Positions 1-64,000 of a stretch of 64,000 nucleotides of DNA are shown one piece after another. A program made the translations under genes and the position numbers. The DNA is taken from the NCBI GenBank assembly GCA_946965045.2, contig OX337239.1, positions 3,038,001 to 3,102,000 on the forward strand. The letters are read 5' to 3'. This stretch comes from Epithemia pelagica. Its lineage: Eukaryota > Protista > Bacillariophyta. Below the pieces are notes generated by a model, which did no database searches, was not told the DNA's origin, and worked only from the letters and a program-made list of their open reading frames with translations. Position 1 is the first letter of the stretch. Every line of letters begins with the position of its first letter.

Positions 1-2
1 TT

Positions 3-1271
3 GTCGCCGTGCCAAAATTGTATGGACATGGAGCAAAGAGATCCTTCTCGTCATGGAATCGGTCCAGATTTTGGAAGAGACCCTTAGTGTATCATTCTTA
101 TGGATACCATAGGATCTGATCTCGTGATCTGTGATGAGAAAGGCTTGCAATAGACCATACCGATATAGCGTTGGCCTTGACATTGTCCAAAAATTTCGTA
201 GGCTCATTTTATCCTCCATTGAATCGTATGACAAAGCAAACAAGACTCAGAAATTCTTAGCGTTATTTGAATTTTCCCCATAAAAACGATAAGAACTGAG
301 AGATAGTCAGGATCAGTTGTTTTCTCCGAAGTACATCTTCTTGCAACCGCAAACAGAAATCCTCTTACCATTACTCTTCGAGAAGACCGTTCGATATCGT
401 ATAAAAGATGGAAGACTCGTCTTGGTTGAATACTGTTGCAATATGGAATCTCATCTCGAATACACGATTTGATGTTGAAATTTCGTTTTGTCTTCGTAGC
501 GGTGATAGGAATGTTATTCTCACTGAAGATGTTGCGGCAGCCAAATGAATCAAAAACGAATTCAAGGATCTTGTAGACAGGATTATTAATCACGAGGGAC
601 GACTTGATGTGATTTCCATTATGAATGGTAATCAAAAAACAGAAGAGCACCAGTGTCAGATGGGCACATGGGCAGACAGACCGGAATTCCTTGACGGACC
701 CTTCATCTGGAAACAAAACTTCCTCGAGACATGTCTTGTTTGTGGTAAATTCACCTGTAATCAACGGGTAACAATATACACATGCAAGCATTGTTTTGGT
801 CCTTTACAAGTACCTGGGTCGTCTTCATCTTGTGATACCACTTGTGCAAAGACTCCCTGTACTTCATCCATGAACATGTCCTTCGTATGGGAGTTCTGTA
901 TGACTTTACGAGAGGCATTCCAAGCGTGGTTTGACTTCCACAAGTTTGGAAAAAACAGAAAGATTCCCTTTTTTGAATATATCCCAGCCGAAACTTGTGG
1001 GATTTTGACAAAAACGGTCGGTAAAGTATGGAGAGAAAAATTGGAGCCTTATTACGACGAGGATACCAAGTGGCGTAGTCCATCTCATTTCATTCACACC
1101 GAGAAACAATGGGCATTGTGGCTGATTTCTTCACCACCTGGTTGCTCCTTTCGCAACTATATGCCTATTTTTACTGCATGTTATCATATAGCACAGGAAA
1201 ATCCAAAGAAACATGCTGCTGGTGTATCACAGAGTGCTCGCAAGAAACAAAAGACGTGGAATGCTCCCTGA
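3..1271 (+). pseudogene. Unknown Cys-rich (zinc-finger-like) protein; open part 609-1271, probable decayed 5' extension
   Basis: ORF 609-1271 has CxxC pairs (CLVCGKFTC...CKHC). The same frame runs back to base 3 through 7 stops (5 TGA, 1 TAG, 1 TAA). The upstream extension is weakly supported. Confidence 0.35.
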
Positions 1272-1310
1272 ATTTGTTTTTCCTTCGTGATGAATGCATC
1301 CAGAAAGAAT

Positions 1311-3326
1311 TTATAATGTTCCGCTACGAATACCTTGAACCGTCTTGGTTATACCATGGTCCTCTCTTGTTTTGTTGACAGTTGCATTCATAGACCTGGA
1401 ACTTACTGCCCAAAACCAACTAATAGTGTCGTTCTTCATGTTCCCATCTTTATGTTGTCTTTGTGTGTGTATTGACGTTCCATGCCGGATCACACGTCCA
1501 TCCCATAGAACCGAAACCCCATGAAATAGTTGTATACAAAGACCATGGTATGTAGTACCATCATACTCCACAAGAATATGCGGCAAAACAAAGAACCAAT
1601 TTTGGGAGTCACCTGGGATTGTCTCTGTCCAGATTGCGAATGAAACAGAACCATCGTGAACATCATAATGTGTCGTGTTCATGAGGTTCAAAATCAGGGT
1701 AATGGCTGAGGTCATACCTCCGACTCTTCCTCCGAATTCACTAGGCATTTCTTCGCCAGCTGAATCTTCTAGATACCGGAATGTTGGAATCACCCCAGGA
1801 TATTCGCGTTCACGGAACCTTTTTGCCGCTGTACTTATTTTCGGCAGTATCATCGATAATGTCTTGTCCTTTGTAAATAATTTCTCGGAAACGAAAGTAG
1901 AACCGTTTCCTCTTGCCGCAGTATTACCAACAGTGGTCATAGATCCCAAGTCTCCCTTATTACATCTGGCATTGGCCGCCTTTCTCTGAGACCCAGTACG
2001 TGTAAATTCCCTTGCTCTGTGGTGTAATAGGTCCAACAATGTCTGGTCCTTCCGTAACAGGAATGTCACTCGAATGTAACTAAGTGACTCTGGTCTCCCA
2101 TCATTTCGGCGTGTCGGAACAATGAAAGTAATGTTTCCCCGAATACGATGGTCGTATACCAGTGGCCTTGGGTGTGTACCGGACGACATTTGCAACCATA
2201 GGTTTCGATGCAAAGCACCGCTAACATATCTCCGACTCCCTTTCTTATCTGAGTCATTCCTCTTTATAATCAGCCTTGTTCGATATTGTTCCCGTGACAT
2301 GTGATGTGTCATCGACTGTTTATTCCCTGGCTTTTAAATCTTTCCCTTGTCATCGAGGTACACGTCAGGAGGTAAAAGTGGGCTCCTATCCTCCACATCG
2401 GACCATTGGTAACATTCCTTCACAGTTTTGCCATTATTAGTAAGATGTTCACCCCAATCTAGACTCCAACAACGATGAATCTTTTTCAAGAATGCATTAC
2501 TTGCAGGTTGGCCATCTTTGTGTCGCAGACGTAACCAAGACAACGGTAGTGGGACTGACAACGATGTGATGTTGGACGACCTTGACAGTTCTTGAAATTG
2601 ACGCACACATGTATAAAAACCCCAGCCAAAGGGAAGAGGATAATGATATCTCTGAAGAGGTGATCATTTTCGTCAAGGCATTAATTTTTTGTTAGTCCGA
2701 ATCATCATGACAGGATCTTCGAATATAGAGGATGACACATGTGTTGTCTTCTTCCTGATTTCTCTATATCTTGTCCTCGACAAGGTACATTCCAATATGA
2801 ATGCATTGTGGATCGTTTTAGTTACAAGACCCACCGGGATTTGTGCAACAATCATAGGACAACATTCTGGTGTAATGTTCGAATGACTGACAACGTCATC
2901 TCTTGTCTCCACAACATCATCCACAGCCTTGTTGTATATTTCTGGGATACGTGCAAAGACACTTGGGATATCTTTCATATCGACCTTCCGTTGTATCATA
3001 TCCTTTTCAAACGACAAACCAAAACAATCTTGATCGTCGTAACTTCCAAAGCAACGCTGCAGTAGATGCAATAGCATCCTTATTTGATCGATGTCCTTGT
3101 CCAAGACAAAGTAGCACATTCTTTCATGTGCACTTTCGTTCTGATGCGACATGGCGACCACTGTTTCACTTATACGTTGCGTTTTCTCTTTTTCGTACTT
3201 GGCATAGGTCTCCTGTGTACATGTGAGTCTCGAAATCGTCTGATCCGATGCCAAATCTTCGAAAGTGAGAAAAATATGTTTCTTCTTTATGGATGTCACC
3301 TCCGCTCTAGGATGTGTGCTTGTCAT
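1311..3326 (-). pseudogene. TET/JBP-family 2OG/Fe(II)-type dioxygenase gene; catalytic ORF 1311-2312 is open
   Basis: NLMNTTHYDVHD aligns with the JBP/Naegleria-Tet NFxTxxHxDxxD motif (HYD at 1662-1670). WFFVLPH follows, then WDGRVIRHGTS with the distal His at 1482-1484. ORFs 2673-3326, 2334-2606 and 1311-2312 are all one frame, broken only by TGA (2673-75), TGA (2664-66) and TAA (2334-36). Confidence 0.72.
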
Positions 3327-3433
3327 TTCCGAACTTCTTGTACTACAAAGACATAGTTAGTACGCGGATAGAAATGCCAAATACCTGAAACTAGAACGTC
3401 TCTTCTCTTGATGGAGAGTACTAATAATATAGA

Positions 3434-6400
3434 TCAGACTTGCCTTTTCGCTTTTGTGTTGATGATCGTGACAGTAGAAGATTCAGTTTGGTCTCTCCTA
3501 TTCTTCTCCCTTTGTTGTTCTTTACTCATGGAACGGATAGTTTCCAACGGTACACGACCCCATGCTGTCTCTGGAAATACAGGGACCGGTCTGTAGAGAC
3601 CACGATGTTCCTCTTTTGACACGCCAACTTCTTCAACTGAACCATCATGTGCATTGGTGTACGTAATCGAAGCAATATCTCCGTTGCACAAGGGGCAACT
3701 CTCGTTGATTTCAGGAGGTGTCGATTTCTGTTTCCCCATAGGAACTTGTTTTTCGGTGGTAAGGACATGACCAAGACACACCTGACAAAACTTGTGCCCG
3801 CATCTCTCGATCCGACAGTCGTTAGGACGCTGTCCATGGTATATGGCACAATATTGTTCGGAGTCTTCATCATATTCGTCTAGGACGATTGTCTTGTCTT
3901 TCTTCGCGATTAATTCTGTCTCTTGTAGATCGTGTGGTATTAGCTCAGCATGACTATGACCACATATGGAACAAAATCGATTCTTCACCGAATTCCGGAT
4001 GAAAGTACATGTTGGACAATGATAATGAGGACAGTTGGAGGTTTCTTGCCTTGTCCAACTCACGATAGAAAAGGTCCGACTTCTATCCAGATCCTTTTTA
4101 AGCAATGAGGTCCCACAAGTGGAACAGAGTGCCTCTTTCTGATCTTCATCGTTCAATGTTCGTACCAGATCCAAAAATCGCCGATCTTCGCAAAGTCGTT
4201 CGAGCGCCTTGTCCGCTCCTGTAATCTCTTGTATCACTTTAATGTCCTCGAATCGTTCATCGTCGGAATCCAGCACATCTTCCATTACCTCCCCTCGATC
4301 TTTCCCTTCCATTATAAACCGGCGACTGCGTTTGATCCTTGGACGTGTATTGTCATTAACGTCCTTGAAACATACACGCAGAGTCGAATCACGTTTCGCT
4401 CTATTGATAGCCGTACTCACGATATGATTGCAGGCCTTGTGACATTCTCGCCTACACGATGGCAATTCTTGAGCCCATTTCCCCATCATCTGATCACAGG
4501 ACATATAAGGGGACGCCTTTGACAGGATCTCGTCGATCACACGTATTATTGATACTTGGGGAAGCGGACACGCACTTGGTGCCACCGGATTCGGATACTT
4601 CTTATAAATGAATCTCCAGTCACATCCAACGAGCTCCTCCTTTATATCAACGCTCAAGAATGATTGGATTTTCTTATCGTCGTCCAATAGCCTTAGTTTC
4701 CGAAGACATTGAATCACTGTAGGCCTCCACGAGCGAATATCCCTTGTCAATAATGGATCGAATATCAACACTTCTCTTTGATGTGCTTGTAAGAGGATTA
4801 AGACGGGATCAAAAGCTTCATACTTGGTAGTGACGACGACCAATGTAGTATCGGAAGACGACGAACTCAAATCCATTGCAGTCGTTGTGTCCATTCTCAG
4901 ACTATCTTCGTCGATTTGCTCAAAGGAAACGGACTTGTTGTGCCATTTATGAACCACCAGCACAAGCATCGACCTGAATATAAGGGGAGGGATCCCCTTA
5001 AACTTTGTCGTCTCTTGAGTATTCGTCCGTAGCAAAAGGTTTCGTCTGTACTGGCGATGTGGGACAAAAAGGACGTCCATTTTCCCATTGTCATGTTGTA
5101 GAGAACCATTCTTGTTGGAACAGCAAGCACAGGTAAAGACAAATCGCAAAACAACTTCATGGATGCTTCCCTTTCGTCTAACGGCACTTTCTTTACAGAG
5201 ATCCCAAGCTTCATTGATTGCTGACATCGACTGTTTGAGGGACCAGTTAGCCATATGAATCAAACGGTCATTAGTGAAAGATGCAAGGTCGTCTGATGGA
5301 CCAGGTTAATTCTTGAGAGGAGGTGGTTTCTTTGATATTCCTTTAGGTTTGTCGCTACCGTGGTCAACATGTGATTTACTTTCCAACAGACCCACCTTCG
5401 ATTGAGAGGAAGATTTTTTGTCGTCGCTTGTTTTCTTTTTGTGGTTTCTTTTTCAATGCAAGAGTATCAAAAATGGAACTCCAATCCTCCTCGCTTGCTG
5501 ACAGAGACTGAGATGGTGATTTGCTCTCGTTATTTGAAACAGTGAAAATGGTAGAAATTGTTGCACCATCACATCTACTGTCTGACGCTCGTTTACGGCG
5601 TTTCCTGTCTTGAGATTGTTGTTCATGTCGCCCCTTCTGATACTCCTTCGTCTTTGTAGCGTATTCCCGTTCCGTCGTCTGGTAATATGAAATTAGAACC
5701 GCCAAATTGGAATAGTCGTTCGCGGGATACTTAGCAGCTCTTGGTATGTCAAAATAAGGACGAAACCAGCAATCAGGAAGTGTAAGGGCTAATGCTTTTT
5801 CAACATCGACTCCTTCCATTTCATAGGAGTCAGATTCCAATACCCGATAGACAGCTGCCATATGTTGAACGCTCCAATCCATTTCTCGGACTGGTATTCT
5901 TCTGTCTTTCCGAAACTTTGATCTATCAGACGTCATGTAGTCCAATATTTTTGCAGCCACGACATTAAGCCGTCTCTCCATCGAATACGAGTTGAGGACA
6001 ATATCAGCGAGCATAGGATGGGCTCCAAGAAACACCTTGAAGGATCGAGTAAAGCTTGCGCTCGACTTTGATCCTGTCGTGCACGTGAATTCCTTGGTGT
6101 CCCACAGACGAAGTGCGTCTCCATATAGAGTTTGTTCGAATAGGTCGATTCCTGGTGAAATAAAACTACCAGCTCCGTCACTCTTGTTTCCCTCTTGTTG
6201 TTCTTCGATCGTCTCTACAAGTCTCAGTATCTTTGGGAAACAAACAGCAGCATGCGAGGCGATATCACTGAAAATACTTGATCCACAGCGCAAGAGGGAT
6301 ACGAATATGGTTTCACCTCCATATGTAGTGGAGAAATCTGTCCAATTATCAGTGTTGGAATAAACAGAACGATACCAATCGATTGTATATTCATAACATA

Positions 6401-6446
6401 TCAAGTCTGGGAAATATCGATCGGAATCTTCTACCGAATCAGCCAT
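3434..6446 (-). pseudogene. ~1000-aa protein with a RanBP2-type zinc finger and a C-terminal RING finger (open part 3434-5263)
   Basis: YHCPTCTFIRNSVKNRFCSICG is RanBP2-like. CAIY...CGHKFCQVC...CPLC is a RING with one ligand changed to Tyr. ORF 5376-6446 can be joined by one frameshift near 5430 and one in-frame TAA near 5307; this join is inference. Confidence 0.55.
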
Positions 6447-6529
6447 ATTAACGTGCGATTCAATCAGCTTGGGGAAGAAACAAGGAGAAATTTTCTTTTG
6501 ATGCAGGGTTCCGATGCAACTTGATACTA

Positions 6530-7330
6530 CCGTTTCTCAAGCTTGCGTGATGGAAACCCTGTTCTCCTTGTTCCTATCTGAGAGTGGTAATCTTGTGGAC
6601 TGACAGAATGTGAGAAGCAACGGCAACAGAGCAATCCAACAGGGTCTTGGTCAATAGGGATGGAGGAGTGAAGGAAATGGGTGTACCAACTTGATGTCTC
6701 GGTCCTTCCAGTCAAGAATCAGTAGCAAATACAACAATCCAATAGGGTCTTGGTCGATAGAGATGGAAGAGGGAAGTATGGGGGCGAACCAACTTGGTGT
6801 CTCGGCCCTTCAACAGAACCACCAATCAAGATACAGCAATCCAATGGGGTCTTTGTGGTCGATGTAGATGAAGGAGGGAAGGAGAGTGGTGCACCAACTT
6901 GGTGTCTCGGCCCTTGTTCCAATCGGGAAGGAGTAGCAACACAGCAATCCAACAGGGTCTTGGTCGATGGAGATGGAGGGGTGAAGGAAATTGGTGCAAG
7001 AAGGAGTAGCAATACAGCAATCCAACAGGGTCTTGGTCGATGGAAGTGGAGGGGTGAAGGAAATTGGTGCACCAACTTGGTGTCTCGGCCCTTGTTCCAA
7101 TTGAGAAGGAGTAGCAACACAGCAATCCAACAGGGTCTTGGTCGATGGAGATGGAGGGGTGGGTGCACCAACTTGGTGTCTTTTGCCCTTTGTTCAATAG
7201 AATCCTCACCAATCCAACCGTTCAGAAGCAGCGGCAATCCAGCAATCCAACCAGTTTTGGTCGATGGAAATTGATGGGAGAATGAAATGGGTGCACCAAC
7301 TTGGTGTCTTTGCCCTTTTTCAAACAGAAC
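6530..7330. repeat. Degenerate tandem minisatellite, ~100-110 bp unit, 6-7 copies
   Basis: Recurring CAATCCAACAGGGTCTTGGTCGATGG and CACCAACTTGGTGTCTCGGCCC blocks. Confidence 0.85.
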
Positions 7331-7508
7331 CACCAATCCAGTCGTTCAGAGCGTTGAAATTTGTCTTGTGGGATGATAGGAGGGAAGAAATAGTTGCCAA
7401 ACAGCGATCACATGGTTGGGTTTTCATGGAAACAGAAGAAAATGATTAGTGGGCATATAGGAAAACGACAAAACGAACTCTCACTGTTGTCTTGTCAACT
7501 TGGCTTAC

Positions 7509-11800
<4,292 letters not shown>

Positions 11801-13239
11801 TCAATGACTGTTTCGATGTATGCTTCTTCTTACATGCTAATTCGTGCCAGGCTATTCCTTGTCTATGGAATCCTTCACCACAAAACATGCAGAAACGATC
11901 ATACTTCCCGCTATTCGATACTGTATATTTTGATTACTCTGGGTTCTCATTTGTACTGTGTGGGAGTTGCTTCCTCTATCTTCCCATGGTCGCTCTAAAG
12001 TTATCTTGTTATTCCCTTTGGAATCGAATACAACGTAACAACCAACAAAGGTGGACGAAGAAAATAATGACATCAGTGTCGTGCATACTTAGGTACGTGG
12101 TCCACCCTGCTTCTGGGGGAGGAATACTATAAATATTTCTGGGGGAATTAACGGTCGAGAATTTTTTTTAACATTGGGAAGAAAATACGTTGCAAGCGTG
12201 CAGGTCTATAACGGGAAACCTGATTTCTCGGCTGTCGGCAAAATTTCAAACTGAAATAAATACAGAACGATTCCAACCAAAGCAAGTAAAAGAATTTCAA
12301 ACCATGATACCAACCGAGTCTGAAGCACCAAACGAGACGATGTGTTTTGAAACATGGAACCAGGACTCGTTGTTTCTTTCTAGTACATTGATTTGGAACA
12401 GTGCTCAGGTTACCCATAAACTGAAAGAAGTGTGGACAAAATGGCAACGACCGGTAGACGCATACAGGTGGATCGAGGAAGCAATGCCCGTCAAAAGGCA
12501 ATGAGTGACCGCAACACAGCATACAGAGACAGACACGAAAAAGATATAGAGAAACAAGAGAGAGAGGCCAGGCAACGCCAACAGAACCGGGAGAGACGGC
12601 AGGCTCAAGATAAGGAAAACCAAGTCGGAAATCAGGCTAACAATCGTCTCTCGTTATCTGGGCAAAGTACTTATGTTGGAAACGTAGAAGAACCTGCATT
12701 TGAAGACAATGATGGATCGGTGGAGCAGGGTTCAGGTGACAGTCGATCCAGACCTCTATTTGGAGACTCCACGATGAACGATAATATGAGAGACAGAACA
12801 GACACTACAGGTTTGAGAACACAGCCAACAACAATGTCCCAAAGGAACCCCACCAGAGACAATGGTGTGTAATATATCATTTTTGACAATCGTCACATGG
12901 ATCATACTCACACTTGTCCCTCTAATGTACTCAACAGACACAAATCAACAGAGTATGTCTGATATAGCACAGCCAGTCGGAACTGAAGTTAGTAAGTTGT
13001 AATGAAATTCCTTTGAAGAACGGTTGACATTGAAGCCATCGGCAGCTAATACATGTGGGTGATATGATGGGAACAGGTGGACATGTCGCTCATGATGTTT
13101 CTTCACTTTTGGATATGTCCTTTACCACAGGTGGATTTTCCAATCGGAGCCATTTTACAGCTGTGACACATTTGACATCATAAACTCAAAAGGCAAGAAA
13201 AGACTCATCTGCATCTGGTGACATGCCAGTTTCTGAAAC

Positions 13240-14316
13240 AAGTTCCTTCAAATAGTTTGCTACCAGGAATTGTTTTAGGGTTTGCAAATATTGGAGTGAC
13301 GAGGATAACATACCAGATGAAAAAGGGTTGTACAAACTTGCAAAGACTTACTTCAAGGAATATTTTCAAAGGAACGGGCTCACTAACAAAAACATGAAAG
13401 AGACATGGTAGGTTGAACATGTTCCTCACATGAAAAGATATTTGGGAGTGAAAAGGTCGAATGAACTTGCCACATTCGCAAGAGCTTTTAAGGGTAAGAC
13501 TCGACCCCCATCAGACTGCCATTGTGTTCTTCTTCTTGGCTTACTTGTGTCTCTTCATCTTCTATAGCCCAACTCAAGAAGGATATATGGAGGTTTTACA
13601 AAGATGGCGTTCTCAAAAACACGTTCCCAACGATGTTTCCAAATGATGAGTATGGGAAAATGCCTTCGTTGGATGAGATGTTGGGAATGAGAGGAGATGA
13701 TTGTAATAATAGTGCTTATGCATACATGATCTTGGTGTTTGCTACAGCTGTCTGTGGAGAGTCAGTGACGAAGGAAGTTTTTGATTTTGACCCATCAGAC
13801 AAAAATATACCAGAAGATGAAAAGAAGAGATGGTTGAAGAAGGCAGCAAAGAAAATTACACCAAACAATGAGGCATTCATGTTAACAATTCTTGAGGACA
13901 ATTGGGATGTGTGGACATTAGAGGCAACCCTTCAGCTGAAATGGTCAATCAAGGCATTAGACCCTATTTGGTATGGTGATATGAATGTTGAGAAGGAACA
14001 AGTAAGTGAGCAAGTGGATAAATAAAGATATTCCGGAAGAATGGGTAAAAACAGAAAGATGGATGCAAGAGGGTTGAACAGGTATGAACAACTACAAAAC
14101 AATGTTGTTGAAGACAGGAAGAAAGAGGTAGACAATGAATTTTGGAGATTTCTCAATACAGAGTATTGCAGAGTGATGAACTATGGTAATAAAAGAAAGG
14201 GTGGTAGTACTGGGCAACGGAAGCAGAAGTAATATCTATGTGAGGAGACTGAAGATGAGGAGTCTGTGGATGGGGATGACGATGTGCAAGTGCAAACAGT
14301 ATTAGTGCCAATTTAG
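13240..14316 (+). pseudogene. Spliced gene of an unknown TE-associated family (…NEAFMLTILEDNWDVW…GLNRYEQL…VVEDRK…)
   Basis: A 74-bp intron at 13494-13567 (GTAAG…TATAG) joins FK-G/CC(A)QLKK in frame. There are nonsense codons relative to its inverted copy, e.g. TAA where the copy has TAT and TAA where it has TTA. Confidence 0.6.
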
Positions 14317-16112
14317 GTAGAGGTTTTATGTCAGAATGAAGAATAACATGATTGCCAAAATTCCAGTATGACAAGTCCTAGTATGCAGTGATGATGCCCA
14401 TGAATTGAAAATACTATGACCAAGTAAAAGCACATGTGTTGTTAATATCATGTCAGGGGAATGTCCATGTGTGGTTTATACTATGACGGTGGAATGCTCA
14501 TGTTGTTGTTTGTATAATGTGAACATGATGTTCCTGGGTATGTTCAGTATTGACTGTTCATGTCCATTTGTGTTCTGGTTTCATTCATGGAAAATGTACA
14601 TACCGGTGGTATGAAATGGATGGCAATGTACCCCTATTATGAAATGAAAATGTGCCAACTTTCGGATAATTAATGCGCCCATTGGGGTAAATTATATGTA
14701 TGAATTGGGGGCATTTTATGTACAATTGGGGTGCATTTTATGTACAAATGGGGGGTGCATTGGGGGTGCTTTATTACCCCCTCAGATGCGTCCTTCCTCT
14801 TGGATCCATCCAACGAGCAATTCATGTACGACATAAATAATAAACACAACCTTCCACAAAACAATCACTGGTACTTGTACCCAGACAAATGGCACATTCT
14901 TGCAGATCTGATACTCTTGGTGTTGGAGATGAATCGGTTAGATCGATGACTCTTTCGTCATGCTCTCTTGTTGGGACTGATGGAACATCCTCTAAGATTT
15001 CTTCTCCATCCACAGTATGGTTAGATCTATCCATCGATCCCACGTTGTTGTCATCTCCAGGTGATACAGAAAGATCCACCAGCATCAAAACCATCGTCCC
15101 CTGGGTCCAGCAAACACCTTTCACAACAAACACATGTATTCATATCCGCTAAAGATCGCAAGTACACCGGAATCTCATTCCTTGGCAATGAAATATTGTC
15201 GTTGGCCAGTTGATGGCTATTCATAGCACATGTGTAGTTATCCGGGTTCAGATTACGATCAAAGTTGTTTTCCGATTCAAAATTATGTTCGTCACCATCG
15301 TAGACATCGTGAATAGTGTTCATGTCTCCACGGTAGCATTCCACCGTCATAGTATAAACCACACATGGACATTCCCCTGACATGATATTAACAACACATG
15401 TGCTTTTACTTGGTCATAGTATTTTCAATTCATGGGCATCATCACTGCATACTAGGACTTGTCATACTGGAATTTTGGCAATCATGTTATTCTTCATTCT
15501 GACATAAAACCTCTACCTAAATTGGCACTAATACTGTTTGCACTTGCACATCGTCATCCCCATCCACAGACTCCTCATCTTCAGTCTCCTCACATAGATA
15601 TAACTTCTGCCTCCGTTGCCCAGTACTACCACCCTTTCTTTTATTACCATAGTTCATCACTTTGCAATACTCTGTATTGAGAAATCTCCAAAATTCATTG
15701 TCTACCTCTTTCTTCCTGTCTTCAACAACATTGTTTTGTAGTTGTTCATACCTGTTCAACCCTCTTGCATCCATCTTTCTGTTTTTACCCATTCTTCCAG
15801 AATATCTATATTTTTCCACTTGCTCACTTACTAGTTCGTTCTCAACATTCATTTCACCATACCAGACAGGGTCTAATGCCTTGATTGACCATTTCAACTG
15901 AAGGGTTGCCTCTAATGTCCACACATCCCAATTGTCCTCAAGAATTGTTAACATGAATGCCTCATTGTTTGGTGTAATTTTCTTTGCTGCCTTCTTCCAC
16001 CATCTCTTCTTTTCATCTTCTGGTATATTTTTGTCTGATGGGTCAAAATCAAAAACTTCCTTTGTCACTGACTCTCCGCAGACAGCTGGAGCAAACACCA
16101 AGATCATGTATG
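13721..16112. repeat. Inverted duplication: arms 13721-14498 and 15335-16112 (778 bp each), spacer 836 bp
   Basis: Both arm ends pair exactly and give the same coordinate sum (29833), so there is no net indel. The ORF translations are near-identical. Confidence 0.95.
14780..14910 (-). pseudogene. Degenerate RING-finger fragment
   Basis: ECAICLGTSTSDCFVEGCVYYLCRT*IARW. Confidence 0.4.
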
Positions 16113-16131
16113 AATAGGGCATTCCTTCCAT
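15517..16131 (-). CDS. Partial, uninterrupted copy of the unknown TE-associated protein (inverted arm)
   Basis: 204-aa ORF that lacks the two nonsense codons seen in the + copy. Confidence 0.45.
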   Translation of the reverse strand: MEGMPYSYMILVFAPAVCGESVTKEVFDFDPSDKNIPEDEKKRWWKKAAKKITPNNEAFMLTILEDNWDVWTLEATLQLKWSIKALDPVWYGEMNVENELVSEQVEKYRYSGRMGKNRKMDARGLNRYEQLQNNVVEDRKKEVDNEFWRFLNTEYCKVMNYGNKRKGGSTGQRRQKLYLCEETEDEESVDGDDDVQVQTVLVPI

Positions 16132-16420
16132 CGCTCATGAATAAAAAACACTGTTCGTTCCAACGTCAATGGAGTCTTCTTCAGGGCGTCATTGAAAGCT
16201 ACAGGCAAAACCCGAACCAACATGGAATCCTCCTGTTGCTCTGACATGTCGCTTGATATTATAAAGGTACCACTCCTGCAAAGATATCAGTCCCGAAAGA
16301 AAGTATTAGTGACAACTGGCTACTGCCTTTTCACCAGCTTGTTTGTACTTTCTTGAAACGACAAGGAGCAAGTCACAATTCCAGATGTGCTTACAAAATG
16401 GAGTCCACCACAACAGGAAA

Positions 16421-16843
16421 CAACGACCGCAAATCAAACCAACACTCAACAATCCAACAAGAATAGATTCGAGATCAAGAAAGCGAGTCCAAAGGTTTCC
16501 GGTACCCAAGAAAGGAAAGCGATCCAACCTAACCACCACAGGGTCACAGGCTCAATCCAACAAACAACACACTGAGTGAGACGGTCAACTCCTGGGTTCA
16601 ATAGACAGAGAGATTCGAAAATCCAACCAGCCAACAATCCAAACAGAGATTCGGAAAATCTGAGAGAGTCCACTTCCACAGGATACAACGACCGCAAATC
16701 AAACCAACACTCAACAATCCAACAAGAATAGATTCGAGATCAAGAAAGCGAGTCCAAAGGTTTCCGGTACCCAAGAAAGGAAAGCGATCCAACCCAACCA
16801 CCACAGGGTCACAGGCTCAATCCAACAAACAACACACTGAGTG
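16421..16843. repeat. Tandem duplication, period 265 bp
   Basis: ~158-bp near-identical blocks start at 16421 and 16686. Confidence 0.9.
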
Positions 16844-18257
16844 AAACAGCCAAGGGTTCAATAGACAACCTGCCAACAATCCAAACAGAGAATCGAAAGA
16901 TCAGGAAAGAGGTCGTTCGAAAGGCTTTCGGCACCAAGACACCAGCAAGAAATAAGAGTAGGGATCCAGCACAACCGCCACTGATCGGTTTTCAGGTGAA
17001 GAAACAAGCTCCTCTTGGGCGATCAGGTAAATTCCACCAGCATATAAAATAGATTCAATAATCAATGATACGAAATCCAACAAACCAACAATCAACCAAT
17101 TGTCTCAGGAAATTCAAATAACTTTATGTAGCACGGGATCCACCACCACAGGGTCTCAATCAAACAAACAACGGTTTTGGTTTTTTGGGTGAAGCAGCAA
17201 GCTCTCCAGTGAAGAGAAGGCAAATTCCAACAGGAAAACAATGGGCAAGACTCTGTAATACAATTCCAAATGACAATCAACTGTATTGTACCGATATAGA
17301 CTCTGAAATGGAAACAAGTGTGTATGTAGGAGGACATCAGATGATTTTGTTTGTTTGTTTGCTTGTTTGGTCTTGTTTTGTTGCTGCTTCTTTGATGAGG
17401 AGCGTTGGTTTGTGGTGGAGGGAGAGAAACCGGTCATCAAGAGAAAAAGATCTATGTGGGGGCACTCTAGAGATTTTGCTTGTAACTTCTTTCTATTGGG
17501 TACAAAAATTTAATACTAAGCGTTGGGATATGTGGTATTGTGGGGGAGTTTGATTGGTGAATAGCAAGAAACGACATGCGCACAGAATTCTGTGTAATGC
17601 GAATGTCTGACGAACATGTGTGCGCGAATTGCGCGAACGGAGCATAACCCCTCAGTCACGCGCTTGATTTGGTTGCTGTGCGCGTGTTTGGTGAGGTCGT
17701 GTGCATGATTTGAAAAATGGGCGCGTGTTGGGTCGGTTGTGCGCGTAAGTGCGCGAAAGTGCGCGGTTTTTGGAAAGGGGGCGCGGTTTTGGGGGGAGGG
17801 GGTGCATTTTCTGGAATGTAAGCGGGCTGGTTACCCACCACCACCCCCAAAACAACCCTTAGATGTTTTGGAGTGATAGGTATTTGATTGAGTACACTTG
17901 GAAAACATTGTAAATGCATCACTCCTAAGCGCTTCAATACTCTACTTGACAAATGGTGCAGGGTCTTTGGTCTGACATATGTCGGGTGTGCAATCGTGTA
18001 GAATGGATTGGTCGCTTAAATGGGGTGTTAGTCGCGGGTCGTGAGCATACTAGTCATTGTTGAGATAATAAGATTCAGGAATGTGCATTAAGAGAAATCT
18101 TATGAGCGACTTTTTGCTTTTACGTGTCTTAAAATGTAGTTAAATGTGCGTTTTGGTCCATTTTAGTGGTTGGGAGGTGCATTTGAGTGCATAAAATCCG
18201 CTCCCCCTGTGCATTTGGGGGCCCATTTTATGAAAAAGGGGGAGTTTTCCCCCCTTA

Positions 18258-20551
18258 GATGCTACAAATATTTCACAAAGCTGGATATTTCCATGTGTTT
18301 CTATACCTTTCGACTTGATAAAGAGTCCAGCAATCTTTGCGTCATTACTACGCCTTTTCGCAAATTCCGTTACCGTTGTCTGCCGATGGGTGTCAAACAA
18401 TCTCATGATTTTTGTCAAGAGATCATGGAAGAAGTCCTCAAGGACTTCAGTGACCATGTCGAAGTCTATATTGACGACATTGGCATCTTCTCCAGTTCTT
18501 GGGAAGAACATGTAGACATCCTGTCCAAAGTTCTCCAACGTCTTCAAGACAAGAACTTCTCCATTAACTCTTCCAAATGTGAATGGGCCATTAAAGAAAT
18601 GGAATGGCTCGGCCATTGGCTCACGCCCACTGTGATCAAGCCCTGGAAGAAGAAAATCTCTGCCAATCTGGCATTGGCTACGCCAAAGACCATGAAAGAA
18701 CCTCGTTCCTTCATTGGCATGATCAATTTCTATCGCCATATGTATCCACAACGCTCCCATATTCTTGCTCCCCTTCGACCTCCTCTACGGATGCCTTGCC
18801 GCCGCATCCACGATCGCTATATTATCATAGCGGACAACACTCAGTGTTGCAAGTGCCTCATGGCCCTAATGATGACCCCTGCTCTCATCACCGCGTGACC
18901 CAGACGCTTTCGAATCTCTCATCTTCATGAATGAGGATTTGATCGATGTCTACCTCAATCATCCTCCCATCATGGCAAATCAACCCTTGCCTGTCGACTA
19001 TGCGACTATTCATCAACATCAACAGAACGATGCCGCTCTTGTGGCCAAGTTGACCGAACAACCACAGAGATTCCATCTCCAACCCTTCCCTACAGAAAAT
19101 CCACAACAATGCAACTTGATTTGTTATCGTCAAAATCCTAATGGCGTATGGCGCATTCGTATCCGAGACAGCCTCTTGGCCCATACCGTCAATTGGTATC
19201 ACCTGTCCCTCAATCACTTGGGGTCATCGCGTCTTCGTGAGACGATCTCTATGCACATGAGTCATCCTAATTTGAGCTTGTATTGTGAACAAGCCGTGAC
19301 TAGTTGTGCTACATGCCAACGCTCTAAAGTCATACATTGTCATTATGGTGAACTCCCTCCTCGCGAGGTCCGAGGCAATCCATGGGCTGACATCTCTGTC
19401 GACCTCATTGGACCGTGGAACGTCACCGCTCATGGGCAAAAATTAACATTTCAAGCCTTGACTATTATCGATAATGTCACTAACTTCTGCAAACTCATTC
19501 GCATTCATGATAAGACGGCACGTCACGTGGGTCTTCAACTGGAAAACGCGTGACTCTCGCGCTATCGTCGTCCCGTTCGTTGCCTTTTTGATCAAGGCGG
19601 TGAATTTATCGGACATGCGTTCACGCAAGTTCTTCGAAACCATGGCATTAAGCCAATGCCGTGGACGGCCAAGAATCATCAATCAAATGCTCTTTGCGAG
19701 CGGTAACATTTGACTATTGGCAACACTCTTCGTGTGATCACCAACTATGAACCACCACAAGATGTGCAAAATGCTGCACTTGCCGTGGATACTGCTCTGC
19801 AGACCGCTGCGTACTCCACTCGCACTACCATTCACGGCGCTTTGAAATATTCTCCCGGCAGCCTTGCGTTTCATCGCGACATGCTGTTCGACAGCCCTAC
19901 CATCGCAGACAAGGAAACAGTCCGTCTGAAACGACAACAGATTGTCGATGAACGCGCTCGTCTCGCAAATCGTTCTCGTGTCTTTCATGATTACGCTGTC
20001 AACGATCGTGTGTTGCTCCGCGCCACGAATCCGGACAAGCTTGAGCTCCGCACAAGCCCCAATCCCTTTCGGATTACACAGGTCCATTCCAATGGCACTG
20101 TGACTATCCAACGTGGTCCCCACGTCACTGAACGAATCAACATTCGACGCCTTGTTCCATTTCGTGAATAAATGGGTTTTAATGCTGGCCACCAAGCTTT
20201 CCCATTCTTGTCCCGCTCGAACTCCCTAGGTCCGACCAGGGAGAGGTAGAGTGCGGTACCCCTAAATGGATCCCGCCATACGTGTCACCACGTTCCATTC
20301 CCGGTTCGCGTTCTTGACACTGCGACATGAATCTTCCGCCATCTGGCTGTTCCTCCTCCAGTCATTTCTCGTCGCACGTGGCACTGTGGATTCCTCATTT
20401 CCTCCTTACTCCTGAAGATCACAATTTTCATATCGTGCTATTTTACACGGGTATGGCACCTTGCCCGACCCCAGCCTTCGGCCTAAATATAGCTAGCCCT
20501 CGCGAAATTAGCGATCAGCCCTAGAGCTACCCAATAAGAGAGGTATAGTCA
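18258..20551 (+). mobile_element. Decayed Ty3/Gypsy LTR retrotransposon: partial RT, integrase, putative PPT and 3' LTR
   Basis: RT motifs YKYFTKLDISM, TTPFRKFRYRCLPMG and VYIDD. Integrase motifs YHLSLNHLG…CATC, PWADISVDLIGPW and DQGGEF. RT precedes INT, as in Gypsy. RNase H is missing and there are internal stops. A purine tract at 20238-20251 is followed by TG at 20252, with a possible CA end at 20551 (tentative). Confidence 0.85.
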
Positions 20552-20948
20552 TCCTTGGGGAACCAAAAAAGAGCAACAAAACCAACAACGTTTGGTTATC
20601 CAAACTGATGAAATAACGGCCAGGAGGACATGTCACGCCCTATGCAATGGGGAGTGGAAAATGCCATTGGCCATTGCATAGACAGCCAACATTTAACCTC
20701 CCCCGATCATAGACAGCCACGAATGGGGACAATCGTTCCAAGATCATTCCCAAGATCTCAACTGGAACACACAACATTGACACTAGCTTTAACACACAAT
20801 ATTAGAACTTTATCCTACGGATTGAGCTCTTTTCTTCTGCCTACCTTGTGTAATCTTGATGTTGGTTTTATTGAATATTGAGGCCTGTTTTACTATGTTC
20901 TCGATGCAATGAGCTGTTACATTCGTGCTGTATTTCTCATTACCAGCA

Positions 20949-22052
20949 CTATGATTTCCACTGACCTGCTTCTCTAGTATTGTATTCCACAGCCATCTGA
21001 AATCCACTCTCGCCATTTCTTGTCTGAGCCTCAAGAAAATATTTCGTCCATTCCCATGGAAGACCTCCGTAGTATCTCATGGCCCATAACACGTTTCCGT
21101 ATTCCAAGTAGGAAGTGTTGAACTTGTTGTCTTCCCTGCCACCATTCATATGAACCATGGCTGCTTTCGGCGCATTTTGAACAAGCCTTGTTCCATTCCC
21201 TTTCCAGCGCCAAAAATTGTCGGCTCGGTGCAAATTCCACTGTTGGGGAAGGTACGGAACGAGGTCTGGGCGAACATTGGAGAGTGTCCGCAGTACAGAC
21301 TGATCATCAATCATTCCTGTACTAGCAGAAATATTCGAATGCGCCTTCTTCACCAGTTTCCAAAAGTTTTGCCGCCTCATTTGTTCCAAATTGAATAATC
21401 CAAACCCCGAGCACTTGGCCTCTCCCCATTGTAATATGCTCGTGGCATTTCGATGTCGCCAAAGGTCTCCTAAATTAGACAATACTGCGGTATCCGTATC
21501 CATGTAGATCACATGCTTCACAGTTGGCGGCAAAACTTCGAAGGCAAATAGGCGAAACATGGCACCAATGGTATGATGTTTCCTCAGTTGTTTGTTGGTC
21601 GCCTGTTCAAAGATGGTTTCCCACTTTTCCTTTTGATTTTCCACGTCGTAGTTCTTGATGTTGATCGGATTTCTTGTCGTCCAATCGCGCAATCCGATTG
21701 AATTGAATCTGGAACGAATCGCCTTGTAGGCAGGGTCGTCCGTAATGATATGAACGGTCATCCCCCCGTCCAACGGAGCATTCAACAAGCAAGATTTCAA
21801 GGAAGCAGAAAACTCGTCCAAAGAGTCCTTATTGTCTCCACTGAGCGTGTATAGAACGTGAACTTCATTGTCTTGGGGAAATGTAAAGGGATCGTTTTTC
21901 AATGCCTCAAGAGCTTCTTTATCCTTAGTGAAAGCTCCAAGATATACCACATTGACTGTCGTCACCAAACCAAGCCCTATCAACAACACCAGCAATGTTC
22001 CGACAAAAGAAGACATGGAATTGCGACGACTTGGCTCCATTTCCTTATTCAT
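20949..22052 (-). CDS. Glycosyltransferase family 8 protein, type II membrane
   Basis: N-terminal TM segment (FVGTLLVLLIGLGLVTTVNVVYL), FRLFAFEVLP, VIYMDTDT (DxD), DQSVL and VHMNGG. The 367-aa ORF is intact. Confidence 0.85.
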   Translation of the reverse strand: MNKEMEPSRRNSMSSFVGTLLVLLIGLGLVTTVNVVYLGAFTKDKEALEALKNDPFTFPQDNEVHVLYTLSGDNKDSLDEFSASLKSCLLNAPLDGGMTVHIITDDPAYKAIRSRFNSIGLRDWTTRNPINIKNYDVENQKEKWETIFEQATNKQLRKHHTIGAMFRLFAFEVLPPTVKHVIYMDTDTAVLSNLGDLWRHRNATSILQWGEAKCSGFGLFNLEQMRRQNFWKLVKKAHSNISASTGMIDDQSVLRTLSNVRPDLVPYLPQQWNLHRADNFWRWKGNGTRLVQNAPKAAMVHMNGGREDNKFNTSYLEYGNVLWAMRYYGGLPWEWTKYFLEAQTRNGESGFQMAVEYNTREAGQWKS

Positions 22053-23857
22053 GTGTTTTTGGTTTTAGGTTGTTGATTGTTGATACGTTGGAAGTCAATG
22101 ATTCGTCATTATGACCGTCCCAACAGACTTTTTCAAACCTGAGTTCTCGGTGGGATTAAATCAAAATTTCTCCTAGTAGTAGTTATAAGGACGGGGTGTT
22201 GTTTCATTCAGGTGGTCAGAGCGTGACTCACGGATCCCGGTCGTTGGGATTGTTCTGGGGGAAGTCATGCCGAATCGGATCTTATCGGTCACTCCCGATT
22301 AACCACACCCAGTTTTTGGGCACCAGTGGTCTGCCTGTCAACTCTTTCATGGTCTGTGCCGCTCACCAAAAACTCAAACTTGTCTAGAAAAAAATTATTA
22401 TACATCCGTCTGGAAAGGCTTGCGTGATATGGCAGTTGAAAGTTGGCAGGCGTTCTGATGAACAAGACTCGAAAGAATGTCCGGTCCGGTCCGGACGCCA
22501 CAAAACCCACGCAGAAAACAAAATGAGGCAACGACCAAACCAACAACAACACCAAAACGGCCTCATGCTTCGTCACTGAGCACTGAGCATCTCATCTTTG
22601 TCAGCATGGTAAGTTCCACATAGCTTAACCCCTGCATTGGAATTGGACAATGGTTTGGGATAGGTTCTCTCACTTCTTTGTCATGGTGCCATGTGTTTGT
22701 GCCGTATAACATCCATTTTTGGTCCATTCAATGGGCGGCAGCTAAAATCAATTCTAGGATTCTTTTAGTATTCTATAGAGTTTTAAAGCTCAGTGAGATA
22801 GAATTAGTGGTGCAAATCATCTGTTGCTCAGATTGAGTCTTCAGTTGCTTGTGTTGTCGACTTGCTCCTCTTGTTCTTTTTCTGCCCGGAGCATGCTGAT
22901 GTTTCTGAGCAGCATTTGGGACTCTGCATGCTCCATAACAAAAGCACGAAGAGAGTCATTCCAAATAGGGGTGTAGGGTGTAGTTTTAGGTCAAGGTCAC
23001 AATTGCTTGCAAAGAGACATGCCTACGGCATAGACAAGGTGTTGTGGATGAGGGTGTGCTTTTAAACCGAGAACTACAGGAGAAAAAAAACTAGAAAAAG
23101 GAGGGATGGGGCACAGCCAGACTCTATCTATGGTCTATTCATGTAAAAAATGTCAGTGGTATGCATGATAGAGAATGCATGGTCATGGTGCATGTCCATT
23201 GTCCATGAGAAAGAGGGAGAAGAGGAGAAGACGAGAAAAAATTGTGTCGATTTAACAGGGGAAAGTGAGGACGAACAAAGACCAACGGTCAAAGCGCGCA
23301 CGTCTGCTCACAAGATTTCAAAAGGGGGACCCAGAAGGCTGGCGTGATCATTTTCATTTTGACCAGAAATTTTCATCAAAAACGCAAAAAAACGAAAATG
23401 AAAATGTTGGTCGCGAAGAGCGACCGGATTAAAAAACTGGGTGTGCTTAATCGGGAGTACGACGTCACATCCTCCCCAACATGTGCTATTGCCCTCACAA
23501 TTGCCTGTTTCAATGACCGTTGGGGAGCGGGGGAAGATGACTGAGTTTTCACAAGATTACTGGTTGGGAAAGAAGAGAAACCAGTAATGGGGGGGGGGGA
23601 ATTACAGTGAGTGCTCACAACTGAACCCTGGATCTTCACCGCTGGGGATAAGTCCGAACCCATCAGCAATAACAGGTTCCAAAAACGCCCATGATACTTC
23701 ATCCCGTTGCTATGGTCACGATTTGTCTCGAAACCATTCCATTTCGTCAAGTCAGTCGTCGTGCTTCCAGTCCACACCCATCATAATGAAAGCAAACTTA
23801 CGTGCCTTACAAGACAGTGTCTCGATCCCCATAAATTCTGCAGTCATTGTTTAGAAC

Positions 23858-24628
23858 CATGATCACGACACTGAAAGAACAAGCACGACAGTCGGGCCTT
23901 GTCCTTTCGAACGAGCCACCTGAATGGAATTTCGAGGACTGGCCTCCTCTTGAGGGTGGATGGCGTTACTATCATGCTTCGGTCGTACTGAATCCTACCG
24001 ATAACAACAAGGAGCAAACGGTCGTCGTGTTGGGCGGATATCGAACATGTCAAGGCGAGGTCAACTCAATTCTTGTATTAAATTTGGCAGAGTCCAACAA
24101 GCAGTGGCGAGAAGGGCCACCAATGAACAAGAGTCGTCGAGGACATTCCGCTGTTGTGTGCAACGGAAGCATCTACGTGATGGGAGGTCGCAATACAGCA
24201 ACTTTGGATTGTATCGAACGCATTGATGCGAACGATATACTACAAGCATCTTTAACAGCAAGCACCACACATACGATGAATTGGACGATTATCATCTGGA
24301 CGACATGGATGTTGTGCTGTTGCGGTTCACAACCGATACATCGTAGTAGTGGGTGGATACAGCGATCGTTATTTGTCGTCGGTGGACATTATAGATACAA
24401 ACAACCACACTGTCACTGCGGGACCAAGCATGACTGTTCCTCAACGATTATGTGCCAGTGCGGTTATTGGTCACCGCATCTTTGTCGTTGGAGGCCAAAA
24501 CGATCAAAACCCACTTGATTCGCTGGAGTCTTTGGACTTTGCAGAGGAGAGAAAAGACGACACTTTGTCTGCAGTCATTTCCTTCTCGTCTAGTTGGACC
24601 ACTCACTCTGAATTGATACTTTCCAATC
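23858..24628 (+). pseudogene. Kelch-repeat protein paralogue K1, frameshifted and 3'-truncated
   Basis: 5' part is nearly identical to K2. There is a deletion and frameshift near 24290, and homology ends at CTTTCCAAT (24628) against the Copia remnant. Confidence 0.85.
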
Positions 24629-27176
24629 GTCCCTAGCAGAATCTTACGAACTGCAAACCGGAACTCTTCCGAATGACCATGGGAACCTCCCTCAACGGAA
24701 CGGCCGCCTCATTCGGACATTCTACGAACAACTCGTCGGGTGGAACAGAAAACTCCTTCACAATGAGAACTCCCCATAGATTTAGAGGGATCTTGAATCC
24801 AGTCGTTGGAAAGATTATTGCATGGTCGTCCGTCGTTGGGTCGTCCGTGTGGATCTTGGCTCGTTCGTTGACCTTGATCCCAGCTTCTCGCAACACGAAT
24901 GGAGGGATGAGATTGTTAGCCATTGCCACCACCCGAATAGCATTCAGAATGACTAACAAGAAGGTCTTCCCACTGTAGGGACAATCGTAGCGTACATTTG
25001 CATAAACTAATTCCGCCTCCATAGACTTGTATTGCGGAGTGAACGGACTGACGTCGACCTTTTTTCCAGAGTTGTTTATTACATACGCATGCCGTCCAAC
25101 GACGGGCATGTTTGCATGGCTGTCCAGTTCGGTGCGGTGACCACCAACATGATCTTCCATGTCGGTCATTTCTTCATCGTTGCTTGCCGTTGCAGCCGCC
25201 ACTGCAGCGAAACAACGATTAGGAATTTGAAATTTAGACTTGCACATGCATTCGCATTTGCCTGGGTCCCACTGTTTGGCATCCGGCTACAATACCTCAC
25301 CTCCTCTCAATGATGAGGAAATGAGAGGTATGGCCGGACCCCGTCAGGCTTGCTTCGCCTGTTTAAGGATCGCCTGGAGGGTGGTAGATTTCTTAGGTGG
25401 TTGTGGGTTGGCGGTCGAGGGTGGCGGGGGGAGAGCCAACTGTGATTGCATGGTGGCTTGAACGATAGAGGCAATTTGAGCCTGCAAATCATTGGCCTGT
25501 TCTTCCTCCTCTGCCTTTTGAGCAAACTTCTTGAGCTCGTTTGCCACCACGGATGCCAATTGGCGTTTAGCCGACTTGGTTTTGCCATTCTTCCCACTAT
25601 TGGATTTTCCGTCGCCATTCTTCTTCTTCGGCTTTGACTCGCGCCAGAGTCGAAGTTCATCTTTTTGGGCATTGGTGAGTTTGTCGTACTCAGCAGGGGT
25701 GTGGTAACGAAGATGCACACCTGTTTTCCCAATGCTTGTTTTCTTTGGCTGTGTAGTGGTTGAGCCTACCTCGGCCGTCGTCGGTGCTTGTTCATCATCT
25801 GCCTCGACGGACGAAATCTGAGCTGCACTTCGTTTATTGTTACTCGCCGCGGCCCTCTTCTTGGCCACCGGATCATACGGTAGCAGGTGGGCAGCGGCAG
25901 ATTCAAAATTGTTTCGCATGCCATTAGGGTCATTGTCCGTTCGGACACTTGCCATGGCTGCTTGGAGCCCGGCATCAGAACATTGGATGCCTTCCAATAG
26001 ATAGCCAACACGTGTGTGCTCGTTGGGCAACTGGTAAGATACGTGTTCAGCACATTGCTGCATAGAAACATAAGCATTTCGATGCTGTGCGATGAAACCC
26101 TCGAGTGGAAAACTACTTTGTCCTTTCCATACACGTTGGTGGAGGAGATTGTCTTGTCGTTTGATCCCTGCCTCCCACTTATCCTGACCAGCATACTGAC
26201 TTGTAAGTGCCATCCAGGCACCTCGACCATCTTTTCCTCGCTGATAGGGCTTGATGGATGCCGCATACGTCGTCCCTCTAGTTGCTTCCTCGAGGTGGTA
26301 GTATACTGCCACATTATCTTCACGGTACAATTCATGGTCATGGGATGCACGCGCCACAAGTTCAACTTCAATTGAGCCATACTCTGTCGAATGGGGCTTA
26401 TTGGCTGCTTGTACTGGCGGTACGACTGGAACATCCACCTCTTGTCTGGTGACATAAGCTAGAGGGATTGTTCTCACTCCAATCACACGATTGAGGTAAT
26501 CTTGGAAAGCTTCGGTCCATTTCATGATTGGCAATGCCTTGCTGATCTTGGGAGTTTCGGGTTCATCCCCTTCCTTCCGTGACTTCAATGCCTTCCACTG
26601 TGTCTCAAAATTCTTCATGACCTGGGTCCAACGCATGTTGTTTCCTGTCATGTCACGCCCAACAGTATTGTAGTACCTGACCAGTTCGCATGCCACAGAT
26701 AGGCGATGCTGGGATTTGGCACCAAAAACGAAGGATGGTGTAGGGATTGTTGCTCCAGGGGCCGCACCAGGGGTTGGATCTGGGATCCTTCCTCCCGGTT
26801 TCCTGAGATTGTCCGCTACTTGCTGGAGCGTATCCTTATCGAAGTCGGCTAAGTCGGAAAGTGTCGTGATTCCCTCAACTTGAAGTTGAGTTACAGTAGC
26901 CTGTGGAATGCCCATTTGGTCGGCATCGCGAAAGAAAGATGTCGTTTGGTTAACAGTCAGTACCATGGTGATGTAGTTCACTTGACAGTTTCGGACGATG
27001 TGTCTGATAAACTACTAAAAGTTCGCTTATCAGAAAAATTATTACACTCGTTACATGAAATCTACCCTGATCCACAGGTGGGAGTCTTACACAGCTCCTA
27101 CCAAAATCGGCCACATAGCCGGGGTAGTTTCGACACATTTGTCATGCATTGCCAAATATCGGCCACAATTTCAACA
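24629..27176 (-). mobile_element. Truncated CoDi-like Ty1/Copia element: putative 5' LTR ~27005-27176, gag, protease
   Basis: gag ORF 25344-26981 (GKDGRGAWMALTSQYAG…) and protease TELDSHANMPVVG (24633-25247). No INT, RT, RNase H or 3' LTR is seen. Confidence 0.8.
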
Positions 27177-27330
27177 AGAGTATACATAGACTATCTATAG
27201 AGTAGTTCTGAAAATTTGGATCGTGTTGTTGATGTTCCACATCAGTCCGCAGCCATCAGCCATCAGCATCTCAAAACTGATGCCTTTCGATGATCTCTTC
27301 ATAAATTCGCTGCAGTCATTTTGTGAAACC

Positions 27331-28533
27331 ATGGCCACGACGATGAAAGAACAAGCATGGCAGTCGGGCCTTGTCCTGTTAGACGAGACACCTGAATGGA
27401 ATTTCGAGGACTGGCCTCCTCTTGAGGGTGGATGGCGTTACTATCATGCTTCGGTCGTTCTCGATCATCCCGATAACAAGACGGAACAAACCGTCGTCGT
27501 GTTGGGCGGATATCGAACAGGTTATGGCGAGGTCAATTCCATTCTTGTATTAAATTTGGCAGACCCAGACAAGCAGTGGCGAGAGGGGCCACCAATGAAC
27601 AAGAGTCGTCGAGGACATGCCGCTGTTTTGTGCAATGGCGGCGTCTACGTGATGGGAGGTCGCAATACAGCAACTTTGGATTGTATCGAATGCATTGATG
27701 CGAACGATATACTACAACCATTTTTAACAGCAAGCACCACACATACGAGTAATTGGACGACATTGACATGTCGATTATCAACGCGACGGTTTGGATGTTG
27801 TGCTGTCGCGGTTCACAACCGATACATCGTTGTAATGGGCGGCTACAACGGTCGTTATTTGTCTTCGGTGGATATTATTGACACTAGCAACCATACTGTC
27901 ATTGCAGGACCAAGCATGACTATTCCTCGACAATTTTGTACCAGTGCGGTCATTGGCCACTGCATCTATGTCGTTGGAGGCGAAACAGAGCATGGCCATC
28001 ATCTTGACTCGGTGGAGTACGTGGACTTTGCAAAGTCTTGTTACAATGACGAGACAAAAAAGGAGATTGGTTCGACATTCATTTCTTTCTCGTCGAACTG
28101 GACCGCTCATTCTAATATGGTGCTTTCCAATGCACGAAGTTCTTGTGCAGTGGTTACCGTGGGATCTTGTCTGGTGGTGGCGGGTGGATGGCGCAATTCA
28201 ACTGTGGAAGTCTTGGATACGCACCGCAACCGCGTGTGGAATCTCCCACCATTCGGAAATCGCCGCGATCACTTCAGTATGGCGATTGTTGCCAATCATG
28301 TTGCCGTGATAAGTGGTTTTGGCAGTTCTGCCTGTGCGACATTACCACTACTGGACAAGCATACGTGGTGTTTTCAACGACTCTGTGAGCAGCAGCCCAA
28401 CAGATGGTGTCTTTTGGGGGAAGGAATGAATATCCAACATGCTGATATTTCACGCTTCTCCACCTCGACATCAGCTCATAAACGAGCAAGGCCCGATACA
28501 CGCCGTGGTGATGAAGGAAAGGCTGAAACTTGA
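27331..28533 (+). CDS. Kelch-repeat (6-blade) protein K2, 400 aa
   Basis: Six hydrophobic-GG motifs with downstream W/R. The ATG aligns with the shared paralogue leader MxTTxKEQAWQS. Confidence 0.9.
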   Translation: MATTMKEQAWQSGLVLLDETPEWNFEDWPPLEGGWRYYHASVVLDHPDNKTEQTVVVLGGYRTGYGEVNSILVLNLADPDKQWREGPPMNKSRRGHAAVLCNGGVYVMGGRNTATLDCIECIDANDILQPFLTASTTHTSNWTTLTCRLSTRRFGCCAVAVHNRYIVVMGGYNGRYLSSVDIIDTSNHTVIAGPSMTIPRQFCTSAVIGHCIYVVGGETEHGHHLDSVEYVDFAKSCYNDETKKEIGSTFISFSSNWTAHSNMVLSNARSSCAVVTVGSCLVVAGGWRNSTVEVLDTHRNRVWNLPPFGNRRDHFSMAIVANHVAVISGFGSSACATLPLLDKHTWCFQRLCEQQPNRWCLLGEGMNIQHADISRFSTSTSAHKRARPDTRRGDEGKAET

Positions 28534-30014
28534 AATTTGCAACGTATTGCATGTATGTCCTAACAATAGCGGAACTGTAGCATTATCATTTTACTCTCAA
28601 ACAGTTGGTGTACTGTATTCTTCATGGCATTGCGACCTCTAGAGATATCACATACACCTTTGTACTAGTAGAAAACGAAGGTTACACCATCCGGCATGAC
28701 ACCGCAAACAGGAGTGGAACCAGGCCTCGGGTAGATGTCCATGGTACCATGCCTCTCTGCTGTTGAATGGGTCGCGTTATCATGCAGTGGAAAATTATGG
28801 TTGCGTGCCTGCAACACTTGGCGCAGCGACTCGTTTGGACGGTCGACCATGCGTTCAATTGTGGAGTCCGGGCTTTCTATGGCTAACGCCTACGTGAGAG
28901 GACAGTACCCCGTCTCTCGATGCTTGTGGTTTCGGGTGAGAGAACCCTTTGGAATTTTTGCCACCGAAGTGTTCGATATTTCCTCCACTACAGCAACTAG
29001 TCTTTGTGAAGTCTTTATGATGAGGTCAGCAATTTGCTTGCGTCGATCCAGCAATCAGTCTCTCCGTAGTGGCTCGTTGACAGCCCATGGGTATCGGTCC
29101 ATTGGTATCAACAAGAACAATCTCAATGCCAGTTCCGCCGAAACCTTGTTGCACGACTACAGCACTGTCAAACAGCACTGTTGGACATCAACCACTACAA
29201 TCTCTGTGCCTCGTACAGCACCAACAAAACCACGACCCTCGCCGATCATGTCTTGGCTGTCGTCCAACAGCAGTGTTGGACCTCGATGACTACCACAGTT
29301 GAGTCTCGTACCGAACTCAGCAGTACCAACAACAAAACCACGACGCCGATCATGTCTTGGCTGTAGTCTACTAGAGCTTGTTGTTGTTGTTTTGTTCTTC
29401 TTCTTCGTTGGATTCTGGTTGGTGTTGCTGCCTTGTCGTTCCACACCAACACCCAGCTTGAATCTTTGTATGTATGAGACTTGAAGGGCCTTTCCCATGA
29501 TCAATTCTTCACTACTCCAATCGGACGCGTCGGGAGGGAGTTGAATAGCGTTCCATACTTCAATCCAAAGTACTACGCTTGTCGTCATCGGTGTAACTAT
29601 CCTCTTGGTCCGACTTTAAGCATTCGTCGCAAACATGATGTTTCCATTCATAGCTGTCGTCATATCCACCAGCCATGGTTTGGCACAGGGGAATGCTCCT
29701 CCTCTCTTTTGTCTTCCACATTTGTATGTACCTCCAATGGGGCGACTTTGTTCTCGATTCAGGTCTTCATGGTGTCATGTCGAGAAAGGGTCCACATATC
29801 ATTGGCTACTATAGCTCCTCGGAATGGAAGTAGGATTTTCGTCTAATATAGCCTTATATTGCCCACTCTCATACGCGAGCAAGTGCGGAGCGAAAAAATC
29901 TTGTGCAAAGCAAAAAAAACAGTCCTGGGAAAAAAGTGTGACAGTTAATTAGGGGGGACTCGGAGGTTATAGAAGCAAGCGACATCCCCTCCTGGTCGTG
30001 GGGGCACTTGTCAA

Positions 30015-30130
30015 GGCTATTGACTCCTCGGCGGGCAATAGCTCCTCGTCATGGACCGCCAAATCCGCTGACGCGGATTTAAAAGGCGGTCCACTTCTCG
30101 GAGCTATTGCCCTTCTCGGAGTCAATAGCC
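30015..30130. other. 116-nt imperfect hairpin with four perfect helices (13+13+8+8 bp)
   Basis: GGCTATTGACTCC/GGAGTCAATAGCC, GGGCAATAGCTCC/GGAGCTATTGCCC, GGACCGCC/GGCGGTCC and AAATCCGC/GCGGATTT around a TGAC loop. Confidence 0.9.
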
Positions 30131-31726
30131 CCTCCTCGTGCCTCCCCACTCCGCGGAGCGGATGTAGATATACGACCAGACCATGCGGTGCCACAACATA
30201 AAGAGATTTGATCAATACGGGAGGAGGATTTTCGTTCCAAGAAAGAAATAAGCATACCATCGTCATCGTGCTCTTCTTCTTCTTCTTCTTCTTCTTCTTG
30301 TTGTTGTTGTTGTTTGTTACACCAGACCTCCTGTTGCGAATCGAAAACCAAGGTGCGAATTCTAGCTTGTTGCGATCACAGTTGTCGTTGAGTATGGTGT
30401 TCTTCTTTCGTCCAGTGTTTTATTCATCTTGTTAGAGTCTTCTTCCACGGGAGACATGAGAGCGAGTCACAGCAGAAAACGCTGCCAGAGGGCGCAACAG
30501 GTCAATCTCCGAAACCAAAGACGGCGACGACGGCGGCAGACACATTGTTGTGATGGTATCTTTTTTCGTTCGTTTCAATGGATATTCCCCCAAACTGTGA
30601 TGTGGAGTCCCCCTCCCCCAAAATCTGGAGTCCCTTCCAGATCTAAGTCGCGGAATGAGGACAGGAATGGCTCGCAGGCGCGCCGACCGAGACGAACCCT
30701 GTCACTCTATCTCACAGGCGCGCCGACCGAGACGAGCAGTTCCACTCTTTCCTCTATTCGAAAAAGGAGAGGACAATTGACATTGACAATTGCTCTCGTC
30801 GCCAAGACGACCACTCTACAATAGAACCTACTGCCACACTCCATGGGAAACCATGGAATCGTTCGTTACGAGCAATTTATGAGACTTTGCCAGTGACGAG
30901 GCATGTACGTCTCTTCTTCCTTTTCTTGGTGAAAGACTACGAAGATTGTCGCAAGGAAAAATACCAACCATATAAAGGCGCTTCGAATGAAATGGAACAA
31001 GGGAGAACAACAACGACCATTTCACAAAAGCGGTAGCACCGAGGATGCAGAAGCGTTGACGATGCGTCATTCCTCATCCACAAAACTCCCTCTGCAAGCT
31101 TGTCTGCCTCCCCAAGACCCCACATTGATGCTGGTGGTGTACAATCGTTGTTGGTGAGACTCTCTCGATCAACCAAGTGGTCCCTCCAGTTTGTCTTCTT
31201 CGCAACAAAATCCTAACGCTACATGAGCAACAAAACCCGAGCGATGCACCATGGACCAATGCAAACAGGGTGATATCGAGTACTCTTCTGATTTACCGCA
31301 TTCATCCTCAAAAAGATCAGCAATGATTGGTACATGGGATCTCGTGTTTCGTGTAAACAACATCACCATCCCATGGGTCCCTCTGTAAGAAGAGTAGTTG
31401 TGGTTATTGAAAGCAGAGGCTCGACAAGTAGGATTGGAACGAGATCCTCTAGTCATGAGCGCCCACGAAGAACGAAAAACCTATGGATGCAAAACACAGG
31501 GATAGAGAAAAATAGATCAGAGCCACATATATACCAGTGGTTCTGTGTCGTTACTTTCGGTATCCAAAAACTTCTCGATGTGTGGTCTGCGACTATCACG
31601 ATTTTTTTCTCTATCCATCGATTTCGGCAAGTCAGTCGTGCTTCCAGTCGGCACCCATCAGAATCACAGGAGCAAAGCAAACAGTATCTTGATCATCATA
31701 AATTCCGCAGTAAAACGTTTGGAACC

Positions 31727-32896
31727 ATGCCGACGACATTGAAAGAACAAGCATGGCAATCGGACCTTGTCCTACCGGACGACACAGCAGAATGGAATGA
31801 AAACGACTGGCCTCCTCTTGCGGGTAGAGGTCATGCTTCCGTCGTGCTTGATCATCCCGATAAAGACAATAACAACAACAACAAGAAGAGACAGACGGTC
31901 GTCGTGATGGGAGGAATTCAACAACGCCGAGGCTATGTCAATTCCATTCTTGTATTGAATCTAGCAGAATACAATAAGCAGTGGCGAGAAGGGCCACCAA
32001 TGAACAAGGCACGTTATGGACATGTTGCTGCTGTGTGCAATGGCGGCGTCTACGTCATGGGTGGAGACCAAAGAGTCGGCGAGTCTTTGGATTGTATCGA
32101 ACGAATCGATGTCAGTGAATTGCTGCAATCATGTTCTACATCAAGCATCACACACGAGAGCCATTGGGCGACATTAACTTGTCGATTATCAACAGGGCGA
32201 TGGGGATGTGGTGCTGTTGCAGTTCACAACCGATACATCGTTGTAGTGGGTGGCTACAGCAATCGTTCTTTGTCGTCTGTGGATATTATTGATACCAGGA
32301 ACCACACTGTCATTGCAGGACCATCCATGACAGTTCCTCGATCAATTTGTTCCAGTGCGGTCATTGGACACCGCATCTTTGTCGTTGGAGGCCAAAACGG
32401 TGACGATGAACATGCTTCGGTGGAGTATTTGGACTTTGCAGAGGAGAGAAAAGACGACTCTTTGACGACAGCCATTTCCTTCTCACCCACCTGGATCACT
32501 CATTCGGAGTTGGTGCTTTCCAATGCACGAATTTCTTTTGCAATGGTAGCCGTGGGATCTTGTCTGGTGGTGGTGGGAGGATCTCGCAATTCAACCGTCG
32601 AAGTCATGGATACGCACCGCAAGCACGTTTGGAATCTCCCACCATTCCTCAATCACCGCAGTGACTGCAGTATGGTGACTGTTACCAACCAAGTTGCCGT
32701 GATTGGTGGATCTAGCAATCCTGCCTGTGCGACATTACCACTAGTGGACAAGAATTCGTGGTGTTTTCGACAACTCTGTAAGCAGCCTCGGATCGAATGG
32801 TATCATTGTCAAGAACGATCGGGTAACGGAGATGTCAATGTAACATCCCGCACCATCCCGACATCCACTCTTAAACGATTGAGGACCAAGACATGA
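31727..32896 (+). CDS. Kelch-repeat protein K3, 389 aa
   Basis: Same leader and six GG motifs; intact. Confidence 0.9.
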   Translation: MPTTLKEQAWQSDLVLPDDTAEWNENDWPPLAGRGHASVVLDHPDKDNNNNNKKRQTVVVMGGIQQRRGYVNSILVLNLAEYNKQWREGPPMNKARYGHVAAVCNGGVYVMGGDQRVGESLDCIERIDVSELLQSCSTSSITHESHWATLTCRLSTGRWGCGAVAVHNRYIVVVGGYSNRSLSSVDIIDTRNHTVIAGPSMTVPRSICSSAVIGHRIFVVGGQNGDDEHASVEYLDFAEERKDDSLTTAISFSPTWITHSELVLSNARISFAMVAVGSCLVVVGGSRNSTVEVMDTHRKHVWNLPPFLNHRSDCSMVTVTNQVAVIGGSSNPACATLPLVDKNSWCFRQLCKQPRIEWYHCQERSGNGDVNVTSRTIPTSTLKRLRTKT

Positions 32897-34988
32897 TAGA
32901 GGATGGTACTTGAGAAATGTGCAACAAGTTGCACGGCCATAAGCCCGGCAACTATATCATGGCCATAATACTCTCGAACAAAACAGGAGATCGTATCCAT
33001 CCTAAGTTACGTTGTGAGTTATATAAGTTAATGAAGTGAATCATATATCTAAGAGCAATTTCTTGTGTGTTTTGAACGCATTCACCTGTCACAGTCACTC
33101 TTGGGTGGATGGCCATGGTATCATTCCTCTCTGTGCTGTTGAATATCCTCTGGTCTTGATCAGAATGAATCATCTCTCAATGGAAGATGAAGTTCTTTCA
33201 TAGTCTCCTTGGATTCTTTGAACATGGAAAGAACGACCCGACTTGTGTCTCTACCAGAGATGGCACATAAGGAACAAGTGACGTCTCGACCATGACCTAA
33301 AAGTTGTGGGACGCAGTCGGTGGGGCCATGGATTGGTAACAACGGCTGGATCCGACAGCCAACACAGTTTGTCTATGTTTTGCTTTCCGTTGCGAGCGCA
33401 ACAGTGCAAACTCTACTTCCCCTGTTGTAGGCAAAACATGTTTATCGTGAGTCGTCGTCGATTCCTCTTTCTTGGTGTCAATGTCTCGTTGTGGAGCAAC
33501 CAATCCGTCGACGCGGTACAAATATTGGTGGTGTGCTACAATTCCCAAGACTGTGCTTCTGGTGAACCTTGTTCCAACAAGGCACCTGTTTTGGAAGTCG
33601 TCATTTGATCCACCCATGGTGATGGTGATGCATCCATCGACCTGTTGTGCAAGCGACGATTGTTCTTCTTGGTGTTTGGCTGCTATTGGTGGATCAGGAG
33701 TTGTGATTTTTCACTTCTTGTCGTGATCCTTGTTGAAAGAGACGGGCGATTGTTCTAGTTGTGTTGTTTGGATGGTCAATGCGAATCTTGTTGTCACTGT
33801 TGTCCACTTCTGATTGTTCTTTGTAGAAATCGAGCATGGGTGGTTGCTACTTCTGTACTTTTGTTTTGTTATTGGGTGTGGAAGTGGGGAAACCGACAAG
33901 TTTTACACCACCGCTCCACCGCGGTAATATTTGTACCTCGAACTAAGCAGCAGAATGAGCAAGCGACAAAAAGGACAAGAGAGGCCCCTACAATGCCTGG
34001 TCACGAGCAGGACAGGAATGATGATTGATTGTTCATTGTCAAGTCTGGTTCCTCTTAGTTGTCGTGAAAGCTTCATCTAGTTTCACTCTTTTTGGCTGGA
34101 GGTCGTTTTGACATAACAAAACTCTTGTACGTTCTCGACGCCACAGGTGGATCCAAGCAACGACTCATCCGGTCCACTTTTTGCTCGTTGAACTCTTGTG
34201 GTTTTCAATCGAGACGACAACGTCACCTTGACAAATGTAGCACTGGTCCTTACACCCACCTTGGCGGACGGAGGCCATTGACCGCGTCTGCCACAATCAA
34301 TGGACCACATGCGCGAGCAATACTGACAACCGGCCAAGACGGCACGAGACGGTTTTGCCTCTCCAACAATGATGATTGATATAATGACATTGGGGACCAA
34401 CCTTTGCGGTCCAACCACATCCACGTGACATTCTGGAAAGCGGTCCAAAGAAGACGAATGCAGGCGTCTGCTGCGAGTTAATGCAACACCTCATGAGCGC
34501 CATGATGGGATGCTGAATGACATGTTTCTTCTGGCCCATCATGTCGTCAGATTCTTGCTTTTGTGTGATTGTCCTTGTGGCCTTGGTTCCTTGACTTTAA
34601 CCCGATGAGTGATGCCCATTCGAATCATTGATCAAGAAGTCAAGAAGACCACTCTCTCTTTTGTTGTTGTTGTTGTCGTTGTCGTTGTGAACTTGACCAA
34701 GGAAAGAATGGTGTTGCTCCATAAATGGCGTGGGACGAGATGACTTGGAAATTATGGATTGTCGATCTGATGAATAGGACCTCTTCTTCACAAATGACGC
34801 TCTCTCTCTCCCTCGTCGTCGTATCTTTTACAGTAAAAGATACGTCATGTAATCTATGTGCGACGGACTGCCATTCATCGTACGCAGGACAGGCACACAT
34901 TTCCTGTAATCTATGTGCGATTGACTGCCCGTGGAAGCTCTCGCTGCGAAAGCTTTCCCATTCCACGCGTTGCTCAATTGCCGTGACC

Positions 34989-36065
34989 ATGACAACGACA
35001 CTGCAAAAGCAAGCATGGCAGTCGGGCTTTGTCCTGTTAGACGAGACACCTGAATGGAATTTCGAGGACTGGCCTTCTCTTGAGGGTGGATGGCGTGAAG
35101 CACATGCTACGGTCGTACTTCATCATACCGATAACAACAAGGAGCAAACCGTCGTCGTGTTGGGTGGACATCGAACAGGTCATGGCAAGGTCAATTCCAT
35201 TCTTGTATTAAACTTGGCAGAGTCCAACAAGCAGTGGCGAGAAGGGCCACCAATGAACAAGAGTCGTGAAGGACATGCCAGTGTTGTGTGCAATGGTGGT
35301 GTCTACGTGATGGGAGGAGACAATGGAGCACCTTTGGATTGTATCGAACGAATTGATGCCAATTATTTGCTGCGATCTTCTTCGACATCAAGTAGCACAC
35401 GTGCGAGCCATTGGACGACATTTAATTGTCGCTTATCAACGCCACGATGGGGATGTGGTGCTGTCGCGGTGCACAACCGATACATCGCTGTGATGGGTGG
35501 CTACAACGATCGATTTTTGCCGTCGGTGGATATTATTGATACAAACAACCACATAGTCACTGCGGGACCATCCATGACTGTTCCACGAGCATGGTGTGCC
35601 AGTGCGGTCATTGGACACCGCATCTTTGTCGTTGGAGGTTGGAACGAGCATGGTCGTGTTGACAAGGTGGGGCATTTGTACTATGCAACACCCTGTGACA
35701 GTGATGTGACAAAAAAGGAGATAGGCTCGACATTCATCTCTTTCTCATCCACCTGGACCACTCATTCGGAGTTGAGGCTCTCCAATGCACGAAGTTCTTG
35801 TGCAGTGGTTGCCGTGGGATCTTGTTTGGTTGTGACGGGAGGATGGGGCAATTCAACCGTGGAAGTCTTGGATATTCACCGCAACCGCGTATGGAATCTC
35901 CCACCATTTGGAAATCACCGTGTTGGCTGCAATATGGTGACTGTTACAAATCACGTGGCCGTGATTGGTGGATGGGAGAATCCCTCCTGTACAACATTAC
36001 CACTCCTGGATAGAAATTCGTGGTGTTTTCGTCGACTTTGTGAGCAGCAGCCCAATGGATGGTAG
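34989..36065 (+). CDS. Kelch-repeat protein K4, 358 aa, C-terminal tail lost
   Basis: Six GG motifs. TAG stands where K5 and K6 read TAT (GW*HSL versus GWYHSL). Confidence 0.85.
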   Translation: MTTTLQKQAWQSGFVLLDETPEWNFEDWPSLEGGWREAHATVVLHHTDNNKEQTVVVLGGHRTGHGKVNSILVLNLAESNKQWREGPPMNKSREGHASVVCNGGVYVMGGDNGAPLDCIERIDANYLLRSSSTSSSTRASHWTTFNCRLSTPRWGCGAVAVHNRYIAVMGGYNDRFLPSVDIIDTNNHIVTAGPSMTVPRAWCASAVIGHRIFVVGGWNEHGRVDKVGHLYYATPCDSDVTKKEIGSTFISFSSTWTTHSELRLSNARSSCAVVAVGSCLVVTGGWGNSTVEVLDIHRNRVWNLPPFGNHRVGCNMVTVTNHVAVIGGWENPSCTTLPLLDRNSWCFRRLCEQQPNGW

Positions 36066-36599
36066 CATTCTCTTGAAGGCACGGGTATCCGAGACGCTGA
36101 TATCTCACGCTTCTTCAACTTGTAAATGAGCAAGGCCAAATTCATGCCAAAATGATAGAGGGAATGATGAAACCTAGCCGTTTATTTCTCGAGTGGTTGA
36201 CTTGTTTTCTACATTCGATTGCAATCCTACCACCTCGTATTAAGTGTTTACTCAAAAGTAGAAAGAACATGTTGCAAGAAAGAAGGTGCTCGTTTGTTGT
36301 CAAGGAACGACCCGATTTGTGTACCTCTATAAGTGGTACTACGCTCCGGCCATTACCTGTTACCTGTCAGTTGTGGGACGGTGCCACCACCGTGACAGTG
36401 CAGTTGTGAGACCAGAATCGGGCACTTTGTGGTGGCATCATGGCACTCTGCATAACACAGCGTCGTCCGTGGAATGGGAGCTACTGCAGGGAGGCCACCA
36501 ACCGATGAGAGGAGCAGGAACACAAGCACGCCAAGGCGAAACCTTGTTGGACCGGACGTTGTCCGTTTCTAATGGTTCTTCCTTGAAAGATGACAGACA

Positions 36600-37200
36600 A
36601 TGGGTCGAGTTTGGATGGAAGTAAGGATAGAGGACCGTGTCATATCCAATTCCGACCTGATGGCCGAGAACAGGTTGTCCCTTTCGGAGGAGTCTCCCCG
36701 CTCACCGCGCTCCAATCGCAATGCCTTCTTCTAGCTGCTGTTGTATGTGAATCGCAATACGTTGCTGCACTTGTCATGTGATGTCAAGCCGGAATGGCCC
36801 AATGACGACGACGAGTCCAAGAGGAACCCACTAAATCGGACCGAAGATCGTGCCAATTGTCGCAATGGACCAGAACGAAAACAAGGAATCGAGTCTCGAC
36901 GTTGCGACGAGACAGACAGGACACCTCCCCCCACCACTACTTTCTGTCGCAGCATTGCTCGTTCAATTGCTCATGCCTGGAAACAAGCCGCTCACCATCG
37001 CGATGTCTTGCCCCTCAATGCCAATTCCACCGAAACCTTGTTGCACGATTACGACAACACTGTCGAACAGCAGTGTTGGACCTCGACCACTACATCCTTT
37101 TTGCCTCGTACCGAACTCAGCAGCAGCAGCACCAACAACACAACCACGACAACGAACGCCGCCGATCATGTCTTGGCCATTATGGAAGCCTTGTCACCCA
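36600..37200 (+). pseudogene. Ankyrin-repeat-like remnant, part of the repeated spacer unit
   Basis: VNRNTLLHLSCDVKP; paralogous to 45480-46450. Confidence 0.4.
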
Positions 37201-38532
37201 CACCGTATGAATGGTTGGTCGTGTTGGAACACGAGTCGCCCGAGGCGGTTGTGGTCGAATGGTTTTGCTCGTCGGTGTCGAAATGGCGAAATTCGTGTGT
37301 CTGCTTCTTGTTTGTCGTGGAATCGCCCGACCGTCTGGCTCGCTTATCACACTGATCGGGTGGAGTGTGGGTAGTTTCGACCTCTGGTGCAATCACCACA
37401 AGGCTGTTCCTGGTGTGCACCAGACAGCAACACGCTATGTATCAACCATTCATGTGTGTGGCTTCTGTGGTCATCCCAGCCAATCCTGTTAGTATCAAAA
37501 GTATAGTTCATTGTAAACTAATACATTGTCACCCGTGTTGTGGATTTGATGGTTCTTGTTGTCGTCCTTTTGTTTGGACCATGGGTCAATTTGGGGATGG
37601 AAACAAAAGCAGAAGAGTGTCAGGAATGTTTGATGCCTTTCCACTTTTCTCATCCTCCTCTTTGAAGAACGGCCATTGTTTCCGTTGAAAATTGTAGTGG
37701 GTCGCTGGATTCTCGTTTATTGTAGTCTTCAGGGAGGAGCGACGGCTCCAGGCAGCGGACACCTCGTCCATGGCCGTTTGTTGTGTTTGGTAGGAATGAC
37801 TCCCCATCGAGAGCTATCGTATCTTTGCTGGGCTTTCAATTCTCTTGCAGAGATTCGAAAGTGCGGGACTCCCCATCGAAAGCTATCGTATCTTTGCTGG
37901 GATTTGCATTCTGATTTCTTGCAGAGATTTGGACTTGATCGCGCAAGATTTTAGAGAAGCTCTGCTACCCGTGCTACCTTGTAGCTATGTGGTGTGATTT
38001 TTGTAGTAGGGTAAAAGTAACGCTATAATCTATGGCACATTAAGTATGACAAAACCTTTGGTTGTTGCCGGTCTAAAAGTTTGTACCATCCATGAGAGCT
38101 GGTGACATGGCATACTTTGTACCCACCTTTGAATGTGGTTGTTTGTATTCGGACTTGGTTTGTAACAAGCAAAAGCTATGTTGTGCCATCCTTCAGGATG
38201 CAACATGCACCTCTTGTTTTGGAACCTGGCTCCTCGTTGCCATAGCGACAGCCATGATATTGAATGCATACCAAATGGTCAGTCATGATTGGAAGGTTTG
38301 CGTCGTTTCCTTTGCCTAGGCGAAGGATCCTGGTGGGAGGTAATATCATCTTCGTTGCACCGACGCTCTCGTCTATTTGAGAGAGCGTGTTCCTGATGGA
38401 TTTTTAAACAAAAGATCACCTCTTTTGCGACCTCTGCCATGTTACCAACCAACTGTTTGTATCTGGAATCTGTTGCGTTCAAGTCCGCATAGCAACAACA
38501 ACCAGGCAACCGCTTAGGTCCAGTTCAAGAAG

Positions 38533-40625
38533 TCACACATGAATTTTTCCTACCGGTGTTGTCGGGAAACACTTACCATAGACATTTTCGCCACCAATGG
38601 TACACCTATGTATGGACGGTAGTTTAGTTGGAAACAAACCAATGAAATCATTGATCCATTCGCTCGCATCCCGAGTACAAATTGCCGGTGTTGACGCACT
38701 CGCTGTAGAGCGACAGGGCGGAAGAACCCATTGGCATCCTGGGAAGGCGTCCACTACCACTGGACTGAGAATCGAATGTGGGCAAGCCATTTCATTCCGA
38801 GCTAATGCACAGAGAAGTTCAGCAATCGGCCATTTCTTTTGAACATAATGTGTAGTCGTCACGCACACAACCACTCCTGCTGTTAATACATGCGTCAACA
38901 TGGTCACTTCCGGATCTGGCTGTTTTCCGGGCTTCATGGTTTTCTCTGCCACAAAAATATTGAGTGTGTTACCACCACCAGCCGCGTTTTGCAACTGATC
39001 CTCCAACCTGGTTACATAGTCAAACTCACGTTCTTTCCGAACTTCCCCAGCAAAAGAAATGAAAATGTCGTGTTCCGGTTTCTGGTTTTCAGAAGGTAGC
39101 TTGTCAAGCATCATCTTTGCCACCTCAATTCCAAATCTCAAAATTTCTTGAAGCTTCTCTTTCTGGTGATCAGACAAGTTTGTCAGCGCCGCTGCCCCAG
39201 ACATCTCAAGTCGTATCCCATTGATTCTTCCAACTACGTCAGACACCTTCAATAGATGTGTGCCAAGCTCATCAAAGTTCCATGACTGCATCGAATCTAA
39301 CTGGGTAATTTGAGTAAGCCCGAGGAGAATGGCCAACTCGAGAGACATATCCAAACACTCAACGTGATTACTGATCCCGGCAATAACCCGACCAAGTAGG
39401 TTGGCATTCTCTCCCAATAACGAATCACTCTTGGTCTTGGTAATGAGTCGAGGACCGGCTGTTAACAACGGAACGTCGAGTCGATGAATAAAGCAAGAAG
39501 GAGCCTTGGCTTGATTCATTCCGACATGAATGGTATGCCATGGACGACGATGAATGGAAAGAAACAAGCTCCGAAATGCTTCGTCGTCGATGGCCAGGTT
39601 GGAGATCCAGAACCAGGACCATGTGGTGTTACGTAACAATGCGATTTGCAGTAACTCCGCTCCCATTTCGCCAATCTCAGTATGGGATACATTCATGCAA
39701 CGCCAATCACGATTGCTCTTCATACCCTTAACCAGCGCCTTGATCCCAGTGTCATCAAGAGCCGTATGAGATAGATCAAAAATTTGCCATTGATGACTGT
39801 TTCGAAACAGGTCCGCAATGGCATTGGCTCCCTCATCCCCAATGTCCAGATGACTCAACGACAAACAAACCCAATGGACATTGCCTTGTGGTCTAGATGC
39901 CAGAGCGGCTGATGAAATAGAAGCACTGTTGCTGTCAATGATCTCTGACGTTGCACCATCACCTTGGATGGACTGGATCAGTCCAAGGGCTGCTGGAAAG
40001 GTCAACCGTGGCGTGTGGTGGAATGAAATGGTTCGAGTGCCCCGTTCGAAGGCAACATGCGTAAATCCATGGATTGCCAGCATTGTCCCAAATACTCTGC
40101 CATTTCCAGGGCATCGGTTGCTTTGACGTGATTGGTAAGGAATAAATTCGTAATGGTTTCTACCTTCACTCCAATTTCGTGTGGATGGTCCTGAAGCAGA
40201 AATGTTAGGTGCTCCATGGGGTTGGTGTAGCCATTCGTGATCTGAAACCAAAGTACCAGAGACCTCCAATTCTTCTCCAATCGTTGGAGAATGGCTGGAC
40301 CAAACTTGAGCCACGACCCAATTTCGTACAATCCTACATCTAATACAAACCGTTCCCAGCTTGGTGACGTTTTTAGTAGATTGGCCAACATTTCCACACC
40401 TTGGTCTGGAGTGCCATAAGGGAGACTCAAAATAAAATATTTCCAAGACGTCTGCCCACGGAGACCCTTGGCCACTATGTCGACATGTTTTGTCTTGTCC
40501 AAATCCAGATCAAACACTCGCCAGACTGTATTGCCATGCAGTGAGTGGGCAACGGATCCCAGTCCTCCATCAAAATCAAAATGAGATGGGCATTTATACG
40601 CACCCTGGTGTCCAATTGTTTTCAT
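38533..40625 (-). pseudogene. LRR (ribonuclease-inhibitor-like)–helical–TIR protein, 3' half; one frameshift near 40000-40070
   Basis: LRRs LSLSHLDIGDEGANAIADL, FDLSHTALDDTGIKAL and MNVSHTEIGEMGAELL. TIR motifs HDIFISFAGE (~39061), IFVAEKTMKPG and VVCVTTTHYVQKKWPIAEL (Glu at 38818-20). Confidence 0.75.
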
Positions 40626-43107
40626 AGGACTTAGTTAATGGCTATTCAAAAGTAGAAAGAATATGTTGCAAGATTGGAGGTGCTTGTTTATTGTCAAAGG
40701 CGTGGAAGTAACGACCGAATTTTTGTTTTTCTACAAGTGGTATAATGCCACCACCGTTGTTGTGCGACCGTAAGATAAGAATCTAGGGCTTTGTGGTGGC
40801 ATCATGGCACTTGTTACAATCTAGGGCTTTGTGGTGGCATCATGGCACTTGTTACAGGACACAGTCATTCTCCATGGATCGGTAGCTATATGGCAAAAAG
40901 ACCGAAATCCGACTATGGTGCATTCCAGGAAGGGAGAGTTTCGCATCGATCTCGTAGACAAGGGCAATCCGGTTTGTCCTCGCCTTTTTGTGTTCATTAC
41001 AATTGAATAGTGCAGAGTAGTTTTCCTGGTCGTGACAGGCCAGTTCCATACCTGTTTCGTGACATGGTGGTTGCGGTGATTGTCACGGGTGTTCCTTCCT
41101 GTCATTTCTTGGCATGGGATGCTGTTACCATCCAGTCTCCGCAGTAATTGGTTTACGGTATTGGTGGACTTCATGTCTGGATTGAGCAAAGAAGCATGTG
41201 TATTCCTTGTTGATAATGTTCTTGCTGTTCTGCTTCTGATTCGGTGCGTCTTTCTCAGGTTGCGACTCTCCAGGTGTGAACAACGACTCTTGGGGGGAAC
41301 AAGGATGGAACCAGTGGTTATTGCATTAGACAGAGAAGGAATCCCCATCGTGCTGTTGGTCGTCGTGGTCATCATTTGGTCCACCGATTGCTGTTACATC
41401 GATCGAAACTATTCATTCGGTACTATTGGAACTTGTGAGAAAGAGGACAAAACGGGATGCCAGTTGTGCATGCGACGATCGTTGCTGCTGCCGTAGTTTT
41501 TTGGGTGGTGCTGTTGGGAGATCAGGAATCCTGTTTCTTTTCTTGTCGCGCTTCTCGATAAAAGAGCAGGGCGGTTGTTGTTGTTGTTGTTTGTGTGGGC
41601 TAAGGTGGTTCAGTTTATGGTGTTGTTGTTGAGTATAGTCCTCGTTATTATCGTAGTGCAATCGAGTGACTGCAGGGTCCTTGTTGCTTTCCGCCACGAA
41701 CCATGAGTTTCGACATCTGATCGCGCTCCTTGTTTCGTCTTGGTTCATAGTCGTGTTCGATAAATCCGACAACAGGACAAACGGGCGGATCCGATGATGA
41801 GAGAAGCAGGAAGAGAATAAGCACGTCAATGCGCAACTTGTTGTCCGCTTCTCTTATGGTTCTTGCTAGAAATTGACATAAGGTCGACTTGTGCATGGAA
41901 GTACAGAGGATTGTGTCATGTTGGGTTGCTGCTTCTATACGTTCCTCCTCTTCCTCTTTCGAATTGAGCGTGGAAGTAGGGAAACCGAGTCTTGTACGAG
42001 TGGAGCACGGATCATCACCTCTGGACTATCGTTTGGTTGTTGTGACAAGACATCTTCCGGGTCCTGTTGTGATGATTGATAATGGTGCTACAGCAACTGG
42101 TCGATGCTGGTGGAGGATTTCTTGTTGTCGTCATCTCAAGAACCACGAGAAGGGAATCTTGTTGTGGAGCCGTCACATGTAACACGGACGGGGAACAGCC
42201 ACACATTGGTGTCGAGACAACGCCTCCAATTTACATTCGTCGGATCCCCAACGTTGGCATCCGATCCATGCCTTTTTGACAAACAAGGCTTTCATCAAAA
42301 GACTCGAGCTCCATTCACAGAAGAACAGGAGACGTCCCAGAGCTCAAATTCGGTTCACTTGCTAGTCGACGAAGACAAAAGGACGATGCACGCCTTCAGA
42401 GGAACCTGCCAGAAGGGCCAAAAAAGTTCCTGCAATTTGACTACCAATTTTGTTCATAAGGCCCCAGAAAAAATGAGAAATCGACCCGTGCGTCATGACG
42501 ACGCTCGTCTGATGATGAATGGTTGATGCGTCATCGACCTTGTTGTCCCTGTTGTGTCCGTGTTGTAGTGGTAATGAGCGATTTTGATGGATGTAATCAC
42601 GACATTTCTTTTGATGAATGGTGGCGGCTTCCTCTGGCAAAGAACGGGTCATTGTTGCCATTGATCGTTGAGAAGTGGTTGCACGGTGGTCATCTTGAGT
42701 CTCGTACGCGGCTCGAAAATGGCAACAGCAGGAATGACCACCATGGTGTCAAAAGCAGACAAGACACTCCCCGTCGAGAGCATGCGGGGTCGCTCGCTGG
42801 AAAAAGCTGTTGGACAAAAGCTATACCCAGGGTGCATGTTGTTTGTCAACCAATGGAACCAAAGGTCTTGCCGATGACCGTTCTTCTCTTCACGCTCGCT
42901 CCTGACATATACTCTTGTTCGTGCACTTATTGCGTCTGCTGTGAGCTAATGCAACAAGGGAACGAGCCACAATGGGATGAATGACATGTTCCTTCTGGTC
43001 CATATTCATGTTGTTGTGTAGTTGTGCTTGTGGCCTTGGTTCCTTCACTATATACCCGATGGCTGATGCCCATTCAAATCATTGAATCAAGAGAAGAGCA
43101 CGCTCTC

Positions 43108-43404
<297 letters not shown>

Positions 43405-43767
43405 CGTTGTGAACACTCTGTAGGACCAAGGGCAGAATGGTGTTCCGAGATGACTCAAAAATTAGGGATTGTTGATCTGTGGATGTTGGATGTTGGATTA
43501 CCAATCTGTGAACCTCTTCGTCATACGATGACCTCTTCATCACAGATTGTCGCTCTCTCTTCCTCGTCGTCGTATCTTAATACAGCAAAAGATACTTTTG
43601 GGGGCGTGTCATGTAATCTATGTGCGATTGACTGCCCTCAACCATCGTACGCAGGACAGGCATAGCCGCACACCCGAAAAAAAATATGAGGCTCGCTGCG
43701 AAAGCTTCCACGCGTTGCTCAATTACGAAGCTGCCATTTCTAGTCGATATTGCAAAGCGCCGTGACC

Positions 43768-44985
43768 ATGACAACGACACTGAACGAACAAGCATGGCAG
43801 TCGGGCCTTGTCCTGTTAGACGAGACACCTGAATGGAATAGTGACGATTGGTCTCCTCTTGAGGGTGGATGGCGTGCAGGTCATAGTTCGGTCGTACTGA
43901 ATCATCTCGATACGGAAAACGAGACCAACAACAGGGGGCAGACGGTCGTCGTGTTGGGAGGATATCAACAAGGCCAAGGCGATGTCAATTCCGTTCTGCT
44001 ATTGAATCTGGCAGACCCAAACAAGCAGTGGCGAGAAGGGCCACCCATGAACAAGAAACGTGCTGGACATGCCACTGTTGCGTGCAACGGTGGCGTCTAC
44101 GTGATGGGAGGTCGCAATACAACATCTTTGGATTGTATGGAACAAATTGATGTCAATGATTTGCTGCATCCATCGTTAACATGCATCAGCCCTCATGAGA
44201 GCCATTGGACGACATTGACATGTCGATTATCAACGGGACGAGTGGGATGTTGTGCTGTCGCGGTTCACAACCGATACATCGTTGTAATTGGTGGCTACAA
44301 TTATCGTTATTTGTCGTCGGTGGATATTATAGATACAAACAGCCACACTGTCATTGCCGGACCAAGCATGATTGTTCCACGACAATGGTTTGCCAGTGCG
44401 GTCATTGGTCACCGCATCTTTGTCGTTGGAGGTCATAACTATAATGGCCATCTTGACTCGTTGGAGTATTTGGACTATGCAACACCCCTTGACAGTGATG
44501 AGACAAAAAAGGAGACTGGCTCAACATTCATTTCTTTCTCGTCCACTTGGATCACTCATCCTGATTTGGTGCTTTCCAACCCTAGAGATTCTTGTGCAGT
44601 GGTAGCCGTGGGATCCTGTCTGGTGGTGGCGGGAGGAGACACTCCAACTGTGGAAGTCTTGGATACGCTCCGCAACCGCGTGTGGAATCTCCCACCATTC
44701 GGAAATGACCACATTGGCTGCAATATGGTGGCTGTTGCCAATCAAGTTGCCATGCTTGGAGGATGGTATTACAATCCTACCTGTGCGACATTCCCATTAA
44801 TGGACAAGAATACATGGTGTTTTTGTCAACTCTGTGAGCAGCAGCAGCCCAGCGGATGGTATCATTCTCTGCAAGGAATGGGTTACCGAGTTGCTGATAT
44901 TTTGCCATGTTTGACCTCGACATCAGCTCGTAAACGAGCAAGGAAGAATACGCGCCAATATAAGAAAGGGTCTGATGAAACATAA
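43768..44985 (+). CDS. Kelch-repeat protein K5, 405 aa
   Basis: Same leader and six GG motifs; intact. Confidence 0.9.
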   Translation: MTTTLNEQAWQSGLVLLDETPEWNSDDWSPLEGGWRAGHSSVVLNHLDTENETNNRGQTVVVLGGYQQGQGDVNSVLLLNLADPNKQWREGPPMNKKRAGHATVACNGGVYVMGGRNTTSLDCMEQIDVNDLLHPSLTCISPHESHWTTLTCRLSTGRVGCCAVAVHNRYIVVIGGYNYRYLSSVDIIDTNSHTVIAGPSMIVPRQWFASAVIGHRIFVVGGHNYNGHLDSLEYLDYATPLDSDETKKETGSTFISFSSTWITHPDLVLSNPRDSCAVVAVGSCLVVAGGDTPTVEVLDTLRNRVWNLPPFGNDHIGCNMVAVANQVAMLGGWYYNPTCATFPLMDKNTWCFCQLCEQQQPSGWYHSLQGMGYRVADILPCLTSTSARKRARKNTRQYKKGSDET

Positions 44986-45479
44986 CGATTTTGTTCTCGA
45001 GTGGTTGACTTGTTTTCTACATTCAATTCTAATCCTAGGACCTAGTAAGTATTTACTCGAAAGTAGAAAGATCACGTTGCAAGATAGGAGGTACTTCTTT
45101 GTTGTCAAAGGCTGGAAGGAACGATCCGACTTGTGTAATGACGCGACAAGAATCTGGTGCTTTGTCGCGGCATCGTGGCACTTTACACGACACAAAGTCG
45201 TCGTCCATGGATTGGTAGCTGTGGCAGCTAGGGCAAGAACCGACAGTGGTGCATTCCCAAAAGGAAGAGTTTCGTCCAACCTCTCGATTTGGCTTTGGTT
45301 TTTGGTTCATGGTATCGTGTTTGATGAATCCGACAAGAGGACGAAACGGGTGGATCCAAAGGTCCAATGATGAGAGGAGCAGGAGCAGAAACACGACAAG
45401 GTGAAACCTTGTTAGACCTGATCTTGCCTGATGCTGATGGTTCTTCCTCGATATTTGACAATGGGCGACTTTTGGATGG

Positions 45480-46450
45480 AAGTAAGGAGGACCTTTCATG
45501 TCTAATTCCGACATGACACCAAGAACGGGTTGTCCCTTTCAGAGGAGTCATCGCGCTCCAATCGCAATGCCTTCATCTAGCTGCTGTTGCATGTGAATCA
45601 CAATACGTTGTTGCACTTGCCATGTGATGTCAAGCCGAAATTGCCCAATGAAGAGTTCGACAACGACGATGACAAATCCACAAGGGTGGCAGTCCAACCA
45701 CCAACCACAGAGGAGACGGCCGATAATGACGATGTCTCCTCGTCGTTGGCAGTGGTACGATTGTTGGTGGAATTGGCCCCTGAATTGTCGCAGCAACACA
45801 ATACTCTTGAGATTTTTCCGATTCATTTGGCCTGTCAAGCCCATGCGACCGAATGTGTTCAGCTCTCAAGACGGAACCCGATTACCAGGGGCCTACACCT
45901 TGCAAGTCGAACAGCCCACGATCCAAACCCATGCAACATTGTAATCGACGTGGTTGTCTCGTCCGAATGAGATTTCGTCTCGTCAGGACAACAGTTGCAA
46001 CAAGGACAGTATCCCTCCAGGCCCAAGAGGAACCCATCAAATCGGATCGGTCGTCGTGCCAGTTGTCGCAATGGACCAGCAGAACGACAACAAGGAATCG
46101 AGTCTTGTTGTTGCCACACCACACAACCTCCCAAACTACCAACGCAGCCACAAAAGAAGAAGGCCGTCATCTTTCATCCTCCTGACATACCTCTTTCCTG
46201 TGGCATTGACGACGACGAGTTAGGAAACCTCCACCACCAGTACTTTCTGTCGCATCATTGCTCGTTCAATTGCTCATGCCTGTAAACAAGCTGCTCCCCA
46301 TCGCGATGTCTTGCTCGTCAATGCCAGTTCCGCCGAAACCTTGTTGCACGACAACAACACTGTCGAACAGCACTGTTGGACCTTGACCACTACATCCTTT
46401 GTGCCTCGTACCCAACTCAGCAGCAGCACCAACAACACAACCACGACAAC
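45480..46450 (+). pseudogene. Ankyrin-repeat-like remnant
   Basis: LAVVRLLVELAPELSQQHNTLEIFPIHLACQAH fits an ankyrin repeat; flanked by stops. Confidence 0.5.
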
Positions 46451-46670
46451 GAGTGCCACCGGTCATGTCTTGGCCATCATGGAAGCCTTGCCACCCACAC
46501 TGTATGAGTAGTCGCCCGAGGCGGTTGTGTGGTCGAATGGTTTTGCTCGTCGCAGTCGGAATGGCGCAATTCGTGTATCTCTTTCTTGTTTGTCGTGGAA
46601 TCGCCCGACCGTCTGGCTGGCTTATCACACTGATCGGGTGGAGTGTGGGTCGCTTCGACCTTTGGTGCAA

Positions 46671-48095
46671 TCACCACAACGCTGTTTCTGCCGTCACTCC
46701 AATTTCTTCTTGTTGATGATTCTCTAGTTGAAAGGGTAGGTGCTTTATGAGGTCAGGTTTGTCGCCATGCTTGGACGGAAGCCAAAGCACCAACGAGTTC
46801 CAATGCTTCTCCAACCGTTCTTGGAGAATGGCTGGACCAACCTTGAGCCATGGCCCAAGTTGTTCGTGATATCTCAGATGTAAAACAAACCGTTCCCATC
46901 TTGGTGACGTTTTTAGTAGATTGGCCAACATTTCAACCCCTTGGTCGGGAGTGCTTTTAGGGAGTCTCAAAATAAAATATTTCCAACACTTTTGTTCACG
47001 GAGAGCCTCGGTAACTATCTCGACATGTTTTGTCTTGTCCAAATCCAGATCAAACACTCGCCAGATTGTGTTGCCATCCAGTGATTTGGCAACGGATACC
47101 AGTCCTCCATCAAAAAGAGAAGGCCATCCAAAGTGAACGGTTTCCCAGCATTGATTGCAACGCAAGGCATGTGACAATTCTTCCATTTCACAGTCGTCGG
47201 TCCGAGACCAAGGAATACCGCCAAGTCGGAATCATTTCCATGTCTTATTTTCACTCAAGGCTTCACACAAGGCTTTGACTCCATTCACAGAAGAAAACTG
47301 CACTAAATCGAGCTTGAAGTTTGTCCATTGGGTATTTTGTTGCAGTGCTCTTGCCAGTACTTCAACTTCTTCATCTTCAAGGTTCGTTTCAACAAGTTCA
47401 AAAGTTTGCCAAGCATGATTGTTGCTCAAAGCGCCTACCATTGCTTTTACTCCACGCGATCCAAAATTGCATTTCTCAATCCACAAGGTCACCCAGGATG
47501 GATTCGTATTGATGGCATTCGCCAACCCAACCGCCGTTTTGTCGTCCAGGGCTTTTACGTAAGACAAAGCTAGCTCAGGATTTGGTTGGGTGGTTTGGAC
47601 AAATGCTCGGGCTAATACTTTTTGGACGAATGCCCGGGCGAGCGCTTCAATGCCCACGTCACCGATATTCGTACCATCGAGCTTCAGATAGAACCACGCC
47701 ACATTAGCACGTCTTACATTCCTGACGTCTCTATCCAAATCGAGAATGACTTGTGCACTGCGATCAGTGGCTTTGGTGTTGGTCAAGACTGGCAACTTTC
47801 GTTCCCCAAAGTGATCCACCATTTTTTGCTTCATTTCGGGGCTGATTCGAGTGCCTTGCAATTCCCATGGATTACATTCGTTCATTTCAGGGTTGTTTCC
47901 CTCCATTGTCGTTTCTGGAAGAGACATGTTGCAGTCAATTGGCTTGTTGAGGTCGAAAGTCGTTGTCGTCTTCGTTTTAATGGGTTTTTGATCCATATTA
48001 TCATCAATCATCATGTATATATCATGCACAGAAATCAAAAAAGATCTTGTTTGTGCCACCATTCCTCCTCGGCGGGGGCAGATGTGAGAGGTCAC
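46671..48095 (-). pseudogene. LRR protein, 5' half of the LRR-TIR gene family
   Basis: LKLDGTNIGDVGIEALA, LWIEKCNFGSRGVKAM and FELVETNLEDEEVEVLA. ORFs 47232-48095 and 46671-47186 are in frame across one TAA. It shares the WRVFDLDLDKTKHV…DQGVEMLANLLKTSP block with 40002-40625. Confidence 0.75.
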
Positions 48096-48756
48096 AATCT
48101 GCTCTAAATTTCGGTGTATGCAAAGCGCGAGGAAACCTTTGTGGTCGCAACCTCTTGCAAGTGAGTTCGGATTCCCAGAAAGACAGAGTCACTTCTGTGT
48201 CCTCAAGCACAGAATCGGGTAGAGTGAGAGCTACATGTGACACCACACAAGACAGAAAAGGAGACAACCCACGGTCACTGTTCGACGACCAGACGACGTC
48301 GGCCACTCTTTCTCGTCGTTTGTGGTCGACGACAATGGACGTAATGGACCGACTGACGGTGTGTGTTCGCGTCCATCTCTCTCAAGTGTTCCACAGTTGG
48401 AAGCTTTTCAACCCCATCAGATGAATTGCGCACAACGACAGGCACCCGTGTCATGCTGATGGACTCCGACGATCAATCAGCAGTACTAGCAGGATGGAAC
48501 AACAAGAGCAGTGCCAACAAACACAAAGTTTATTCCGGTATGCAAAAACACTTCCACGGTACTCCGAACAAGAAGAATGTGTGATCTTCTTCATTGCGTG
48601 GCTACGGTCACGATTTGTCTCGTGACGAAATCTCCTACCCCTCTTTGGTCCATCCATTTCGTCAAGTCAGTCGTGCTTCCAGTCCACACCCATCATAACG
48701 AAAGGAGCAGAGCAAACCTACATCCCATAAATTCTGAAGTCGAAAGGTTTGCAACT

Positions 48757-49937
48757 ATGGCCGGCAGTCGGACCTTGTCTTATCGGACGACACAGCAGAA
48801 TGGAATGAAAACAATTGGCCTCCTCTCGAGGGTGGATGGCGTTGGTTTCATACATCGGTCGTACTGAATCATCCCGATAACAACCAAGAACAAACCGTCG
48901 TCGTGTTGGGTGGATATCGACCACGTCAAGGCGAGCTAGATTCCATTCTTGTATTAAACTTGGCAGAATCAAACAAGCAGTGGCGCGAAGGGCCACGCAT
49001 GAACAAGAAACGTATTGGACATGCCGCTGTTGTGTGCAACGGAGGAGTCTACGTCATGGGAGGCTACAATGGAAGCTCAGTATTTGATTGTATCGAACGA
49101 ATTGACGAAAAGGAGTTGCTGCGATCACCTTTAACAACAAACAGCATCACACATGCGAGCAATTGGACGACATTAACTTGTCGATTATCAACGCAACGAT
49201 GGGGATGTTGTGCTGTCGCAGTGCACAACCAATATATTGTTATGATGGGTGGCTACAACGGTCGTTATTTGTCGTCTGTTGAGATTATTGATACCAACAA
49301 TCACATTGTCACTGCTGGACCATCCATGACTGTTCCTCGATCAAATTGTGCCAGTGCGGTCATTGGTCACCGCATCTTTGTCGTTGGAGGCGATAACGCG
49401 GACGGCAATCTTGACTCAGTGGAATATTTGGAATTCGCAACACCCTGTGACAATGATGCGACAAAGAAGGAGATAGGTTCGACGTTCATTTCTTTCTCGT
49501 CCACTTGGATCACTCAGTCTGAGTTGAGGCTTTCCAATGCACGAAGTTGTTGTGCAATGGTTGCCGTGGGATCTTGTCTAGTGGTGGCGGGAGGATACGA
49601 ATCATCCGTGGAGGTCTTGGATACTCATCACAACCGCATGTGGAATCTCCCACCATTCGTGAATCACCGCTATGGCTGCAGTCTAGTGACTGTTGCCAAT
49701 CAAGTTGCCGTGATTGGTGGACTCCGCAATCCTTCCTGTGCGACATTAGCACTAATGGATAGGATTTCGTGGTGTTTTCGTCGACTTTGTGAGCAGCAAT
49801 CGAACGGATGGTATCATTCTCTTGAAGGTGTGGGTATCCAAGATGATGATATCTCACCCTTCTCCACATCGACATCAGCTCGTAAACATGCAAGGCCCAA
49901 TACGCACCGTGGTGATGAAGGGAAGGATGGAACTTGA
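48757..49937 (+). pseudogene. Kelch-repeat protein K6; leader frameshifted, propeller ORF 48903-49937 open
   Basis: A deletion just after the ATG removes the ...EQA leader codons and shifts the frame. Six GG motifs remain. Confidence 0.85.
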
Positions 49938-52624
49938 AATTTGCAACGTATAGCATGTATGTCCTAACATTGGCGGAACTATAGCATTCTCATTTTATTC
50001 TCAAACAGTTGGTGTACTGTATTTTTCATGGCATTGCGACCTATAGAGATACCATGTACTTCGTTGTACTACCTAGTGGAGAACGAAAGTTACAACATCC
50101 GGCATGACACCGCAAACAGGAGTGGAGCCAGGCCTTGGGTAGATGTCTATGGTACCATGTCTCTCTGCTGTTGAATGGGTCGAGTTATTGGAAGATTATG
50201 GTTGCGTACGTGAAACACTAAGCTCAGCGACTCGTTTGGACGGTCGTCTTCGTTCCGACCATGCGTTCAATTGTCCTTTTATGGCCCATGCCTGTGTGAG
50301 AGGACAGTACGCCGTCTCTTGACGCTTGTGGTTTCGGGTGACAGGACATTTGCGAATCCTTTGGAATTTGTGACACCGTCGTGTTCGATATTTTCTCCAA
50401 ATACAGCAACGATACTTTATCATGAGGTCGGCAATTTGATTGCATCGATCCAGCAATCAGTCTCTCCGTAGTGGCTCGTTGACAGTCCATGGTTATCGGT
50501 CCATGGCGATCAACAAGAACAATCGCAGTGTGCAAAGTTATGTCTTGCCCCTCAATGCCAGTTCCGCCGAAACCTTGTTGCACGATTAGCACCAACAAAA
50601 CCACGACCCGCGCAGATCATGTCTTGGCTGTCGTCTCACAGCAGTGTTGGACCTCGATCACTACCACATTTGCGTCTCGTACCGAACTCAGCAGTACCAA
50701 CAACAAAACCACGACCACGAATGGCGCCGATCATGTCTTGGCTGTAGCCTAATAGAACTTGTTGTTGTTGTTCTTCTTCTTCTTGTTCGTTGGATTCTGG
50801 TTGGCGTTGGCTTGAATGTTCATATGTAGACTTGAAAGGGCGATGCGACCCTTTCCCATAATCAATTCTTCTCTACTCCAATCGGACGCGTCGGGAGGGA
50901 GTTGAATAGCGTGCCATACTTCAATCCGTAGTACTGCACTCCTCGTCACCGGCGCAACTACCCTCTTGGTCCGACTTTGAGCATTCGTTGCAAACATGAT
51001 GTTTCCATTCATAGCTGTCGTCATATCCTCGTAAGTACCGACCAAAGGAGAATACATGGTTGTACTCCTAGTATAGTGCCTAGAGGGATGTAGACAACCG
51101 GCAACCTCCCACCACAGGGTCGGGTCGACTCGTCCTGATGCGCATATGCTGGAACCACACAAGACGAAGGAACGTGTCGGTCGCGTTCTTGTGGGCCAGA
51201 ATGGACAGCAGTGTGGGCGACAACCAGGAAGGTACTGCTTGCCACCCAACCTGTTTCAAGCAGTTGTTGTGACACTGTACATTGTCGAACGTGTGTATTG
51301 TATGCTTGTGTGTTGGAGTTCCGGACCAACACTTTTTGTGCACAGGAGGAGTATTCGACGGGCAAGATGTGGCATCCCTTTAGTATCTTAGTGGCTGTCC
51401 CTGGACAGCCTGAAACCAACAATCGCTCCACATGTGGCGCAAGAATAGCCCCAGCATCGTCGTCCCATCCCAACCACACCAGGAACCCATGTCCTTGACA
51501 CTGTGGATCGTCCACTCGCACTACCAACGGTTGAAACTCCCACTCGCACTACCAACGGTTGAAACTCTTCTCAAGACGCGTTTGTTTGCGGTCCTCCCAG
51601 AGATGTAGTCTCCCACGGTTGCAGCAGCCAATCGGGATGGATGCGGTGCGCAAGAGTCGTTGACACTCTTGTCCCACCACCAAGAGCAGTCTCGCAAGGC
51701 TCGTTTCACAGACCAAGCTCGTTCAGGTGGTGGTTGGCGCATACACAAATCACAAATCCGTGGGCACCGAAAATATCCCAAAGACATTAGCTTTCCGCAC
51801 GTATAGGAGGAGCCTGTTTCAAGAAATGATGCCAAATGGTCTTGTTGAAGTCATGAATTGTATCACTCTCCGTTTGTCGAATTCCAATTCCTGATTGTGT
51901 GGATTGGAGGATCCCATGATTTTGGGAGGAGGCGTAATGATGGATTCCACCATTAGGGATGACAGATACTCGTCACGTGACACTGTGTCATGAGACACCA
52001 AGCTTCCATGGCTTGTATGGGTAAGCCGACTACCAAAGGAGAACGAGTAGTGTAGTAGTTGTTGATAAGGAGGATGTTTTTTTTGTTGCCGAATAGGGAA
52101 TAGAGGTGGTTGCCCTTTTGTCGTGCGTCAATCAGGAACTCAGCCGTTTTGCTGCTCATAGACGACCGGAAACAAGACGAGCAAACGGAGAAGGATAACC
52201 ACGCGAACGTTTCATGACACGGAATGGATTCGAATCCCTTGCAGAGACCACGTTGTGTTGGTAGTGTTGTTGCTCCTGCCGTCCTTCATTCTCTCTTTCG
52301 AAGAGAACAGCACCACTCCCATAGCTCGAATTCGGTACACTTGGTCAACGAAGAAAATATGATGATCATGCGCCGTCTTGTCCATCTTTCTTGTTTTGCT
52401 GGATCTATGAATTCGAATCTGCTGTTTTGTTCTGTCATGCATTATATGTGCGACCCACTCTTGCCCAAGATTGCGTACCTACGACAGACACTCTGGCTCA
52501 AATGCTTCCACGCGTAGTTCAGAAAATTTTGAGTTGATGTTCCATCAGTCCGCATCCATCACAGCATCAAATCTGATGCCTTTTGATCCTCCTCATAAAT
52601 TCGCTGCTGTCATTGTGTGGAACC

Positions 52625-53842
52625 ATGACCACGGCACTGAAAGAACAAGCATGGCAGTCGGACCTTGTCCTTTCAGACGGGACAGCAGAATGGAATGAGA
52701 ACAACTGGCCTCCTCTTATGGGTGGATGGCGTTATCGTCATGCTACGGTTGTACTAAATCATCCCGATACGGACGGCAACGACAACAACCCGAAGAGACA
52801 AACGGTCGTCGTGATGGGAGGACGTCAACAACGTCAAGGCTATACCAAGTCCGTGCTTGTATTGAATTTAGCAGACCCAAACAAACAGTGGCGAGAAGGG
52901 CCATCCATGAACAAGGCACGTTATGGACATGCAAGTGTTGTGTGCAATGGAGGTGTCTACGTGATGGGAGGATACACTAGATATTCAAGTTTGGATTGTA
53001 TCGAACAAATTAATGTCACCGATTTGCTCCAACCATCTTCGAAATCAAGCAGTTCGAAGAAGAGCAATTGGACGACATTGACATGTCGATTATCAACGAG
53101 ACGATCAGGATGTTGTACTGTTGCGGTTCACAACCGATACATCGTTGTAGTGGGTGGCTACAACGATGGTTATTTGTCGTCGGTGGACATTATTGATACA
53201 AGGAACCACACTGTCACTGCGGGACCATCCATGAACATTCCTCGATTTGAATGTGCCAGTGCGGTCATTGGTCACCGCATCTTTGTCGTTGGAGGCTTTA
53301 ACGCGGACGGCAATCTTGACTTGGTGGAGTATTTGGACTACGCAACACCCTGTGACAGTGATGAGACAAAAAAGGAAACTGGCTCGACGTTCATTTCTTT
53401 CTCACCCACCTGGACGACTCATTCGGAGTTGAGGCATTCCAATGCACGAAGTCGTTATGCAATGGTTGCCGTGGGATCTTGTTTTGTGGTGGCGGGAGGA
53501 TACGAATCATCCGTGGAGGTCTTGGATACGCATCACAACCGCATGTGGAATCTCCCTGGACTACAAGAAGAACGATGGGGCTGCAGTATGGTCACTGTTA
53601 CCAATCACGTTGCCGTGATCGGCGGATGGTACAATCCGACCTGCGCGACATTGCCTCTAATGGACAAGAATACATGGTGTTTTCGTCGACTCTGTGAGCA
53701 GCAGCCCAACGGATGGCGCCAGCTCCGGGATGGAATGGATATCGGACATGTTCCTATTTCACGCTTTTCCACCTCGACATCAGCTCATAAACGAGCAAGG
53801 CCCGATACACGCCGTGGTGATGAAGACAAGGACGAAACTTGA
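52625..53842 (+). CDS. Kelch-repeat protein K7, 405 aa
   Basis: Same leader and six GG motifs; intact. Confidence 0.9.
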   Translation: MTTALKEQAWQSDLVLSDGTAEWNENNWPPLMGGWRYRHATVVLNHPDTDGNDNNPKRQTVVVMGGRQQRQGYTKSVLVLNLADPNKQWREGPSMNKARYGHASVVCNGGVYVMGGYTRYSSLDCIEQINVTDLLQPSSKSSSSKKSNWTTLTCRLSTRRSGCCTVAVHNRYIVVVGGYNDGYLSSVDIIDTRNHTVTAGPSMNIPRFECASAVIGHRIFVVGGFNADGNLDLVEYLDYATPCDSDETKKETGSTFISFSPTWTTHSELRHSNARSRYAMVAVGSCFVVAGGYESSVEVLDTHHNRMWNLPGLQEERWGCSMVTVTNHVAVIGGWYNPTCATLPLMDKNTWCFRRLCEQQPNGWRQLRDGMDIGHVPISRFSTSTSAHKRARPDTRRGDEDKDET

Positions 53843-56005
53843 AGCGGGCATCACGTTGCATTAATGTCCTACAATGGTGAAACTATCATATAATCATTTT
53901 GATCTCAAACAGTTTCTTATTATCTGATACCTGTGGAATTATCATGTGAATCATGTCATATGGCATGTCCGGGAGAACGCGACTGGTCCGAAACAATGTC
54001 ATGGATTCTGTAGAGTTTTGCTCTGTGTTGAGTGCTATTGTCGTATTGTTGTGGGCAGTCCCTGCGGTATTTCTCCGTTGCGAGTAATACTTCCTCGCAC
54101 CACCCGTTTCCATCCTCAGAATGCATAATCTCCTTGTCCACATGACAGGGAGACACTCTCGTGACTGGAGACAGACCGAGGCGCGCTATGCTCGGAGCTA
54201 CCGGATCTAACCCAGCATCCATGACGGTGAGCGTTTGCTGTAGCTACGGTTGATTGTTTTCTTGCCGTGACAAAGTGGTGACCGGAACAGGGGGTCAATG
54301 GTTCGGACGTTAATGGAAAAAAAGGGTTGTGGGCAAGTAAAAGTCTGGGAAACCTTGTGTGGGACCGCCTGAACACCCACACTATATCCCCGAGCGAGTG
54401 GAATTCAACACCCATAAAGAATTGGACATGTACACCATGGCCAAATCGGATGCCAGGTCAGCGAAACGTTTTACCTGGAACACGGCAAACTCAAAAGGCT
54501 TGGTGATGATTGTCCGTCAGAACCCAAAAAACGCGCGATGGAACCTGACCAATTCGATTAGTACCCAATGTGAGATCTTGTCCATCTTGCTTCTGGGCGG
54601 GTAAAGAGAGCGGCGTAGCATCCCAATTCCCGAGTGCCGCATAGACTTTGAAAGTCGCTGCTGGCATCAAGTTGTAGATAGGACTTATCGAATCCTTTCC
54701 ATATTCGCACAAGAGCGTGTGGAGCCGGCAAACACGATATGCATCCAAACGTGCAGCGTCGTCTTTGAAAACGGTCATTGGTTGAAAGATATTGAAAGAG
54801 ATACCGACACAGAAGAACCAATGGCACGCCCGTCCAACGAGCAAGGGTAGCTTGAGAGGTCACTATTGAATTGCCGCTCCCACCTCACTGAAAGAAAATT
54901 CATGCCTTTGCCCGCTCTTGTACACAGCGTCTTGGTGTGGTTGTTCTTCCTCATGGTTGTCCCACAAAGATCGAATGCTTACACCGGGGCGAATACTGGT
55001 GGGAGGTGGACAGTGTGCAGCGACACACGAGATCAAAACAATTGAATTGACCAGTGTTCGAACGAATCGATATGACGGATGCGAGAGTCATGGAATGGTT
55101 CTGCAAGGGAATGGTCGGCGGTGGCCAGTACACAGGTGGAGGCCAAGAGCAACCAGAACAAGAACGACCAGAACAACGAGTTGCACCAAAGCCCACGAAT
55201 CGGACAATGTTTCATCACCACCATCATCCTGCTTTCCCTGTTTCTTGGTTCGAACGAGACTGCGACAACCCCACAGTCAATTCGAAACAACAGCAATTAG
55301 ATGATGACAATGATGCGAGACATTGGTGTTTGACCGCATCGTCTCGTTCCATCTAGTTTGTTCCGGTTTGGGTGTTGGTTCTCTGGTGTTTTGTTTTCCT
55401 TCTCCCAGCAAGCCCAACGAGACGACACTGCGTCACATCCTCCCCAACATCTACTATTGCCCTCACAATTGCCTGTTTCAATGACTGGTGGGGAGTGGGG
55501 GAAGATGACTGTGATTCCGCACGATCACTTTTGTCCGTGACTGGTTGGGAAAGGTCGTCGATTCGGAAGAAGAGAACTAGGTAGAAAGGTAGCTACTCTA
55601 GCTAGAGGAATCTCCACGTGGACCAGGGACAGGAGCTCTCAGAACAGTTGCGAATCGATCGTAACAACTACTATGTATCCGAAAAAGGGAGAACGATACC
55701 TTCTTCTTCGTCCCAGCACCAAAGACTGGTTCTGAGCACGCACAGTCGCAACAACACCACTGAGCGAGGGTGATGCTGCAGCGTACAATATATGGCATGA
55801 GGTAGCGATAAAACCGGCCAAGAAAACATGACATTCGCAAAAGACGACATAAGAATGACAATGACAATAGATTGACGACCACAACGATCCTGACGACCAC
55901 ACGTGGAACCAAATCACCTCACGATGGTGGCCAAGAGGATTTGACGCGAGACTGCGAGTCCTCCCTTTTAGCAACAATCCCAACGACAATGCATGGCTTG
56001 ATACC

Positions 56006-56478
56006 TGTTCAAAAGATCTACGTAATCGTCCGGGAATGGACCCGGGACTCCCATTCGGAAGTAGGAGATCGGCCGAAGAAAAGATGAGCATCATTCATCT
56101 TGAGAATTTGTCCCTCAAAGGACAAGAACGACGGGCATCCAAACAAGATGCTCACGAACGATACAACAAAGACAACGCGTCATCGTCATGAGCGTTTAGA
56201 AGTGACAAACCGGCCCAATTCAACTGATACAGGCCAAAAGAATAACTGGCATTGCCTAAAAGGAACAACGGCCAAGAACGGGCAGGAGACACCCATTTAG
56301 GAAAACAAGATCGATGGACGATTGAACTATCGCCCAACCATCGACTCAACGCATCAAAAGGAAAGACCTCAACGCCTTAGGCTGCAACACGCTAGATTAA
56401 CCAAATAAACTCACAACTTAACTTCGTTTACACGGGTTGAGCTCTTTCTCTTTTACCTACGGTAGGGAGAAAACAACA
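56006..56478 (+). repeat. 5' LTR (473 bp)
   Basis: Direct repeat of 61866-62338. Confidence 0.97.
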
Positions 56479-56528
56479 CGCTTCCTCTGCGCTGTTAACA
56501 GCTTACACGTTGTCACTCAAGAATCACC

Positions 56529-57782
56529 ATGGCCGCGAACTTCGCTCTATCTCCAGCCCACGCCAACGCCAATCAAGTGATCAACTTCACGACGGCAGGA
56601 GGCGCCAAGTTTTACAAGCAAGCGACACGTGGATTGTACGATGGTGGTGACCTCTACGACCTCAACGCAGAAGGATTGAAGACGTTCCTAGATACCTTGC
56701 AGGATCGGATCGTGGAACAGAACTGGACATCTATCTTTTCGATTCCAGAAGCAATCGCCGCTCCAGCAGCAAACCTTCGTAACTTGACGTCCGAATACGG
56801 TCGCGTCTCTCTTCAACAAGTCCGAGCCTTCGTCGACCACTACAATGGGCAGAATCGTCAGACGCAGAACTCATACATGGCCTACACATGTATCATGGCT
56901 TCACTTACCGAAGACGCAAAGGCACAAGTGAATATTCGACGCGAAGATTTTACGATCAATGGCCGCGGAGCTGGACCTCTCCTTCTCAAGGTTCTCGTCT
57001 CGCTTGCTCATGTGGACACGGAAGCCACGGTTATGGTACTCCGTCAACGCCTGGCCGACTTGCACGTGTACATTATGGACATCAACGCGGACATCGCCAA
57101 GTTCAATTTCTATGTGGACGAAACCCTTCGAGCCCTCAACGCGCGCGGCGAGCAAACTCTGGACCTCCTTCCCAACCTTTTCAAGGCGTATGAAAATGTG
57201 AACGACGATAACTTTCTGGAGTTTATCCGTCGCAAGAAGAACGCATATGAAGAAGGTGACAATCCGGGATTGACCCCGCGCCAACTTATGACATTGGCAC
57301 GCACCAAGTATCAGACCTTGATCGAGCAAAAGAAATGGCAGGCGCTCTCGGCACGTGACCAGAAACTGATCGCTCTCGAAGCATCCGTGAACAAACTCAA
57401 GGACTCGAAACGTTAGGCAGTGCAGACGGACCAAAAGAAACAGTCAGCAAAAGTGAAGACGGACAAGACTACGGACACCGACAAGGGATGGCTTACGATT
57501 GGTCCCAAGAGCGGGCAACCGGAGGTTAAAGAAGTTAACGGCAAGACTTGGTATTGGTACAAATGGCACCAGAAGTGGTCAACTAACAAGAATCACACGT
57601 CTGCGACATGCAACGGACGTGGTCTTACCGGAGACAAGAAACGCGCTTATGACGAAGCTCACGGGACTGGTGACGGTGGAAGTCAAGCTGATTCATCTAC
57701 CCCAGGACTCCGCCTAGCAAGTGCCTTAGCTAACCTGTCTCCAGACGACGAAGAAGATGATGATGACAGCAACGACGAGTGA
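56529..57782 (+). CDS. gag: Gag, with an internal in-frame TAG at 57414-57416
   Basis: ORFs 56529-57416 and 57420-57782 are in one frame. The distal part has a knuckle-like WYWYKWHQKW…NH…C. Confidence 0.8.
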
Positions 57783-60700
57783 CAACCAAACCCGGGGTGG
57801 TTCCCCGGGCTGCTTCAAGACATCAAGCAGCTCATATACACAGTATTAGTGACGATCGTGTTATCAGGTTATACAATACTGTGTTTCGAGCTATGGTCCC
57901 CTAGACGAACTACCATCGACTACTGGCTAAAGACCGCAAGCAACGCATGCGACCAGATGGCGACTACTATGGCGACCGCAATCAAGACGAAGAAGAAAAG
58001 ACGACTCGACCATGGTAAACTACGACGACGGAGGAAGATGACCGGACTCCTAAGAGCATTATGCATGGTGACGATTCTTACTTCAACAACTGGATTAGTA
58101 TCCAACAGAGCGGCCCATGACGTCGGATTCGATACCGACAGCCGCAAAGTACTCATCGACAACTGTGCCACTGCGTCCATCACCAACGACATCAACGATT
58201 GTTGCACGAAACCAGTCAAGATTAAGCGACGAGTGAAAGGAGTGGCCGGGACGTTCCACCCAGACATTTACGAGACGACGATACGATGGGATATCGAGGA
58301 CGACGATGGGAAAATACATACAATCACGCTTCCCCGATCATTCTACATCCCATCAACGCCGACGCGACTCTTGTCTCCACAACACTGGGCTCAAACCGCA
58401 AAAGACAACAAACCTGTACCGAGAGGGACTCGATGCACAACATATGGTAACAGTATCGAACTCGTGTGGGGACAAGGACACTTCAAACAAACAGTGCCGC
58501 TCAACAAGAAGGGATCAAACGTTGGAGAATTCACAACAGCCCCAGGCTATACACGATACGAGACGTTCTGCAAGAGAGCGGGCACAACGATCGAACAAGA
58601 AGATAACAAACCACTGTTAGCTCACAACGCGAATCTTATCGAAGACGACGACGAGTCCATCATTGAACGATCTCCAGCAACGGTCGGAGAAGACGAATCG
58701 ACAGACGACGAGAGTATTTTCCAAAACGACAATCTCGACGACGAGGAAAATGAGAAGTACTTTCCGAGTAGAGATGTACCGATGACTACAGAATTTCTCA
58801 TCGGTCCGAATGAAACGGTACACGTGATCCCCAACGAAGAAGAACGACTACCCGAGAGTCCAACGCTAGAGTTACTCAGGACTCACCACCGTATGGGACA
58901 CCTCTCTATGGCTAAGATCCAATCAATGGCACGTCAGAGTATACTCCCAAAACGACTGGCTAACTGCAAAATACCTGTTTGTACAGCATGCATGTACGGA
59001 AAGGCGACCAGACGCCCATGGAGAATCAAGGGTCATCGAGGTACATTGGACGTCATGACGTCACCAGGACAATGCGTATCCGTGGATCAAATGATATCCA
59101 AGACTCCAGGGTATATAGCCCACTTACGAGGGACTCCAACACGGGACCGATATAAGGTGGCTACTATCTTTGTGGATCACTATTCAGGTATAGGTTACGT
59201 TCACTTGCAGAGAACTACATCAGCAAAAGACACTATAGAAGCTAAAGATCGATTCGAAGCATGGGCCGATACGCATGGAGTTGCAATTCGTCATTACCAT
59301 GCCGATAACGGTATCTTCGCTGACAACAAGTTCCGAGAAGCCGTCCAAGCGAAAGGCCAACGCCTTACCTTCAGCGGGGTCAACGCACACTTCCAGAGCG
59401 GTATGGCCGAACGCCGCATTCGGGACCTACAAGAATCAGCACGAACCATGCTAGTTCATGCACAGAGACGCTGGCCGTCCACCATAACGACGAACCTATG
59501 GCCCTACGCCATAAGATACGCCAACGACATGTTCAACGAAGCACCTATGAAGAAACAGAAAGACAAAACTCCAATGGAGTTATTCACTGGTTCAACAGTT
59601 CGGTTCAATACAAGACTAGCCCATACGTTCGGGTGTCCCGCTTACGTGCTTGACAACGATCTCCAGAGTGGAACACCTATCCCGAAATGGTCAGAACGCG
59701 CTCGGGTTGGCATTTTCTTGGGATACTCTCCGCAACATTCTAGAACCATTGGGCTTATTCTATCACTATCATTCGGATTGACGTCACCTCAGTTCCATGT
59801 GCAGTACGACGACGCTTTCGAAACACTAAGGGCGAGTTTTGGAGAAGCCCCGCCAGTATCACAATGGCAGTACAAAGCAGGATTTACGAAAAGAGCCCCA
59901 CGAATGAGGGAGACAGCAAGTGTACCTCAACTCGGAAGCACAGCGACGTCACCAAGGAGAACAAGAATTGCAAACGACGTGCCGCATGACAACGACGTAT
60001 CACATAATGAAGAACCGTCCTCGGACACTATGCATCCTACCTTAGATGAGGGAGAAACGCTACCCCAACATGAGGGAGCTAGGCGGTCGCAACGTACAAC
60101 CCGTCGGACTCAGAGGTATCAGGACTATTTGACATCGCTACAAGACAAAAACGACGCCATTGCAGAATTAGCTATCACTGCTAAACCAGCGATTACGGTC
60201 AAGACAGCCCAAGCAAACAGTAACCCAGATGTAATGTACTGGCATGAAGCTATGAAACAGAAGGATCGAGAAGAGTTCATCAAAGCCGCTCAGAAAGAAG
60301 TACAAGATCATAGCGACAATGGCCTATGGGAAGTTGTCAAAAGGAAGGATATTCCGAAAGGAGCATTGATTTCACGCGGAGTATGGAGCTGTGTTCGAAA
60401 ACGAAGACTCAAAACAAGAGAAGTCTATAAATGGAAATCAAGGCTCGCTTACGACGGGTCTATGCAAGAAAAGGGAGTCAACTACTGGGAAACATATGCC
60501 CCAGTTATTCAATGGCCGGTCGTCCGTTTTGTCTTAACTATGGCACTTACTCAAGGATGGCATATCAAGCAAGTTGATTACGTCTTGGCGTATACGCAAG
60601 CAGTGGCGGAGACCGACATGTACATGGAGGCGCCAAGGAGCTTTACATTCGACACCAAAGGCAATCAACGAGCCGAGGATTACGTGCTCAAAATCAAACA

Positions 60701-61838
60701 AAATTATTACGGCCAGAAACAAGGAGCCCGAGTATGGAACCAGCACTTGGTCAAGCGGCTGAAAGACGTGGGTTTCCAACAGAGTGCATATGATGAATGC
60801 CTCTTTTACCACGGAAAGTGCGTGTACATTTTGTACACTGATGACTCTCTCTTGATGGGCCCAGACCAAGACGAGCTAAACAGGTTGATTGTCACAATGG
60901 AAGAAAGTGGATTGAAGATGACGTACGAGGACGGAGTAAATGATTTTCTCGGAGTCAACGTTGAAAAGAAAGACGATGGAACCATCCATTTGACCCAACC
61001 ACATTTGATCGACTCGATCCTCCACGACCTTCACTTGGTCGACAAAACAACCAAGACAAAAGACACACCGGCACCCACAACGGTACGACTAAGACAAGAT
61101 CAGGACGGGAAGCCTTTTGACGGGCACTTCCATTATCGAGCCGCAATAGGGAAACTGAATTTTCTGGAAAAGAGCACTCGGCCAGATATCAGCTTCGCCG
61201 TTCACCAATGTGCAAGATTTTGTGAGAATCCACGAGCGATACATGGCAAAGCAGTAAAACACATTGCACGTTACCTTGCTGCCACAAAGAAGAAGGGGAT
61301 CATCCTCAACCCAGACGAGACACAGTCGTTCCAAGTCTTCGCAGACGCCGACTTCGCAGGTAATTTCAATAAGCTGGACCACCCGAATCGGGACATGGCA
61401 CGATCGAGAACAGGGTTTGCAGTCATCTATGCTGGTTGTCCCATCCTGTGGCAATCCAAATTGCAGTCAGAGATCGCATTATCAACAACGGAAGCCGAGA
61501 TTATAAGCCTCTCGCATGCATTACGTACCGTGATCCCATTGATGTCCATCACTCGAGAGATGAAGGAATTGGGTTTCCCAGTACTATCCACAACGCCACA
61601 AGTCCACTGCAAGGCATTCGAAGATAACAGTGGCGCTGTGGAATTAGCAACAGTACACAAGTATCGCCCTCGAACACGATATCTCTGCACCAAGTTGTTC
61701 CACTTCAAATCTTTTGTGGAACGAAAGGAAATCGAGATCCTCCCATGCGCGACAGACGACCAGACGGCAGATATCTTCACAAAATCTCTTAGTACGACGC
61801 CCTTCGAGCAACACCGCAAGAAACTTCAAGGATGGTAG
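57783..61838 (+). CDS. pol: Pol (protease, integrase, RT, RNase H), open reading frame
   Basis: LIDNCATAS; HHRMGH…CTAC; SVDQM, FVDHYS, DNG, GMAERRI; RLAYDG, QVDYVLAY, YYGQKQGARVW, YTDD; FADADFAG, STTEAE, EDNSGA, ADIFTK. Confidence 0.95.
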   Translation, partial: QPNPGWFPGLLQDIKQLIYTVLVTIVLSGYTILCFELWSPRRTTIDYWLKTASNACDQMATTMATAIKTKKKRRLDHGKLRRRRKMTGLLRALCMVTILTSTTGLVSNRAAHDVGFDTDSRKVLIDNCATASITNDINDCCTKPVKIKRRVKGVAGTFHPDIYETTIRWDIEDDDGKIHTITLPRSFYIPSTPTRLLSPQHWAQTAKDNKPVPRGTRCTTYGNSIELVWGQGHFKQTVPLNKKGSNVGEFTTAPGYTRYETFCKRAGTTIEQEDNKPLLAHNANLIEDDDESIIERSPATVGEDESTDDESIFQNDNLDDEENEKYFPSRDVPMTTEFLIGPNETVHVIPNEEERLPESPTLELLRTHHRMGHLSMAKIQSMARQSILPKRLANCKIPVCTACMYGKATRRPWRIKGHRGTLDVMTSPGQCVSVDQMISKTPGYIAHLRGTPTRDRYKVATIFVDHYSGIGYVHLQRTTSAKDTIEAKDRFEAWADTHGVAIRHYHADNGIFADNKFREAVQAKGQRLTFSGVNAHFQSGMAERRIRDLQESARTMLVHAQRRWPSTITTNLWPYAIRYANDMFNEAPMKKQKDKTPMELFTGSTVRFNTRLAHTFGCPAYVLDNDLQSGTPIPKWSERARVGIFLGYSPQHSRTIGLILSLSFGLTSPQFHVQYDDAFETLRASFGEAPPVSQWQYKAGFTKRAPRMRETASVPQLGSTATSPRRTRIANDVPHDNDVSHNEEPSSDTMHPTLDEGETLPQHEGARRSQRTTRRTQRYQDYLTSLQDKNDAIAELAITAKPAITVKTAQANSNPDVMYWHEAMKQKDREEFIKAAQKEVQDHSDNGLWEVVKRKDIPKGALISRGVWSCVRKRRLKTREVYKWKSRLAYDGSMQEKGVNYWETYAPVIQWPVVRFVLTMALTQGWHIKQVDYVLAYTQAVAETDMYMEAPRSFTFDTKGNQRAEDYVLKIKQNYYGQKQGARVWNQHLVKRLKDVGFQQSAYDECLFYHGKCVYILYTDDSLLMGPDQDELNRLIVTMEESGLKMTYEDGVNDFLGVNVEKKDDGTIHLTQPHLIDSILHDLHLVDKTTKTKDTPAPTTVRLRQDQDGKPFDGHFHYRAAIGKLNFLEKSTRPDISFAVHQCARFCENPRAIHGKAVKHIARYLAATKKKGIILNPDETQSFQVFADADFAGNFNKLDHPNRDMARSRTGFAVIYAGCPILWQSKLQSEIALSTTEAEIISLSHALRTVIPLMSITREMKELGFPVLSTTPQVHCKAFEDNSGAVELATVHKYRPRTRYLCTKLFHFKSFVERKEIEILPCATDDQTADIFTKSLSTTPFEQHRKKLQGW

Positions 61839-61865
61839 CATCATCTTTCCCCGTCCGTGAGGGAG

Positions 61866-62338
61866 TGTTCAAAAGATCTACGTAATCGTCCGGGAATGGA
61901 CCCGGGACTCCCATTCGGAAGTAGGAGATCGGCCGAAGAAAAGATGAGCATCATTCATCTTGAGAATTTGTCCCTCAAAGGACATGAACGACGGGCATCC
62001 AAACAAGATGCTCACGAACGATACAACAAAGACAACGCGTCATCGTCATGAGCGTTTAGAAGTGACAAACCGGCCCAATTCAACTGATACAGGCCAAAAG
62101 AATAACTGGCATTGCCTAAAAGGAACAACGGCCAAGAACGGGCAGGAGACACCCATTTAGGAAAACAAGATCGATGGACGATTGAACTATCGCCCAACCA
62201 TCGACTCAACGCATCAAAAGGAAAGACCTCAACGCCTTAGGCTGCAACACGCTAGATTAACCAAATAAACTCACAACTTAACTTCGTTTACACGGGTTGA
62301 GCTCTTTCTCTTTTACCTACGGTAGGGAGAAAACAACA
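61866..62338 (+). repeat. 3' LTR (473 bp)
   Basis: Direct repeat of 56006-56478. Confidence 0.97.
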
Positions 62339-64000
62339 GATACCTTGGCCTTTCTGTCGCCCGAACAAGTCCAAATCGATCCGAGAGCCGATCTTTTACC
62401 CTCGGCCATTGAAAGTGGTGCTTGTTTGGTCCGAACTATAGAGACGAATCGAGCAGAACAAGAAAACGGAGATCCTCAACGACCAGCTCACAACGCTTTG
62501 GTCCGTCACAGCAAATCCTTCTTTGCTCCCTGTGGAATGCAACCCAATACGAGTAGGAATCGTGAATGTTGTTGTATATGTGGCGCAACGGAATCCGCAA
62601 GACAGATATCCTTGCACATGGTGTATTCGTATGCAAAACGGTACAAGTGGCGTCCACGAACAACCACAAGGGAGTTCCAAAGGATGCAAGTACAAGAAAT
62701 TGCAATCATGAGAAGACGTTGAATGCTGCCCTTGCCTTTTGTTCATTGTCGACTGAGCATGCGACACTTGCGCAAGACTGTGGTCCCTGACCGGGAAGTG
62801 TATCGTGGATCGCTCATAGCAAAGACTCCACAGTCGTCGTGGTCGAAAGTCAACTGCGACGTTGACGGTCCAAGGAAATGACTGGCGCGGCTTCCTTCAC
62901 ACCACAACGTGTATTTCACTGCAGAGAGATACGATTCCTTGGGCCGCCGTTCGTGCATCCAGGAACTGACTGGAGGTTCTCAGGCTGGTTTGATTGGGCG
63001 TCTTTCGAGAGGCAAGATGTCCTTTTCGTGCTGAAGTACCGTATTCCGTTACTGTTGCCACGATCGCTCCAAGCTACGGCAAAACTGATACCATTCCACC
63101 AGCATTCTCTGAGGAACACCGATGGTGAAACCATTTCCAATGTGCATTGATACGCAATGCCTCCATCCAATTCACAGTCGTCAACAGTCCGGGTCCCCGA
63201 AGTTGCATCCGATCCATGTCTTATTGACACGCGCGGCTTTGATCAAGGCTAGAGCGCTCCATTCAAAGAATAAAACTGAACCACGTCCCAGAGCACGAAT
63301 TCGGTCACTTGGACAACGAAGGAACATGATGATCATGCGCCTCCAATCTTTTGGCTGTGTGTCATGCATCCTATGTGCGATCAACACTCTGGCTCAAATG
63401 CTTCCACGCGTTACCCTCTAGCGGGGGTGGTTTCGAGATTGAAGTTTCTGTGAACCACCCCCATACCTTTTTCCTGGCTCCTGTCGCCCGGCATATCTCA
63501 TTCCTTCCACCGCGATAACAACACGACAATCAAACTTTGTCGTTGCTGGTGACCTCCTACGGCCACCCCATCATGATCCGACCATCACATGCTTCATATT
63601 GGTACCATGGCAGTGCATTGTGAGGGGCATAGTGCATGCGGGCCATTCTAGGAAATGACCAATACAGTGACGCGGTAATACGGCACAATAGGAGACTATG
63701 ATGGCGTGAAAATAAATGAGAGTTGCTGTTTTGCTATCCATACACTGTGTAGCTACTACTGTGATGTGTATTGTGTACCAATAGGTCTCCAAACAATGCA
63801 AGATAAGAGCCATATAGTCCCTTTGAGTTGCTTCGTTCGAAATGGCAAGACGTCGCGTCCGTTCCTGTGCCACGAGGCATGGCGCCTATGAGTCTGATGC
63901 ATAACAGCCTTAACCTTTAAACTTTGGTGATGCAGATGTATTCTACACTATTGGTTTGAGGTCTATGACGGGGAAGACAGGTTTGAAGAGTCCAAATAGG

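Follow-up and report, generated by a model that had tools for sequence, protein, structure and literature searches.

The TET enzymes, which depend on 2-oxoglutarate (2OG), carry an Arg on a strand of the barrel (R1896 in TET2, R289 in NgTET1) which forms a pair with 2OG's C5 carboxylate and is strictly conserved among them (PMC7854593). Phage TETs keep this strictly conserved Arg as well (PMC8256090), and the dinoflagellate TET/JBP hydroxylases also retain it (PMC11572971). Among the enzymes of these papers, CMD1 is the only one that does not use it, and its product is a novel DNA base derived from vitamin C. CMD1 is a Chlamydomonas TET homologue that acts as a vitamin-C-dependent 5-glyceryl-methylcytosine synthase (PDB 7CY4-7CY8). 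Its Trp358 sits where the Arg side chain would otherwise lie and is in steric conflict with 2OG's C5 carboxylate (PMC7854593). The original prediction, which described CMD1 as lacking the canonical 2OG site, was only approximately right, since a structure-based alignment shows that the aligned residue, Arg410, is kept and points away (PMC7854593). Two further contacts are known from these structures: a second conserved Arg (TET2 R1261, NgTET1 R224, CMD1 R244) lies at the C1 carboxylate of 2OG and over the base, and the N4 atom of 5-methylcytosine (5mC) is bound by Asp350 in CMD1, Asp234 in NgTET1 and Asn1387 in TET2 (PMC7854593).

In this study, we analyzed a window of 64,000 nucleotides from the diatom Epithemia pelagica (assembly GCA_946965045.2, contig OX337239.1, positions 3,038,001 to 3,102,000), in which the original prediction had proposed a TET/JBP-like enzyme without the canonical 2OG-binding Arg. 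The corresponding open reading frame (ORF; 1311-2312, minus strand) comprises 333 aa and was assigned, based on an AF2 model and structural matches, to the C-terminal catalytic (double-stranded beta-helix) domain of a TET-like gene. Homologues are 550-700 aa long, and the ORF therefore represents the C-terminal half of the gene only; its frame extends upstream to 3253, with interruptions. Nucleotide alignment showed that the whole degenerate gene (1311-3253, minus strand) is collinear with an intact paralogue, P0008, which is a single unbroken 647-aa ORF at positions 10001-11944 of another locus (L002, ENA assembly ERZ21939226). Overall, we consider it likely that the ORF encodes the catalytic domain of one decayed member of a transposon-associated gene set, present in many copies, for a TET/JBP-fold Fe(II) dioxygenase, and that it belongs to a family which lacks the Arg and presumably has a remodelled pocket.

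A Pfam scan of the window ORF gave no match at E<=1, and scans of the first six homologues returned nothing relevant. Pfam matches that could bridge to known families were absent in ten of the most divergent members, and no TET was recovered from the PDB sequences, whether the query was the protein itself or the A1 or A3 profile. Sub-threshold Pfam matches were obtained for a few of 99 members, five of them to PF20515 (best 3.4e-4) and one to PF12851 (0.005). As the window ORF has no sequence match in Pfam or the PDB, membership in the TET group rests on these sub-threshold matches together with the predicted structure. The AF2 model built with 99 homologues (alignment A3) reached a pLDDT of 92 and a pTM of 0.91, compared to a pLDDT of 35 with six sequences only. 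Foldseek placed TET2 (E 1.6e-10), CMD1, CcTet and NgTET1 at the top ranks, with E values ranging from 1.6e-10 to 1e-6. Structural alignment with VIA-align gave Z scores of 16.9 for human TET2 (267 residues, 4.4 Å), 16.2 for CMD1 (259 aligned residues), 16.1 for Naegleria NgTET1 and 15.4 for Coprinopsis CcTet; the next families, ALKBH3 (Z 12.2) and FTO (Z 11.8), followed about 4 Z units below this group. Feature-based and shape-based neighbours in the ESM Atlas included phage Tet_JBP clusters (PF12851) and PF20515 'Tet-like' clusters, as well as an unnamed cluster in which the few phylum-assigned members are mostly Bacillariophyta. With an exhaustive profile search, 895 representatives were recovered at E<=1e-3, of which 583 also pass E<=1e-10, and no Pfam model exists for the family. 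Based on the predicted structure, we conclude that these sequences form a large, very divergent family with a TET/JBP fold, which agrees with the fold assignment of the original prediction.

A fold of this shape could also belong to an enzyme that does not act on DNA bases at all, namely a TET-shaped oxygenase whose substrate is a protein, an RNA or a small molecule, or else a DNA-binding protein without catalysis. The AlkB/FTO-type enzymes of RNA and DNA repair do match at Z 11-12, and the family has no Pfam membership. We nevertheless regard this reading as decidedly unlikely: the TET structures outscore all others by about 4 Z units, with a coverage of 260-270 residues including the N-terminal extension, the Asp at HxD+3 matches the residue that reads 5mC, and the link to DNA transposons mirrors the TET/JBP cargo described in fungi (PMC12730594).

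The translation of 1311-2312 contains the stretch ...NTTH215YD217VHD220GS... and, further downstream, ...WDGRVIRHGTSIHTQRQHKDGNMKNDTISWFWAVSSR..., which spans the WDGRVIRH277GTS motif, T296 and R306. Here, H215-Y-D217 (1662-1670, minus strand) represents the proximal iron ligands (HxD) and H277 (1482-1484, minus strand), within DGRVIRHGTS, the distal one. In order to compare these positions across the family, 143 domain-covering members, comprising profile-search representatives and close cluster members, were aligned to the domain profile; removal of near-identical cluster members left 126 non-redundant representatives. Both iron-ligand motifs are invariant in this alignment (143/143 in each case), and the ligands are intact in the window copy, as the original prediction had assumed.

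The last barrel strand comprises residues 296-301 in the AF2 model and lies within N294-A302 (NDTISWFWA; 1407-1433, minus strand), where TET/JBP enzymes have R-x-S. None of these residues is basic in the window protein, and neither Arg nor Lys occurs between K293 and R306. The original prediction had read Thr in place of Arg on the strand that follows RHGTS, and inspection of the raw sequence showed that both the peptide and its coordinates are correct (RHGTS codons at about 1473-1487, T296 codon at 1425-1427). The assignment of T296 to the Arg position was judged from the ends of the aligned ranges of TET2 and CMD1, with an uncertainty of +/-2 residues in the register; alternative registers place N294 or S298 at this position, and all three residues are non-basic.

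The comparison with intact paralogues that was proposed along with the original prediction showed that the Arg is missing family-wide, including close intact homologues. In P0008, which is 97% identical to the window protein, the strand reads NHTISWFWAVSSR, with no Arg or Lys at N294-A302, and intact paralogues (647-662 aa) carry either NHTISWFWAVSSR or NDTISWFWAVSSR. Across the 143 members, the consensus after the distal His is N(115)-H/N/D-V/T/L/C-Y/F-G(127)-W/T/C-F(101)-W/F-A. Only 7/126 non-redundant representatives have an Arg or Lys at any of five same-face positions on the inward side of the last strand. Because the intact paralogues and nearly all of the 126 representatives also lack it, the loss of the Arg is, as judged from these alignments, old or ancestral in the family and not a product of decay in the window copy.

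The window copy itself is nevertheless a pseudogene. Compared to the P0008 gene of L002, it shows 97.5% nucleotide identity over 1942 aligned bases, with two indels and, outside the shifted stretch, one nonsense codon. The latter is an in-frame TAA (2334-2336, minus strand) at the position of the paralogue's GAA (Glu307), and it severs the N-terminal half. The two indels, one inserted base at about 2690 and one deleted base at about 2619/2620, delimit an out-of-frame stretch (2619-2690, minus strand), and this +1/-1 frameshift pair yields TGA stops at 2673-2675 and 2664-2666. An intron or a recoded stop at 2334-2336 was ruled out, as the 97%-identical paralogue has GAA within a continuous 647-aa ORF; the indel pair in the window also opposes this reading. 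Furthermore, two changes were private to the window copy when judged against ten paralogues: S207I (I207; 1692-1694, minus strand) affects a near-invariant Ser (123 Ser and 3 Thr of 126), and N245H (H245; 1578-1580, minus strand) a near-invariant Asn (115/126). Given the nonsense codon, the frameshift pair and these two substitutions, the copy is, on the evidence of its sequence, dead, a pseudogene inside a decayed copy of an element; the neighbouring RING and transposase genes are broken too. A solo catalytic half at L001 5899-6744 (ENA ERZ21939226 ctg1357l), 70% identical at the nucleotide level and with a diverged C-terminal strand (…LETIPLGGFGPW), looks like another decayed fragment.

It could be assumed that the missing Arg merely reflects decay of this locus, in particular as the copy is a pseudogene with private changes at near-invariant sites. 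The original prediction had also considered that the enzyme might simply be decayed, which applies to the copy, with its stop, indels and private changes, but not to the Arg, whose loss is not part of this decay. The intact 647-662-aa paralogues lack the residue as well, a basic residue is found there in only 7/126 representatives, and the codon changes that separate its catalytic half from L002, 12 of them synonymous and 9 non-synonymous, suggest descent from constrained genes and point to past constraint. Decay as the sole cause is therefore hardly credible.

Next to the iron ligands, several other residues are strongly conserved. Their equivalences to CMD1 and TET residues were derived from sequence offsets to the metal ligands and not from superposition. 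D220 (1653-1655, minus strand), an Asp in 125/126 representatives, lies at HxD+3, where CMD1, NgTET1 and TET2 have the residue that binds N4 of 5mC. W228 on strand III (1629-1631, minus strand) is a Trp in 112/126 and occupies HxD+11, the putative equivalent of CMD1 Trp358. In the three representatives with Ala at 228, a Phe occupies the same face at the second residue before it; a strand-III aromatic is therefore present in 126/126. A candidate for the Arg that contacts the C1 carboxylate or stacks on the base is R116 (1965-1967, minus strand; Arg in 111/126) within N-A-R-x3-G-D-x-G-x-M, located 99 residues ahead of HxD, compared to 101 for CMD1 Arg244. Likewise, S207, F241 and T279 match by offset (Ser/Thr at His-8, Phe at +26 and Thr at distal His+2) the ascorbate-contacting residues Thr337, Phe371 and Thr399 of CMD1. 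TET2 also has a Thr at distal His+2, and this position is thus not diagnostic of likeness to CMD1. Further conserved residues are R273 (108/126), R276 (112 Arg and 10 Lys of 126) and H264 (110/126), whereas position 261 is Lys or Arg in 88/143 members and Gln in the window's own subfamily. Judged by conservation, R116, R273, R276 or H264 might serve as alternative holders of 2OG.

This leads to the question of which co-substrate the working enzymes use. That they still take 2OG, held by other residues, has in our view close to an even chance. A specific version, to which we give somewhat less credit, is an ordinary 2OG-dependent hydroxylase of 5mC (or T) in which a basic residue from another element, such as R273 or R276 of DGRxIRH, K/R261 or H264, holds the C5 carboxylate. 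A precedent exists in the JmjC/FIH-type oxygenases, where a Lys of another strand has this role. The fold and the iron site are canonical, R273, R276 and H264 lie near the distal His in the sequence and show strong conservation, and a basic residue at 261 is frequent (88/143). Against this, general fold topology would place R273 and R276 at the barrel's open end, in the turn that immediately precedes the distal His, while the C5 carboxylate lies deep; the Gln at 261 in the window's subfamily argues against this position as the holder; and the bulky strand-III aromatic, present in 126/126, sits at the offset where Trp358 of CMD1 blocks 2OG. The use of another co-substrate, for instance ascorbate as in CMD1, leading to a non-standard base, is by analogy a serious candidate as well, if somewhat short of an even bet, whereas working enzymes without any catalytic activity appear unlikely. 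As the family retains both the putative cytosine-reading Asp (HxDxxD) and, at the Trp358 offset, a near-invariant Trp, a CMD1-like chemistry independent of 2OG is plausible but unproven for it. The interpretation given in the original prediction is thus supported in part: the fold, the iron ligands and the family-wide loss of the Arg bear it out, whereas the making of a non-standard base by this enzyme is a candidate role only.

Comparing the family to CMD1 in more breadth, the likeness includes the predicted TET-type fold, the HxD...H triad, the Asp at HxD+3, the offset-matched residues listed above and an Arg about 100 residues ahead of HxD. However, window protein and CMD1 share only about 15% identity, with no match at the sequence level. 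CMD1 has its turned-away Arg410 on the strand and uses Arg418 and Phe416 for the base, whereas the strand of the family described here has no Arg at all; in addition, Val342 of CMD1 contrasts with Asn212 in the window protein. With the 2OG-dependent 5mC dioxygenases TET2, NgTET1 and CcTet, the family shares the fold, the iron triad and the Asp/Asn at HxD+3. In place of R1896/R289 followed by Ser in TET2 and NgTET1 (PMC7854593), it has N/H-V/T-Y-G-x-F.

A further group of related systems are the TET/JBP genes that transposons carry in fungi (KDZ, Plavaka and others; Kojima 2025, PMC12730594), which similarly combine a multicopy TET-fold gene with, or place it beside, DNA transposases and are presumed to act in anti-silencing (PMC12730594). 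These elements reside in fungal hosts, whereas the host here is a diatom, and loss of the 2OG Arg is not discussed for the fungal cargo in that study. Identity with the fungal 'PE type' was ruled out, because its hallmark is HxE, while HxD is present in 143/143 members of the window family. The dinoflagellate thymidine hydroxylases CryTJ1 and AmpTJ1 resemble the family as divergent protist TET/JBP proteins tied to repeat silencing. An assignment to this TJ1 type was likewise rejected, since HRD and the 2OG H...R motif are kept there (PMC11572971) and the strand Arg is absent here.

The genomic surroundings link the gene to mobile DNA. Positions 1-7634 of the window share 92-96% identity with L002 over a Cys-rich gene, the dioxygenase, a RING gene and repeat arrays, and the 90% cluster of P0008 comprises 23 members, which are spread over many large contigs within a single assembly. 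The Cys-rich 'NYMP' gene (408-1271, plus strand), assigned by homology to L002, is arranged tail-to-tail with the dioxygenase in the same repeated block; its part 408-974 shares 91% identity with a 192-aa product of L002, but the two copies have different ORF limits, and the gene shows a weak RING-like Pfam match. Directly upstream of the dioxygenase lies a Zn-finger/RING gene (3434-6446, minus strand), which is a 1003-aa ORF in L002 and is frameshifted in the window into ORFs 5376-6446 and 3434-5263. The RING gene and the dioxygenase are encoded on the same strand and may be co-transcribed or work together. Using tblastn and Pfam, the remains of a transposase resembling Plavaka, split over several broken frames, were identified at 9219-11393 (minus strand), where a 1188-aa PF18759 (Plavaka) protein of locus L004 matches with a tblastn E value of 3e-39; the Pfam match of this region to Plavaka is weak. 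In L004, the 1188-aa Plavaka gene adjoins P0010, a homologue of the dioxygenase with 30% identity, and in fungi Plavaka is among the DNA transposons that carry TET/JBP genes (PMC12730594). The block common to the window and L002 stops at about 7634, short of the Plavaka-like frames.

Several repeats were also recorded in this part of the window. Positions 1-179 correspond to one unit of a satellite of about 170 bp, and the same satellite forms a tandem array of about 5 kb beside the Cys-rich gene at L002 13659-18645 (about 30 matches, 71-75% identity). A 9-bp tandem repeat array with 62 copies in register (7423-8100) creates long multi-frame ORFs (7495-9746); it is adjoined by repeats of about 105 bp (6600-7340) that are common to L002. 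Further downstream, a 666-bp inverted repeat (13833-14498 and 15335-16000), whose arms are 98% complementary and 836 bp apart, may represent the termini of a foldback or other element. The remaining window is eukaryotic in character: at least six Kelch-repeat genes form an array at 27223-53842, with a TIR-domain gene (38533-40446) among them, and an unbroken 1329-aa ORF at 57849-61838 (plus strand) encodes a copia-type polyprotein with gag-pre-integrase and RVT_2 domains.

Returning to the reading that we prefer, an Arg-less TET/JBP-fold dioxygenase family associated with transposons, working members would flip 5-methylcytosine, or cytosine, out of the DNA helix and modify it there, by analogy with NgTET1 and CMD1 and in view of the Asp at HxD+3. 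In the co-substrate pocket, the strand-III Trp, or the Phe two residues earlier, would take the place of the Arg in the manner of CMD1 Trp358 and would face Gly/Ser and Val/Thr on the last strand. Such enzymes would probably protect the mobile element in which they reside against silencing by methylation. A more far-reaching proposal, which by analogy with CMD1 is conceivable but which we consider doubtful, is that a widespread transposon-borne TET-fold clade of diatoms and other protists has abandoned 2OG and, with ascorbate or some other co-substrate, converts 5mC into a non-standard base, e.g. a glyceryl adduct. If this were true, CMD1-type chemistry would be common and not an oddity of Chlamydomonas, and mobile elements would gain a new route to mark or unsilence their own DNA.

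As the whole family lacks the Arg that normally holds 2OG, its working members may use an unusual chemistry. With hundreds of clusters, no Pfam model, a retained iron site and a putative cytosine-reading Asp, this Arg-less family offers a ready test of how far CMD1-type chemistry reaches, and also of whether DNA transposons outside the fungi carry enzymes that demethylate or mark DNA. For this purpose, the dead copy in the window is valuable as a pointer to intact paralogues such as P0008.
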